A DNA stretch of 63,771 nucleotides, filler included, from Trichomonas gallinae (lineage: Eukaryota): assembly GCA_008369845.1 (NCBI GenBank). It is 5 parts of 5 records of this genome, joined end to end, with 100 filler letters (N's around TTAATTAATTAA, not from the genome) between each part and the next. Parts side by side here need not be neighbours in the genome. Positions count along the whole stretch, not along the records: positions 59,805 to 63,771 come from MRSU01001395.1; 4 more parts are not named here. One strand, written 5' to 3'. The position numbers and the translations under genes are program-made. The notes under the pieces are model-generated. The model did not search any database. It saw only the letters and a list, made by a program, of their open reading frames with translations, and was not told the DNA's origin. Positions 1 to 63,771 of this stretch are shown here, piece after piece (the stretch's first letter is position 1; every line of letters starts with the position of its first letter).

Positions 1-49
1 TTTTTTTTTTTTTTTTTTTTTTTTTTGAAGAGCAAAGATTTAGGAAAAA

Positions 50-1348
50 ATGTCAACCGAAGTACAGGAAGAGAAGCAGTGTCCAGTTTGCCGCACTAAG
101 CAGGCATTAGTCCCGTTACAGTGCTGTGATGAGTGTGCGAACTCTTTGAGAAACACGGAAGTCTCAATTTCACCTGATGTAATGTCCACTGAATTTCAGC
201 CTATTATCAAATCTGAGATCCTCGAGGAGTATTCTCTCGCCATTGCGAACGCAAATGTCGATGACATTGGCTGCATCACACCGAAAAGCAAGAGGAAGCA
301 ATCAAAATACTACAAATCAGTGAACGAATGGGTCGAAATGATGAACGAGCTTGATGAAGTTACAACAGCAAACACAATTCCCATTGACCAGAATGAGGCT
401 ACAGCATGTATTCGCTGGGCTACATACATTTCTTTCTTCATTAACTTTTGCTTGCTGGTCGGCAAAGCTATTGCGCTCTCGGCATCAACATCTTACACAT
501 TAATATCATCTCTTGCCGATTCTTGCTTAGATATCATTGCTGGAACAATTATCTCATGCACAGCCAAGCATTCTAAGTTCACAAGAGACGATCTCAACAA
601 GTATCCAGTCGGAAAGAGCCGCGTTTCGACAGTCGGTTTGCTTATTTTCAGTGTTTTAATGGCATGCTGTGCTGCTTACATCATTATTGAGTGTGTTCAG
701 TCCCTCGTCAAGCAAGAGAAGCCAAACGCCGAATCAACTCTTTCTCTCATTATCATGGGCGGAACTGTTGCTGTGAAATTAACAATGGCTATCGTTTATT
801 ATTGCCTCGGCCACCCAATCACAAAGGCGCTCGCAGAAGATCACCGTAACGATGTTATCACAAACGCAATTGGCTTATTCATGTATTGGGGTGGACACAA
901 GTTAGGCTGGTGGATGGATTCAACAGGTGGTATCATCTTATCCATGTTCATTCTTGTCTCATGGCTCATGAATGCTAAAGAAAACGCAAATATGTTGATG
1001 GGAATTTCTGCTCCAGCAGATGTCATCAGAGCTCTCACATATGTTGCTGCCAACCATCACCCGCTCATTGTTAATGTCGAACAAGTTCTCGCTTTCCAAG
1101 TTGGTCCGCAATATTTCGCAGAATTGCACGTTATCGTGCCAGGCCATATCCCAATCGGTGTTGCACACTGGATTGGTGAGAGCCTTCAGCTGAAGATTGA
1201 AAGAGTTCCAGATATTGAGCGTTGCTGGGTTCACGTTGATGTAGAATCCCACAACGAGAACGAGCACCTGTTGTTCATGAGGGCTACAGGAAAGCTCGAA
1301 AATAAGAAGCAGAGCAGTGAAAATGAAGATACTGCCGCTTTACCATAA
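50..1348 (+). CDS. Cation diffusion facilitator (CDF/MTP) transporter, Mn-CDF type
   Basis: About 6 hydrophobic segments; DSCLD in TM2 and DHRND in TM5 (DxxxD pair typical of Mn-CDF, MTP8-11 group); YPVGKSR motif; C-terminal ZT-dimer-like end (AHWIGESLQLKIE...VHVD). Confidence 0.9.
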   Translation: MSTEVQEEKQCPVCRTKQALVPLQCCDECANSLRNTEVSISPDVMSTEFQPIIKSEILEEYSLAIANANVDDIGCITPKSKRKQSKYYKSVNEWVEMMNELDEVTTANTIPIDQNEATACIRWATYISFFINFCLLVGKAIALSASTSYTLISSLADSCLDIIAGTIISCTAKHSKFTRDDLNKYPVGKSRVSTVGLLIFSVLMACCAAYIIIECVQSLVKQEKPNAESTLSLIIMGGTVAVKLTMAIVYYCLGHPITKALAEDHRNDVITNAIGLFMYWGGHKLGWWMDSTGGIILSMFILVSWLMNAKENANMLMGISAPADVIRALTYVAANHHPLIVNVEQVLAFQVGPQYFAELHVIVPGHIPIGVAHWIGESLQLKIERVPDIERCWVHVDVESHNENEHLLFMRATGKLENKKQSSENEDTAALP

Positions 1349-1734
1349 TTTTTCTAATTTTATTTTCTAATATCTATCGATGTTTATTAAAGACTTAATA
1401 TATGTTGAAACCATAACTCCAAAATTAACGCAATCTATCAAAAATTACTTTGATAATTTGCCCATAACATTATATTTTTCTTCTGTATTTCAAATGGGTG
1501 GTTAATATGGACATACTATAGGTTGATAAACTTATAATAATCATCAGCTTGTGTTCTCACGTAAACATTTGATGTGACTAATCTTAATATCATGAGAATA
1601 AATAGTTAGCATTGAGTAGTTTGCTTTAGATATTGTACAATAGTTTACTTTTCCTAGATAATGCAATTCTTACCGGTAAAAATGAAAAATTGCATGGATG
1701 GAAATAAGTATTTATAACAAATCGATAATATGCT

Positions 1735-1959
1735 TCAATCGGCCTCGGAGTTGGCTGACATATCCAAGTCAATTCTACCGACGGTCAATTCTGCAGAGTC
1801 CGATTCGCACTTAACTGGTGGTAAAAGCTCGGAGAGGTAGAAGTCATCCTCCTCTTCTATCTTAGCATTGCTCATGCGCTTGCTTCCTCTGTCGGCGTTA
1901 CTTACGCGCTTGCTCTTCTTCCTCGCGCCTGCCTTTGCTTTGTCTTCTTCTTTACACAT
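1735..1959 (-). CDS. Small hypothetical protein (basic then acidic, 74 aa)
   Basis: GC-richer than flanks; Inr-like TCA just upstream of ATG; no recognisable domain. Confidence 0.55.
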   Translation of the reverse strand: MCKEEDKAKAGARKKSKRVSNADRGSKRMSNAKIEEEDDFYLSELLPPVKCESDSAELTVGRIDLDMSANSEAD

Positions 1960-2182
1960 TTTGATGAAATTTATAAAAATTTATCGTCTTTAAAATTTTT
2001 ATTTGACCATCCCTTTATTTACTAAATTGTGCATTTATATCGAATTTAAAATCACTTTTGTAATACGGTAGAAATTATTTGACAGAAAAAATATTCAGCA
2101 AAATTTTCGCATATTTTTGCTCTGATGACAATTTTATGATGTTTTGACTTTTAAAAAATTTAGTTGATACATGATCATATAT

Positions 2183-2542
2183 TGTCATGTAAATATAGAA
2201 AATGTCGTGTAATTTAATGTTTTGGCATGTAAATTGATATTTTGGTATGTAAAGTGAAAATTTTGGAATGTAAATTGTATTTATGACGTGTAAATTCTAA
2301 ATTTTGGTAGGATTTGCCTACAAAGTTGTAAACTCTGTAAAAAGTTGTAGAATCACAACCTACCGTAGATGAAAACTATTAATAGATGATTCTTTAATGT
2401 TTACAATTACTATATGCAAAAGATTGGCGCCTGAAAAGCATTTTAATGTTTAAAATGACTCAAGTTTCTACTGCTATGTTATAGATTCTTTGTCATGTAA
2501 ATGAATGTTTTGAAATGTAAATTAGATTTATGACATGTAAAT
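2183..2542 (+). repeat. Degenerate ~20-bp periodic repeat, core TGWCATGTAAAT (two arrays: 2183-2295, 2472-2542)
   Basis: Units start at 2183, 2203, 2223, 2243, 2264, 2284 and 2472, 2491, 2511, 2531. Confidence 0.85.
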
Positions 2543-2554
2543 CGATCAAATTTA

Positions 2555-3892
2555 ATGCAAGAACTGATTGAAGATCCTGAGCAAGAGATTTTAGATTTAG
2601 TTGATACATCAAGTATGAAAATGATAATTAGGAATGATCAGGACATATTTCGCATATATAATAGTATAAATGAAGGCTATTTTCAAGGCAATTTTGATTT
2701 ATTTTTTGAAAACATTAGATTGTTAGCTGGATATGCAGAACAATACTCACTTGTATATTCTCAAGATTTTAAACTTATAAAAATAGATGAAATACTATAT
2801 CATATATTGAATGATCCAAATATAGATATTTTTATTCAAAAAACCGCCTTCAAAATCATATATTTCCTGACTGTTGAAAGTTCAAATGGTTTTTGTCCAA
2901 TATTTTCAACTGATATATTTTTAATTTTATATAAAAATATATTTGAAGAAGGAAATCCTAAGAAACTGAAATATATCCTCAAAATTCTGAATAATTTAGC
3001 ATCAAACTCAGATCTTGCATGTAAATTTATTATTGAAGAAATTAGATTACCATCAATAATAGCATTGATGCTCAAAAAGAACCAAAGATCGGAGTTTATC
3101 GGCTTTTCTGCGAGATTACTATATTCATTACTAACAAACACGCAAATTAGTGAAATTCAATTATTAATCGATGCTTCTGCATTTTTGATTATGAAAGAAG
3201 ATATAAATATTTCATCATGGGGACTATGGATATTGTGTAAATGTTGCACATCAAATGAATTCGCTTCAAGCATTCTCCATATTCCAAATTTTGTTGAATA
3301 TCTTTCTAATTACATTATTATGCCTAACCAATTTATACAACAACCAGCTCTCACACTTCTCTTGCAGATACATACGTTCATTGATGATTCTATTGAAGGT
3401 TTTGATTATAGATTTTTAATTGATTTTCTAGATCCATCAAAAGAAGACAATTTCGAATTTTCTGATATAGTTGCATCAATATTTGCCAATATCATGACAA
3501 ATCCAACAGCAACGGAGAAATTTATAAGTGAAGGTTATTTAATCTTTTTAATCGAAGCATTTACGACTGGAAAAATCAAAACACAAGAATGTGTGATTGA
3601 TGCAGTATTCAATGCAGTCCAAACTGTTCCAAAACATTTAATTCATAAATTTTTAGAAGATAACATCTTTGAAGTTTTAATTCCCGCTATGGAGATCTCC
3701 AATAGTGGAGTTTTAGCAAAGATTTTGTCCATTTTGCTCACTATTCTCCTAATTCCCGAATTTTTAACAGAATTTACTCAAAATATCGAAGAAGACTCGT
3801 TTAGTATCATTGCTGAAGACGAATCAGAATCAGTTGAAATATTATATAACAAATTTTTGGAAAACTACCCTCAATTCGCACCTAAAGACTAA
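2555..3892 (+). CDS. Hypothetical ARM/HEAT-like helical protein
   Basis: 445-aa ORF, Ile/Leu-rich helical pattern with ARM-like segments (LKILNNLASNSD, SIFANI). Confidence 0.65.
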   Translation: MQELIEDPEQEILDLVDTSSMKMIIRNDQDIFRIYNSINEGYFQGNFDLFFENIRLLAGYAEQYSLVYSQDFKLIKIDEILYHILNDPNIDIFIQKTAFKIIYFLTVESSNGFCPIFSTDIFLILYKNIFEEGNPKKLKYILKILNNLASNSDLACKFIIEEIRLPSIIALMLKKNQRSEFIGFSARLLYSLLTNTQISEIQLLIDASAFLIMKEDINISSWGLWILCKCCTSNEFASSILHIPNFVEYLSNYIIMPNQFIQQPALTLLLQIHTFIDDSIEGFDYRFLIDFLDPSKEDNFEFSDIVASIFANIMTNPTATEKFISEGYLIFLIEAFTTGKIKTQECVIDAVFNAVQTVPKHLIHKFLEDNIFEVLIPAMEISNSGVLAKILSILLTILLIPEFLTEFTQNIEEDSFSIIAEDESESVEILYNKFLENYPQFAPKD

Positions 3893-4622
3893 AATATTAA
3901 TGTTTGCTATCAACCAACACATTACACACTAACATAGATATATCATATGAACAAATTAAGAAGAGTGCCTGAACAAACCTTTTAATCAGCGCCAAAAGTT
4001 GTCTAGAAAAGAAATAAAGCATAAAAATATATACATTAACACTCTCTATTAATAATTAAACGGTATCTAAACAGCTTTATTCAAATATAGACAATTATGC
4101 CCGGTCCTGGATAGGTTTGTCTGCTCACAATAATATATTCTCTAATAAAGATTTTTAATTATTGAGTTTCATACATTCTACATATAACTAATTTAATTAT
4201 ATCGTAACACATGTAAATTCCATCTCACATATGACATATGATTTCGTTTGATATTACAAAGATATTTTGATTATTAAAGAACAATACATTTAAAATACAA
4301 AACGGAATAGTCATATATCTTCCATGTGTTATGTCAGTCAATATAATGATTGTGTTTTAGTTATAATAAAGATTTTTCCAAAAATGACTAAAAGTGCCAA
4401 ACGATTTGGTCTTTTTCGATTTAGTCGATTTTCTTATTTGTTATGTTTTATATAACCATTTTATGCATCAAAAACGCAAAAATACTGTAAAATATTGAAG
4501 AGATCAGAAATCTTCATGTAAAATCGAAACGATTTAAAAATTCAGTTATATACAATGCATATATGAATATTCTAGGAGGAGAAATGCTCATTTTTTTATA
4601 TTGGAGAGAATAATATATATCA

Positions 4623-6074
4623 ATGTCATATGTCGAGTATTTAACGATCCACGGATGCAAGATTGCAGCAGAATACTGGGATAACTACGTGGTTCTATCA
4701 AGTAATTGCAGCATACCCGTAAGTTTCGAATACGAATTATCATTCAATGCAGGAAGATACAGCGAAATCCGTGTTTCTAACATCGATAAGCTTGCTAATA
4801 ACGCGTTTCATGATCTACGGCATGTTAGAAAAGTAATAATAAATGATACAGTAAAAGAACTCGGTAGAAGTTCGTTTTCTTACTGCTACTCTCTCGAAGA
4901 AGTCGTTTTACCGTCACATCTTACAATACTACCTGATGAAACATTCTTAAACTGCCGCCAATTATTAAAAGTTACTTTACCAGAGAATATAGTAACAATA
5001 GGAGCCAAAGCATTCAAAGATTGCAATCAATTAAGGAAATTAATCATTCCCTCGAAGGTTTCTATCATTGAACACAATGCATTTCAAAATTGCAATTCAT
5101 TAATGAATATTGAACTGCCTGAAGGACTTAAAGAAATACATGAAGGAGCTTTTTGCAACACAGGATTTACAGAAATCAACTTCCCAAGCACTATAACATT
5201 CTTCGGAAATGAAACATTCAAAGGATGCGAAAAACTCGTCAGCATTAAGTTTACTTCTCCATCGAATACGTCAATGAACATGTTCGAGAACTGCCCTAAA
5301 CTATCATATGTGTCATTAAGCAATTCCATGCAGATGATCGAATCTTATACTTTCAAGAAATGCGAGAAAATAGTGAGAATAACATTACCTGAAGACCTGA
5401 GGATAGTCAAAACCAACGCTTTCGAAGGCTGCAGTGGTATAGAAATCCTCGAAATTCCCCAAAAAGTTTGCATTTTAGAGCCGCTCTTCATTTCGGGCTG
5501 TAATAGGCTGAAATCTATAACAGTGCATCCACGCAACACGCACTTTATTATAGACCAGGGAGCCCTCATGACATATTCGAAGAACAGACTGATCCTTTAC
5601 CCAGCCTTGTGCCAGAACAGGAACTTTACTATACCCGACGAAATTGTATTATTTGATGATAAGGCATTTGCTGGTGTAAACTATCTGAAGACGATCGTCC
5701 TGCCTGACAATATAAAGTTCATGTCCATAAAACACGCTTTCGTTGACTGTACATCAGTTGATCAGATTATTTATTCTGGAACAGAAGAATTGAGGCATAA
5801 CATGTTGTTCTTCTTGAAAGGAAGGATAAAAAAGGTTGTTGCTCCTTATGCTTATAAGTTTAACAACCTTGGAGGATTGATGATCACAGATCGAACGGGA
5901 GAGTTCATTCCAGAGCCAACTCCAACAGTGAAAATCATTGTAAAGAAGAGCTACACTGCAGTTTATATAGGAATTCTCATCACTTTGACATTGATGATTT
6001 CCATTATTGTTATTGTCATCAAAGTCACAAGCATGCCTGTGAAAACACCAGATGCGCTCCTTCAAAATAGTTAA
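4623..6074 (+). CDS. BspA-like leucine-rich-repeat (TpLRR/LRR_5) surface protein with C-terminal TM
   Basis: Repeated LP..I..I...AF..C..L units; PEPTPT stalk; hydrophobic TM (AVYIGILITLTLMISIIVIVI); short tail ending DALL. Confidence 0.9.
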   Translation: MSYVEYLTIHGCKIAAEYWDNYVVLSSNCSIPVSFEYELSFNAGRYSEIRVSNIDKLANNAFHDLRHVRKVIINDTVKELGRSSFSYCYSLEEVVLPSHLTILPDETFLNCRQLLKVTLPENIVTIGAKAFKDCNQLRKLIIPSKVSIIEHNAFQNCNSLMNIELPEGLKEIHEGAFCNTGFTEINFPSTITFFGNETFKGCEKLVSIKFTSPSNTSMNMFENCPKLSYVSLSNSMQMIESYTFKKCEKIVRITLPEDLRIVKTNAFEGCSGIEILEIPQKVCILEPLFISGCNRLKSITVHPRNTHFIIDQGALMTYSKNRLILYPALCQNRNFTIPDEIVLFDDKAFAGVNYLKTIVLPDNIKFMSIKHAFVDCTSVDQIIYSGTEELRHNMLFFLKGRIKKVVAPYAYKFNNLGGLMITDRTGEFIPEPTPTVKIIVKKSYTAVYIGILITLTLMISIIVIVIKVTSMPVKTPDALLQNS

Positions 6075-6504
6075 TTTATAATTTATATGATTTTTTGTTG
6101 AATCATATTAATTTAATTTTGTATGTAATAAAAATTATTAGTGAAATCTTAAATATTAGCTACTTTTTATCAGCAAATTTTGTTTGTTTTCCGAAATTAG
6201 TCACTTTCCATTATAGATTTACAACTTAAAATTTTTCATCATTAAAATCATTGTGATAGACATGATACTTATAGGCAACAATTGGAATATATAGAAGTAT
6301 GTGGAGATACCATAGGCAGAAGGCAATTAAAGTGTTTATATATTGAAATAAAAAAAATATCATGATTTTTACAATGTTGATGGATAGAATTGAAGGGTTA
6401 ATAAAACAAATATTTACAATAACAATATCATTCACCATTTCATGGTAATATTTTTTCAATAATAAGATTTTGTGTCTAAATTAATGATTAGGAAAAAAGA
6501 AATA

Positions 6505-7290
6505 CTAATTATCCTTCGAGTTTTGTTCAATTGATAGTCTGATTTCGCGCATAATTTTTTCATGCTTTTCTTTCGAGTCTTTGATCTTTTGTTCGATCTC
6601 ATCTGTCTTCTGTTCGACCTCTTTGATCTGAGAGCGCAATTGTTCGGCGCGCATTCCGATTTGTCCACTTTGTGTTTCTTCTTGGATCTTCTTTTCTTGT
6701 TTGAGCTTTTTGATTTTGGCTGCAAGCTTTGCATTAGCGTTTTCGTACTTTCTAAGCTTCTCTTCAAGCATTTGAATCTTATTTGCTTGCTTTTCGTATA
6801 CAGCTGGTCCGTTTGTTGCCAACAATTCATCCAACTCACGTTTTGCATTACTGAGATCGATTTTCTGCTGGCATTGAAGATCGTGGAGTCTTAGACGCTC
6901 TTGATAAATAATTTTTGCTTCTTCCTGAAGCTCTTGGCGTTCAGCTGCATTATCACTTCGAAGTAAATCGTTGATTTGAGCATTTTGCTGTCTAATCAAA
7001 TGCTCTACGGACTTGTATTCACGATCAAGTTGTGTTAACAAGTTTTGATTCGAAGTCCCAGACCTTGTTGAGCGCTTACTTTGAGTCTCTAATCTGACTA
7101 TTTTCGCTTTCAACTGAGTACGTTCGTCTATAAGGCGTTGTTTTTCTATCTTAAGTTCGTTAACATCTTCTTTCGTGACGTGGGCTGATCTTAAGCGTGA
7201 AGTTGTCGTTTTGTCTCTCCTTGGATCATGCAGAATGTTGTATGGCTTATCAGGAAGGTAACTACGGCCAGATTGACTTCCTCTCCTCAT
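6505..7290 (-). CDS. Coiled-coil hypothetical protein
   Basis: 261-aa ORF, K/E/Q/L-rich heptad pattern. Confidence 0.75.
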   Translation of the reverse strand: MRRGSQSGRSYLPDKPYNILHDPRRDKTTTSRLRSAHVTKEDVNELKIEKQRLIDERTQLKAKIVRLETQSKRSTRSGTSNQNLLTQLDREYKSVEHLIRQQNAQINDLLRSDNAAERQELQEEAKIIYQERLRLHDLQCQQKIDLSNAKRELDELLATNGPAVYEKQANKIQMLEEKLRKYENANAKLAAKIKKLKQEKKIQEETQSGQIGMRAEQLRSQIKEVEQKTDEIEQKIKDSKEKHEKIMREIRLSIEQNSKDN

Positions 7291-7916
7291 TTTTGTTTGT
7301 TATCGTTTAAAATAATCGTTTTTTAAATCATAAATTCAATAAATTTTAGTGTTTTTAGCATCTATATAAATACATTAATCGAAATCACATAAAATTTTTG
7401 GATTTTGATTTTCATTGACAAAATTGCATATTTCTCGATAATAAAAAATATTATGTTTCTAAAAATCCAATAGACCAAAAATTTATTTAGTCATTAAATA
7501 ATATAATTTATAAGAATATATATAATACCTATTATTTAAATTTTAAAAATATTGGTATACAACTATTAAAAATCATTAAAAATAAATTTTTGATTTTGAT
7601 TAATAAAAAATCTGAAAATTTGGGGATAGATATATATACTTGTATACACTTTGAATTTTATATGAAAAGAAGGAATATATTTTGATTTTTTCATTCAATA
7701 TAAGAGAATACAGAAATGAAAAAAAAAAAAAATCGGAAATGATGAAATGATGTTTTTATATGAATACTTTTCATTATCTATTTTTTATTTGTTCAAATAT
7801 TTTCCGAGATTTCTGAATTCGTAGGCTGTGTAAAACCTGTTTGTGTTTAATATATAGTCTAGCTTGGTCAATTTATTCGAAAGTTAAGGTCTAATAAAAA
7901 ACTAATTTCAATAACA

Positions 7917-8504
7917 TTAACAGCAGCCTTTCTGACTACTTGCCTTAGTAAGATTTGGAGAAGGTCCAAATTGAGATTTTTGTACCGAATTTCCAAGTTT
8001 AGAAGCTACAGAATTAAATAAATCATCGATACCATCACCTGTTTGTGCAGATGTAAAGAAAACCTGGCAATCATGTTCTTTTCCCCAATCTTGAACTCTT
8101 TCTCGAGTTACAGCTGCTTCTAAATCGATTTTATTCGCGCATAAAAATATTGGACATTTAATTCCCATTTCTCCACGCACTTTAGTTATCCAGTCGTCAC
8201 AGCCATTAAAAGAATCTTCGTTTGTTATATCGCAAACTAAAATAAGAAGAGATGCATGTCTCGTGTAAAGTGGAACAAGGCTTCTAAACTTCTCCTGGCC
8301 CGCAGTATCCCATATAGTGAGCTTTACATCGCGGTCTTTGTTTCTAATTGTGACTTGCGCAGTAGAAACACCAACTGTTGGCGTTGTATTTCCTGTAAAT
8401 TTCTCAGAAGTGAATCGACTTACGATACTTGTTTTACCAACATTAGCGTCGCCAATAAGCGGCACTTTGTACATCTCACCGTCTTGTCCAGGCAAGTGCT
8501 GCAT
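7917..8504 (-). CDS. Rab-family small GTPase
   Basis: GDANVGKT, WDTAGQEKF, NKID and TSA motifs; C-terminal CC prenylation signal. Confidence 0.95.
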   Translation of the reverse strand: MQHLPGQDGEMYKVPLIGDANVGKTSIVSRFTSEKFTGNTTPTVGVSTAQVTIRNKDRDVKLTIWDTAGQEKFRSLVPLYTRHASLLILVCDITNEDSFNGCDDWITKVRGEMGIKCPIFLCANKIDLEAAVTRERVQDWGKEHDCQVFFTSAQTGDGIDDLFNSVASKLGNSVQKSQFGPSPNLTKASSQKGCC

Positions 8505-8525
8505 GAGATTTTAAAAATATTGGAT

Positions 8526-8562
8526 ATGTCACCTTTTATTCGAGGTGTTGTAAAAGTGACAT
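8526..8562. promoter_or_regulatory. Inverted pair of M2-like (AAAGTGAC) core-promoter motifs
   Basis: ATGTCACCTTTTA (8526-8538) and TAAAAGTGACAT (8551-8562), 22-58 nt upstream of the Rab ATG. Confidence 0.5.
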
Positions 8563-9102
8563 TTTTGTTTTTTTTTTATCGATTGTTTGATCCCTTCCTA
8601 TGATACTTTGTCTTTCGATTCCTTCATTTGCTGAGCTTTTATTGGGAAATAGATGACATAGGATGCATTATTCGCTTTATTTGATATTGTTTCAAAATAT
8701 TGTTGCTAAAATTAACTAATATCATTTGCCAATAGAAATTAAATTGTCAAAAAGTGATATTTAAGTAATCAAAACCTGAATATCTATTCAATATATTTAC
8801 TGAAAAAAATATTTTGATCAGGAACTATCTCATTTCGTAGCAAAATTGATTTATATGACTTGAAGTATATACTATATTATAATGACATAATCTCATTTCA
8901 TTTATTTTAATTTCAGATTTGATTTGGGCTCTGTAAGTAAAAGATTAGATAGATCTGCTCATGAATATTATTGTGGCATGAATATTTTGTCTTGATATAA
9001 GAATTGTAATGTAATAAAATTTTTGACAATCATTTATTATGATGCAAATAGATGTGTTTTTGTCAGTAAAGTAAATTTTTAGTGAAAACTTGTCATAATT
9101 TT

Positions 9103-12100
9103 ATGGAAGCTGAGATATTTTCGAAGTATCATGATCCATTCTTCGAAATTCTCATGCTTAAAGTTGATTCCACGCAGAAGGCAATTCTGCAGAATTCGAA
9201 TTTTAAGTTATTAATCGATTCTATCCCGAATTTGCAATTAAATCAAGATGAAGTCTCGAAAATGAACCGAAAAATCATGGAAGGAGGTAAATATTCCGAT
9301 GTATTATCAAGTTATAATATTTATATTCAATATAAACCTTCATTAATTCCAACACTTCCCGAATTTGATAAATTAACGAACGCAGAAATTGATGTTTTTT
9401 GCAAATTCATACTAATAACATATAATGGATGGGTTTTGCAGCAGGATAAGAAAACAACAATGATACATTTCTCAACAATTTGCGAAAATTTAATAAAAAT
9501 TGTAAACACAAACTACAAAAGACTGGTTGAAAGTGCCATAATTCGCTGTTTTGCGTACTGTGCTTATATCAATGAAGCAAATTACCAAATAATTCTTTAC
9601 ACAACCATGGCAAAATATCTCGAAACAACGAAATCAGTCGAAAACTCTATCTACAACGTAATATTAACGATCTATAATAACATTTTATTCCATAGAGACT
9701 GGGAAATATTGAACTCAGACAAAGAATTTTTAAAAGTTATTGTTAAAATGCTAGAAAAACATGGAAATGTTAAAGATATCGAATACATACAGTCAATAGT
9801 ATTGCTTACCAAAACATATCTAATGAATTTGGAACCAGTTGCTATTGATCTCTTAAATAAGGCATTAAAATACTTAATTTTTGATGAAAAGCAGAAAATT
9901 GTCACAAAGTTTACGTCATATCTAACTATATTCATCAAAGAAAACGGCATGCACGTATGTTTTGCATGTAATCCAAACACGGAACCAATTTTCGTTGATG
10001 TTACTAAGTACTCTAAGCTTCTAAATCAAGATTTCCCAATGATAGAGACATTTGGTGGTGATCTGAGGAATACTCCGCAGATAAACTTACCAGAAAGCTA
10101 CGAAATAGAAAACTACATCACAGAAAAAGTCTTCGAGAAACTGCAAATTGTCATCGATTTATTAGTGAATAATGCTGATATCATTGACACATTTTTCTCT
10201 GTTTTAATCGCAGAAAGTTATACAAATCACGATGTTTACGCAGTATTATTATACATGTCAATAGAATGCTTGAAAACTGTTAATTTCAACACACGTTTTG
10301 ACACGTTTTTCATGGAATCAGGATTAATCGATCCAACGATTATTTGCTCCGAGTATTTTTCTGACATAGAAGTAATAAACAACTTCAGACAGGCAGCTTT
10401 AACTGTCGTAATAATGTCAGGTCAGGCAACTTATTCACATATATTAAAATATTGTGCTGAGAGACCACTACTTTTCACAGAGTTTTTGTTAAGATGCGCG
10501 TCAATGACAGAATTAGTTTCATCGAGAATTTTTAAAGTGTCAACAAAAATGATGCATGAATTTTTAACATATTTCGTCATCTATCAAAATATTAATTACA
10601 GCGGATTTCGCATTGTCGAGGGCTGCAGATATGCAATGTTCTTGTTCTTATCTTTGTTATTAACGAAAGGAAACCTACAAGAAGAATTTTTCGCTGATTT
10701 GAAATTCTGCGAAACAATTTTTTCTTTTCTTTTTGAAGAATCAGTCAGACCTTTCATTATCGGCATTCTGAGGTCATTCTTGAACTTGGAAAGCACAGTT
10801 GTTGCGCAGGTTATTGGTATTTCACTATCAAATGTCACTGAACACACGAGGATGAGTTTTCCTGACGAAAAATCTGTTTTGCTTGATAATGATATTATTC
10901 AAACTGTTGTTGATGCTTTGTCACATAGAATCAGCTTAGGTGAAGTCTTCATTGTCATGTGCAAATCATTGGCTTTATCGATTACATTAGTAGACAACTC
11001 GAAGAACTCGCAAATCTTTCTTTTAGGCGCTTTGCAATTATTCGCTTATTGTTCGCATGTTTTCGAGTTCAATGAAGACGAAAGACTTTCTTTGACTTGC
11101 TCAATCAAAATAGCTTTCGGAGAAGAGCCTCCAATAGAGATATTTAATGGATTACTACAAATTATATCAGGAAATAACTCTAATTTCAAGAATCATTCAT
11201 TTTTAATTCGAAGGCCGAAGATTTTGCAGGTTTTGTACAAAGTTTTCGAACATTCAAAAACGATTTACAAAGTTTTGGAATTCATTGACAAACTATGCCA
11301 ATATAATCAAAACAATATTTACGCCTGCAGAGAAGGTGGCATTGACTCATTGATTATCAACACATTGTTGCAAGTCTGGTACAGCAAACAGCCGCCAGAT
11401 GAAGAATTCATTGATCTTTGTTTATCACTTTTGCACAAGATTTGTTCATTGATTTCAACAATAACAATCGTTCAGAGAATATTAGCATTATTGTGTCCAT
11501 TCGAAAATGAGCATCTTCCTTTCTATTTCAGCAGGATTCTAAATGGAGTCAATAAAATTGCAGCGAGTGCAGTGAATCAGCCGAAATCTTTCGTCGTGAT
11601 GAATAAAGATTTTATACTTAAACCTGAACAAAAACTTGTCATAGATAAAAAGTTTTGGTTCATCTGCTGGATAAAACTACAAGAAGTTTCTCATAAATAC
11701 AATCCAAACTTATTCACTGCAACTAATTCTAAAGGAGAGAAAATTGTTCAGTTTTCATTAAGAGGAAATCAAATTTCAATTTACATGAGATCAAAAACGA
11801 TGACAAATCATTCAACAATTGATAGAGATATCAAAGTCCAAGAGTGGACATTCTTTGCCATTGAATGCCTGATTAACACAGATGGTTGTATTTTCACACC
11901 TTATATTGGTTCTTCCGTTACACCAGCTTTTAATTTCCCACTGATGATGCTAAACGATAAAGATAATTCACTGAGTTTAACATTTGGCGGCCTCGAAGAA
12001 GATATTAACGTTGAAGACTTCTCGTATGCATTGTTGGGTGGATTGGCTCTATTCAGTGATTGTGAGATAGAAAACATCTACAGATTCGATCAGCATGGTC

Positions 12101-15100
12101 CACAATTTATGTCTCGAGCACAAATTAATTACAAATACAAATTCGTTCCCGAGAAAACTTCTCAGAACTTGAATTTGAATCTCGGAACAATCTTAGCAGG
12201 AAGCAATAAGATATCTATGCTGTTGCCTTTGTTTTCTGTTGTTCTGCTCAAGAACAAAGATGGAACTCGTTGCTATAACTATCTCGATCCAATTATTCAA
12301 CTATTGTCAAACATTTTGTTGATCAGTGAAGAAACAGAATTGTTCTTCTACGAGACAAATGGATTTAAAGTCATCTCCAATGTCATGGCCAGCTATCCAC
12401 AGGATTTAATCACATATCAAACTTATAACCATTTCTTTTCACTTCTGCAACTTTTGAGGACGAAAAGGTTACAAAGACAACTCATTTACGAAATTTTGAT
12501 GAACTTAAACATATGGATCATCGCTGATCGTGACTCATTCTTGAGAATCATCAGGCACTGGGCGAGAGTTCTGCTGCCGAGTATCAAAGATTTGCCAGGA
12601 AATCCAATATTGTTTAGAAATCTTTTGAATGAATACGTTTTCTATTTTTGGGATGATAGCAAAACCGACACATTTTCATTAGCAACGAAATACTCCAGAC
12701 GCAAGCGTGCCTATAAGATAGATCTACTGGAATGTAGGAGAGCGTTTTGTTCTTGTATACTACAGAGAATCGATGAAAATTTCACAAGAAAAGATTTCGA
12801 AGTTTTAATTTCTCACATCTTGAGATGCACAGATGTTGCTCATGCAGAATGGTTGATTAATCTCATAAAGCAAATGGCCATTGGCCAGGATCCGGCAATA
12901 TCTTATATCAAAGAGGAAATGGATGACTTGAAATTCGAAATTTTCAGGTTGATCGATTTGAGGTCAGACGCCATTACCGTTTGCCTCATTGAAATTATCA
13001 TACAGCTCCACCAACTCAAATTGATTAAATACGCAACATTATCTGAAGACATCGATTTGCTTATATCAATCTGTGACTCAAGAATCATCAACAAGACGAC
13101 ATTTAATTTGTTGATTGCTGAACTATATGACTCAACATATTTGATTTTGCCGCTTTTATTCTGGTTCGCAATGAATATCGGCCCTGATTTCGTGCTTAAG
13201 TTATCATTAGAACTGACTGCTGATCCAAAATATTGCAGGGACAAGAACTGGTGTTTCTGGCCTCTGGTTGCTGCAATAAAATACAAAGACGTTGCCCCGC
13301 AAGTCATCATGTTTATCTGCAGATGTGATCCAAAAGAATGGATCAATATATACAACACTGCTTTTGTCATCTGCAAGCAGACTAATTCTGATTTCTTCGA
13401 GTTTAGGTTATGCATGCTGCAATCAATTACAGGGTTTTACGCAAGCGAGTACGAATATTTGCCTAGAGAAGTTGATGATATCTATTTTAGGTTCATATGG
13501 ATGGCAATTTTCAACATTCCAAGCAACTACAAGAATGCTTTGCACTCAGCTATGCAAGAGTCACCTTTTGGCATCGAATACGACGAGAAAGAATTTGAAG
13601 ACAATGATGTCGCTAAATATATTAGAGGAGAAAATAACAATTTCATAAGCTCAGAACAAATTTTAGGTTTGTGTTCGCAGTTTGATGATAATGTGGAGTT
13701 CCAGTTTGGTGCTTTTATCGACAAGAAAGGAAATTGGGTAGATCTGCCTGTTTCCAACAATATTCTGACTTCATTTGCTATGACAAATAACACGAAATAT
13801 TTGAACATTTACTTCTTCGTTCTTGCAAGATTGTTACATGGAAATGACAAATACGGACAAGAGCAGCTTAAATCACTTAAAATCGACAAACTTTTGTTGC
13901 AAAACAATCAGTTGTATATCGATTATTTGATTGTTTTCATGAAAGGTCATTACTTATCATGCAGCATAGAAAAATACAAGACTAGTGATAGTCTGCAGCA
14001 TTATTTTGACGCTCTTAGATTGAACTCTAATTTACTATTGAACGAATCAAAGTCTCAGTTATCAAAGTCATTCGGCCAAATCAAGAGAAGATATGAGAAA
14101 ATTTTGTCTTTGACGAAAGAAACAGTAATAACTCAAAGCTTCGCAATTTCATCCCTGAATGAGTACCTCGAGATCATCCAATCACAGCAGGAGATGAACA
14201 AGAGACTGTGGGAGAGCATCTGGGCATTCATGACAGCGGAAACAGCTCCGTGGGAGAAAGCTATAAAATTCAGCGATAACGTGATGAGATCGAATTCATT
14301 GTCAGACAGTTTCGCAATGATTCTGACAACGAAGGCCAAAGCGAAGCCAATAAGAAAACGATCGGCTTCAATTTCTTTGTTGTCATTCACAACGCCGCAA
14401 AACACTATAATCGAAACAGGCGAAAAACCACTTTTCGTGACAGAAGTCACTCTTCACTCAATCAAATACACATTCCAGGGCAACTTCTCGTTATATAATG
14501 AGAAAATCTGCATAACAGGTGGTGACAGCATCAGGCACGAAATCAAATTAACGAGCATCAGATACTTACTTCCAAGACAAATTAACCATCATCCGATTGC
14601 GATGGAAGTTTTCACTAAAGAAGGCGAAAGCATTTTGATTTCATTCGAGCAAGTTAAAACCAACGAAGTCGTCAACAGGATCAATATGCTGCACTACATT
14701 TCGTCAATCGGTGCCCCACAGAATTTTGCGAAAGAATGGTCATTGAGAAAACTCTCTAATTTCGAATACATCTTGTTACTTAATATATTGAGTGGCCGCT
14801 CTTACAGCACTCTTTCGATGTATCCAATATTCCCATGGGTCCTGAAAGACTATGACTCAGAAGTCTTGGATCTCAATAATCCAGATGTTTACAGAGATTT
14901 ATCAAAACCTATTGCAAAACTGAAATCGAACTTTTTCGAAAGATCATTTTTGATTCCGAAAGACATAATTTATTATTTGCAGGCAGTTGAACCATTCATG
15001 ACACTGAGACTGGAGATGAGAACAATTCCAAAGCTCAACTCAATCAAAGAAGCATTCGATGAATCAACTGAAATAATGAGAGAAGCAATTCCTGAATTTT

Positions 15101-16332
15101 ACTGTTTTGACATGGCTTTTGACAACGTAATTTTACCAAAATGGGCGAAAGACTCAATAGACTTCGTGAATAAAATGAGAGCGGCACTAGAGAGTGAGTA
15201 TGTCTCTGAGCACCTCAATGAATGGATCGACTTAGTTTTCGGAAAGAGACAAGTTGATGAAGACAGTGAATACAAAAACGTCTTCCATGAAAATCTTTAT
15301 CCAGACATCTGGGATTTGAACTTTACACCCGAGCAAAGGCTTATAATAGAGCAGGATAAAGAGACAAAAGGGCAAATACCAATCAAATTATTCAGACATT
15401 TTCACATAAAGAGAGAGAAAGAAGAAATCCCGCCAAAACGCAAAAACCTTTACTATCAGCCAGACATTAACTCTGTCAAATCATGCTTGATAACAGAGAA
15501 CAATGAAACAGTCACTATTTCTATTGTCGACAAGAACAACAAGAGAGTCAATACTGAGTTGGTAACAGATCCTATTTCTTTCATCGTGAAAAACACCGAG
15601 GTTTTAAGCTACGAGAAATTAAACGATTGCGTAATAATCAAAGACAACTCTGTCATTAGTTTTGGAGAAAACATTTCTCACATTAATAAAAACGAATTGA
15701 AAATTCTGCAAAACTCGCAAGTTTTAATTCACTGCAGTTCGAACAGGCATTTCATGGCTATTACAGTAGATATGACTGCTTTGGTTTATTCGAAAGAAGG
15801 AATCTTGATGCTCAAAAACATTCCTTTTTACGGCGTAGAACCTCTTTGCTGCTCAATATCAGACGAATTCCACATTTTTGCAATTGCAAATTCTCAAGGT
15901 GACATCTTCCTTCAGAGTTTCGCTTATTCATCCCATGAAGTGAGAGTCATAAAGCTTGGCTTCTGCACGCCAATTTCTCTCTGCATTTCTCCCAATTTCG
16001 GCAACGTTGTTGTTTTCTCAACAGAAATTGTTGGTCCGAGAGTCCAAAACTTCATCACTGTTGTCACAATCAATGGCAAGATTATCAACAAGAAAGTCAT
16101 AAAGATGGAGGTCACATCAATGAGTTGCGCGAAATGCAGGGATGATATTGTGATCATTGGAGGATCTACAGGTAGAGTTCAAGTCGCGAAAACAACAGAT
16201 CTTGAATTCACTGAAGTTTATCACTCGAAGCATTCCATTATATCGGCTGAGTACTCGCAGGCCATCAAAGCTATTATAATTGTGACATCTAGGGGAGAGA
16301 TTGTTACTATCCCTTACTTCTGTCCAAATTAA
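9103..16332 (+). CDS. Beige/BEACH-domain protein (ConA-like, PH, BEACH, WD40-like)
   Basis: W..RKLSNFEYILLLNILSGRSY...YPIFPWVL, YRDLSKPI, IPEFY, LPKWA, ALESEYVSEHLNEWIDLVFG; first ATG at 9103 after Inr-like TCATAA (track start is GTG at 9082). Confidence 0.92.
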   Translation: MEAEIFSKYHDPFFEILMLKVDSTQKAILQNSNFKLLIDSIPNLQLNQDEVSKMNRKIMEGGKYSDVLSSYNIYIQYKPSLIPTLPEFDKLTNAEIDVFCKFILITYNGWVLQQDKKTTMIHFSTICENLIKIVNTNYKRLVESAIIRCFAYCAYINEANYQIILYTTMAKYLETTKSVENSIYNVILTIYNNILFHRDWEILNSDKEFLKVIVKMLEKHGNVKDIEYIQSIVLLTKTYLMNLEPVAIDLLNKALKYLIFDEKQKIVTKFTSYLTIFIKENGMHVCFACNPNTEPIFVDVTKYSKLLNQDFPMIETFGGDLRNTPQINLPESYEIENYITEKVFEKLQIVIDLLVNNADIIDTFFSVLIAESYTNHDVYAVLLYMSIECLKTVNFNTRFDTFFMESGLIDPTIICSEYFSDIEVINNFRQAALTVVIMSGQATYSHILKYCAERPLLFTEFLLRCASMTELVSSRIFKVSTKMMHEFLTYFVIYQNINYSGFRIVEGCRYAMFLFLSLLLTKGNLQEEFFADLKFCETIFSFLFEESVRPFIIGILRSFLNLESTVVAQVIGISLSNVTEHTRMSFPDEKSVLLDNDIIQTVVDALSHRISLGEVFIVMCKSLALSITLVDNSKNSQIFLLGALQLFAYCSHVFEFNEDERLSLTCSIKIAFGEEPPIEIFNGLLQIISGNNSNFKNHSFLIRRPKILQVLYKVFEHSKTIYKVLEFIDKLCQYNQNNIYACREGGIDSLIINTLLQVWYSKQPPDEEFIDLCLSLLHKICSLISTITIVQRILALLCPFENEHLPFYFSRILNGVNKIAASAVNQPKSFVVMNKDFILKPEQKLVIDKKFWFICWIKLQEVSHKYNPNLFTATNSKGEKIVQFSLRGNQISIYMRSKTMTNHSTIDRDIKVQEWTFFAIECLINTDGCIFTPYIGSSVTPAFNFPLMMLNDKDNSLSLTFGGLEEDINVEDFSYALLGGLALFSDCEIENIYRFDQHGPQFMSRAQINYKYKFVPEKTSQNLNLNLGTILAGSNKISMLLPLFSVVLLKNKDGTRCYNYLDPIIQLLSNILLISEETELFFYETNGFKVISNVMASYPQDLITYQTYNHFFSLLQLLRTKRLQRQLIYEILMNLNIWIIADRDSFLRIIRHWARVLLPSIKDLPGNPILFRNLLNEYVFYFWDDSKTDTFSLATKYSRRKRAYKIDLLECRRAFCSCILQRIDENFTRKDFEVLISHILRCTDVAHAEWLINLIKQMAIGQDPAISYIKEEMDDLKFEIFRLIDLRSDAITVCLIEIIIQLHQLKLIKYATLSEDIDLLISICDSRIINKTTFNLLIAELYDSTYLILPLLFWFAMNIGPDFVLKLSLELTADPKYCRDKNWCFWPLVAAIKYKDVAPQVIMFICRCDPKEWINIYNTAFVICKQTNSDFFEFRLCMLQSITGFYASEYEYLPREVDDIYFRFIWMAIFNIPSNYKNALHSAMQESPFGIEYDEKEFEDNDVAKYIRGENNNFISSEQILGLCSQFDDNVEFQFGAFIDKKGNWVDLPVSNNILTSFAMTNNTKYLNIYFFVLARLLHGNDKYGQEQLKSLKIDKLLLQNNQLYIDYLIVFMKGHYLSCSIEKYKTSDSLQHYFDALRLNSNLLLNESKSQLSKSFGQIKRRYEKILSLTKETVITQSFAISSLNEYLEIIQSQQEMNKRLWESIWAFMTAETAPWEKAIKFSDNVMRSNSLSDSFAMILTTKAKAKPIRKRSASISLLSFTTPQNTIIETGEKPLFVTEVTLHSIKYTFQGNFSLYNEKICITGGDSIRHEIKLTSIRYLLPRQINHHPIAMEVFTKEGESILISFEQVKTNEVVNRINMLHYISSIGAPQNFAKEWSLRKLSNFEYILLLNILSGRSYSTLSMYPIFPWVLKDYDSEVLDLNNPDVYRDLSKPIAKLKSNFFERSFLIPKDIIYYLQAVEPFMTLRLEMRTIPKLNSIKEAFDESTEIMREAIPEFYCFDMAFDNVILPKWAKDSIDFVNKMRAALESEYVSEHLNEWIDLVFGKRQVDEDSEYKNVFHENLYPDIWDLNFTPEQRLIIEQDKETKGQIPIKLFRHFHIKREKEEIPPKRKNLYYQPDINSVKSCLITENNETVTISIVDKNNKRVNTELVTDPISFIVKNTEVLSYEKLNDCVIIKDNSVISFGENISHINKNELKILQNSQVLIHCSSNRHFMAITVDMTALVYSKEGILMLKNIPFYGVEPLCCSISDEFHIFAIANSQGDIFLQSFAYSSHEVRVIKLGFCTPISLCISPNFGNVVVFSTEIVGPRVQNFITVVTINGKIINKKVIKMEVTSMSCAKCRDDIVIIGGSTGRVQVAKTTDLEFTEVYHSKHSIISAEYSQAIKAIIIVTSRGEIVTIPYFCPN

Positions 16333-17454
16333 TTTTATATATTTGTTTTTTTAAATGTTTATTGTTTATAACACTGCTGTTTTTTTTTCAAGTCATTGCA
16401 TCACGATCATATAATATTCATCGTGTTTGTGTATGAAGTTTGTTAATGAATATTTTTTTATTTTTATGTTTGTAAATAATAATGTAATTAAATACTCATA
16501 TTGATTGCATGCAAGCAAAATAAATTATAATGATTTGCTTATTATGAGATTCTTGTCTATGAATTCTACAATTAGTCAATCACAATGTAAACTCTAAGTA
16601 TAATTCATAGAATCAGGTTGTGAAAAAATGAAATTCAGAGATGCAAATATTAATAAGAAAATCATATGAAAATAATGACTTTTCGTTTCAACCTGCATTC
16701 ATCAATGAATCACATTTTTGATAATTATATAAAGAATATGAAGCATTGATGAATACAAGCTTCTATGATTCACAATGGAAAATTTTCACAACATACACTT
16801 ATGCTTTTGGATCTGTAAAGCATATGTATGATGGAAACACACTAAATAGTAATCTGTGATTACCACAAAGTGTTAAAGATTTTGATTTTTGAAAAATTTG
16901 TGAATTATCCATAGCTGTGCGTTGAGCAGCAATATCACATATTTTCCATGTGATCCTCAATGAATAATTAATATACTTCGAAGTATATTTTTTGAATCTT
17001 CTAAAAAAATGTCTTGTGACTATGTAATATACTGCATGGCTATGTAATATTACTCTATTTCATTTTATCAACAACCAAAGCTGGGCTTTTTTGTATTTTT
17101 GATTGTTTGATAAAATTTTGCTAGAAAATGAATGATAGTACTATGGTTTGTTACATCACACAGTTGGCCTCATATTTTCAACCCCAAAACAAAAATAACC
17201 AAAATTCTTCACAGGGAAAAAAAGATTTTGCGTTTTTTTGCCTCATTATTGGGGTATTTTGCCTTCATTAGGGGTGAATATATAACTATGCTGTTCTAAC
17301 TCGATCGAACACTGTTATAACAATATATCTGGGGTATTACGATATTGAAATAACAATTATTAAAACAAAATCACCTTAGTTTATCTGAAACTAAGCATGA
17401 AAATGCTGCCACATAATAAACAATGTATAAGCACTTTATGCGGCTATACCCATG

Positions 17455-17931
17455 TCAAAAGACTTGGTATTGTTCGATCGGTTCATCGGTGTAGAAAATT
17501 TCAAAACTAACATCATCTGATTGTTCTTCTTCCTCATGATGCTGCATTGGTACTATGTTCTTCATGTTTGTTGATTTCTTTGGTTTGAATTTTTTGAATC
17601 TGGCCGGATCAACATGGAAATTGTATCTGTTCTTGATCATATTATCTGACTTTCCTGGAAAGAATGCACGTAACATTGCCCAACGCTTTCCATGCTCATC
17701 CACGAGATCTCTGAGTCTCTGATCTTCTTCAGCAGTCCATGCTTTGTGTGTGATATCTGGCGCCAAGTATGTGTTGAATCTTTCCCTGCATTGTTTCGAT
17801 GTTTTGCCCATTATTTCCGCGATTGATTTCCAATCCGGTCTGCCGTTGCAAAGATTCGTCTCCACAAGTTCCATTAACCTCTGGTCTTGCTCCTTGGTGA
17901 ATGGATAGCGTCGCCTGCCTTGGAAGTCCAT
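17455..17931 (-). CDS. R2R3 Myb-like DNA-binding protein
   Basis: FTKEQD...W..IA...KQCRERF..YL.P, then WTAEED...HGKRW...GKSDNMIKNRY. Confidence 0.93.
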   Translation of the reverse strand: MDFQGRRRYPFTKEQDQRLMELVETNLCNGRPDWKSIAEIMGKTSKQCRERFNTYLAPDITHKAWTAEEDQRLRDLVDEHGKRWAMLRAFFPGKSDNMIKNRYNFHVDPARFKKFKPKKSTNMKNIVPMQHHEEEEQSDDVSFEIFYTDEPIEQYQVF

Positions 17932-19044
17932 CGAAAAAATGATTTTTTTACTTCAATTCAAATTGAATAGTATTGAATGCCCGGAACATGTCACTGTTGT
18001 CAACGAATAATCAATGAAAATTGATCTATATCATATATGCATCATATGATAAAAATTGAGAATTTTCCAAAACATTATTATTTCAATATAACAAACACGA
18101 AAACATCAAATGGAAAAATGTGATTTGTTTCAAAGCTCTCAATATTATCAATTTTTAATTAAATGGTGCCACAAATTTATAATATTTGAGAAGAATATCA
18201 TCATAGACTTTATTTAGCTTTGTTTCTATTATAAATCTGTTATATTATGTGCTATAATGTGATTTATCATGATTTTCATGATTTTTGGAGTCCAAAAATA
18301 TATCACAACATAGCCAACTTGGATAATGTTGGATATGAAGAATACATACATGGATAAATTTCGGCGTAAATTGTGCTTTCTCTCAAATATCGATTTGACA
18401 AATTTGATAATGGCACTTTTTTATTTTAGAAAAACATGGATATGTTTTTGTTTGCTTTGTTATTTATAGAAAAGAATCAGTATGAGTTCTTAAGTATATT
18501 AAGATTATTCCATAATTATCAAGATTTATCCATGATTTAAGCACAAAGTTGATGAAACTTTATGAATTATTAGCCTACAGCAAATATTATATGTGAAGAA
18601 TTGAGAATAATCGTTTTGGAAATCTGAATGGAGTAATATAACAGTATTTTGGGATGTTTTGAAAAATCTCCCACCTTTCAATTTTTCAGTAAATACACTG
18701 ACAAATGATAAAATTTTTCTCTCAAAAAAAATTACCAAAAATTGACAGATATTTGAAAACATTACATGACAAAATTTGGTTACAAAACATACTATTTGAC
18801 ATGTAAATATTGATTACAAAACAGATGATTTGTCAAGAACTTTTATCAAATCATTAATTTCATAAAGAACAAGAATTGAACTAAATATATGGCGATTTTT
18901 GTTTCCATTGTCTGGTGCTGCGAGTTTAAACCTTTAATCTAGTCACATTTCAATGTTTTGAAAGATATTTTTTCAATTTCGTTTTGTTTCTATATTAAAA
19001 TATTAATCAGAACATTGAAATATATAAAAAAATACAAACAAAAT

Positions 19045-20274
19045 TTATTTTCCTCTCTTTGCCTTGTTGACTGATTTCGCGTAATGCGCGTTAAACGACG
19101 GCTTGATGAAACTCGAGTGCATTGTCCGAAATTCGTAAGGGTGGTCCTCCAACTTAGTCGCCAGACCCTTCCTTCCCGCTCTAGCGATGTAGCTACCGTG
19201 TTTGATGTTGTTTTCGACTCCCGAGTATGAAATTAAATTCGGGCCGTTTGTCTTCTTCACCCATTCGTCCCTGTGATTCCTGTTTTCTTGTATGGATGTT
19301 GCTGGCCTCGATCTTCCCTGTCTTGGCTTGTAATCGCATGGGCCTGGAGTTAATTCGATATCTGGAAATCGTGGGACAATGGACATTGAGTTATTCTTTG
19401 TCTTCACGTACTGAACAACTTCTGGACCATAAACGCCGGGATCTGGAACGTGATAATCGTCAAATAAGGTTCGATCAATCTTATTTGCTGGTTGTACGAT
19501 TTTTTTCGTATTTGACATGCCAAAAACCTCTGGCATTGTATATGTTGTGGATGGAGGCGATACAGGATCAATAATTTTGAATCTTTCTGTTCCAGATAAA
19601 AATACCCCGGATTTTTCTGCGGATTGTGTTGAAAATCTAAGGTCTGGCGTATGCATTACAGGTGAAGGAGCATGAAATTCGGTCTCTTGGATCCAAATCT
19701 CGCGCCCAGTTTTAGATTCAAAATTCGGAGTTCCATCTTGAGGATTATAGTCAACTAACGGAAATCTTTGCTTTGGAATGTTTGGTGCTCTCTTCTTTCC
19801 CCACTCTTCGTGCGCTAATTCGCCGCTCAAAGGCGTCGGGCCGATTGGATAATCATCTAATACGTGTAAAGTGTGTTTTAATTTTGTTTCAGGAGGTTTA
19901 TTTGGGTATGACGCTGGTCCTCGTTCGAATGGGTCTGTAACTATTGGCGATCTAATGCAATTTCGCGAGATAGATGTTTGTCTGCCTGAGGGTTTATCAG
20001 GATAAGGATTGTATGCACCAGGCCCCAAGTATGACTCATCCTTTACCTCTTCAACGAGTCTAATGACTTGGCCGTCGTCTGTTTCGATGAATCCATAATC
20101 TTGATTTGTGAAATTTCTTCTAACAACAGAGTCGGACCTTCGTGGTGTCTTCTCTCTGCTCAATCTGGATGATATTTTGCTCAAAACTGTTGGATCTCCA
20201 ATCATTGAGCCAAAATTATATAAAAAAGTGTACGTTAATTTTAGTTCTTCGACAATGAATGGAAATTCAGCCAT
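19045..20274 (-). CDS. SHIPPO/ODF3-like PG-rich repeat protein (putative axonemal/cytoskeletal)
   Basis: Spaced motifs LGPGAY, GPASY, PPSTTY, PDPGVY, PGPCDY. Confidence 0.6.
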   Translation of the reverse strand: MAEFPFIVEELKLTYTFLYNFGSMIGDPTVLSKISSRLSREKTPRRSDSVVRRNFTNQDYGFIETDDGQVIRLVEEVKDESYLGPGAYNPYPDKPSGRQTSISRNCIRSPIVTDPFERGPASYPNKPPETKLKHTLHVLDDYPIGPTPLSGELAHEEWGKKRAPNIPKQRFPLVDYNPQDGTPNFESKTGREIWIQETEFHAPSPVMHTPDLRFSTQSAEKSGVFLSGTERFKIIDPVSPPSTTYTMPEVFGMSNTKKIVQPANKIDRTLFDDYHVPDPGVYGPEVVQYVKTKNNSMSIVPRFPDIELTPGPCDYKPRQGRSRPATSIQENRNHRDEWVKKTNGPNLISYSGVENNIKHGSYIARAGRKGLATKLEDHPYEFRTMHSSFIKPSFNAHYAKSVNKAKRGK

Positions 20275-21370
20275 TATTCTTTGAAATATAATGTGTTTTT
20301 AGTGTAATAAACTTATATGCTTAATAAAACACAGTTTTCTCATAAGTATTAGAACAAAAATAAAAACATTTGTTTTCGTTTTATGTTTTAGCGCTTTATA
20401 GTAAGTGGAAAAGGTCTATATGAAATAGTAAACATCATTTGATGACTTTATTAATACAATCAATGAAATGATGCGCAATGAAATTTTGAATAAACATAAA
20501 AATGTGTGATACTACTAGTTTATCAATATATATGACTATATTGACTGTTTTGGCATTAGAATGCAAGTATTGCTTAAGAATTTCACACTCAAATCAATAG
20601 AAATTCTTTGTATTTCATTTAATTACTATTCAATAGATTAGAATTGAAATACTCTATATAACGTGAAGTTTTGTAAATAGAATCTTAAGAATCTGATTCA
20701 CTATGATAATATATTTATTTTATGAGTTATTGGGTATGAAAATTTATATTTACTAATGCAGTGAAGTAATATATTTCGTTTTCATTAAATGAAATATCAT
20801 TACAATTTTCAAATGAAAAATATGACATTAACATGATGCTCAGCATTAAAATTCAGGGAATTGTGGTGATAGTAATCTATTTATACAAAGATTAATGATG
20901 CATTAGGATTAATTGATTCTTCAATGCAAATTGAAACCTTATGAATTAACTTAGAGTGTAAAAAATGATAATGTGTGATTATGTAAGCACAATTTTGACA
21001 TTAAAAATCAAAGAATATGGATTTAAAATAATTTTCATTCAAACTTGCATTAAATCAATGTCATACTTAAGTATAATATTCATTAGATAGATGATATCAT
21101 ACACAAGTAGTTCCAATGGATGATGATAAATAGTTTGTAAGATATCTTTCGATTTTTGATTAAAGCGATTTTTTACCGATATCGTTATATAGTATTTCTT
21201 AAAATGGGACAAAATTGGCCTGGGATAAATCAATGTGAGTAAAACTGTTGAATATTTTATATAAGTGAAGTCGCAAAATTTTTTGTTGTAAACTAAACAA
21301 TTTTTTCATAAGTTTATATTGTAAACTTCTCAAAATTTTCACGGGTTTAAATCGTCATTTTTTTGCAGCG

Positions 21371-22849
21371 ATGGAGTCAGCCATTTACATCGGCATTGAT
21401 AACGGCACACAGGGAACGAAGGTTGTTGCCTATTCGCCGAGTGAGAAGAAGATTCTCGCAACAGGTTACGAAACACATCAGATTATCAGTGGCGACAACG
21501 GAAAAATGGAACAGGAGCCATCATGGTGGATTGATGCTGCTGACAAAGCTTTGAAGAGTGTCCTTTCGCAGATTGATCCAAAGAAAGTTAAAGGAATTGG
21601 TGTTTCTGGACAACAACACGGCTGCGTCGTCCTTGATGCAGAAGGAAAGGTTCTTAGAGCCGCCAAACTCTGGTGTGATACAGAAACAAGCCCAGAATGC
21701 GACTATTTAACAAATAAATTGGGAGGAATCGAGAAAGTCGTCGAATTGATTGGAAATTCCATCGCTGCTGGATTCACTGCATCAAAAGTCCTGTGGATCA
21801 AGAACCACGAGCCGGAAACTTACGAAAAAATCAAAATGATCCTGCTTCCGCACGATTACATCAACTATTGGCTTACAGGAAACTACACCACAGACATGGG
21901 CGACGCCTCTGGCACAGCTTACTTCGATGTAAGGAAGAGGCAGTGGTGCTTCGAGATTCTCAAGGCAATCGACGAGAAGAGGGACTGGGGAAAGTGTCTT
22001 CCTAAGATTCTCCCATGGAATGAAAAGGCTGGCGTCGTCAGAAAAGAAATTGCAGAAAAATACGGATTTGCAGACGATGTCATCGTTTCTACGGGCGGTG
22101 GAGACAACATGATGGCGGCGATTGGCACTGGCAACGTCAAGCCAGGCGTCATCACATGTTCTCTCGGAACATCAGGAACAATTTTCTCATACTCAGACAA
22201 ACCGATCGTAGACGCCAAAGGTGAGCTCGCTGCCTTCTGCTCGAGTAATGGAGGCTGGTTGCCGCTCATCTGCACGATGAACGTCACCGTGTCGACAGAA
22301 CAAGTCAGAAAACTATTGAACGTCGACTTAAAGCAGTTCAACGAGCTCGTCAAGGCTGCAAAACCTGGCGCATCAGGTATCAGACTCCTTCCATACTTCA
22401 ACGGTGAGAGAACGCCAGCGAGGCCACGTGGCAAGGCTATTTTCGCAGGAATAAACTCGACGAACTTTACAAGCGAGAACATGTGCAGGGCTGCGATGGA
22501 AGGCGCAACTATGTCTATCAGGTACGGCATCGACATCCTCGAGAGGTGCGGAATCAAGAAGGCTGAGGTCAGATTGGTCGGCGGCGGATCGAAATCTGAA
22601 ATCTGGAGACAGATTATCGCTGATGTATTCGATTGCGACGTCGTTGTCCCTGACGCCACTGAAGCCGGCGCCATGGGTGGTGTTTTGCAGGCAATGGCCT
22701 GCTTAACTGGTGAAGATCTCGCGAAGTTATGTGATGAGCACGTCAAAGTTTCTGGCGCAAGACTCCATCCAATCCCAGAAAACGTCAAGAAATATGAGGA
22801 AGTCTATAGGGACTACCTTGCCCTTGACAAGGCTTCACAGACTCTTTAA
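21371..22849 (+). CDS. xylB: Xylulokinase (FGGY family), bacterial type
   Basis: IGIDNGTQGTK, GVSGQQHG, KLWCDT, LPHDYIN, DASGT, GGGDNM, SLGTSGT, PYFNGERTP, GGGSKS. Confidence 0.88.
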   Translation: MESAIYIGIDNGTQGTKVVAYSPSEKKILATGYETHQIISGDNGKMEQEPSWWIDAADKALKSVLSQIDPKKVKGIGVSGQQHGCVVLDAEGKVLRAAKLWCDTETSPECDYLTNKLGGIEKVVELIGNSIAAGFTASKVLWIKNHEPETYEKIKMILLPHDYINYWLTGNYTTDMGDASGTAYFDVRKRQWCFEILKAIDEKRDWGKCLPKILPWNEKAGVVRKEIAEKYGFADDVIVSTGGGDNMMAAIGTGNVKPGVITCSLGTSGTIFSYSDKPIVDAKGELAAFCSSNGGWLPLICTMNVTVSTEQVRKLLNVDLKQFNELVKAAKPGASGIRLLPYFNGERTPARPRGKAIFAGINSTNFTSENMCRAAMEGATMSIRYGIDILERCGIKKAEVRLVGGGSKSEIWRQIIADVFDCDVVVPDATEAGAMGGVLQAMACLTGEDLAKLCDEHVKVSGARLHPIPENVKKYEEVYRDYLALDKASQTL

Positions 22850-23050
22850 ATTATTATTAAGTTAATGTAAACACAGGATTTTTCAAATGATAACTCATAC
22901 TTCAAAAATCACGAAAATGCAATTATAGAAACTACATGAGAAAGAAAGATTGAGGATGAAAATGCTATTTTTACGTTGAGCTAACGGTGTTAGACAGGTT
23001 TGCAACACATTCGACGGGTGAATAAGGAGACTCTATAGAATATTGATTTG

Positions 23051-23101
23051 ACGATTATTGTAAACAAAAGTGAAAATACGATTATTGTAAACAAAAGTGA
23101 A
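23051..23101 (+). repeat. Perfect 24-bp direct repeat in promoter (contains M2-like AAAAGTGAA)
   Basis: ACGATTATTGTAAACAAAAGTGAA at 23051-23074 and 23078-23101. Confidence 0.9.
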
Positions 23102-23118
23102 CCTTAAAAGTCATAATT

Positions 23119-24294
23119 ATGGGCAAAAAACGCGGAATCACAGGTGTTCGTTTTACTCATCGCGAAATTCTTGGCGGAACTGTATCAAAAGCAGCTCCAT
23201 CTAAGATTGAGGATGATTATCAGTTCGCAATGTGCTGTTTGGCTTACATTCCAATCCAAAATCCTTTAATTTGCCCATACGGATATGCTTATTCGAAAGA
23301 AGCAGCTGTAAAATACTTTGCAACAACTGATAAGCATCCATTTAAAGATACACCTCTTAAATTTGAGGATCTTATCGAAGCAAAATTCACCAAAGATGAA
23401 AAAGGCGAAATAATTGATCCTGTTACATCCGAAAGACTCACTCCAAAGCACAAAATCGTCATGAATAGACTCAATGGAAATGTTTACAATTATCAATCAA
23501 TTTTGCAGTTTAATAAGATCCCAAATCTATGGCAAGATATGATCACCTGCGAGCCATTTACTGAAGACGATCTAATTACTATCAATGATCCAGCAAGAAT
23601 ATTAGATTTACCTCCAACACCTACAATAAGCTTAAGAAAAGAAGTTCACGAGTCAGAAGCACAAAGAAATGCAAGACTACTTCTAGGAACATTCGATATT
23701 AAACAGCCAAAAATCGCAGAAGAAGACAAAACTTGGTTTTTAACAAGACCAGGAGCTGAAAGCTTTGCAATGGCATCACAAATAGCTGCACATCCTCCAA
23801 AACAAAAATCTGTTGTTAAATTACGAACATCACTCGGAGAAGTAATAATCGAATTAGATAGCGATGTTACGCCAATGGGAACATTAAATTTCATTGGCCA
23901 TTGTTTGCGTTGTTCATATAATAAAGCAAATGTTGCTAAAGTTGATACAGGAAAACATCTCGAAATTGAAAGTTCAGCATTGACAGATGAATCAGTGTGG
24001 AATTTACCAATTTCATTCGAAAGAAACGAATTTAGACGCGGACAGAAATACCAAGTTTATATTTTACATAAAAATCGAAATATGTCTAGAATTACAAATA
24101 CAGCAGATATTGGAATATCACGAGATCCTTTATCTATCGATCATTACCACATTATTGGTGTTGTGAAGTCCGGAGAAGGTTACATTTCAACTATTATTGA
24201 TGGCAAAATATATCCAAATGGAAAGCCTGTAAATCCATGCTCCATATTTAGTGCTGAGGTTGTTTCTAATCCATTCCCAGCAACTCCAAATTGA
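23119..24294 (+). CDS. PPIL2: PPIL2/Cyp60-like protein (U-box-like N-terminus, divergent cyclophilin domain)
   Basis: MGKK start; C.L...P...P, GNVYNY, WQDMITCEPFTEDDLITINDP; VKLRTSLGEVIIEL....P....NF cyclophilin entry. Confidence 0.7.
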   Translation: MGKKRGITGVRFTHREILGGTVSKAAPSKIEDDYQFAMCCLAYIPIQNPLICPYGYAYSKEAAVKYFATTDKHPFKDTPLKFEDLIEAKFTKDEKGEIIDPVTSERLTPKHKIVMNRLNGNVYNYQSILQFNKIPNLWQDMITCEPFTEDDLITINDPARILDLPPTPTISLRKEVHESEAQRNARLLLGTFDIKQPKIAEEDKTWFLTRPGAESFAMASQIAAHPPKQKSVVKLRTSLGEVIIELDSDVTPMGTLNFIGHCLRCSYNKANVAKVDTGKHLEIESSALTDESVWNLPISFERNEFRRGQKYQVYILHKNRNMSRITNTADIGISRDPLSIDHYHIIGVVKSGEGYISTIIDGKIYPNGKPVNPCSIFSAEVVSNPFPATPN

Positions 24295-24647
24295 AATATT
24301 ATTTTGAATAAATTGTTTGCTTTTAATCATGAAAATTCATAATCCCTTTTTATGTATTGGCTCAGTTTGTTATATTTTCAATATTGAAAATAGCTATTTC
24401 AGATAAAATTATAGAAAAAATTATTGATTATTAATAAATTTCACACATAGAATGAAATATTATATGCTAGGATGCCAGATATATAATTCTACTATTCTTT
24501 TCACAGAAATATCATGAAAAAATAACAAAATAATTATGTGAATTTTCGATGCTGAGGTAGAATACTTTGGCTTGTGTAGTATATCAGTTATGCTTTGATT
24601 TAAAAGTTAATAAGAATATAATTTCATATATTTAACGGTCGTATTGT

Positions 24648-24980
24648 TTATTGATCAACGACCTTTGTTGTCTGAAGGCCATTGAATGAAGCAACATTCT
24701 TGTAGGAAGCGATTGTGATCATCTTCTCGGCATCTTCCTCATCAGCCTTGCGCTCGAAAACAACGCGGATACGGGCTGGTGGGCAGTTCTTGCCGTGGAT
24801 CCAGATGCGGGAGTTGAGCTCTGGGTCGATCTTGACGACATCTGTGTGCATCATCTTCTGTCCAGCAGCTGTGATGACCTTGATGGCCTTCTCAGCACGG
24901 AATCTGCGGCGTGTGTCGTGGACAGCCTTCTGGATGTGGATTGTTGTCTCAAGCTTAGCCGGAGCAAGTTCCTTTGGCAT
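24648..24980 (-). CDS. RPL31: 60S ribosomal protein L31 (eL31)
   Basis: TIHI.K..H, RA.KAIK.I, V.IDPELN..IW..G...PP.RIRV; likely start MPKEL at 24980, just after CCTTT (track extends upstream). Confidence 0.93.
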   Translation of the reverse strand: MPKELAPAKLETTIHIQKAVHDTRRRFRAEKAIKVITAAGQKMMHTDVVKIDPELNSRIWIHGKNCPPARIRVVFERKADEEDAEKMITIASYKNVASFNGLQTTKVVDQ

Positions 24981-24986
24981 CAGAAC

Positions 24987-25010
24987 AAAGGCCAACCAAA
25001 ACGTCACTTT
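24987..25010 (-). promoter_or_regulatory. Trichomonad core promoter: M2 (AAAGTGAC) plus M5 (CCTTT)
   Basis: Minus strand reads AAAGTGAC-GTTTTGGTTGG-CCTTT-GTTCTG-ATG upstream of RPL31. Confidence 0.7.
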
Positions 25011-25605
25011 TTCCAAAAATTCTCTCATTTCAAAATTTGTTTTCCTTTTTTACAATGATTTTCTTTCATTATATGACCTAATTGTTGCATTTCTTAAATC
25101 AAATTCGATTTTCTAAAAATGCAAAAAAAATCAAAAGCTTTTTAAGAGCTTTGCATTCACATATTATAATATGTAGCTTATGTAGATGTCACTCCTTAAA
25201 ATTCGATCTTTAAGAAAGAATATCAAAAATTAAATCCATTGAATTTAACTTTTTAAACAAATGAAATGAAAAATTTAGATGAATTTAAAATGATTTACAA
25301 TGATTTTTCGATAAAGATGGATATTTTTTTAGAAAAGTAATGGTTTGTAGCCAAGGGAAAAGGATAGTTGAGTCAAAATTATGAAGGGTATCAAATAAGA
25401 AGTATTTAATTTAAATGAAATGATTGATTTGGGAAAATGAATATGAAAAATAAGGAGAAATTAGGTAATTGTAAGGTATATTTTGTCGGCATGATGTTAT
25501 TTGTAAGATCTAAAAGGATAGATATTGGTGAAACATGCTGTGTGTTGAAGAAAAGCAGACAAGAAAATTGTGCAGGGGATGTATAAATTAACGTCTTTTA
25601 GTTTG

Positions 25606-25812
25606 ATGACGAATCAACAAGCGAATCAGAGCGAAGATGAAGACAGCGCTCCTTACATGCTACTTCCTGACGTCAGTGATGAGGAAATGCACCTAGTTAT
25701 TGAGGGCGAAGAGCATGAAAATGACAAGATTATTAATGTGACAGAAGAAACTGCCTCAACTAAAGCTGATTTGAATACAACTCATGCATCAAAATGCTGT
25801 TTGATCATTTAA
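25606..25812 (+). CDS. Small acidic protein with C-terminal CaaX (SKCCLII)
   Basis: Acidic low-complexity body and a CCLII terminus; start uncertain (ATG 25606 or 25579; track start GTG 25570). Confidence 0.7.
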   Translation: MTNQQANQSEDEDSAPYMLLPDVSDEEMHLVIEGEEHENDKIINVTEETASTKADLNTTHASKCCLII

Positions 25813-26521
25813 TTCTTACGATTACTTTAATTATATTGCGAAAAATATAACCTAACTGAATACTTTCCCATTATTTCAAGATTTAATACTCCAGCCTTTC
25901 AAGTCCCTCATTTTTCATCAGATACAAATTTTTATTAATCGGAATTTTTTACAACGCTCTCGCAAATGCTGCGAAACAGTACATACCCTCATTTCAGAGA
26001 TTTTTGTTATTACTTGTTTCCAATATTCCAAAAATTTAAATTACTATTTTTAATTTGTCTAATAAAAACTGATTGTTTGTTTCCATTCATCTTATCTTTA
26101 ACTCTGCTCACTTATCTCGAACTTTTCTAAAATGAGAAAATTTGAAACTAAAAATTTTTATCATGCAAAAATTTATAATTTTTCACTGATTTTATATCAA
26201 ATTTAAAAATTTACAAAATTCTAAATAAGCGATTTAGCTTTATAATAACTGTAGAATCAATATTTTGCTAAAATATTGTGATTTTGAGCAAATCCAATGA
26301 AATTCAAAAATATCTACAAAATAGAGGCTTATATTGGAAGAACTCGACAGTCAATGGGTTTGTATGGATGGTATCTGTCATCCCATCCATTCCAAAAACC
26401 ATGCAATGCCAAAAACAATCAAAATTGAATAATAAAAAAGTTGAAACAAAGAAGTGAGAGCAATGTAATAATCAACAAACAAACAAATAATTTAAAAACA
26501 ACAAACAATATAATAAGAATA

Positions 26522-27625
26522 CTAAACTTTTTCCCATCCAGGTACAAATAGCGGCCCCATAAAGGGTGAATCCGCACGGCTTCTCATTTTAATGCGCGAG
26601 GAACCCTTAGAAATGATAGTAAGAATTGCGTTAGATTGTAAGTGATTCGCTTTTTTCTTGATTTTTCTGTTACATTCTTTTAGCATATCTGCAACTTCAT
26701 CATGGTCTTTCTCATCAAGAGGGAGAGGCGCTGATGATAACAAATCACTGTATTTGTTTAATGTGAATGCGGCTTTATTTCTGAAAAATCCTTTGTGAGA
26801 GTGCTTCGTGGCTTGAATTCTTTTGAGTAGAGGTAATTGTAATATCGTATCTATTGGCATTCTATTAGTAGGGTTACAATCGCACATTAACATAATAACT
26901 TCTTGAACATCTTTTGGAATTTCTGGCGAAATGGCAAGTTGTCCTTTGAGGATCTCTTCTTTTGCGAGCTTTGGATTTTCACAACTCCAAGGTAATTGTG
27001 CGGATACAATAATATGGAGAAGAACTCCGCAGCTCCAGATATCAGCAAGTATTGGGTTATAAGGAGATCCCTGCAAAATCTCAGGCGCTATATAATAAAA
27101 TGTGCCGCATATCGTTCTTCTAATCTCATTAGCTCTCACGTGTAAAGAGAATCCAAAATCTCCTAACTTAGGCGTGAGCATCTCGTCTAATAATATATTT
27201 TCAGCTTTTATATCGCGATGTGCTATATTATTTGAGTGAAGAAAAGATACTGCGGATAATATTTGATGAAAGATTTGTAACGCCTGAGATAAAGGCAGGG
27301 GCTGATTCTTTGATATATAGGAACTAAGATCTCCGTTCCCACAGTATTCTTGTATCATATAATAATTTACTGAGTCTTCTAATAAATCGTATAAAGTTAC
27401 AATATTTGGGTGACAAAGCGACATCATGTTTCTTACTTCTGATTGGAAATGTATTACTTGCTGGTTATTGTGAAAATATCGTTTTGAGACAATTTTAATT
27501 GCATAGATTTTCTGTGTATCTGAATTAGTCGCCTTAACGACAATACACGACGTGCCCATGCCGATGGATTCCCCTAAAACGTAAGGGCCGATGCGTTCGG
27601 GGCATGAGGCACGAAGAATGTTCAT
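26522..27625 (-). CDS. CAMK-family Ser/Thr protein kinase
   Basis: YAIK, HRDIKAEN, DFG, CGT.YYIAPE, DIWSCG. Confidence 0.93.
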   Translation of the reverse strand: MNILRASCPERIGPYVLGESIGMGTSCIVVKATNSDTQKIYAIKIVSKRYFHNNQQVIHFQSEVRNMMSLCHPNIVTLYDLLEDSVNYYMIQEYCGNGDLSSYISKNQPLPLSQALQIFHQILSAVSFLHSNNIAHRDIKAENILLDEMLTPKLGDFGFSLHVRANEIRRTICGTFYYIAPEILQGSPYNPILADIWSCGVLLHIIVSAQLPWSCENPKLAKEEILKGQLAISPEIPKDVQEVIMLMCDCNPTNRMPIDTILQLPLLKRIQATKHSHKGFFRNKAAFTLNKYSDLLSSAPLPLDEKDHDEVADMLKECNRKIKKKANHLQSNAILTIISKGSSRIKMRSRADSPFMGPLFVPGWEKV

Positions 27626-27707
27626 TAATTAAGGGGGTAGGTTTGAATAGTTTACATTTTTATACTTATTTGCTTCCTAACGCCTCATAGTCGAGTATTA
27701 GCTAAAA

Positions 27708-27807
27708 NNNNNNNNNNNNNNNNNNNNNNNNNNNNNNNNNNNNNNNNNNNNTTAATTAATTAANNNNNNNNNNNNNNNNNNNNNNNNNNNNNNNNNNNNN
27801 NNNNNNN
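27708..27807. other. Artificial contig linker
   Basis: N44-TTAATTAATTAA-N44 (stop codons in all six frames), identical at four places. Confidence 0.97.
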
Positions 27808-28089
27808 GTCAAGATTATTGGTGTAAATCTATTTGATAGATCTACTGTAATTCAAAAAATTTATTTTGCGGGCGGGGAACTTTCTTGCGAAACCGATTTT
27901 ACAAAATTAAAGTTACCAGACTTTGCAATCTATGTCCTACCTAACTATCCGTCACAGACATTCTGTTCTAAGCAAGTTAATAAAATTTCCAAGTTTCCTA
28001 CATATCATACTAAATCTTGCGCTGTTAATAATGCATACAGCCAGAATAGGATAAATATCCTATCATCAATGATTCTAACTATAGATTAA
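27808..28089 (+). CDS. 3' fragment of a surface-protein gene (BspA-like C-terminus), cut by the contig start
   Basis: Open 93-codon frame absent from track: VKIIGVNLFD...IQKIYFAG...IYVLPNYPSQTFC...TKSCAVN...ILSSMILTID*. Confidence 0.65.
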   Translation, partial: VKIIGVNLFDRSTVIQKIYFAGGELSCETDFTKLKLPDFAIYVLPNYPSQTFCSKQVNKISKFPTYHTKSCAVNNAYSQNRINILSSMILTID

Positions 28090-28373
28090 TTTCTTTGACA
28101 TGTTAAAATTCTTTTTCTGACAAATAAACAAAATTTTTGACATCTTAAAATTAAACCATGTATAAAAATACAAAGATGAAGATATATAACTAGTTATATC
28201 AATAATAAAGATATTTAACATAAAAAGATGATTTTTAAATATATCTATTGGCTATATTCAAATGCTCAGCTTGTAGAATCGAATTTTTGAATTTACCCTA
28301 ATATATTTTTCAAGACCCTAATTACTACTTTACATGTCAAATTTCAAAAAAATTACAAAACCAAGTCTTGAAA

Positions 28374-30299
28374 ATGTTTGACCCTTCTAAAGCAGACCAG
28401 GCTGACAAGAGCATTCGCAAGATTAGGAATGAAGTTCTTAAAGCCGAAGAGAATCTCAAAATGAAAATAGAAAGGTCGCAAACAATGAGAGAACAGATTT
28501 TTCAAAAACAAAATCGACTCCAAGACTTGAATAATACATATCAGTCAACAGAATATGAATATAAATCTTATAAAGACAAAATTGATGGAATAAATAAAAG
28601 CAAAGAACATTTACAAGCGCAAAATAATATTTTATATCAACTTATTGCAGAAATAAAACAAGATACAATGCAAAAATCAAGAAATCCTCAGCACGAAATT
28701 CCAGAAAACGAGAAAAATGAAATAGTTACCAATTTTAATTATTTTATTGAAAATTTACAAAACGAATGCCGGCCAATTGAAGTTGACGAGCTTCTTACAG
28801 AACTAAATCAAGTGAAATCTGAACAAAGAGAATTGCAAAAAGAAATTGAAATAATGAAATCTTTAAATGGAAATTGGGATCCAGTCGATGACATGTCTCT
28901 TGATGTCGAAGATGTCGTCCAGAGAATATCTATTCCACCAGAAAAATCTACGTTGCCGCCACTTTCAAAAAGAATTGAAATTCCATATGATCCTTCTTTG
29001 CTTGAGACCATTTCTTCACAACAAGAGACACGCATAAATCATACACCAGAAGTAATAACAGACTTACAAAACGAAATTGAGAAAAGAAAAGTATTATTGA
29101 ATCAAAATCAGTCATTATACAATGAACAGATAAATTATTTACAGAGAATTGCAGAACTATCGAGAAACTATTACACACAATCACATAATCAAGTAAAACA
29201 AGAAAACACAGATAATTTTGATTATAATATTCAAATTTCGCCAATAACAATTCCAGAATCACATGAAACCACAGAGGTCAACGATTTCTCTGATTTCACA
29301 CAAAAATTGTTATCGCAGCTTCCAGAACCAACATTATTTGACGAATGCGTAGAAATTGCACGAAAAAGCGTAGATATTCAAGAAATAACAATAGATCCTC
29401 CAAATGTTCACAAAGTTACTCAAGCCAGCCAAGATTTAGCTCAATTATCCGGAAAACTCAAAAAATTAAAAAATATTCCAAAAGGTGATTATCAAAACAT
29501 CCAAACATATGCAGCAAATCAAATATCAGACACAGCTGATGAACACGAGCGAGAAATTCCGAAAATCGAGCAAATTGATAATCACGCGCTCGAATCACTG
29601 CTACCTATTGCAGAGAAAATCTCACAAAACTTGTCCGAGCCAATATCATCGATGATTAACCAAGCGGACGACGAGTTGCCAGAAAACGAAGAAGAGGAAA
29701 TAATAGAAGTCGAAACAGACAGAAAAGAAAAATTGAACGAATTCCAGTCGATGCTGGAACAAATAATTTCTATTCCATTCCCAGACGAATCGATCTTCCA
29801 AATTTCATCGTCGCCGCAAGAAACAAAAGTCGTCGTTAAGCCAGTTGACATCCCAGCGATGATAGAAGGCGTCTGCCAGTATCTCAGCCCCCAGCAACAA
29901 AACATCGATTTCATGGAGAACGAAATAATCGAATTCAGAAAGCGAATGAAGCTGCTGGACATGCAGATCAACTCACTGGAGGATATTGAGCTGAAAGTTT
30001 CCGACGAAGAAGTCGCGAGCACAGACAGTCAAATCAGGCAGCTCCAGGCGACACTTGATGATCTCAAAGAGAAGTTAAACGAAGTGAAGAAACCACTGAC
30101 AAATCTGCAGAAGCAAGATGAAGAAATTGCAGCCGAACTCGAAAGCTTGACTGTTCCCGAGAAGTCAGAATTAGTCAGCTTGGAGAGGGAGCTGGAGCAG
30201 CGCACAAAGGAGTACGAGTCCGCTAAAGAAAATGCTGATAAAGAAATCCAGGACTACAGGGAACTCCAGCTAATGAAGAAGATGAAGATGAAGTCTTAA
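28374..30299 (+). CDS. Long coiled-coil hypothetical protein
   Basis: About 640 aa, E/Q/K-rich with terminal coiled coils; first ATG at 28374 (track start TTG 28368). Confidence 0.8.
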   Translation: MFDPSKADQADKSIRKIRNEVLKAEENLKMKIERSQTMREQIFQKQNRLQDLNNTYQSTEYEYKSYKDKIDGINKSKEHLQAQNNILYQLIAEIKQDTMQKSRNPQHEIPENEKNEIVTNFNYFIENLQNECRPIEVDELLTELNQVKSEQRELQKEIEIMKSLNGNWDPVDDMSLDVEDVVQRISIPPEKSTLPPLSKRIEIPYDPSLLETISSQQETRINHTPEVITDLQNEIEKRKVLLNQNQSLYNEQINYLQRIAELSRNYYTQSHNQVKQENTDNFDYNIQISPITIPESHETTEVNDFSDFTQKLLSQLPEPTLFDECVEIARKSVDIQEITIDPPNVHKVTQASQDLAQLSGKLKKLKNIPKGDYQNIQTYAANQISDTADEHEREIPKIEQIDNHALESLLPIAEKISQNLSEPISSMINQADDELPENEEEEIIEVETDRKEKLNEFQSMLEQIISIPFPDESIFQISSSPQETKVVVKPVDIPAMIEGVCQYLSPQQQNIDFMENEIIEFRKRMKLLDMQINSLEDIELKVSDEEVASTDSQIRQLQATLDDLKEKLNEVKKPLTNLQKQDEEIAAELESLTVPEKSELVSLERELEQRTKEYESAKENADKEIQDYRELQLMKKMKMKS

Positions 30300-30636
30300 T
30301 TTTGTTATATTAATTGTTTTATATATTAAAATAAAGTGTAATTATTCAATATTTTATAAAAACATCACAGAAATTCCTATTCCTCAACTTTTCATGTTGT
30401 TTTGATTTAAAATTCAATAACTATTGATGGAGTTAATAACTCTAAATATCTGAAAAATGTTTGTGTAATAATCATGATAAACACTCATTATAACATAAAT
30501 TCATGTTATGCAATTTTATTATCTAGTTTTATCTCATTCGTGCCTTTATTGGTGTGTAACTCTAGTTTGCAATTATTCAAAATTTTTAAAATTATAAGAA
30601 ATATTGTAAATTTATAATAAGAAGTATTTTTATATG

Positions 30637-31992
30637 TTATTCTTCCTGCTGTTCTGTGAATAATGATAGAATGATCTGCGCTTCGTTTTGTTTTGCTTCT
30701 GGAATGTTGTCCATACTTTCATCCAATGCTTCGATTATTGGAGTAAAATCGAAATCAATTTGCATTCGCTTGCAAAACAAGAAAATTGACTGTATTGATG
30801 CATAAACATCGACATTTCCGTTATCTATAGCATCGGCTATGCATGCGCTGAGATTCTCCAGTTTTACTAGTTTTTTTAAATGTTTTTCATCAGATTTGTC
30901 AATAAATGAGAAAATCAATGAAAAGCAGCTTCTTTTTTCATCAAGTGGGCATTGTATAACATAATCAAGGGCATTTTTAACGGAATTGAAGACTAAAGAA
31001 AGAGTTTCTGAAGTTGGAAAATATGATATATAGAAAGAAAGAATTAGATACGAAAAATTAACTAAACTTCTATTTGTTGACTCTGAGATTAAGCAAAGTT
31101 GATTAAGATCAATTTCTTCGTAAATTATTTTTGCGATTTGTGGAAAAACAAGAGAAGAGACTTTGTATAAGAAAATAAACAATGAATTAACCAGATCTGA
31201 ATATTGAGGCATCATAAAAACGATCAATTCTGATATTATATCTGTATCAATTATTTCTTGATACAATTCTTTGTCTTTTATCAACATCACAGATAAGAAA
31301 TTGACAACTTCTGGATAGAACTCATTATTCATTTCTAAATGCTGCGATTTTCTATAAATTTTCGTTATAATTTTCAATATATCTAATTTTTGAGGATTTG
31401 GATCAAATGCTAGTGCTACAGTCATTAGTTTAGTGCATATTGCGGCTGAACTAGGATCTACATCTATTAAACTTAATATTTGATCGTGATCAATGAAATT
31501 TATCAGTTTTTCTCTGTCTTCGGGCATTAATATGATGGCATTTATCAATAATGGAAGTGTTTGGCGATATACATTTGAATCGATGTCATCTTCGAATAAA
31601 GAGTCAAGAAACTCAAAGATAAAATAAATTTCATGAGAAATGCTTTTTTTAAAGAATATAATATTGGATGCACAATAAATCGCTGAACTTATTAAGTCTG
31701 AGTCCCCTGTTTCGATCATTTCCTTAAGAATTTCAAGTAATTTTAATATATCAAATGTTTTTGCGCTATTTGATTCTAATTTATATGCTAATGCATTAGA
31801 TACATTAATTATAGCATTGCACAATCGAATTTTGTCTGTATTTTCTAGAGATTCAACAGCAATTTCAATGTTGTGCTGAATAAAGCCAAATATGTCTGAA
31901 TGCGACTTCCTATGACTTAGATTTTGGCTTGGTAATTGCAGTGAGAAAAGAAAATCATCAATTTCATTAGATTTATAGTTTGGAATTTGCAT
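30637..31992 (-). CDS. Hypothetical ARM/HEAT-like protein
   Basis: 451-aa ORF with amphipathic helical pattern (SAIYCASNI). Confidence 0.65.
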   Translation of the reverse strand: MQIPNYKSNEIDDFLFSLQLPSQNLSHRKSHSDIFGFIQHNIEIAVESLENTDKIRLCNAIINVSNALAYKLESNSAKTFDILKLLEILKEMIETGDSDLISSAIYCASNIIFFKKSISHEIYFIFEFLDSLFEDDIDSNVYRQTLPLLINAIILMPEDREKLINFIDHDQILSLIDVDPSSAAICTKLMTVALAFDPNPQKLDILKIITKIYRKSQHLEMNNEFYPEVVNFLSVMLIKDKELYQEIIDTDIISELIVFMMPQYSDLVNSLFIFLYKVSSLVFPQIAKIIYEEIDLNQLCLISESTNRSLVNFSYLILSFYISYFPTSETLSLVFNSVKNALDYVIQCPLDEKRSCFSLIFSFIDKSDEKHLKKLVKLENLSACIADAIDNGNVDVYASIQSIFLFCKRMQIDFDFTPIIEALDESMDNIPEAKQNEAQIILSLFTEQQEE

Positions 31993-32520
31993 TCAAGAAA
32001 AATGAGCAAAGATCATCTATATACAACATATATTTATACAAATATGATCAATTCTCATGTTAAAATGCTTCATATACAAATATATACTAGAAAGCTAAAA
32101 AAAAGTGGAAATTCACTTTCTGAGTTGTCGGACATGAAAAGTGGAACAAAGAGCAAAAATGGCCAAGTAAATTCTTTTTGAACTACGTCTAAGCAATACA
32201 TTGGGATGCGTTGTATATCCTCGGATACAATCCATATCCATAACATTTTCTGCGAATTGGAAATTTTGAAATTAAAATCGATCTCGTTAGAACATTGCCA
32301 TATGTCAAACGAAGAATTACATCTGAATTATACCCAGATTTCACTCATCAAATGGTGTCAAAAACACACAATTTTTGGAACTAATTGTAATGCAATTCTC
32401 GCCTAAGATATCTTATTCCTGTAGGCTTATAGAAGCTATATCTAAAGTATCGACCTTATGTATTCTATTTTTGATCAGATTTTTTCTATGTAATCCAACA
32501 AATTAAGGTTAATTCAAAAA

Positions 32521-32689
32521 TATCATGTAAATCATTAATTTGCTAAGTAAATATAAAAATTTACCAAGTAAATTATTAATATGTCATGTAAAATATAATC
32601 TGCTATGTAAATAATAAAAATGTCATGTAATATATAATTTTGCCATGTATATAATACTGCCATGTAAACAACGAATTTGCCATGTAAAT
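32521..32689 (+). repeat. Nine-unit degenerate ~20-bp periodic repeat, core TGYCATGTAAAT
   Basis: Units start at 32521, 32541, 32562, 32582, 32601, 32621, 32641, 32658, 32678. Confidence 0.88.
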
Positions 32690-32735
32690 AAATCATTGAT
32701 TTGAGACGTTTATTATATAATAGTTTTCGTCAAAA

Positions 32736-33191
32736 ATGACTGATCAGCAGAAGCAACTCAATGTCAATGTAATGGAAAAGATGAAAGAAAACGGAGCCTT
32801 TTTTGATCTCCATGCGAGGCTTTTAGCAAATCTCAGCGAAACAGTCCAGCAATCAGATATTGAAGGACTTAAGCCATACAAGACATTAAAAGCCGACGAA
32901 ATGTACGCCTGCGCCACAGAATGCGTCCTCCGCTATCTAAAACTCCATAAAATGGAAAATACTTTCCGCGCGTGCGTTGCAGAATCTGGCGGTAAATTCA
33001 AGCTAAATTCCAATAAATCATATGCCGAAGAATACCTAGACATCAACGACTGCGAGGATCCAATCAAAGAAACGCTTCTCGATTTCAAGCAAAACGTAGA
33101 TACAATATTCTTTAATAATCGTGATAACCTCCGCGATCAACTCACAGCGAGACTTTCTGCACTGTTTACGAGCAAAGGAAAGTCTAAATAA
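32736..33191 (+). CDS. LisH / FOP-TON1-like small protein (putative basal-body protein)
   Basis: MKENG.F..L.ARL (TOF-like) followed by LisH pattern VLRYLKLHKMENTFRACVAES. Confidence 0.6.
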   Translation: MTDQQKQLNVNVMEKMKENGAFFDLHARLLANLSETVQQSDIEGLKPYKTLKADEMYACATECVLRYLKLHKMENTFRACVAESGGKFKLNSNKSYAEEYLDINDCEDPIKETLLDFKQNVDTIFFNNRDNLRDQLTARLSALFTSKGKSK

Positions 33192-33239
33192 ATAATGTAC
33201 ATGTAATATTTTGTTAAAAAAATAAAATCTCATTTTTGT

Positions 33240-33570
33240 TTTAAGCAATCCATGTTATTTGATGCAATTATGAAAATAGCACATAAAATTTCCAATTGTT
33301 CCTTCAATTCTATTGAAATATATATATGATATATAGACTTTATGTTCAGATCTTGGTTATGTTTTAGACAACATATGTTTTTTGACGCAATTATAAAAAT
33401 AATACACATGATATCTAGCTGTTGTTTCAATACCATTGAAATATATATGTAATTTTTGCTTAATATTTGAATCTTATTATTTTTAAACGACTTATGCTTG
33501 CTGACACAATCATAATAATGGCATATGCGATATATAGTTGCTGCCTCAGTTTTTTATTGAAATATATTGA
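33240..33570. repeat. Three diverged tandem copies of a ~120-bp unit
   Basis: TTTTA..CA...ATG....TGA.GCAAT.ATAA.AAT...ATTGAAATATAT recurs at about 33240, 33362 and 33481. Confidence 0.8.
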
Positions 33571-33587
33571 TTATATTTACATAATAT

Positions 33588-34850
33588 TTAATCAAACAGA
33601 GCATTGCCTTCGAATCTTAAATCAGGAGTTTCATAAACTACTTCTGTCTCATCTACAGGCCAATGCATAAAACAAATAACAACAAGAGATAAAATATCTA
33701 AATATTGCGAAAAAAGAACATATCTACTATCATTTCTATATCTCATGACGAAAATTGAAACAATAGTTGTCAAAATGAGTATAAAAACATGAATAAATGA
33801 AGAATATAACTCAGATGAAATATCATCAACTTTTGGAGGCAATCTAAGCGAATTTAAGCATATTACAATTAATAACTCAAACAAGAAGACATCATCAATG
33901 TTAAAATTAAGCTTGATTCCTGAAAAAGAAAAAGGAATTAAATAAAATAGCATCATAAATAAGTGAAACTGTAGGATTGCTTTGATATATTTCGTATCTG
34001 ACTGCTTTCTGTATATGTATGACCACGTTAGCACATCGAATGCCGCTAAATAAAAGGCATGTGAAACTCTTTCTACTAAAATTGAAATTGTATTTGCAAG
34101 ATCGAATTCGAATATTGACAAAATAGTTATTGTTGGGAAAATAAAAACCGTTGAGATTGTTATGGACAGTGAAATAAGCTGCTGAACTAGTGTTGGCTGT
34201 TTTGATTTTACTTTCGATAAACTTGATTTGAATTTAAAGGATAGTAAAACGACACATAACCATATAAATGACTGGATACCAACATTTATATAGAAAAATA
34301 TCAGGTTTACGTATTTCCAGACGATAATCAAATCGACTAATGATCCTTGTAAGAGATTGAAGCTCAATACCGAAATAATTGATCGTTTTTTATTACAGTT
34401 AGTTAGAAATAGCTGTGAAAAATGGTAATTATCGATTGAAATCGACCTTTCTGGAATAAATTTGACTTTATATTCGCTTTTATCATTCATATCGTATGAA
34501 TTATTGTATATTTCTGTAAATGACCCTGAAGTAACGGCAATAAGTGGCTTTGAGAATATGCTTTTCGATGAAAATCCGAATTTAATATTTGTATAATAGG
34601 ATTCTATGCTTTTTAGTTCTGTTGTAATCTCGTAATTGTTGTTTAATGATCGATTAGCTGGTATTTCTATCATTACATGTTGATTTGGAATTAAAAATAA
34701 CGAAATTAATATCAAAAATATCGAAATTATGTATATGATGAATAATATACACAGAGATTTTAATGGCATTAGTTCATAAATCTCAGACAACAGCTCTGTT
34801 TGGCTCTTGTTTGTAATTTCAATAGGCTTCATATCAATCTTATCTATCAT
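33588..34850 (-). CDS. Multi-pass membrane protein (N-terminal TM, luminal domain, ~7 TM)
   Basis: Hydropathy pattern; topology reminiscent of TMEM181/Wntless but unconfirmed; first ATG at 34850. Confidence 0.65.
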   Translation of the reverse strand: MIDKIDMKPIEITNKSQTELLSEIYELMPLKSLCILFIIYIISIFLILISLFLIPNQHVMIEIPANRSLNNNYEITTELKSIESYYTNIKFGFSSKSIFSKPLIAVTSGSFTEIYNNSYDMNDKSEYKVKFIPERSISIDNYHFSQLFLTNCNKKRSIISVLSFNLLQGSLVDLIIVWKYVNLIFFYINVGIQSFIWLCVVLLSFKFKSSLSKVKSKQPTLVQQLISLSITISTVFIFPTITILSIFEFDLANTISILVERVSHAFYLAAFDVLTWSYIYRKQSDTKYIKAILQFHLFMMLFYLIPFSFSGIKLNFNIDDVFLFELLIVICLNSLRLPPKVDDISSELYSSFIHVFILILTTIVSIFVMRYRNDSRYVLFSQYLDILSLVVICFMHWPVDETEVVYETPDLRFEGNALFD

Positions 34851-35306
34851 ATCATATATAAAATGATGGATTATTTTCAATGGTTCTTAAAATAACGATT
34901 ACATATATAATATGTCCATATTTTTTTTAAAAATTCAGATATATTCATACATTCACAAATACTACATATATGATTGCATCATTTCGCAGACATATGAATT
35001 GTGTCTGCGACATACATGGATTATAAAGGAAAAAATTTATCAATTTAATATTTTTTTCATAAAGGAGTGTTTTAATTAATTCCACATTAAATTTATTATG
35101 ATTTTATATTCTGATATCGCATCAATCAAATCTATATATATATATATTCAATTTGCGTATTTTAAATTAGACATCTTAAAGAAGACAGCTATAGTGTATT
35201 AATATAAAATCAAGGTTGCTCAAAGCTGGTAATTACTCGTTGTTTCCCAATGAAAGATATAATGTTGATTGTTGAGTGCAGGTTAATGTTGTAAAACCAT
35301 TCAAGA

Positions 35307-35928
35307 CTAATGATGAGAATTTTCAAGCTTCGTGACAGGAAATTGGAAAAATCTTAAAAAGAGTTTGGTATGATTAAGCTTCAGATGCTGTGTTTGCCTA
35401 TTTTTTATAAATTTGTCCATTTTTCCATCGAGTATAGTATTTATTCCAGGATCTGAGATAAGAAATTTGATAACTTCATAATAACCATTTCTTGAAGCAC
35501 AAACCAAAACTGTTTCGTTATGATTGTTTTTTTTTTTGCATTTATGTCTATTCCAGGAACTGTGAGAAGGAGTTTGACAACTTCATGATAGCCATATATT
35601 GAAGCCCAAATCAAAGCCGTATTGCCATGATTGTCTTTTGCGTTGACATCTATTCCTGGAACTGTGAGAAGGAGTTTGACAATGTCATAATGGCCTTCTA
35701 AACAGTAATTGATAAAATCGATAGATAACTGACAGACAATATCGAACCTGTTTTTTTTATTTCATATTTTGATTCAATTTGATGAAGAATGTCGATGATT
35801 TCACTGTAAATTAGTTTTGCGTTTTTCAAACACGCGCAGAGTTCTTCCTTACCAAGAGTTTTGATGAGTGTTTCGTTAGAAATCATCGTGCGTATTGTTG
35901 ACATATCCCGAACATTGACAGTATCCAT
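35307..35928 (-). pseudogene. Ankyrin-repeat gene broken by frameshifts
   Basis: Off-track frame GHYDIVKLLLTVPGIDVNAKDNHGNTALIWASIYGYHEVVKLLLTVPGIDINAK; shift in an A11 run (35527-35537) into NHNETVLVCASRNGYYEVIKFLI; a second break near 35698. Confidence 0.85.
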
Positions 35929-36029
35929 TAAATATATGTAGAAACTGCTGGTAAAATTATAAAATTGGGATTTTAACTAATAAACAATATATTTGTCAAT
36001 AGAATAAAATCTGCCATATAAATATATTC

Positions 36030-36500
36030 ATGAGAAAAAAGGGACCAATAAATGACTCTGAACAATTCGACGAATTATTGACACAAGCTCGAAATACAGA
36101 TAAGGATGTATCATTACGGCTCAATGACTATATTCTATTGATTTCAAGATTGAAATCAAATTTATCAGTGCCAAATTTAGTGTTATTATGCTCCATTGTT
36201 GGGGACATATGCGAATTAAATCATTCAATCGGTACTTACAACTCAGATATTCTCGATAAAATTGAAGAAGATTTGATAAAACTGATTTCAATTTATAAAA
36301 CATCATCATTTCAATACACAGTTTCTAAAGAAATTTCATCAACTCTTGATTTATACGAAAACGAAATCCAAAATTTCCAAAAATGTATTACACGAATTAG
36401 AGGGTCTGTTTCATATAGATTCCCCTTTATATTGATCATTTTAACAATTGTTTGCTTAGCATTCGCAATATATCGATACATATTAGATCGTTTTGATTGA
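36030..36500 (+). CDS. Tail-anchored membrane protein (possibly SNARE-like)
   Basis: Helical body and a single C-terminal TM (FPFILIILTIVCLAFAIY). Confidence 0.55.
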   Translation: MRKKGPINDSEQFDELLTQARNTDKDVSLRLNDYILLISRLKSNLSVPNLVLLCSIVGDICELNHSIGTYNSDILDKIEEDLIKLISIYKTSSFQYTVSKEISSTLDLYENEIQNFQKCITRIRGSVSYRFPFILIILTIVCLAFAIYRYILDRFD

Positions 36501-36651
36501 TCTTTTTAGAATATATCTCGCTCTTTCGCATATTATTTGCTATGGTGACTATAATCGTCTCCCAAAGCCTTGTTATATGTTTTTAAACAAAAAAATGCTT
36601 GTATATTTATTTAGGGGCTGCAAAACTAATATAGGGGCCTAAAATTAAATA

Positions 36652-37005
36652 ATGAGTATTAGAGACAAGTATCAGCTTTCAACTCATATCCTTGATATTT
36701 CTCAAGGTCACCCAGCCCAGGGTGTTGAAGTTCAATTGGAGAAATTCGATAAACTTTCTGATAAATGGAATTTTGTAAATAAATTAACAACAAATGCTAA
36801 TGGAAGAATCGAAGAATTTCTAGAAGGCAGCGGGAACCATGGAATTTATAAGCTAATTTTTTATACATCTGAATATTTCCAAAAATCTGGAATCAAAAGT
36901 TTCTATCCATTTATAGAAGTTGTATTTGAAATCAGCGATGACGCTCATTACCATGTTCCAATCACATTATCTCCTTTCGGATACTCAACTTACCGTGGAA
37001 GTTAA
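36652..37005 (+). CDS. uraH: 5-hydroxyisourate hydrolase (transthyretin-like protein)
   Basis: HILD...G.PA.GV, T..NGR, GIYKL.F, FYP, HYHVP..LSPFGYSTYRGS signature. Confidence 0.93.
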   Translation: MSIRDKYQLSTHILDISQGHPAQGVEVQLEKFDKLSDKWNFVNKLTTNANGRIEEFLEGSGNHGIYKLIFYTSEYFQKSGIKSFYPFIEVVFEISDDAHYHVPITLSPFGYSTYRGS

Positions 37006-37241
37006 GTCTAATATTGAAAATTTGAAGATAAAAACAGAAGAATAAGTGTTATTTTAATACAATGATATTTTTTATTTATAACTGAAGCAAACGAAATTGA
37101 AGATGCAAAGAAATGAACAAAATTGAATAAAGCGTTATTTTAATTCAAAGTGAAATAATTGATGTAGTTAGGCGAAAATAGTTATAATGACTACATTCCA
37201 CCTGATTACATGATTAAATAAACACTTTATCAACAAATATA

Positions 37242-38129
37242 TTAAACAAGAGATTCTATCATACTAATTATGCTTTCCAATGCAGGGATAACAGCATCCT
37301 CGCATTCTTCAACGTTTTCGTTGGATTCCTGAGCGGCGTTTTCTATATCCAAATATGTTTTTGCGAAATCCAATAATCTGCAATCAAATTTGGATGGATC
37401 GTCTTCATCGTAAGCGAAGACGATCGAGCTGGAGTACATTCTTGCGCCAAACTGTTCCCTCATTTTCTGCATTGATACTTTAAGTTTCTTGAGTTTCTCA
37501 ACAAAAACTGGAATTTGGTTCGGATAGTGGAAGAAATCCTCCAAGAAAGCCATGAATTCAAGTTTGGAGCATTTATTACCCCATTCTCTCTTCACGCAAT
37601 TGATGTTTTCTTCGACCGGCCATTGGTCGGGATTTCTTGAATACCACATGGCCGCGCGAACTCTTACGCATAGCTCCTGCGAAGTAGGGCAGGAGCATTT
37701 CATCTTCATTCTTTCCCTTTTTGTCTTGGGAGCACCGAGTGCCCATGTCCTCGTACCTAATTTAACGTCCAGGACAGCTGGCCTCGAGTATCCATCAGCA
37801 ATGTCATGCATCATAAGGTAAGGTTCTGATTTATGATGAGAAATATCGATCTCTTTTTTAACTTCAAGATCAACTTCATCATCAGAACTAGACAAGTGCA
37901 CATTGTTATCATCAACGATACCCTCAACAGAAGGGATTAATTCAGGTTCTAAAATACTGTGCAAACTGCCAGCATAAGTTTTATAAAATTTCAACTCACG
38001 ACTTAAACGGCACTTCTTGGCGATGAAACCTTCCCTAAATGGGATGATAACGCCATCATGCCCAAAGATTCTAGACCGCAGCAGCTGGCCTTGGCTGTGG
38101 TCCACATGCAGGGTCATTCTAGAACTCAT
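37242..38129 (-). CDS. Inositol polyphosphate kinase (IPK/IP6K/IPMK family)
   Basis: E..FY, PAVLDVKLG (PxxxDxKxG), SSI (SSLL-like) and LLDFA (IDF-like) motifs. Confidence 0.88.
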   Translation of the reverse strand: MSSRMTLHVDHSQGQLLRSRIFGHDGVIIPFREGFIAKKCRLSRELKFYKTYAGSLHSILEPELIPSVEGIVDDNNVHLSSSDDEVDLEVKKEIDISHHKSEPYLMMHDIADGYSRPAVLDVKLGTRTWALGAPKTKRERMKMKCSCPTSQELCVRVRAAMWYSRNPDQWPVEENINCVKREWGNKCSKLEFMAFLEDFFHYPNQIPVFVEKLKKLKVSMQKMREQFGARMYSSSIVFAYDEDDPSKFDCRLLDFAKTYLDIENAAQESNENVEECEDAVIPALESIISMIESLV

Positions 38130-39693
38130 TTATTTTTTCTTTTTGAACGATGAAAAAAAAATTTTTTTTCGAAAATTTTTTATAGACAATAATTGGTTCT
38201 TTTTATGTATAAATTAAGTTTAACATCTTTTTTTGAATGCTTTTTCATAAAATATAAAAAACGAGTTTTGATTGAAAAATTGAATGATCACCCAAATTTT
38301 GACTGAGAGCAAAATCATTGAAAAAGTGTACATAATGTGCTAATATTGACGAGAAGATCAAATTTAAAGATTTTATCTTCTTATATAAAATTTTGAGAGT
38401 TGATTTTATCAAATCAGTCGAGGTTTATCTATATGTGATGTATATCCAAGTTCATAAATAATTTGCCCATAATTTTTTTTTGTAAATTTATGTTTGGGTT
38501 GTAATATTATAAGTTAGCTGTATTATCAATAAAATTTTCGTAAATTTTTCAAAATTTGTTGGTTTAAACATTTTCGTTGTATACAAGTTTTAAAACATTT
38601 TTATGGAATACAAGTTTTTAATTTTTTTTGTAACTTTTCAATGAGTATTTTCTATCAACACCTGTTTTTTGTTTATATCTATATATAGTAGATCATTTCC
38701 TGTTGGTCAGTCCAATATTTCAAGATTTTAATTTGAACAAGAATTATTCGTTTATGAAATCTTATTTTTCAATCATCTGAACTTGGAATCACAATATGCA
38801 TCCTAATAAAATGCTCAATATACTAGTTTAGCGGATTAAATCAGTTTATTTTATGCTGAAATTTTGTTATTCGTTCTCACTTATCGAGTGTTTATGAGTT
38901 TTGATCATATGTTTTCTCAAATGACAGTTTCCGTTGGAGTAGTTCACATTAAAAGTTCGTTTTTCCTTTGACTCAATAAGCAGGTTTTGTAAAATAATTA
39001 TGGCCCCGAACAATTTAATTTTGAAAAGAAAAGAGCCATAATTATTTTTGGATAAAATGGAAAACCAATCACTCATTATCGCATTTTGGACTTTTGATAG
39101 GCTTAAGCAAGCAGTTACAATTATGAAATTTCATTCCAAAAACTGTTCTGCACGATTAAAATTTATCAAAATTTATTAAATCTCGCCTGTTCGAACTATA
39201 AATGTTTAATTCCATGCTTAATAGAGACACATAATTATATGAAGCACTTTATTCTCATTACATTCGATTCTGGATTTATAGGAATTAAACAAACAAAGCA
39301 TTTTGACTATTATGTACACGGATTTAAGTTTATTATCTCATAAAATAGAGATTCTCTATATTGATAATGCATAATTTTGCATTACTAAGTTAATTTCATC
39401 TTGAAAATCATCACATAGCATATTTATCTTGTTGCAAAATGATATTCATGAGCAAATAATTTATTATATTACATCTACAAACTTGAAAAGAATTGATATT
39501 TTATCAATTAATGAAAACAATCAATTAAGCTAAATGTACTATAATTTAGAGTTTATGATGTCTATATAGTTGCAATACTATTGAAAATCTGGTTATTACT
39601 GTTATAATTTTAAATTTGAGAATTCAAATTTTGAGTAGTCAGTACGTTATACATAAAAATAAGTTATATACAATATACAAAAATGATTTCAGT

Positions 39694-39896
39694 CTTTAAA
39701 ATTATATAACGACTTGATTTTTATAACAAATAATTAAAAAATACAAGATATGAAGATATTTCGATGAATTTCAAAAAATATACAACATAAAGAAATAGAT
39801 CAATGCTTTAAAACTGTATAACGACATGATTTTTATCAAAAATAATAAAAAACAAAAGATTTGATGATTTTTTGACGAAATTTTAAAAATATACAA
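39694..39896. repeat. Diverged ~112-bp tandem duplication upstream of the exportin-like gene
   Basis: CTTTAAAA.T.TATAACGAC.TGATTTTT...AAATATACAA starts at 39694 and 39806. Confidence 0.75.
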
Positions 39897-39942
39897 TGGA
39901 CCGAGTCTATTTATTGTTTTTAAAACCAAAAGAAAAAACTAA

Positions 39943-39975
39943 AAAGTGACGTTAAAATTAATTATTATTATCACA
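39943..39975 (+). promoter_or_regulatory. M2 motif (AAAGTGAC) and Inr-like TCACA
   Basis: AAAGTGAC at 39943-39950; TCACA at 39971-39975 just before the ATG at 39977. Confidence 0.6.
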
Positions 39976-39976
39976 T

Positions 39977-42958
39977 ATGACTGACCTTTCTGAAGAAGGA
40001 ACCCCTATCGAAATTGAGACTTTTGATCGTCTCGCGTCGATGTTTAACAACGTGGATGAATCCGGCGACGAGGCAAGGAACGTCCTTTATCAGATCGGTG
40101 AACGGCCGGACGCGTGGCTTCTGATGCATGATATAATAATTAACTCGACGAATGATATGAGCAAAGCTCTCGCGCTAAATATCTTTGCTCAGGGAATAAG
40201 AAAAAGCTGGAATATTCTTTCACAACAACAAAAACAACAATTTACCACATTTTATTTCGATTTTGTCATTGGAGCAGCCGAGAATGGGGTCTCCCAATTC
40301 ATAATAAATTACGCAAACGAAGTTCTTATCGAAATACTGAAAAATGAATGGCCTTTTAACTGGCCTAATTTTACACACTTAATTATCAACGAATCAAAAC
40401 GCAGTGAGGCAGTATGTATAAATAATCTCCGAATCCTTTCAACTCTCTCAGACGAAATTCATAAAACCCGCGACGAGAATTTAACATCAGAACGATTGTT
40501 AGAGCTAGATCAACAATTAGATAAAGACTTCCAACTAATTTTTTCACACATCGAAAATATACTAGAAATAGCTGAGTCTGCTGAGCTTAGAGCAGAAGGA
40601 CTGAAAGCGTTATCACATTTTCTTGGCTGGATCGATTTAAGACTTATTATATCGTCAAAGCTGTGCTCACAGAGAGTGCCAGAGTTTTTGCCTTACGAAG
40701 AATTCAGAGTTCCAGTCATAGATTGTTTTACTGCAATTGCAAATCACCGAAATGCTTCTGCTGACGCTTCAATGACACAGATCTTCGAAATGTTAGTACA
40801 AAATCTCGGCGCGTTTTTACAAAATCAAGAAGATATACAATATTTAGATCCAGAACTTTCAGCATCGATTGTTAATGCTTTGACTTCGTTTTTACTCTTA
40901 GATAATTGCGGACTTCTACAATCGTCAGTTACTCAATATACACAAATCGCTTTATATTGGATGGCAACATTTGTTGCTTTCACCGTCGATGAAACTTTTC
41001 ACCACTGCGTTGAAATGTGGCACACACTCGCGAGATTGGCAAGACTTGATCATCACAAAATTTCAATACCAGACGAAATTGTTATTCCACTTCGAATGTT
41101 TTTAGTCACTAGCATGGCGAGACCAACACGATTTATAGTAGCGTTTAATAATGACAACGAATTAGTACTTGCTGATGATAAAACAGATACACAAGAAGAT
41201 TTATTTTATCAAACAATGGCTGCGACTCTTCGTTATTTATGCCACCAAGCGAATGGTCCACAACTGTTAGATTTTATCATGGAGAAAATCAGAGAGCCAT
41301 TTTCAAAAGAAAGTTTGCCTGTTTATTTTTCAATCGGTTCAATTGCAGGTTCTTTCAAGCAATTGGAGGCAAAATTCATTCATGATGTTCTAGCAGTTAT
41401 TACGGAATCTCTAGATTTTACCTTTCAGTCTCCTGAATCAGTTATGGCTGCTGCTGTTTTTATGTATATCGCATCCAGCTATAAATACCTGTTTGTTAAA
41501 AACTGGGCAATTCTATCAGAGATATTGAACAGAATGGTTGCTATTATGCAACATCCAATTCCACAGTTACAAATTTTTGCGGTAAATTGCCTTTTAGAGA
41601 TGTCTAAGTCATGCTACAACCTGATTAATGCAAACTTAGCACAACAATGGCTCCAAAATATTACGCATTTCATTCAAATTTTACCATTCGAAGCCATTCC
41701 CTCTTTATTCTCGATGTTTGCTCTCCTAGTTCAAAAATTTACAGTTGGGCCACAGCGCAATTCACTTGTACAGACTTTATTCGGTCCTCCGATTGATGCG
41801 TTAAATTCTTCTCTCGCAACACTCGCCAATGGACTCGATGACAGCCACGATTTCTCCATGGGCATCATTGTTCCACTGGATGCTCTTGGAAAAGTCGTTT
41901 GCATTTCGGATGAAAATTTTTTCCAAGCAATTGTTCAGATTATCGGCCAATGCCTCAGCATCCTCAATTTCTACACGTCTGGCATAGCAGAACACGGCGA
42001 ATCCTTCAATTTAATGCGTGTTAAAGCTGCATTGCTTAAATTGATGGAAAGTTTCCTTATTACATACCCCAAAACAGATGCTTCTCTCGACTTGTTCGGC
42101 AAAATCATCGAAGACTTCGTTGCGCTTCCGATTCCTCTAAGATCGGCCTCAGCTCTTGATACAATCGGCGCCTACATCGAAAAACTCGGCACTGAGTCTC
42201 AAGAGTTTTTAATGCCCGTGCTAGATAACGTAGTTTCCCCTCTTATGGAAGCGATGGGAGAAAATATGACAGATTTACCAGAGCTAAGACAGAGTTACTT
42301 CAAGCTTTTGCAGTCGATTATCATCAAGGCGCTGGTTCTTGAACAAACCGAGCCATTCCTTCTTGAAAAATTAATCGAATCTATATTATTCGGAGTTTCT
42401 CACCCGCAGCATGCTATATGTGAGATTTCCCTTTCGACCATATCCGATATAGTCGCTAGTGTCGACAAATGTCCTGATGAATCTTTCAAGACTAGTTTTT
42501 ATACAGCATTTTTCGTTCCAATCATTGAAAGACTTATAGAAGTTTTGACTGATTTATCCCACAAGTTCATTTTCACGCATATAGCTCAAGTTTTCTTCCA
42601 TCTCATGCAAATCGTGTGGAACGGCAGCGTTATTATTGACTCAGACATAGACCCGAGAGTTTTAGTCTCAGAGAGAATGGCTCAGAAGCTGATTTCTCTC
42701 TTCCCGACATTAAATCCCGAGGAAACTCTAAACTTCGCGCAGAGATTAGTCAATGAGCACTTCAACTCCGAGGAATTCAAGGTGCAACTGGCAGACTTCT
42801 TGATCTCATTGAGGAAGGCATCGCCTAAAGAAGGTTTACTTATGGCTCTCAAGAATGACCAAGGAATGGAGGAGCAGCAGGAGGACCAGGAGATGACAGA
42901 CAACGGTGAACCGCCAGCTTTCTATCAGGATGGAGACACCCAGCTTCAAGAATTCTAG
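39977..42958 (+). CDS. XPO1: Exportin-1/CRM1-like karyopherin
   Basis: PDAW, ILK.EWP.NWP.F, CINNL.IL..LS.E, FLGWI, MARP, SIGSIAG, PELR..YFKLL, LTD..HK..F, FK..L.DFL. Confidence 0.75.
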   Translation: MTDLSEEGTPIEIETFDRLASMFNNVDESGDEARNVLYQIGERPDAWLLMHDIIINSTNDMSKALALNIFAQGIRKSWNILSQQQKQQFTTFYFDFVIGAAENGVSQFIINYANEVLIEILKNEWPFNWPNFTHLIINESKRSEAVCINNLRILSTLSDEIHKTRDENLTSERLLELDQQLDKDFQLIFSHIENILEIAESAELRAEGLKALSHFLGWIDLRLIISSKLCSQRVPEFLPYEEFRVPVIDCFTAIANHRNASADASMTQIFEMLVQNLGAFLQNQEDIQYLDPELSASIVNALTSFLLLDNCGLLQSSVTQYTQIALYWMATFVAFTVDETFHHCVEMWHTLARLARLDHHKISIPDEIVIPLRMFLVTSMARPTRFIVAFNNDNELVLADDKTDTQEDLFYQTMAATLRYLCHQANGPQLLDFIMEKIREPFSKESLPVYFSIGSIAGSFKQLEAKFIHDVLAVITESLDFTFQSPESVMAAAVFMYIASSYKYLFVKNWAILSEILNRMVAIMQHPIPQLQIFAVNCLLEMSKSCYNLINANLAQQWLQNITHFIQILPFEAIPSLFSMFALLVQKFTVGPQRNSLVQTLFGPPIDALNSSLATLANGLDDSHDFSMGIIVPLDALGKVVCISDENFFQAIVQIIGQCLSILNFYTSGIAEHGESFNLMRVKAALLKLMESFLITYPKTDASLDLFGKIIEDFVALPIPLRSASALDTIGAYIEKLGTESQEFLMPVLDNVVSPLMEAMGENMTDLPELRQSYFKLLQSIIIKALVLEQTEPFLLEKLIESILFGVSHPQHAICEISLSTISDIVASVDKCPDESFKTSFYTAFFVPIIERLIEVLTDLSHKFIFTHIAQVFFHLMQIVWNGSVIIDSDIDPRVLVSERMAQKLISLFPTLNPEETLNFAQRLVNEHFNSEEFKVQLADFLISLRKASPKEGLLMALKNDQGMEEQQEDQEMTDNGEPPAFYQDGDTQLQEF

Positions 42959-43512
42959 TATTTAGTATTAGTTTTTGTTGTTATTTTATTGTATTTTGTG
43001 TATATTTGTGTATGCTTTATATATTTTGTTATTGTTTTGATTGTTTCGTTATTTGATAAACTTATATTATATTATATTTGACTTTTTTTTTTGCATCACG
43101 CATCAGAAAACTATGCATGCACGAGTAGTGGAAGAAATTACGTTTCTCTTAAGTTATGTCACGATAAGAAAAAGGTTATTGTAAATTTTCTCGATTTTTT
43201 CTTGGTGTTGATTTTTTGCGATTTTTATAACATCTATTGGCAATATTATAATATACCATACATGTTTTAATGCATTAGACTGTGTAGAATGTGTTTGCTT
43301 AATTGAGATATCATCATTATTTCTTCCACCAGGTAGTGCCAGGAACGAAATTTTTGGTGAAATTTCAAAAATATTTATAATTCATTTGAAAATCAATGAT
43401 TTTTGTATTAGTTATAAGCTAAGGTGGCCCTTATTGAGAGGAATTGATAGGCTCTGCTGTGTAGAAATAAAGATATGAAAATAAACATCTTTATATAATT
43501 ACAAACAAAATT

Positions 43513-44712
43513 TCATTTCTTAGTTTCAGATTTCTTGACCTTTCCGTTCTTCTTCTTATCAACGTAGTCATATTTGAACGGAATTGGCGCGTAAGCTTTC
43601 TTTGCGAGCTTCATTGAGTAAGTCGGTGGCAGTGGTTTTGGTTCGGGAATTTCTACGACTTCCATTTGTTTCCTTTCAGTTTCTTCCGGGAATTCCATAA
43701 CTTTCCCACCTCCGTGCTGGTCTTTGGTTAGCCTCTGGACCCATCTCTCGTTGCTTGTCTTTAGAGGCTTTATCTTCTCGTACTTCGGCTTTTCCACTCT
43801 GTTTTTGTATATCGTTAAAGGCTCGTCAGTATATGGCGATTCTCTGAGATTGACGGTGAAGCAGTAAGCTTTGTGCATGTCCTGCGTGAAGCCCACTGGC
43901 AGTGTCCTTCTCATCGATAGCTCTTTGGGAGTCAGGGCTTCGAATACGTGCGGATCTACTTCTTTTATTTGGTTGTTGGAAAGTTTTACTCCTTTGACTT
44001 CTCTGTAGGCTCCTGCGTAGTTTATTGAGCATTCCATGCAGACATTGACTGTCTCTGTAAGAATATTAGGAGCCATTTCGCTCAGTCTTTCCTTGATAAC
44101 TTTATATAATCTGTATGAATTTACTGACGGGAATTTCATATGTGCTCTGAAGTATATAACAATCAATTTCTTGACTTTGTGGACTTGTTTTTTGCATGGT
44201 GGCTTGAAAAAATCAGGACTAATTGCACACTGCATGAATTCTTGGAATTTAGCTTCGCCGTTAGGTATTTCTCCAAACAAATTATCGATGAATGCAGACT
44301 TTAGCGACTGAGCGGTTGCCCCTTCGAGTAAATAAATCTTTTTTGGGTCGTTATAAATTCCAAAAGACGCATTAAACTGCAAAACAGGAGATCCGTACAC
44401 AATTTTCATTGTTTTGGTGATATGTTGTGCAATCTGCTTAATTTCATTGAATAATTCGTCAGTAACATCATCGGATTTTTCGGATTTGAGATGGAATTGT
44501 ACAATTTGATCGAATTCTTTTTGATCTTCCTCTTCTTCCTCGTGTTTTGGCATTTCTTTGAGATATTTCCCTTGTCCTTCGACAATTTGAATAATTGCTT
44601 TCGTTTTGTCTATTCTTTCGAACTCATAAGGCTTGCTTTCGAAAGGCACCGGACATTTGGCCGTTGTGCAAGTAATGAGAATATCATTAAATGTTCGCTC
44701 AATGGTAGACAT
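43513..44712 (-). CDS. Hypothetical protein
   Basis: 399-aa ORF with coding-like composition; one CxxC (VCMEC); no family recognised. Confidence 0.7.
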   Translation of the reverse strand: MSTIERTFNDILITCTTAKCPVPFESKPYEFERIDKTKAIIQIVEGQGKYLKEMPKHEEEEEDQKEFDQIVQFHLKSEKSDDVTDELFNEIKQIAQHITKTMKIVYGSPVLQFNASFGIYNDPKKIYLLEGATAQSLKSAFIDNLFGEIPNGEAKFQEFMQCAISPDFFKPPCKKQVHKVKKLIVIYFRAHMKFPSVNSYRLYKVIKERLSEMAPNILTETVNVCMECSINYAGAYREVKGVKLSNNQIKEVDPHVFEALTPKELSMRRTLPVGFTQDMHKAYCFTVNLRESPYTDEPLTIYKNRVEKPKYEKIKPLKTSNERWVQRLTKDQHGGGKVMEFPEETERKQMEVVEIPEPKPLPPTYSMKLAKKAYAPIPFKYDYVDKKKNGKVKKSETKK

Positions 44713-45148
44713 TTTTTGTGAAAATTTAAAAAAAAACGATTTTTTTAAACTTGTTTTTAAACAGTAGAATATAATCTATATATAATAAAAATGTTATTTG
44801 ACGAAATATTTTTAACTTTTAGATTCATTTCATTTAATTTTGACGATTGGACTGATTTGCAGTTAAAGCAATGTTATGATGATGGATATATTACCATACT
44901 AGCAGGAAAGCAACCTAAAAAACGAAAATGAAAATATTTTCATCTTTAGGTATTAATTATATGGTTTTTATAACTGCTTCCATCATTAAGCTCTATGTAT
45001 TAATTTGCTCAGACTGCAAAATTCTATAATTTTTTAATATTTTTCTTGATGTATTTCCAGTTGAGCGAAGCTTTTAATTACAAAACGATCAAGTTATTAA
45101 TAGATTCAATTAAAAGGAAATACATAATTTTTTTTTAAATTAAAAAAA

Positions 45149-46948
45149 TTAGACAGGATTAACATTACCAATAAACCTCGCGAATCTCTCTTCTTTGTTC
45201 AATGCCTGAAGGGCATCGTGTTCCATACACATCAAAGTTATCGTCGAGTTCTCGTGCACATTGGTCTCCTTAATACCCTTTATTATGTGCATCTCCACGA
45301 GCTGATTCGCGATGACGAGCATTGCCTGCTGCGAAATTGGGAATTTGACTTCCAATTGTGATTGAATGATTTTATGGCGCCTGCAGACATCTCTGACAGG
45401 GATAACAGTCCTCGTTGTCAGTCTCATATCCATCAAAAAGGCCGTCAAGAAAATTTGTTGTTGTTCAGATATCTTCGATAATAAAGTCAATGATCTAGTT
45501 GCCTGTAGTTCTCTGATTGTTGCTGTCATATTTGAGAGTGCAACTTTCTTAAGCTGGCCATTGTTCTCGCGATTATTCTCTGGAATCAAATCCAATGCAC
45601 GTTTACATGCTTCTAAAGCTTTTCTAGCATCACCACCGTAGTTTGCTATTTGTTTGCTGCAGTATTCGATCGCAGAATCTTCAAAAACATCTAACTCACC
45701 AACTCTCGAATTGATGATTTCCTTGAGTTCATCGTATTTATATGGATAGAACTTAACAGCAGTTTTTCCAAACCTTGATGCGAGCTTCGGCTTAAGTCTA
45801 GCGTCAAGATCCATCAAGTTAGCGATGCAAATAATAATGAAATGAGACTTGGGGAGGCCTGCCCACTCTAATAAGCAGTAGAGTTCATTCTGTTGGTTGG
45901 TGAGAAGAACATCTACTTCATCAACGAGAAGAATTATGTAGTTCTGCGGTGGATCATTTGTGAAAACATCGTTTAATGCTCTTTGGGCAGCAATTGAGTT
46001 AAGTTTCTCACCTGCCATTTGGCGCCACATTTCGACGAATATTTCCTTCGGCGACTCAAGCCTCAGACAGTTGACTTCGTAAAAATCGAATTCGAGCACA
46101 TCAGCGTTGAGCTGATCTCTTGCGAGTTGCTTCATGACTTCGCGTACGCAGAGTGTTTTACCGGTACCTGGGACACCAGAAATATATAAACAGTCGCCTC
46201 TTCCTTTTTGATTTAAAAATCTTACGAGAGTTTTGCTGATTTTGTCGATTTCATTAACGCGTCCAGCAACACTCTGAACGTTGCTCAGTTGCAGCCTTGC
46301 TTTGGCCATGTCATACTTAGAGAAACCTTCAACGCGCTCAATAACGTCTTCAGTCTGTTTCATTAAGCGGGTGATTGTACTCAAAGCAACAAACTCAAGA
46401 CGGGAAACGAGAAAACCTCTGTTGCAGAAAAACTCGCTGGTTAAAACTTCAACTGGTACATTCGCGATTGGTCCGAGAGCTTCAGGGGACTCGTAAACTT
46501 TGATTGTTGTCTTGATGGAGTCGACTGGTATCGTGTCTGTTTTCTCAGTGAGAAGTAATTCGCGCTGAAGAAGGAAACTCTTCGATTCCGATGGAACTTC
46601 TTCGCGGCGCCAGTACCAGTTGATCAAGCAGAACCTTTTATCTTCTGGTGTCCTCCAGAACCGAAGAATCCTTCCGCAGTACATAAAATCTTTACGAATG
46701 TATTGTTTGTCGTCTGTTAAAATTAAAACTGCGTCATTGATATGAATTGGCGTGCCTTCGCAATCGATTTTTTGATAGTATGTGTTGCCATCGATGCCTA
46801 AGATTCCTTCACCGACGAAATCTGGTTCTGGAAACTCAGTGAGGCGGAGAGAAGATACTTCATTGGTATTTGTTTTAACTTCTGTGCCATCTGGATTGAT
46901 TGTAGCAATCATGTTCGGTAGATTCGCAGAATCAAATTCTTCTCCCAT
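45149..46948 (-). CDS. ORC1: Origin recognition complex subunit 1 (BAH + AAA+ + winged helix; Orc1/Cdc6 family)
   Basis: BAH-like N-terminus (WYWR.EE, RELLLT...D.IPVDSI); YISGVPGTGKT Walker A; LVDEVD Walker B; IANLMDL, F.PY, GDARKALE.C; likely start ATG 46948. Confidence 0.88.
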   Translation of the reverse strand: MGEEFDSANLPNMIATINPDGTEVKTNTNEVSSLRLTEFPEPDFVGEGILGIDGNTYYQKIDCEGTPIHINDAVLILTDDKQYIRKDFMYCGRILRFWRTPEDKRFCLINWYWRREEVPSESKSFLLQRELLLTEKTDTIPVDSIKTTIKVYESPEALGPIANVPVEVLTSEFFCNRGFLVSRLEFVALSTITRLMKQTEDVIERVEGFSKYDMAKARLQLSNVQSVAGRVNEIDKISKTLVRFLNQKGRGDCLYISGVPGTGKTLCVREVMKQLARDQLNADVLEFDFYEVNCLRLESPKEIFVEMWRQMAGEKLNSIAAQRALNDVFTNDPPQNYIILLVDEVDVLLTNQQNELYCLLEWAGLPKSHFIIICIANLMDLDARLKPKLASRFGKTAVKFYPYKYDELKEIINSRVGELDVFEDSAIEYCSKQIANYGGDARKALEACKRALDLIPENNRENNGQLKKVALSNMTATIRELQATRSLTLLSKISEQQQIFLTAFLMDMRLTTRTVIPVRDVCRRHKIIQSQLEVKFPISQQAMLVIANQLVEMHIIKGIKETNVHENSTITLMCMEHDALQALNKEERFARFIGNVNPV

Positions 46949-46967
46949 TTTGAAAAGTAACATATAA

Positions 46968-47016
46968 TTACATGTCAAAAATCAAATTTACACAACAGAA
47001 AATAGTTTACATGTCA
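46968..47016 (-). repeat. Three units of the TGACATGTAAA ~20-bp repeat upstream of ORC1
   Basis: On + strand: TTACATGTCA at 46968, TTTACACAACA at 46987, TTTACATGTCA at 47006. Confidence 0.65.
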
Positions 47017-48441
47017 AAATATTATTCTTTTTTTTTGTGCTTTGCATGAAATGTTTATATTGATTAAGTGTTTCTATTATCTCAGCTTTATAATAGTCAA
47101 ATATCACGCGATGGGCAGCCATTATTAGCAATTTGACCATAAAATACCAAAGAACTCATTTTATATCCTTGTTGAAGTTATTTCAACGAATATAATCTAT
47201 TGTAATCGAAGCGACTACATATATATGACATACAAAACAATTACTAACTTATAGAGTAAATAACGTATTATCCACAGTCAACGGGAATGACTATTTATTA
47301 CTTGCGGATTAATATCATAGACGTAAATTAGACCAACAAAGAGACTTGATGCTCTTAGAAGTCATTATCATTCTCAAGTAGCAAATTTAGGGAAAAAGTA
47401 ATCGAAAATACACGATTCCTGACCAACTCAATCATTCTATATGGTTAAAAGATCCTGTTGACCAGAAATCATGTAATTTCGATCACTATTCATACATTTG
47501 TTTTTATTTGCATACTTAGAAGCCAATTTTAATATGATAATTACAATACTTACTGTGTTTTTTTGATGTGTGCTATAGTTATTTTGTATATTGCTGTCTG
47601 ATAGTTTCATGAGGTAAATTCGAACTTTTGCTGTCTTTAGTATTTAAAACAGTAGAATGAGGAGCAAATTGTCTCAACACCAACTTTGCATTGCAGTTAC
47701 TAATTTGCAGGAAAAAGAAGATTGAGCTGGAAAATTAAAAATGACATCTTCTGTAAAGTGATGCGGCAGCCTAAAGGAGAAATCGGGCAAAACGACATGC
47801 TTACTTAAGATTTATAGATTTTGACTGATTTTAATATTTGAGCATTTTCAAAATCAAAGAAAAGGGGTATGTCTCATTGTAAACATGAGAATAATGCCTA
47901 TAAACATTATGTTTTTGATGATGTTAATCTGCGGTTGGAGAATGAATATATGAAACAATTTCGTATTATCTTTCCTATGTATTCTAATCTATAACTTTAA
48001 CTTATTTATGCTGTATATATTATTTCTATGCTGATGAATAGGCCCATTTTGAGTGAAAAATATGGTGAAGAATTGAAATTAAAGAATTTCAGACCTTTTG
48101 GCAAAAATCGACAAAATATAACAGCTGAGTAGCTCGAAAATTATGAAATTATTAAGCGAAAGTGCTTTAGAGATTTGACATTAATTTTTAAACAGCGAAT
48201 TTATTCTTCTTCTCCATTCCTTATTGACGCCAAATGCGAAGAAAAAGGTGGTTACATAGTTTGTAACGCTCATGGGCAATGTGAAAAATACAAAGATGTC
48301 ACATTTCATTTTGCAAGAAGGCCATTGTCCCACTTCAGTATGACATCTTATACCTGGGATTTATTCGTTTAAAAGTTTTATTTCATATTTCAGCCAGTCA
48401 GATTGAAATTTAAGTGTCAAACCGCCCGAGTACAATAATAA

Positions 48442-48981
48442 ATGAGCAAGGCAAATGAAATCAAGCTTGTCGTTATTGGCGATGGTGCCGTCGGCAAGAC
48501 ATCTTTGCTGACTGTTCTCAAAGGTGAGCCGTTTCCAGAGAGATACGTCCCAACAGTTTTCGATAACTATGCTTTAGATGTTACACATAACAACAAACCA
48601 TACAGGCTTCATATTTGGGATACTGCTGGTCAGGATGAATTCGATAGACTTCGTCCACTCTCTTATCAAGATGCTAAAGTCATTCTTATTTGTTTCGAAC
48701 TCGATAAACGCGCAAGCTTTACAAACCTCTCAGATCGCTGGGTTGCTGAAGTTAACTACTTCTGCAAGGAAGTTAAAATGATTCTTGTTGGTTGCAAGTC
48801 TGACCTTAGAGATGGTTCTAATGACAGTGTTTCAGATGATGAAGCTTTGCAATTCGCTAAGCAGCACGGCAACATTCCATATATTGCCACATCGGCTAAG
48901 CAAGGTACTGGCTGTGATAAGGTCTTCCCAACTGCGATTGATATTACTCAAGCAAAGAAGAAAAAGTGCGACATCCTCTAA
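48442..48981 (+). CDS. Rho-family (Rac-like) small GTPase
   Basis: GDGAVGKT, YVPTVFDNY, WDTAGQ, LRPLSY, GCKSDL; polybasic tail and CaaX (KKKKCDIL). Confidence 0.95.
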   Translation: MSKANEIKLVVIGDGAVGKTSLLTVLKGEPFPERYVPTVFDNYALDVTHNNKPYRLHIWDTAGQDEFDRLRPLSYQDAKVILICFELDKRASFTNLSDRWVAEVNYFCKEVKMILVGCKSDLRDGSNDSVSDDEALQFAKQHGNIPYIATSAKQGTGCDKVFPTAIDITQAKKKKCDIL

Positions 48982-50148
48982 ACGGATCATTCTTCGTTTA
49001 TTAAATCACCTTTTATTTTTCTACTTTAATTTCAATTTTGATTTTGTCATTATATTCTCAACCACATTAATCATTGTTGGTAGAGGGCCAAAACCGAAAT
49101 TTTATTATCTTTTTTCGAGAAATATGGGCCCTGGAAGTTTGAAATCGGCCCTTGTTGTAGCTTTTTAAGGCGATAATATTTTTATATATATGCTTTATTC
49201 GACGATTAAGACCATAACTCAAACCATAAATTTTATGACAGCAGATATAAATATTTCTGCAAGAATACTTCGATTCTGAAACGAATTTATTAATTTAACT
49301 TTTATTTACTGATCTCCGACCTTTTCTACAAAAATTAAGGAGAAGACATGACAGGGTTTCTAAATCCGAGAAAATACTCGAATGTTCAGTTAAGGTCTTT
49401 TTCCGACCAAATATCGTCCTATCGTCACATTTTCTTACACTATACAAAAAGCTTTTTGTTTGTCAAAGGGAAGATCATAATCATCGTGCATTATTGTGCC
49501 AAGCCATTCGTACGGCCATATGATCGTGGATATATTAGCGGGAATTAAATAACTATTAAGGAAAACACTGAAAAAGTTAAAATAATTTAGTCATTTTACG
49601 GGCGCGAAATATCAAATATGATTTTTTAAACATCTGGCTTATGATTAATTTATTATTAAATTGTTTCTCAATTTTGAGATATTTGTCAGGTTTTGCGTGA
49701 AATATTTTAAAACTGACATGTAAATTTTTGTAAACATATCAAAAATTCATAATATTCACAAATTTGTTTCTTTATTAATTAATGCCTTGATATTATTTTA
49801 ATCATATTTTTTTTGTCAAACCTCATGAAAATTAATTTATAGATTTCTCTTGTTATTCATAATATGCTGCCATCCAATAAGCTATTTTCCATTAAAAATC
49901 ATATTATTTACCTTATTTTTTGGAAATTAGGAAAAATCGTTTGATCAGATTTATGCATGAAAATCATAATATAGACAGTCCTAGGCTAGTACTTTTTAAA
50001 TCCAAAAGATTGAGACATGAAATGAATTTTATTGAGAATTGCTTTGTGGTTTGAAAGATAACAATATCAGGCTAATATACATAACATTTAGATATAAAAT
50101 AGACGAATGGCTGACAACAACATAGAAAAAAAGAAAGAAAAACCAAAA

Positions 50149-51342
50149 TTATTTCTTGATCTTGTGAGTTTGCGGTGATTTTCTGGGACTAAGAGATTCA
50201 ACGATTTTAATAGTCTCATCTAAGTACTTTTTCCTCTTCTCCCACTTGATTTTCTCATGATCTGCATTTGCAACCATTGATAGAGTTGACATGTGTGTGT
50301 AAATAGGCTCCTTAGGCACATTATCCAATACTTTTTGCAACTTGTCTTGTAGCTCCCTTTCTTTCTTCCTCAATTTATGGAGAGATACTGAATACAAATC
50401 TTCTTGGGCTTTGAGCTTTTTGTTGACAATGTTATTGATAATATTTGGAATTGGCTCAGATTTTATGTTTTGACACTCAGGGAAAGATGCAACAATATCG
50501 TTTTTGATCTCTGAAATTGCTTCTGATTTTATCATTGCTGGGATTTCGCGAATTGCTATCTCAATTTCAGCAATGTGATCGTAAGCTGATGAAGCCTTTA
50601 CTGTTTGCAAAGTTCTATTCGTTGGATGAATTTCATGAAGAATATCAAGTAAAGCATTACATATCAAAGTGCATCTCTTTGTATCATCTGTTTCACTTAC
50701 AAGTGTACTGTCATATTCTTTCATTCTCAAAGACGATTTGCGCAATTGTTGATTATTACAAATCTTTATATATTTCATTACATCATGGGAAATTGTTTTA
50801 AACTGTTGATGGATCATCCTCAATTGCGAATTTATAATAGTTTTCATTTGATTTAATTCTTTTTTGAATAATCTGCATGTTGTTCTAGTATTATCTAGGA
50901 ATTCATTAATTGAAACGATTTGCAAATCCTTTGATTGAAGTTGCGTGGTGATAAATGAACTTCGAGATTCAAATTTATCATTTGATAAGGAAGAAGTCTT
51001 TTTCATGTCAAAATATTTCTCTCTTAGCATAGTATTTTGTTCTTGAAGATAAGAATTCTTCACCGATGACTTCTTTAATAATGATTTTAATTCTATTTCG
51101 TATGAATTCCTTTCTGCGATTGTTTGTTCAAGTTTATCGATTGTATCTTGCAAATATTTTTCTCTTTCGCTCTTTAAAGATACAGAAAGCGCTTTTTCTA
51201 AATTTTTAGAAACCGTTATTGGATCAATATGCTTAGATTTAAGTAATTTTCTGGTTTTCTCAGTCATTATCTGCTGTACAGTAGTACTGATGAAGTATGA
51301 AAGATGCTGCATTCGCGCATCAACAAATGCATAATCTTCCAT
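50149..51342 (-). CDS. Coiled-coil hypothetical protein
   Basis: 397-aa ORF with K/E/Q/L heptads. Confidence 0.72.
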   Translation of the reverse strand: MEDYAFVDARMQHLSYFISTTVQQIMTEKTRKLLKSKHIDPITVSKNLEKALSVSLKSEREKYLQDTIDKLEQTIAERNSYEIELKSLLKKSSVKNSYLQEQNTMLREKYFDMKKTSSLSNDKFESRSSFITTQLQSKDLQIVSINEFLDNTRTTCRLFKKELNQMKTIINSQLRMIHQQFKTISHDVMKYIKICNNQQLRKSSLRMKEYDSTLVSETDDTKRCTLICNALLDILHEIHPTNRTLQTVKASSAYDHIAEIEIAIREIPAMIKSEAISEIKNDIVASFPECQNIKSEPIPNIINNIVNKKLKAQEDLYSVSLHKLRKKERELQDKLQKVLDNVPKEPIYTHMSTLSMVANADHEKIKWEKRKKYLDETIKIVESLSPRKSPQTHKIKK

Positions 51343-51408
51343 TTTTTAATTAAAATTTTGAGGGTCTAACAAAAAACAACAGGGGAGAATTAAATTATTT
51401 TTTGAAAA

Positions 51409-53604
51409 ATGCAAGAAATCATTGATATTGCTAGACAACTAACAATGCCAGATCAAACTAATGTCGTAGAGATACAGGATATATTAATGAATACTGATCC
51501 TACTCAGCTATTATCATGTTTTCTTGAAATTGATAACCAAAATGTTGCATTAATCCTATTTTATGCAATGAAAAATTCTAGTTTGTTTGGTGGATATTTC
51601 AATTCTTATACATATGAACAGCTATTCACTTTATTCCAAAATCTATATAATCAATTAGACAAATTTGCATTAGCACAGAATCCTTACATCAATCTTCTCG
51701 AGTTATCCTTTAATTTCCATCAAATTCATTTCCAAAACAATTTAGAATCATTTTTAAATTTTATTAACAACACAGAAACAAATTACAATAAAATCATCGT
51801 CTTTTTGATACTTGTTATACGAAATATTGATTACAATAAGATAGAAAAAGAAATTATTCAATATTTTAAACAATTTTTAGTAAATATTATCGAAATACTT
51901 CATTTGGCACCAAATACAGTAGAATCTGAACTTCAATGCAGTTATATTAAGTCATTTGTTCAGTTTTGGGCTAAATTGGTTGATTTTAACGAATTATTGC
52001 CTCTTTTCGATGTGTATGGAATTGATTCACCACATTTATCATCATATTCAAGTTTAATATCACAAATTATTGTATCAAAATATCCAGATTTATCGGATTT
52101 TCTAGAAAAAATATTCAATTTTTATCAATTCGTCTATTCTATTGATCCTCAAGTATATTTTAAATCAATTATGACAATAGCAGAGTATGAGTATAGTATA
52201 AAACAGAAAAATGACAATTTGCATGAAAACTATTTTACTAAGAATGCGAAACCATTTTATAGCACTGCAACAACTCTTTATACATCATTGCAACCAAATG
52301 AAATGACAATTAATGAAAGCTATTATCTTTATTTATTAAATCTCGATAATGATAAGATTTTCGAGTGGAGTTGCCCATATTTTCTTGAAATCATTAATAG
52401 TAGCGAAATACAAAGTATAATGCACTTGATTATATTACTACCACGCACTCAAAAAATATTTAATTTTATTATGCCTAATAGAGAGTTAATATTGAGTGCA
52501 TTACTGAGCCAAGAGATTACAATAGAGAATACATGCGAAATATTCACTAATTTTCCTGAAATTATTCAAAATATTATTGAAATCGACTCAATTATTGATA
52601 ATTTAGATATGCTACTAATTACAAATTGTTTTGAATCTTTGCCTCAAAACTTTGTACTTTACAATAATGATACAATTCATCATATATATGAACATCTTTT
52701 TAATATCTTATCGAAACCAATCGATATTAGTGTAGAAAACGTTGATTTAATATTATCATCATTGATATCAATCACTCCTGAATATTTATGCTCTGATCTT
52801 GAAATTTCGATGCAAATAATTTTATCAAACAAAAATCTATTTTATTCAGTAAGTTCTTTAGTTGATAAAATTGGAGAACAGTCTGATAATCTTTATATTC
52901 AACTCTTTGATTACGTTTTCCACAAATGTGATGAATCTTCTGATATTTTGATTGCTCTATCTCATATTGTTAAACAATGTACAAATATCATACCAGAAGT
53001 TGCCCAAGACATCATTAACGCCATTCACAAATACATGGAAATTGATTTAATCAAATCAGCAGATTTAATTTCAAACTTTTCTTTAAGATTCAGAGAAGCA
53101 GTTAAACAGCTTGGTGAAGAGGTTTTTCTTCATCTATGTCAAGTGAATTCCGAAGATGGATACGAATTAAAGTCGATCGCAGACATGATTGTGTCGATTG
53201 ATGCTTTTGATGTTGTTGAGAAACAATTCATCGAGAAAATATCGAATTCTCTGGCTAATTTACAAAGGTCATCATCTGCAACTTTTGCTGTCAATGTAGG
53301 TTATATTCTGATGGTTGCAGGTGGAACATATTTCGCAAGAGAGACGCCGTATGAAGATGAATACATTGATTTGCTTATTTCTTATCTACAGAAATCACAA
53401 TCAATTGATGATGACTTTGATGAGCTGTGCGCTCTTTATATACAAGCTGCAAAGACTGTCATTGTGTTCACGAAACACTTGAAGCCAGCATCTTCGAGAA
53501 GACTGTTGAAAAGGAATATTATACAGATCCTTAAAAATGGTGAAACGTTTGAAAGAACGAATAATATTTGTTTCACCGCATTGCAAAAACTGAAAGGAGC
53601 ATAA
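51409..53604 (+). CDS. Hypothetical HEAT/importin-beta-like helical protein
   Basis: 731-aa ORF, helical Ile/Leu-rich; head-to-head with the previous gene across 66 bp. Confidence 0.65.
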   Translation: MQEIIDIARQLTMPDQTNVVEIQDILMNTDPTQLLSCFLEIDNQNVALILFYAMKNSSLFGGYFNSYTYEQLFTLFQNLYNQLDKFALAQNPYINLLELSFNFHQIHFQNNLESFLNFINNTETNYNKIIVFLILVIRNIDYNKIEKEIIQYFKQFLVNIIEILHLAPNTVESELQCSYIKSFVQFWAKLVDFNELLPLFDVYGIDSPHLSSYSSLISQIIVSKYPDLSDFLEKIFNFYQFVYSIDPQVYFKSIMTIAEYEYSIKQKNDNLHENYFTKNAKPFYSTATTLYTSLQPNEMTINESYYLYLLNLDNDKIFEWSCPYFLEIINSSEIQSIMHLIILLPRTQKIFNFIMPNRELILSALLSQEITIENTCEIFTNFPEIIQNIIEIDSIIDNLDMLLITNCFESLPQNFVLYNNDTIHHIYEHLFNILSKPIDISVENVDLILSSLISITPEYLCSDLEISMQIILSNKNLFYSVSSLVDKIGEQSDNLYIQLFDYVFHKCDESSDILIALSHIVKQCTNIIPEVAQDIINAIHKYMEIDLIKSADLISNFSLRFREAVKQLGEEVFLHLCQVNSEDGYELKSIADMIVSIDAFDVVEKQFIEKISNSLANLQRSSSATFAVNVGYILMVAGGTYFARETPYEDEYIDLLISYLQKSQSIDDDFDELCALYIQAAKTVIVFTKHLKPASSRRLLKRNIIQILKNGETFERTNNICFTALQKLKGA

Positions 53605-53885
53605 CTCATTGTATTCGTTTTTTATATTTTTCAAAATAGGATAGTTGGTTTTATATATATAATAATGAAAATCATGAAATAATTTGCTTAGGCTTAAAGA
53701 TAGAATAATTGAAAAATAAATTAATGCGTTTTGTGAATAAATAATATTAGTTGGCTTTGGAATTCAACCTGTTTGAAGATTAGCGAAATTTTGTTTGCAA
53801 AAAGTTTACATGTCAAACCAATTCAATTTCAATCAATTTGCCAGATTATCTTTATATATATTAAACTAAATTAAGAAGATGTAAT

Positions 53886-53958
53886 GGCACGATGGCCGAG
53901 TGGTTAAGGCGTGGGATTAGAGTCCCCATGGGCTTGTCCCGCATCAGTTCAAATCTGG
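53886..53958 (+). tRNA. tRNA-Ser(AGA), 3' end cut by the contig end
   Basis: GGCACGA TG GCC-GAGTGGTTAA-GGC G TGGGA-TT AGA GT-CCCCA, long variable arm TGGGCTTGTCCCGC, ATCAG-TTCAAAT-CTGG. Confidence 0.85.
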
Positions 53959-54058
53959 NNNNNNNNNNNNNNNNNNNNNNNNNNNNNNNNNNNNNNNNNN
54001 NNTTAATTAATTAANNNNNNNNNNNNNNNNNNNNNNNNNNNNNNNNNNNNNNNNNNNN
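53959..54058. other. Artificial contig linker
   Basis: N44-TTAATTAATTAA-N44. Confidence 0.97.
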
Positions 54059-54361
54059 AAACTTTGGCCCTAGATTTTTCGCTCAAAATCTGTAATTAAT
54101 TCAAGTGATGTCTGATGAATTTATGATTAAGCGCACGAGTAAATTCAACTAGGAACCCTGAAGAAAATGGGCTCATTTGTGTGTGTGTTCAGATTCGCAA
54201 CTTTGTTACGCCCCTTCTTATCGATTTGATTAGAAATTATATCAGAAGCAATATTACGCAAAAATTTTTTTCCTTATCATCGCCATTCAAAACCAAACTG
54301 ATGTATTTTGGACCAGGATATGATTTAAAGAACAATCAGAAAAAACACATTTAAAAATCTT

Positions 54362-55048
54362 CCTCCCTCCCAAGATTTTCCTAACTTCTTCCTCCTCAAA
54401 ATTCAGAGAATTTCTGAGCTTGTCAAAACATTTCAAATTGATGAAGAAATTTCATTAATTCTTAGAGCACTCATGATCGAACATTTCTATGAAAAATCAC
54501 CTGATAAATTATCATAAGCATTTTCAGGAATGGAATAAAGATTGTTTCTCAATTTCACCTCTCCAGAACTTAAAGTAAAACATGAAAACCAAGTTGCACA
54601 ATTATTCATTAAACTTGCACGACAAAATCCCAATTTTGCCAAAAAATTCGAGCTCATAAATATAGAGTGTGTTTCAACATATTTAATTTATGAACTATTG
54701 AAGATCAATGAGACAGCAAAATTAAACGAATTAAGTTCGTATTTTTACAAACAGCTTAAGTTATTGTCCTAACGACAACTAAAATTTTATGGAGTTAAAT
54801 ATCCTAGGACATTTGCAATTATCATTGAAAGAAAAGAAAATATCCCATAAACGTTAGGTAGAAACGTTCAGAATTACATTGCATACAAGAATGCTCAAAT
54901 TATTTCGATAGAAAACATATATGGTGGAACGGAAATATCAGTTAATAAAGCCAAGTCTTGATCAAATTATTGTTTTGAAAAATTTAAAATCAATAATGGA
55001 GAAAGTGCTGCTCAATTCAAAATCGCTTGCGTAAAGTTCGATGACTAG
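54362..55048 (+). pseudogene. Decayed gene with in-frame stops, family unknown
   Basis: One frame reads protein-like for ~229 codons, interrupted at TAA 54515, 54536, 54770, 54848 and TGA 54959; includes track ORF 54542-54772. Confidence 0.55.
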
Positions 55049-55238
55049 TTCGTATTTTGAAGGAGAAGCAATAATAGTATAGTGCTACTTTTTGAGCATA
55101 CTACATATATATACATATTTATATTAATTCCCAACAATTGCAGAGTTACTTATTAAACACTCATTTAAACCAAAAATAAAGTTTTTGAAATAGGTGTAAA
55201 ATTGAGCACATATCAAAAAAGAACTATATATAAATACT

Positions 55239-56534
55239 TTATTGCTTCTTGCTGAAGGCCGTTACGACCTCCATCACAGCCTGGAACGTGCAGGCGATGG
55301 TGACAATGATAGTGAATATGCTGATGCAGCACGCGACGAATATCCTGTAGAACGGCTCGTCGTGCTGGTTGAACAAGTAGAATAGGCATGGGAGCAGGAA
55401 GATGAGCGCAGGTGTGAAGAGTCCACCGACGATGTCGAAGAACAGGATGACGTTGTCGCTCGACGCAGCAAAGCCGGCCGATCCAGCAGTCAGAAAAGCG
55501 GCCATGAGGATCCACCTTGTTGTCGTTGGACGGTCGCCCCAGAACATGTCGTTGATCGAGATTCTCGCGGCCCAAATAACAATCGGGACAGAGAGGATCA
55601 TGACGAAAACAATGCCACCGACAGTAATGTTCGTGAGAATGTTTGTCTCCGAATAAGCTTCGAGCGCTGAGCCGTTCTTGAGGTTATCGAAGAGATACAT
55701 GTATGTGAAGAGGCCGAATATGTTGTACACAACATACACAACGAGGTCTGTGAAGAAGGCGATGATTACGCCTTTCTTGTATGTTGCATCCTTTTGATGC
55801 TCGAGAGTTGGATAAAGATTCATGTGGCAATTGAATCCCATCGAATAAACAGACATTGCTGTGATTAATACTGGAGAAAATTTAAACCAAACAACGTTTG
55901 CTGAGATATCAATTGTATGGCGGACTTGGCCAACGACAAACCAATATCCAGCATGTATAATGAGTAATATGATACATGCGCTAGAAAGATATGCAAGATT
56001 CTGTAAATATTTGATTGATTTCAAACAGACCAATGGGAAAACGAAGAGTGCAGCGAAAATGAGGATCCAAAACGGGTGACTGCCAAGTATTCCTGGATCA
56101 TCATCGTGATTTATAGTCTTTGGAACAAGTCTTCCTATCCAGTGGCAATAAATTATACAAGATCCGAACTGAACTAGGAAAATCATTGTTTGAGGAATCC
56201 AGACTGTTTTCTTACCGAATGTGGCTGTCATGAGGCCTGTGTAATCGTATGCTTTCGTGAAATGTGAAGCGAGACAGAAAAATGAAAGTGTTGAAAATCC
56301 GATGAATGCAAATAGTAAGGACATTAGAAGTGATGTACCAATACCAGATGTGTAGCAGTATGGAACCATAAGTGTTCCCGAGCCAATCGCAGTATTGCAT
56401 AATATTTGAACTGAATCAATAATTTTTGAGTCAGCAGGCATCTCCTCCTGGTAGATTTTTTCGTCCATGTAATCATTAGGATCAGCAAAAGTCGAAGATG
56501 ATTGTAATATTGGCTCCTTATCTATATTTATCAT
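55239..56534 (-). CDS. Amino-acid transporter (AAAP/SLC38, Aa_trans)
   Basis: NTAIGSGTL.VPY, ~11 TM segments, GFNCH, VGG......F.LP. Confidence 0.9.
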   Translation of the reverse strand: MINIDKEPILQSSSTFADPNDYMDEKIYQEEMPADSKIIDSVQILCNTAIGSGTLMVPYCYTSGIGTSLLMSLLFAFIGFSTLSFFCLASHFTKAYDYTGLMTATFGKKTVWIPQTMIFLVQFGSCIIYCHWIGRLVPKTINHDDDPGILGSHPFWILIFAALFVFPLVCLKSIKYLQNLAYLSSACIILLIIHAGYWFVVGQVRHTIDISANVVWFKFSPVLITAMSVYSMGFNCHMNLYPTLEHQKDATYKKGVIIAFFTDLVVYVVYNIFGLFTYMYLFDNLKNGSALEAYSETNILTNITVGGIVFVMILSVPIVIWAARISINDMFWGDRPTTTRWILMAAFLTAGSAGFAASSDNVILFFDIVGGLFTPALIFLLPCLFYLFNQHDEPFYRIFVACCISIFTIIVTIACTFQAVMEVVTAFSKKQ

Positions 56535-56707
56535 TTTTTAAGATTCAAGGGTCACACCCTAAATAAGCCATCGTGAAAATTTTTGACAATTAAATTATTT
56601 TATGTGTCAGTTTTATATCTCAAAGGTCGTTGGTTCAAGTCTGATGCATTTGTTGTTTTGATTTTAATGTAAAGTATATAAATTTTAATGCATCCAAATT
56701 CGTCACT

Positions 56708-57568
56708 ATGAAAATAGATTCCTCTCTCATTCCGCCTTGTCGACCCAACAAAAGGTAAGGATAACGTCACAATCAATCGAAATACGTACGAATTTCGATA
56801 TCCATGCGAAACCAAATCCGATTGTACCGATTACGAGGTCAAATTACCACGCGGGCTATACAAGTTCGAAGCGTATGGTGCTAGCGGTGGAATACCCAGT
56901 TCCGGAAGCTATAGTTCCTATATTAATCCATTGACGAAACAATGTAACCAAAGTATTGTCAATTTTTTTCGTGGGAACGCCAAATGTGATGCAGAAAAGT
57001 ACTCTACAGGTCCAGGCGGCTACGTCAGCTCCATACTCTACCTTACCCATGAAACCACGGCCTTCATCATGATAGGCGGGCAAGGAACATTCGGTTGGAA
57101 GCAATTACCTAGTGATCCATTCTCAAGAGATGCGTACATTCCAGGTGGGTATGGAGGAGGTGGCCCAACACGCCCCAATGCTGTATCAAACTATCCAGCC
57201 TCATCAGGAGGCGGAAGAACATCTCTGATGATGCTCGAAGATGACATCTTCCACTCCGTCCTTGTCTCTGGGGGCGGAGGTGGCTGTGATGACTATAGCT
57301 CTCACAAAGGGATGGGAGGTGCTGGAGGAGGCCTTTCGGCACAAAGTTTCTGGATTACTAATACTTATCAACCAAACTTTGAGTCCAACTCCAGTCACTT
57401 TTTCACCTACGGAAATGGAGAAGCAGTTATCAAAGGAAAGTCTGCCCATCCACAAGGCTCAAAACTGATTCCATCAACCACAGATGAGTATTCAGGAGCA
57501 GGAGGTGGATGGTTTGGTGGTTTCGCTTCATTCCATGCCAATGGTGGAAGTGGCGGAGGCTCAAGTTT
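56708..57568 (+). pseudogene. Glycine-rich (PE-PGRS/loricrin-like) trichomonad family gene; frameshift just after ATG, 3' end cut by contig end
   Basis: Frame open from 56718 (IPLSFRL...YEFRYPC....DCTDYEVKLPRGLYKFEAYGASGG) into the track ORF (GGYVS, GGYGGGG, SGGGRT, GAGGGWFGG); the Inr-preceded ATG at 56708 is out of frame. Confidence 0.75.
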
Positions 57569-57668
57569 NNNNNNNNNNNNNNNNNNNNNNNNNNNNNNNN
57601 NNNNNNNNNNNNTTAATTAATTAANNNNNNNNNNNNNNNNNNNNNNNNNNNNNNNNNNNNNNNNNNNN
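57569..57668. other. Artificial contig linker
   Basis: N44-TTAATTAATTAA-N44. Confidence 0.97.
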
Positions 57669-57942
57669 CTACAATATATTTTGCAAATCCTAAGCTACAA
57701 TATATTGCATTAATGTGTATATATATTATATGACTTATAAAAAACATACATCAGAAAAATATTTCTGAAGATATTCATGGATTTATGTTTTGGAAAAGAT
57801 GACAAATTTGATAACCTCATAGAATCAATTGATAGTTTACAAAACGGTTAGAACGGTCCCTTAATGTATAAAATCAGTTTTATGTGAATTTATCACTTCA
57901 TTTAAATTATTGACATTCTGAAAATAGCATCGTTATTAATAA

Positions 57943-59559
57943 ATAGTTTCGACTAACCAATGGACATTCGAATATACAACTGGCAAACCTTACGACCTAA
58001 GAAGACCAGATGGAAGTATTATTAGTGGAAATGATCTTCGAATTTATTATAAAATTGGAAGTGGAAATGAGAAACAAGTTCCTCAAAATAGTGCTGGGAA
58101 TTATACAGATGGGAGTTTTGATATTAAGGCCGAATATGAACTGCTTGAAGGGTGCGACTACATTAACATCAAGTATGTATTAACAAATAAAGGAAGCACA
58201 CAACAGACATTTGGATTATGCCCATTTATATATATTCAAATAGATGGAAATTCACAAAGTGACATGAGAAATCTTGAAGGAAATAAAGGCTTCGAAGTTT
58301 TCCATATTAATGGAAAGAAATTTGTCTTTCTTCTTCGAAATTCAGCAAAAGTTTCTGATATTAGTACTTATACATATCGTGATGGTCATAATAATATAAA
58401 TCCTTATTCTAATTCAAATGATCGTTGGTCCAATAGACCAAATTACAACGAAAAACCATATGATGATTACGGTAGTTTTTTTGTTTTTTCTTGGCAAGGA
58501 ATTGTTTTAAACCCACAAGAATCAAAGACTTTTTCATTCTTTGTAGGTGTTGGCGAGTATATAAATCCTCACACACTTAGGCTTGTTACAAATCTTAACG
58601 AGTTTTATGACCCTTACGATGTAGTATCTCTGACGTTGAATTCTGACTCTGTAATTAAGTCCAAAACAGTTTTAGTCACACGAACACCAAACATGTCATA
58701 CCCGAGTAACGCGAAAAAGACAGTCAAAACATTTATCGACACTGGATCAACAGAGATCATTGAAGACAAACTTGATATACCTTCTACAGAAGGAATATAT
58801 AAAATTACGTATACAATTGAAAGTGAAGACTTGTCAAGTGAATTAATTGTCAACATTTTATATACAGAAAAGCCAGTTTTTCATCTTATTGGTAGTCTAC
58901 CAGACAAGATCTCAAGTTCTTCACTTGTTAAGTTTGGTATCAAGACAGAGGATGATAGTAACTTCCGTATTTTTGTAAAAGACAAAACAACTACATTCTT
59001 TGAAAATAACGTGTTAGCAGAAGACTCAAATCAAAATATTTTTAATTTTAGTTTTAGTATTTCTTCCCTTGATATTAATAATCTATATAACTGCAGCATA
59101 TATATAATGAATGAATTTAATATAAAGTCTGATCCAGTTCCTTTCAATTTCGTTTTCGTAACATTTGTACCTCCAGAATTTTCAATCATTAATAGAATTG
59201 GCACGTTTTATCTAATTAACACACAAATCTCTGTACACGGCTTATTCCGTGATATTGAAGGAACTCCTCAGACATGCATCCATACTGCATTCAACTTTTC
59301 TAATTCTACATCTCGATATTGTGATGACACTAGCGATGGCCAATGGCATCCTTTTGAATTTAATATTCCTATCGAAAACATTACTGAAAGCGTCACAGTT
59401 TTATCTATATTCTCGGTTGATAGTAATAACTTTAAAAGCGACCCATTTACACAAGCATTTGCTATCTACAGCAACAGAGCTCTTGGATTCCAGACAAAAT
59501 GCTTTGCTATAGGATCTCGCTATGAATATCTCTGGCAATATGTTGTATTCCTAACATAA
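57943..59559 (+). CDS. Bap-like / Ig-like repeat surface protein, native start apparently lost
   Basis: Frame is open 107 codons upstream of the track ATG (IVSTNQWTFEYT...IKYVLTNKG..QQTFGL), then FSWQ...L.P.ESK.FSF..G, beta-rich repeats and a short hydrophobic end; stops and no ATG 5' of 57943. Confidence 0.65.
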   Translation: MVSTNQWTFEYTTGKPYDLRRPDGSIISGNDLRIYYKIGSGNEKQVPQNSAGNYTDGSFDIKAEYELLEGCDYINIKYVLTNKGSTQQTFGLCPFIYIQIDGNSQSDMRNLEGNKGFEVFHINGKKFVFLLRNSAKVSDISTYTYRDGHNNINPYSNSNDRWSNRPNYNEKPYDDYGSFFVFSWQGIVLNPQESKTFSFFVGVGEYINPHTLRLVTNLNEFYDPYDVVSLTLNSDSVIKSKTVLVTRTPNMSYPSNAKKTVKTFIDTGSTEIIEDKLDIPSTEGIYKITYTIESEDLSSELIVNILYTEKPVFHLIGSLPDKISSSSLVKFGIKTEDDSNFRIFVKDKTTTFFENNVLAEDSNQNIFNFSFSISSLDINNLYNCSIYIMNEFNIKSDPVPFNFVFVTFVPPEFSIINRIGTFYLINTQISVHGLFRDIEGTPQTCIHTAFNFSNSTSRYCDDTSDGQWHPFEFNIPIENITESVTVLSIFSVDSNNFKSDPFTQAFAIYSNRALGFQTKCFAIGSRYEYLWQYVVFLT

Positions 59560-59704
59560 ACAATTAGATTTAATTACCTTTGTTATTCGAATAATATTAT
59601 GTGAAATCAAACTATTATATTAGTGATAAAAATTATCTGATATACAATAAATTTATCCACAACAAAAAAAAAAAAAAAACAAAAAAAAAAAAAATAAAAA
59701 AAAA

Positions 59705-59804
59705 NNNNNNNNNNNNNNNNNNNNNNNNNNNNNNNNNNNNNNNNNNNNTTAATTAATTAANNNNNNNNNNNNNNNNNNNNNNNNNNNNNNNNNNNNNNNN
59801 NNNN
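59705..59804. other. Artificial contig linker
   Basis: N44-TTAATTAATTAA-N44. Confidence 0.97.
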
Positions 59805-60172
59805 ATGTAGTCGTCGTTTCCTCCCTCGGAGTTCTCCACAAGAAGTCAATGGAGAAGCTCGCAAAGCTCCTTGACGTCAAGAAGACAGCGAGAGCGCGCC
59901 TCGAAAGGTACCTCTCCAACGCTGCTATCATCGGTTCTTATCACTGTTTCCACCGTGAAGACATCACAGGAAACGCAGATGATGAGCAAGACTTGAATGC
60001 AGAAGAACCATAAATATGAAGACCCTCTCACTCAAGTCAACCACAATATGAAGAAAGAAAATAACATGAAAAAAAAGAAAAAAAGAAAATTATAATTTTT
60101 AAAATTTTATTCAGGTCCGAATAGGACTTTTTCGAGCCTGCAACGGCACGAAAACAAATAAGAATAAATAAT
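59805..60172 (+). mobile_element. 3' end of a putative RLE-type (NeSL/R2-like) non-LTR retrotransposon: ORF C-terminus 59807-60013 plus 3' UTR
   Basis: GC-rich frame VVVVSSLGVLHKKSMEKLAKLLDVKKTARARLERYLSNAAIIGSYHCF...*, resembling the hhhSSLG...S...L..LL...LS.AAI.GS tail of RLE elements; A-rich UTR with two hairpins; begins at a contig break. Confidence 0.68.
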
Positions 60173-60196
60173 TCGGTTCGATTCCGGCCTGCCCCT
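60173..60196 (+). tRNA. 3' fragment of a tRNA gene (T-arm, acceptor 3' strand, U73), tRNA-Cys-like
   Basis: TCGG-TTCGATT-CCGGC CTGCCCC T with a perfect B-box GGTTCGATTCC; no 5' half upstream. Confidence 0.78.
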
Positions 60197-60202
60197 CGCT
60201 GC

Positions 60203-60214
60203 TTTTTTTTTTTT
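60203..60214 (+). terminator. Pol III-type oligo-T terminator
   Basis: T12 begins after a 6-nt trailer following the discriminator base. Confidence 0.65.
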
Positions 60215-60539
60215 CATAACCGAAATTTTTGTCTTTTTGTTCAGCTTTAAAAGGATCTGTTTCAATGCAATGTTAATTCTTTTTATATTCTTAAGAATTA
60301 TGGTGCTAAATCTAACACTAACTGACTTCCAGTTACTTTATCGCATATTCAGTTCAGTAATTAAACTCCGAAACCATTAACACGGTTCACAAATGCATAG
60401 AAACTCTATAGTCCAGATAGAAATTTGTCTAGATTTTCTTCAATTAATGTCACAATATGATTTTTCAAACGAGAATATAAACATCAATAACCATATTCTG
60501 CCACGCCCCCTGCATTAGTAAATATTAGGGGGTGGTCTC

Positions 60540-60544
60540 CCTTT
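60540..60544 (+). promoter_or_regulatory. M5 (CCTTT) core-promoter motif
   Basis: CCTTT 7 nt upstream of the RPL9 ATG, same arrangement as at RPL31. Confidence 0.6.
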
Positions 60545-60551
60545 TAGACAA

Positions 60552-61145
60552 ATGCCGCGTCCTGTTCTTCACGAAGAACATTTCAAGATCCCAGAAAATA
60601 TCAAATGCTCCGTTAAGTCAGGTGTTGTTACAATTGAGTACACAGACCCAAAAGATAAGAAGACATCCAAACTTGTCAAGGATCTTTCCCATCTTAAACT
60701 TGATTTCGAATATGAGCAAGAGAATCATCGTATTACGGCTCGTTGTTGGTTCGGAAACCGTAAACTCCTTGCTAGAATCGGAACACTCTTTGGCCTTGTT
60801 AAAAATATGATTACTGGTGTTACCGTTGGATGGCGCTACAGAATGCACTTCGTTTACTCCCATTTCCCAATCAAGCATACATGCTCTGATGATGGACGCG
60901 TTTTTGATTTCAATGGCTTCATGGGCCATAAAGAGCACAGAATTGTTAAAGCTCCAGAAGGCGTTAGAATCTGGTCTAATGAATCTGTTGCAAAAGACGA
61001 AATTAATATTGAGGGTGCTAGCTTAGAAGATGTTTCTTTAGTTTGTGGTCAAATTCACCAACTTACAAAGATCAAAGATAAGGATCTTCGTAAGTTCCTT
61101 GATGGTATCTATGTCCAACACATCGAACATCTCAAAGGAGAATAA
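60552..61145 (+). CDS. RPL9: 60S ribosomal protein L9 (uL6)
   Basis: WFGNRK, NMITGVT.G.RY.M.FVYSHFPI, KDEI.IEG, IKDKDLRKFLDGIYV. Confidence 0.96.
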   Translation: MPRPVLHEEHFKIPENIKCSVKSGVVTIEYTDPKDKKTSKLVKDLSHLKLDFEYEQENHRITARCWFGNRKLLARIGTLFGLVKNMITGVTVGWRYRMHFVYSHFPIKHTCSDDGRVFDFNGFMGHKEHRIVKAPEGVRIWSNESVAKDEINIEGASLEDVSLVCGQIHQLTKIKDKDLRKFLDGIYVQHIEHLKGE

Positions 61146-61216
61146 AATTAGATTAGATTATTTTTTGTAAATTCATGTTTTTTAATTTACCAATAAAATA
61201 CAATTTACCAATAAAA

Positions 61217-63517
61217 TTAATGGATAGCATTTGCTGACTCCACATCTGAGCAAAACCTATTCCAGTCAATGTCACCGTTCATATTCCTCTTATAAACCCT
61301 AAGTAAGTTTTGCATATCAGCCTCTCTGATAATTAATCCGTATGATTCAATGCATCTTCTGAAATCTTGTTGGCTCATTAATGGATTAGTAATTCCAGCA
61401 AATGGCTGTCGAACTCTTTTATGCCTCTCAGCAAGCTTTTCTCGAATCATGCAATTAACTCTCATTGTCGCAGAATCAACACTCGTCATAGTTAAGTTAT
61501 CTACCTTTGTCTCAGCTAATTCTCTAGCATCAATGCTTAGAGCACTAATTTCTGCACAAAGTTTCTTGTAGCTGACTTTCTCAGGCATTCTTGGATCAGC
61601 ATAAGCTTCTGCCAGTGTAGCAAAATCAGATAGTAATCCAGGAAAACCAATACCTTCCAAAATAGGTTGGAGTCTGACTCTCGGAATCAATCCTGACGAA
61701 CTTGTATCATATGGCAAGAAAACAGTATCTGGAGAGATTTTTCCATTCATCAAGAATATTTTCAGCTTGTGAAGTATCAATTCGACATTTGATCTATTCG
61801 TTTTTTCGTTCGCCAACAATTCTTGCGTAACTTTGGGACTATTAATGACTCTTTTTGCACCAAAGTCTATCATATCTTGACAGAATTGCTCGTAGCTACA
61901 AACTCCACCAGCTGAAGTGTAAAATTTAGTGAGTACTTCAGCTTCATTATTTTCGACTCGCATTGGAAGGCTTTGAATAACGCACCTAAATGCATCAGGT
62001 GTAATCAAGCCATTATTTTTCGTGTCATATTTTCTGAACTCGCCACTCAAATTTAATTGGAATCTCTCACAAATTGCTGCAATTTTTGTCATAGCTGCAA
62101 GAGAAATTGATGCTCCTTCATTCCTATCATGTCTTGGGAGAGGTTCAAGCTTTTCTTCTTTCGGCTTTTCAATTTTTGGATCAACCAAATCACAGAAATC
62201 CAAGTAATCAATGAGACCTTCTTGGCCTTTTCCATATCCATTTTTGAGTGCTGCGGATTCCGGCTGATTTATATCAAATCCTATAGCTCTTAGTGCTGCA
62301 GAGAGTTGATTGAATACAACAGTGCCTGAGCGAGTTGTATCGAATCTTTCCAAACGTGGCTTTAATTGGATCTTGTTTGCTGACAAAAAGTCATGTAGTC
62401 TGATAACAACAGCATCTGGATCGACCGATGGTGCTTTGTTAGGTGCAACCTGTGAAAAGAATTCTCTGTAATGTATATTACCTGATGCATCGCCAAAATT
62501 TTGCTCGATTACGTTCATTTCCTCATTATTTAATTGAAATCCCGAATTTATAAGAGCTCGGAAAAAGCGTTGTGATGGTACAGTTCCATTATGACGGATA
62601 TCAAAGCTTTCTATTTGATCGACGGTTGTTGGACGTCTATTTTGGACAAATTGCGTTATTCTGTTAAGGAGTTCGTTTAAATCAACAACAGGACGACGAC
62701 TGGATGGTGGCCTAGATAAAGTAGACTGAATTTTTTGTATTTCCTCGCCAAAACCTATATAATCAAACTGACCGTTGTATTCAAAAGCATTTGCAAGTTC
62801 ATTCAGTTGTGCAGGAAGTAATGGTGCTCCCCAATTAGCGATTTCAGAAAGAAATTGTGATGTTAGAATTTTGCGGTGCTTATATCGATCGTAACGACTC
62901 AATAATTGTATTGGATCAATTGATTGAGACTTCATCCATTTAGCAAGATCTGTTAAGAAAGCTGGTAACTGGGATGTATCTCTACAAGGTGTTGAAGCGG
63001 GTTTTTGTGCTAATGCTTGTTGAATATCTTGATTAAGTCGCATATATTCTATTTCATGTGTAGCTTGGTTCATATATTCTGCTGCAATTTTTTGTGCAAG
63101 TGGTGTGTTGCTTACATATCTGAAAAACACAGCAGGTTCAACCCTTCCTGTGTGATGTCGATCATAAAGCTTGAGACAGCCTGCAACATCTGTTCCTTGA
63201 TCACGGAATGTAGATCCAAATTGTCGAAGTTCTTCGATTGAAATAGTTTTGTTAGTTTTATCTATTTTGGCATCTTCCATATCATGAAGGAAAACAGCAT
63301 AGTAAAAACTAGTTCCTTCAGAGTATGGAGTACAGATAAATTCAAATTTTTCATCATCAACGAATAAATTGATATTTGCAAGTAATTTTCGAAAATTTGT
63401 AAACGAAATTAGACCAGTTTGCTTTGGATCGTACTCTTCGAACATGTCATAAAGATTTCCGCCTTTGCGACGTGCTTTTTCTTTCATATCATTGAGAAAA
63501 AGAAGAACATGCTCCAT
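61217..63517 (-). CDS. Multi-EF-hand repeat protein
   Basis: About 7 repeated modules of F..YD...TG.I...F...L...I.Y..F (YDPKQTG, YDRHHTG, FDIRHNG, FDTTRSG, YDTKNNG, YDTSSSG). Confidence 0.85.
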   Translation of the reverse strand: MEHVLLFLNDMKEKARRKGGNLYDMFEEYDPKQTGLISFTNFRKLLANINLFVDDEKFEFICTPYSEGTSFYYAVFLHDMEDAKIDKTNKTISIEELRQFGSTFRDQGTDVAGCLKLYDRHHTGRVEPAVFFRYVSNTPLAQKIAAEYMNQATHEIEYMRLNQDIQQALAQKPASTPCRDTSQLPAFLTDLAKWMKSQSIDPIQLLSRYDRYKHRKILTSQFLSEIANWGAPLLPAQLNELANAFEYNGQFDYIGFGEEIQKIQSTLSRPPSSRRPVVDLNELLNRITQFVQNRRPTTVDQIESFDIRHNGTVPSQRFFRALINSGFQLNNEEMNVIEQNFGDASGNIHYREFFSQVAPNKAPSVDPDAVVIRLHDFLSANKIQLKPRLERFDTTRSGTVVFNQLSAALRAIGFDINQPESAALKNGYGKGQEGLIDYLDFCDLVDPKIEKPKEEKLEPLPRHDRNEGASISLAAMTKIAAICERFQLNLSGEFRKYDTKNNGLITPDAFRCVIQSLPMRVENNEAEVLTKFYTSAGGVCSYEQFCQDMIDFGAKRVINSPKVTQELLANEKTNRSNVELILHKLKIFLMNGKISPDTVFLPYDTSSSGLIPRVRLQPILEGIGFPGLLSDFATLAEAYADPRMPEKVSYKKLCAEISALSIDARELAETKVDNLTMTSVDSATMRVNCMIREKLAERHKRVRQPFAGITNPLMSQQDFRRCIESYGLIIREADMQNLLRVYKRNMNGDIDWNRFCSDVESANAIH

Positions 63518-63771
63518 TTTATTTATAAACGTAAACTTTATAAAATTTTTAATTGAGGCGTGTATCGTTTATGATCAATGTAACATTAAATATTTTATAA
63601 TGGATTTTAAGCATTATAGATCTCCAAACTTTCATCTCAAAATTATGCTGAGATTTTTTTTAAAGATTCCCTGCACTTCCATAGATATATCATCTTTATA
63701 TGAATATATGAATATTTACGGTTAGTGGAGCATTGACGCAAATACTAAGAATATCGTATCATATTTGCAGC

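Follow-up and report, generated by a model that had tools for sequence, protein, structure and literature searches.

The window, that is the whole 63,771-nucleotide stretch of Trichomonas gallinae DNA that was analysed, offers for direct observation an ORF tail with recognizable homology, a 3' UTR, a tRNA piece with a terminator and a host of the genus Trichomonas (Table 1). The frame encodes 68 amino acids up to its stop codon and reads open into a scaffold gap, a gap form that occurs four times in the window. GC content is 50% in the frame, 28% in the UTR and 29% in the downstream flank. The end of the UTR abuts the tRNA piece directly and in the same orientation, with no intervening bases. 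Downstream lies a ribosomal protein L9 gene that has 90% identity to L9 of Trichomonas vaginalis and 59% identity to L9 of Tritrichomonas foetus. All parts described in an earlier note on this DNA (frame, UTR, tRNA positions 50-73, trailer and T12) were recovered at the same positions.

Table 1. Features of the locus, in window coordinates.
Feature	Position	Strand	Basis
Scaffold gap, 44 N + 12-base spacer + 44 N	59705..59804	.	
RLE non-LTR retrotransposon ORF tail, last 68 codons and stop	59807..60013	+	homology
3' UTR, 159 nt, A-rich middle	60014..60172	+	sequence
Predicted three-way RNA fold at the UTR 3' end, 73 nt	60100..60172	+	folding energy versus shuffles
Inferred element/tRNA 3' junction	60172..60173	+	base 60172 unable to pair with C65
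tRNA positions 50-73: T-arm with B-box, 3' acceptor strand, T73	60173..60196	+	
6-nt trailer and T12 (T12 at 60203-60214)	60197..60214	+	sequence

Among 104 longer-protein candidates, the 68-aa tail matched a single one, the 239-aa protein P0002, with 72% identity over 61 aa. P0002 contains C37, C40, H51 and C56 (a CCHC knuckle), followed by RH, KPD, E126 and K..KY, the restriction-like endonuclease (RLE) motifs that have been mapped in R2Bm (PMC4838377). Against R2Tg chains P0002 scored E 1.6e-7, and its residues 172-220 aligned to the R2Tg C-terminus. The predicted model of P0002 (mean pLDDT 82.5) has a strand at 167-175 and helices at 183-193 and 197-220, and in a structure search with this model seven R2 chains ranked first (best E 8.5e-13, TM 0.70). 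The closest solved structures to P0002 are those of R2 (R2Tg and R2Bm; PDB 9dou, 9nl3, 8gh6), with which it has in common the CCHC knuckle, the RH, KPD and K..KY motifs and the C-terminal fold, at an identity of about 24% in the structural alignment. According to the model, the residues in the window correspond to the fourth and last nuclease strand, the two terminal helices and an acidic tail.

At E <= 0.001, P0002 had 334 relatives. Among the 150 of these 334 matches that were listed, all 23 relatives of at least 1,700 aa carry RVT_1, and none of the 23 has a listed AP-endonuclease family. A profile of 12 relatives matched R2 (E 9e-95) better than LINE-1 (E 8e-37). The CCHC and the catalytic PD..(D/E)..K residues are nearly invariant across the 12 aligned rows, and P0002 has them as well; RT, CCHC and catalytic residues were seen in the relatives, the window holding the last strand and the helices only. 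Pfam made no call for the 68 aa (best E 0.18) or for P0002 (best E 0.025), the ESM Atlas returned generic RT clusters only, and other pieces of the element were not found elsewhere in the window. The earlier note had read the peptide as an RLE tail, and the protein search bears this out: the match has RLE motifs and resembles R2 by sequence and predicted fold. A non-mobile host protein was rejected, since the homologues are RT-RLE ORFs. By homology, the identification of the peptide as the tail of an RLE non-LTR retrotransposon is secure.

We also searched for relatives that come with their DNA. Protein relatives were found in two of 227 candidate stretches in metagenome contigs (L004 and L005) and in none of 56 candidate stretches in viral contigs. 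L004 and L005 each consist of one ORF longer than 2,260 aa that has a UCH and an RT domain. The database proteins nearest to them group with P0002 in a 26-row clade (SH-aLRT 99) of a quick tree, which was built from 112 of 162 rows without the window peptide or named references and places the relatives only. Another clade member, P0175 (NCBI MGI6156760.1), is assigned in the database to a bacterial MAG (Enterococcus lemanii), likely as a binning contaminant. The UCH domain (PF00443) was present in three of the 28 relatives scanned, at aa 422-678 in L004, aa 419-689 in L005 and aa 533-801 in P0067, and our literature search found no report of such a domain in RLE retrotransposon ORFs. Nematode NeSL, in contrast, has a Ulp1 protease; a Ulp1-like protease was not listed in the 28 scanned relatives, and the window lacks the N-terminus.

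No tRNA was found in the 96-nt 3' flank of L004, where the contig ends. In L005, past the structured UTR of the ORF, GAATAAA stands at 7203 (stretch 7203-7245, + strand); behind it come 14 nt readable as tRNA positions 60-73 and a T-rich stretch. The acceptor strand of these 14 nt is the complement of the 5' end of T. vaginalis tRNA-Phe, which faintly suggests that the flank might be a tRNA-Phe 3' end and thus a third T-arm target. We treat it as a lead only, because it was recognized post hoc. Rfam gave nothing useful on L004 and L005, and relaxed ARAGORN calls on both were noise-like and disregarded. At the contig end of L005 (about 7270-7320) there is a GC-rich hairpin of about 50 nt without Rfam match.

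The 3' UTR was then examined for RNA structure. Its last 73 nt, a stretch picked by eye from a range given in the earlier note, fold at -19 kcal/mol (z -4.8), and none of 200 shuffles was as stable; for the whole 159-nt UTR z was -1.8, with 12 of 200 shuffles as stable. The predicted fold closes about 4 nt ahead of the junction, and a GAATAAA at 60162-60168 ends 4 nt before it. For target-primed reverse transcription (TPRT), the R2 protein binds the 3' UTR (PMC13580325), and the fold in the window is a candidate RNA-binding site of the element protein.

Behind the junction the letters read, in order, TCGG (positions 50-53), TTCGATT (54-60), CCGGC (61-65), CTGCCCC (66-72) and T73 at 60196. No D-arm or anticodon arm lies upstream of this piece, an absence that the earlier note had pointed out and that was confirmed. 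A complete bacterial tRNA-Phe (L003) has the letters of 60175-60195 unchanged at its positions 52-72, and the piece thus has real tRNA 3'-end architecture. Trailer and T12 likely serve the split tRNA gene as its RNA polymerase III terminator. Judged by pairing, the junction would lie between tRNA positions 49 and 50; were C50 present in the intact gene, it would lie between 50 and 51.

A T-arm-and-terminator descriptor, composed after the feature had been seen, matched four of 20,000 dinucleotide shuffles of 60014-60300, a chance of about 2e-4 for the tRNA piece at the UTR end; the expected number of such matches is about 1.7e-4 per 300 nt. Applied to the whole window, it gave 0.07 matches per shuffled window (100 shuffles) and two in the real window (60176 and 56633, the latter unexplained), and the shuffles may thus understate the background. 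This second T-arm-like motif (about 56625-56650, + strand) has a weak stem and a T-run downstream, and would be either a decayed tRNA remnant or a chance occurrence.

In whole-window scans, neither ARAGORN nor Rfam called the 24-nt piece a tRNA; when it was scanned alone in Rfam, the best tRNA-clan match was the T-arm of tmRNA (E 0.58). The whole-window scan also overlooked a 73-nt cut tRNA-Leu that reached E 2e-4 in Rfam when alone. This second tRNA piece, at 53886-53958 (+), comprises the first 73 nt of a tRNA whose anticodon loop carries TAG and whose variable arm is long, is cut by a gap, and was not called by ARAGORN. A GC-richer, non-coding-looking stretch at 27590-27707 (+), directly before the first gap, had no Rfam match in the whole-window scan either.

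The 21-base tRNA end had three matches in prokaryote genomes (one called tRNA-Phe, two uncalled) and none in viral contigs, while the 23-base form with T73 had none in metagenome contigs; a literature search for the tRNA end gave no match. An intact gene with the same 3' end was not found in the viral, prokaryote and metagenome collections, which by design are without Trichomonas genomes. A tRNA-like stretch in a Bacteroides MAG (L001, about 955-1025) has the 21-base end and is not called by ARAGORN.

Eukaryotic tRNA-Cys often begins with a run of G, and the discriminator T73 (U73) agrees with the identity requirement of tRNA-Cys. U73 is not unique to Cys: the identity table of PMC9976931 gives it for eukaryotic Cys, Thr and some Gly, and requires G71 for Gly, A70 and C68 for Thr, and U70 for Ala. 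With C71, C70 and G68, the window conflicts with what is required of eukaryotic Gly, Thr and Ala tRNAs, a comparison that did not exclude Gln, Asn and unlisted isoacceptors. The T. vaginalis tRNA-fragment primers of PMC7844918 provide about a dozen acceptor ends, of which, in our mapping, none fits the window and two end in T. tRNA-Cys, the isotype named by the earlier note, is still the best fit; going by the acceptor strand and U73, with the anticodon outside the sequence, the split tRNA is probably tRNA-Cys. tRNA-Phe was rejected despite the bacterial match, since position 73 of the bacterial gene is A and the T. vaginalis tRNA-Phe seems to begin with a different acceptor, and tRNA-Ser was rejected because it needs G73. 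Positions 61-73 also differ from the tRNA-Pro end at the target of NeSL-1_TV, an element of T. vaginalis.

NeSL-1_TV corrects one claim of the earlier note, which was not aware of tRNA targeting being described in parabasalids. It is tRNA-Pro gene-specific (Kojima and Jurka 2015, PMC4640811), and in S6 Fig of that article five 3' and six 5' junctions fall within the tRNA-Pro(TGG) T-arm; its authors could not resolve the clade placement of NeSL-1_TV. Like the element in the window, it is an RLE element of a Trichomonas host that sits in a tRNA T-arm in the same orientation, and GAATAAA precedes the 3' junction in both, by 6 nt in NeSL-1_TV and by 4 nt in the window. The 5' junction of NeSL-1_TV lies after position 51 and the 3' side resumes at C56, with 4 nt lost (our numbering), whereas the window resumes at 50, 6 nt apart, and keeps the whole T-loop. 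The targets differ as well, the tRNA-Pro(TGG) having another 3' end than the tRNA in the window, and by eye the last 50 nt of the two elements have nothing obvious in common except GAATAAA. The element in the window works like NeSL-1_TV yet differs in target and junction, and it is known here from one truncated copy.

The common genus, arm, orientation and GAATAAA near the end would also suit an orthologue of NeSL-1_TV with loose specificity, which reads a common T-arm feature and has here hit a second tRNA. Planarian elements lend this some support, LIN15 being found in four tRNA-Arg genes and LIN25 in several tRNA-like sites (PMC4640811). The 6-nt offset of the 3' junctions and the last 50 nt argue against such an orthologue, as does, weakly, the finding that no named T. 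vaginalis protein was among the 25 relatives looked up, and we regard it as unlikely.

Other elements are further from the window. The NeSL-related planarian LIN15_SM (target tRNA-Arg) and LIN25_SM (tRNA-Glu) are also RLE elements that target tRNA genes (PMC4640811); their 3' junctions, however, lie in the tRNA 5' half, either in the D-arm or close to the start, and they concern different isotypes and an animal host. R2 targets 28S rDNA, whereas the window flank is a tRNA 3' end, and Rfam listed no rRNA in the window. Seven trichomonad genomes contain 5 to 127 NeSL elements each (PMC12289875, Table 2), counts that may include the window locus, and the T. vaginalis NeSL1 entry in the supplement of that article (6,104 nt) begins with a tRNA-Pro 5' part. 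An RLE element in tRNA-Cys was not found in the literature searched; Repbase or Fell et al. 2025 may already list the family.

Contigs of runs X1-X6 were aligned to the window. In run X1, 6 of 1,986,391 contigs aligned on 59806-60300, five of them on the tRNA piece, and these five have at least three distinct downstream flanks, none of which is that of the window. As X1 contains several trichomonad L9 variants, the flanks may stem from several species and not from several copies. In three X1 contigs the alignment starts precisely at 60173 and leaves another 5-6 letters unaligned, which weakly hints that intact genes may have T50 and that the junction would be 49/50. ORF relatives in X1 and X2 show 11 and 10 differences in 62 nt and continue 254 and 218 letters beyond 59925, and no joint to the tRNA piece was listed for them. 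As the window junction is 247 nt from 59925, these continuations are neutral on the joint. Runs X3, X4 and X5 gave no aligned contigs and X6 gave L9 only.

The X1 contigs also bear on whether the tRNA piece, trailer and T12 are the element's own 3' tail, acquired once by read-through, with the real target after the T-run. One short X1 contig spans 60176-60208, including the trailer region, with three differences, and the planarian elements LIN24 and LIN26 end in poly-T tails (PMC4640811), both in line with such a tail. It is quite improbable nonetheless: the three contigs that begin at 60173 do not extend into the UTR end despite their 5-6 remaining letters, and in NeSL-1_TV both the 5' and the 3' junction genuinely lie within a tRNA.

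The earlier note had proposed an element whose 3' junction lies in the T-arm. The position of the junction fits the sequence and the NeSL-1_TV precedent; the specificity of the family, for which one copy was examined, is inferred and not counted from copies. It would follow from the low chance odds, the NeSL-1_TV precedent and the weak tRNA-like flank of L005. A single locus cannot demonstrate specificity, and HERO-clade RLE elements are often non-specific (PMC4640811), as would be an element of little or no target preference that met the tRNA gene by chance. With four of the five RLE clades mostly target-specific in the same article, and a T-arm with terminator expected as rarely as the shuffles indicate, we consider a chance hit very unlikely. 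Least credible is an assembly error that joined two collapsed repeats near the contig end: a scaffold gap is 370 nt away, a gap truncates a second tRNA of the window as well, and none of the aligned contigs bridges the junction, but the two sides have no repeat in common that could have led to a false join, the fold of the UTR closes immediately before the junction and the geometry is that of the known element.

The reading we favour, and hold with reasonable confidence, is that the 3' end of an R2-type non-LTR retrotransposon of a Trichomonas is joined to tRNA positions 50-73, likely via site-specific TPRT and likely in a tRNA-Cys gene. Following R2 biochemistry (PMC4838377, PMC13580325), the element protein would bind the folded 3' UTR of its own RNA, recognise the tRNA gene and nick its non-coding strand at about the 49/50 boundary. 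The freed 3' end would prime cDNA synthesis from the RNA 3' end; the other strand would then be cut and the copy completed. Such an insertion would split the internal promoter by moving the A-box away from the B-box, which would stay downstream together with the terminator. The tRNA positions 5' of the junction are predicted to lie in the gap, as is the rest of the element. One tRNA copy would be killed by the insertion, a loss that is tolerable because the gene would be multicopy.

The known mechanism is unchanged by this finding, which consists of one gap-truncated copy. It likely represents a second tRNA target in Trichomonas; the tRNA-targeting habit is known, and only the target is likely new. 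Of tRNA-gene-targeting RLE families a handful are known, one of them from Trichomonas, and another such family in this genus, placed in the same arm but in a different tRNA and 6 nt off, would provide a close pair for the question of target change. More tentatively, and doubtful in its full extent, the locus might belong to an undescribed Trichomonas RLE family specific for tRNA-Cys 49/50, within a gut-protist radiation that shifts tRNA and T-arm position (Pro 55/56, perhaps Phe 59/60 in L005) and in which some members carry a ubiquitin-hydrolase domain. If true, this target-shift series would be a natural experiment in which RLE elements change their target around a conserved B-box, and target change bears on the use of RLE proteins as gene-insertion tools (PMC13580325).
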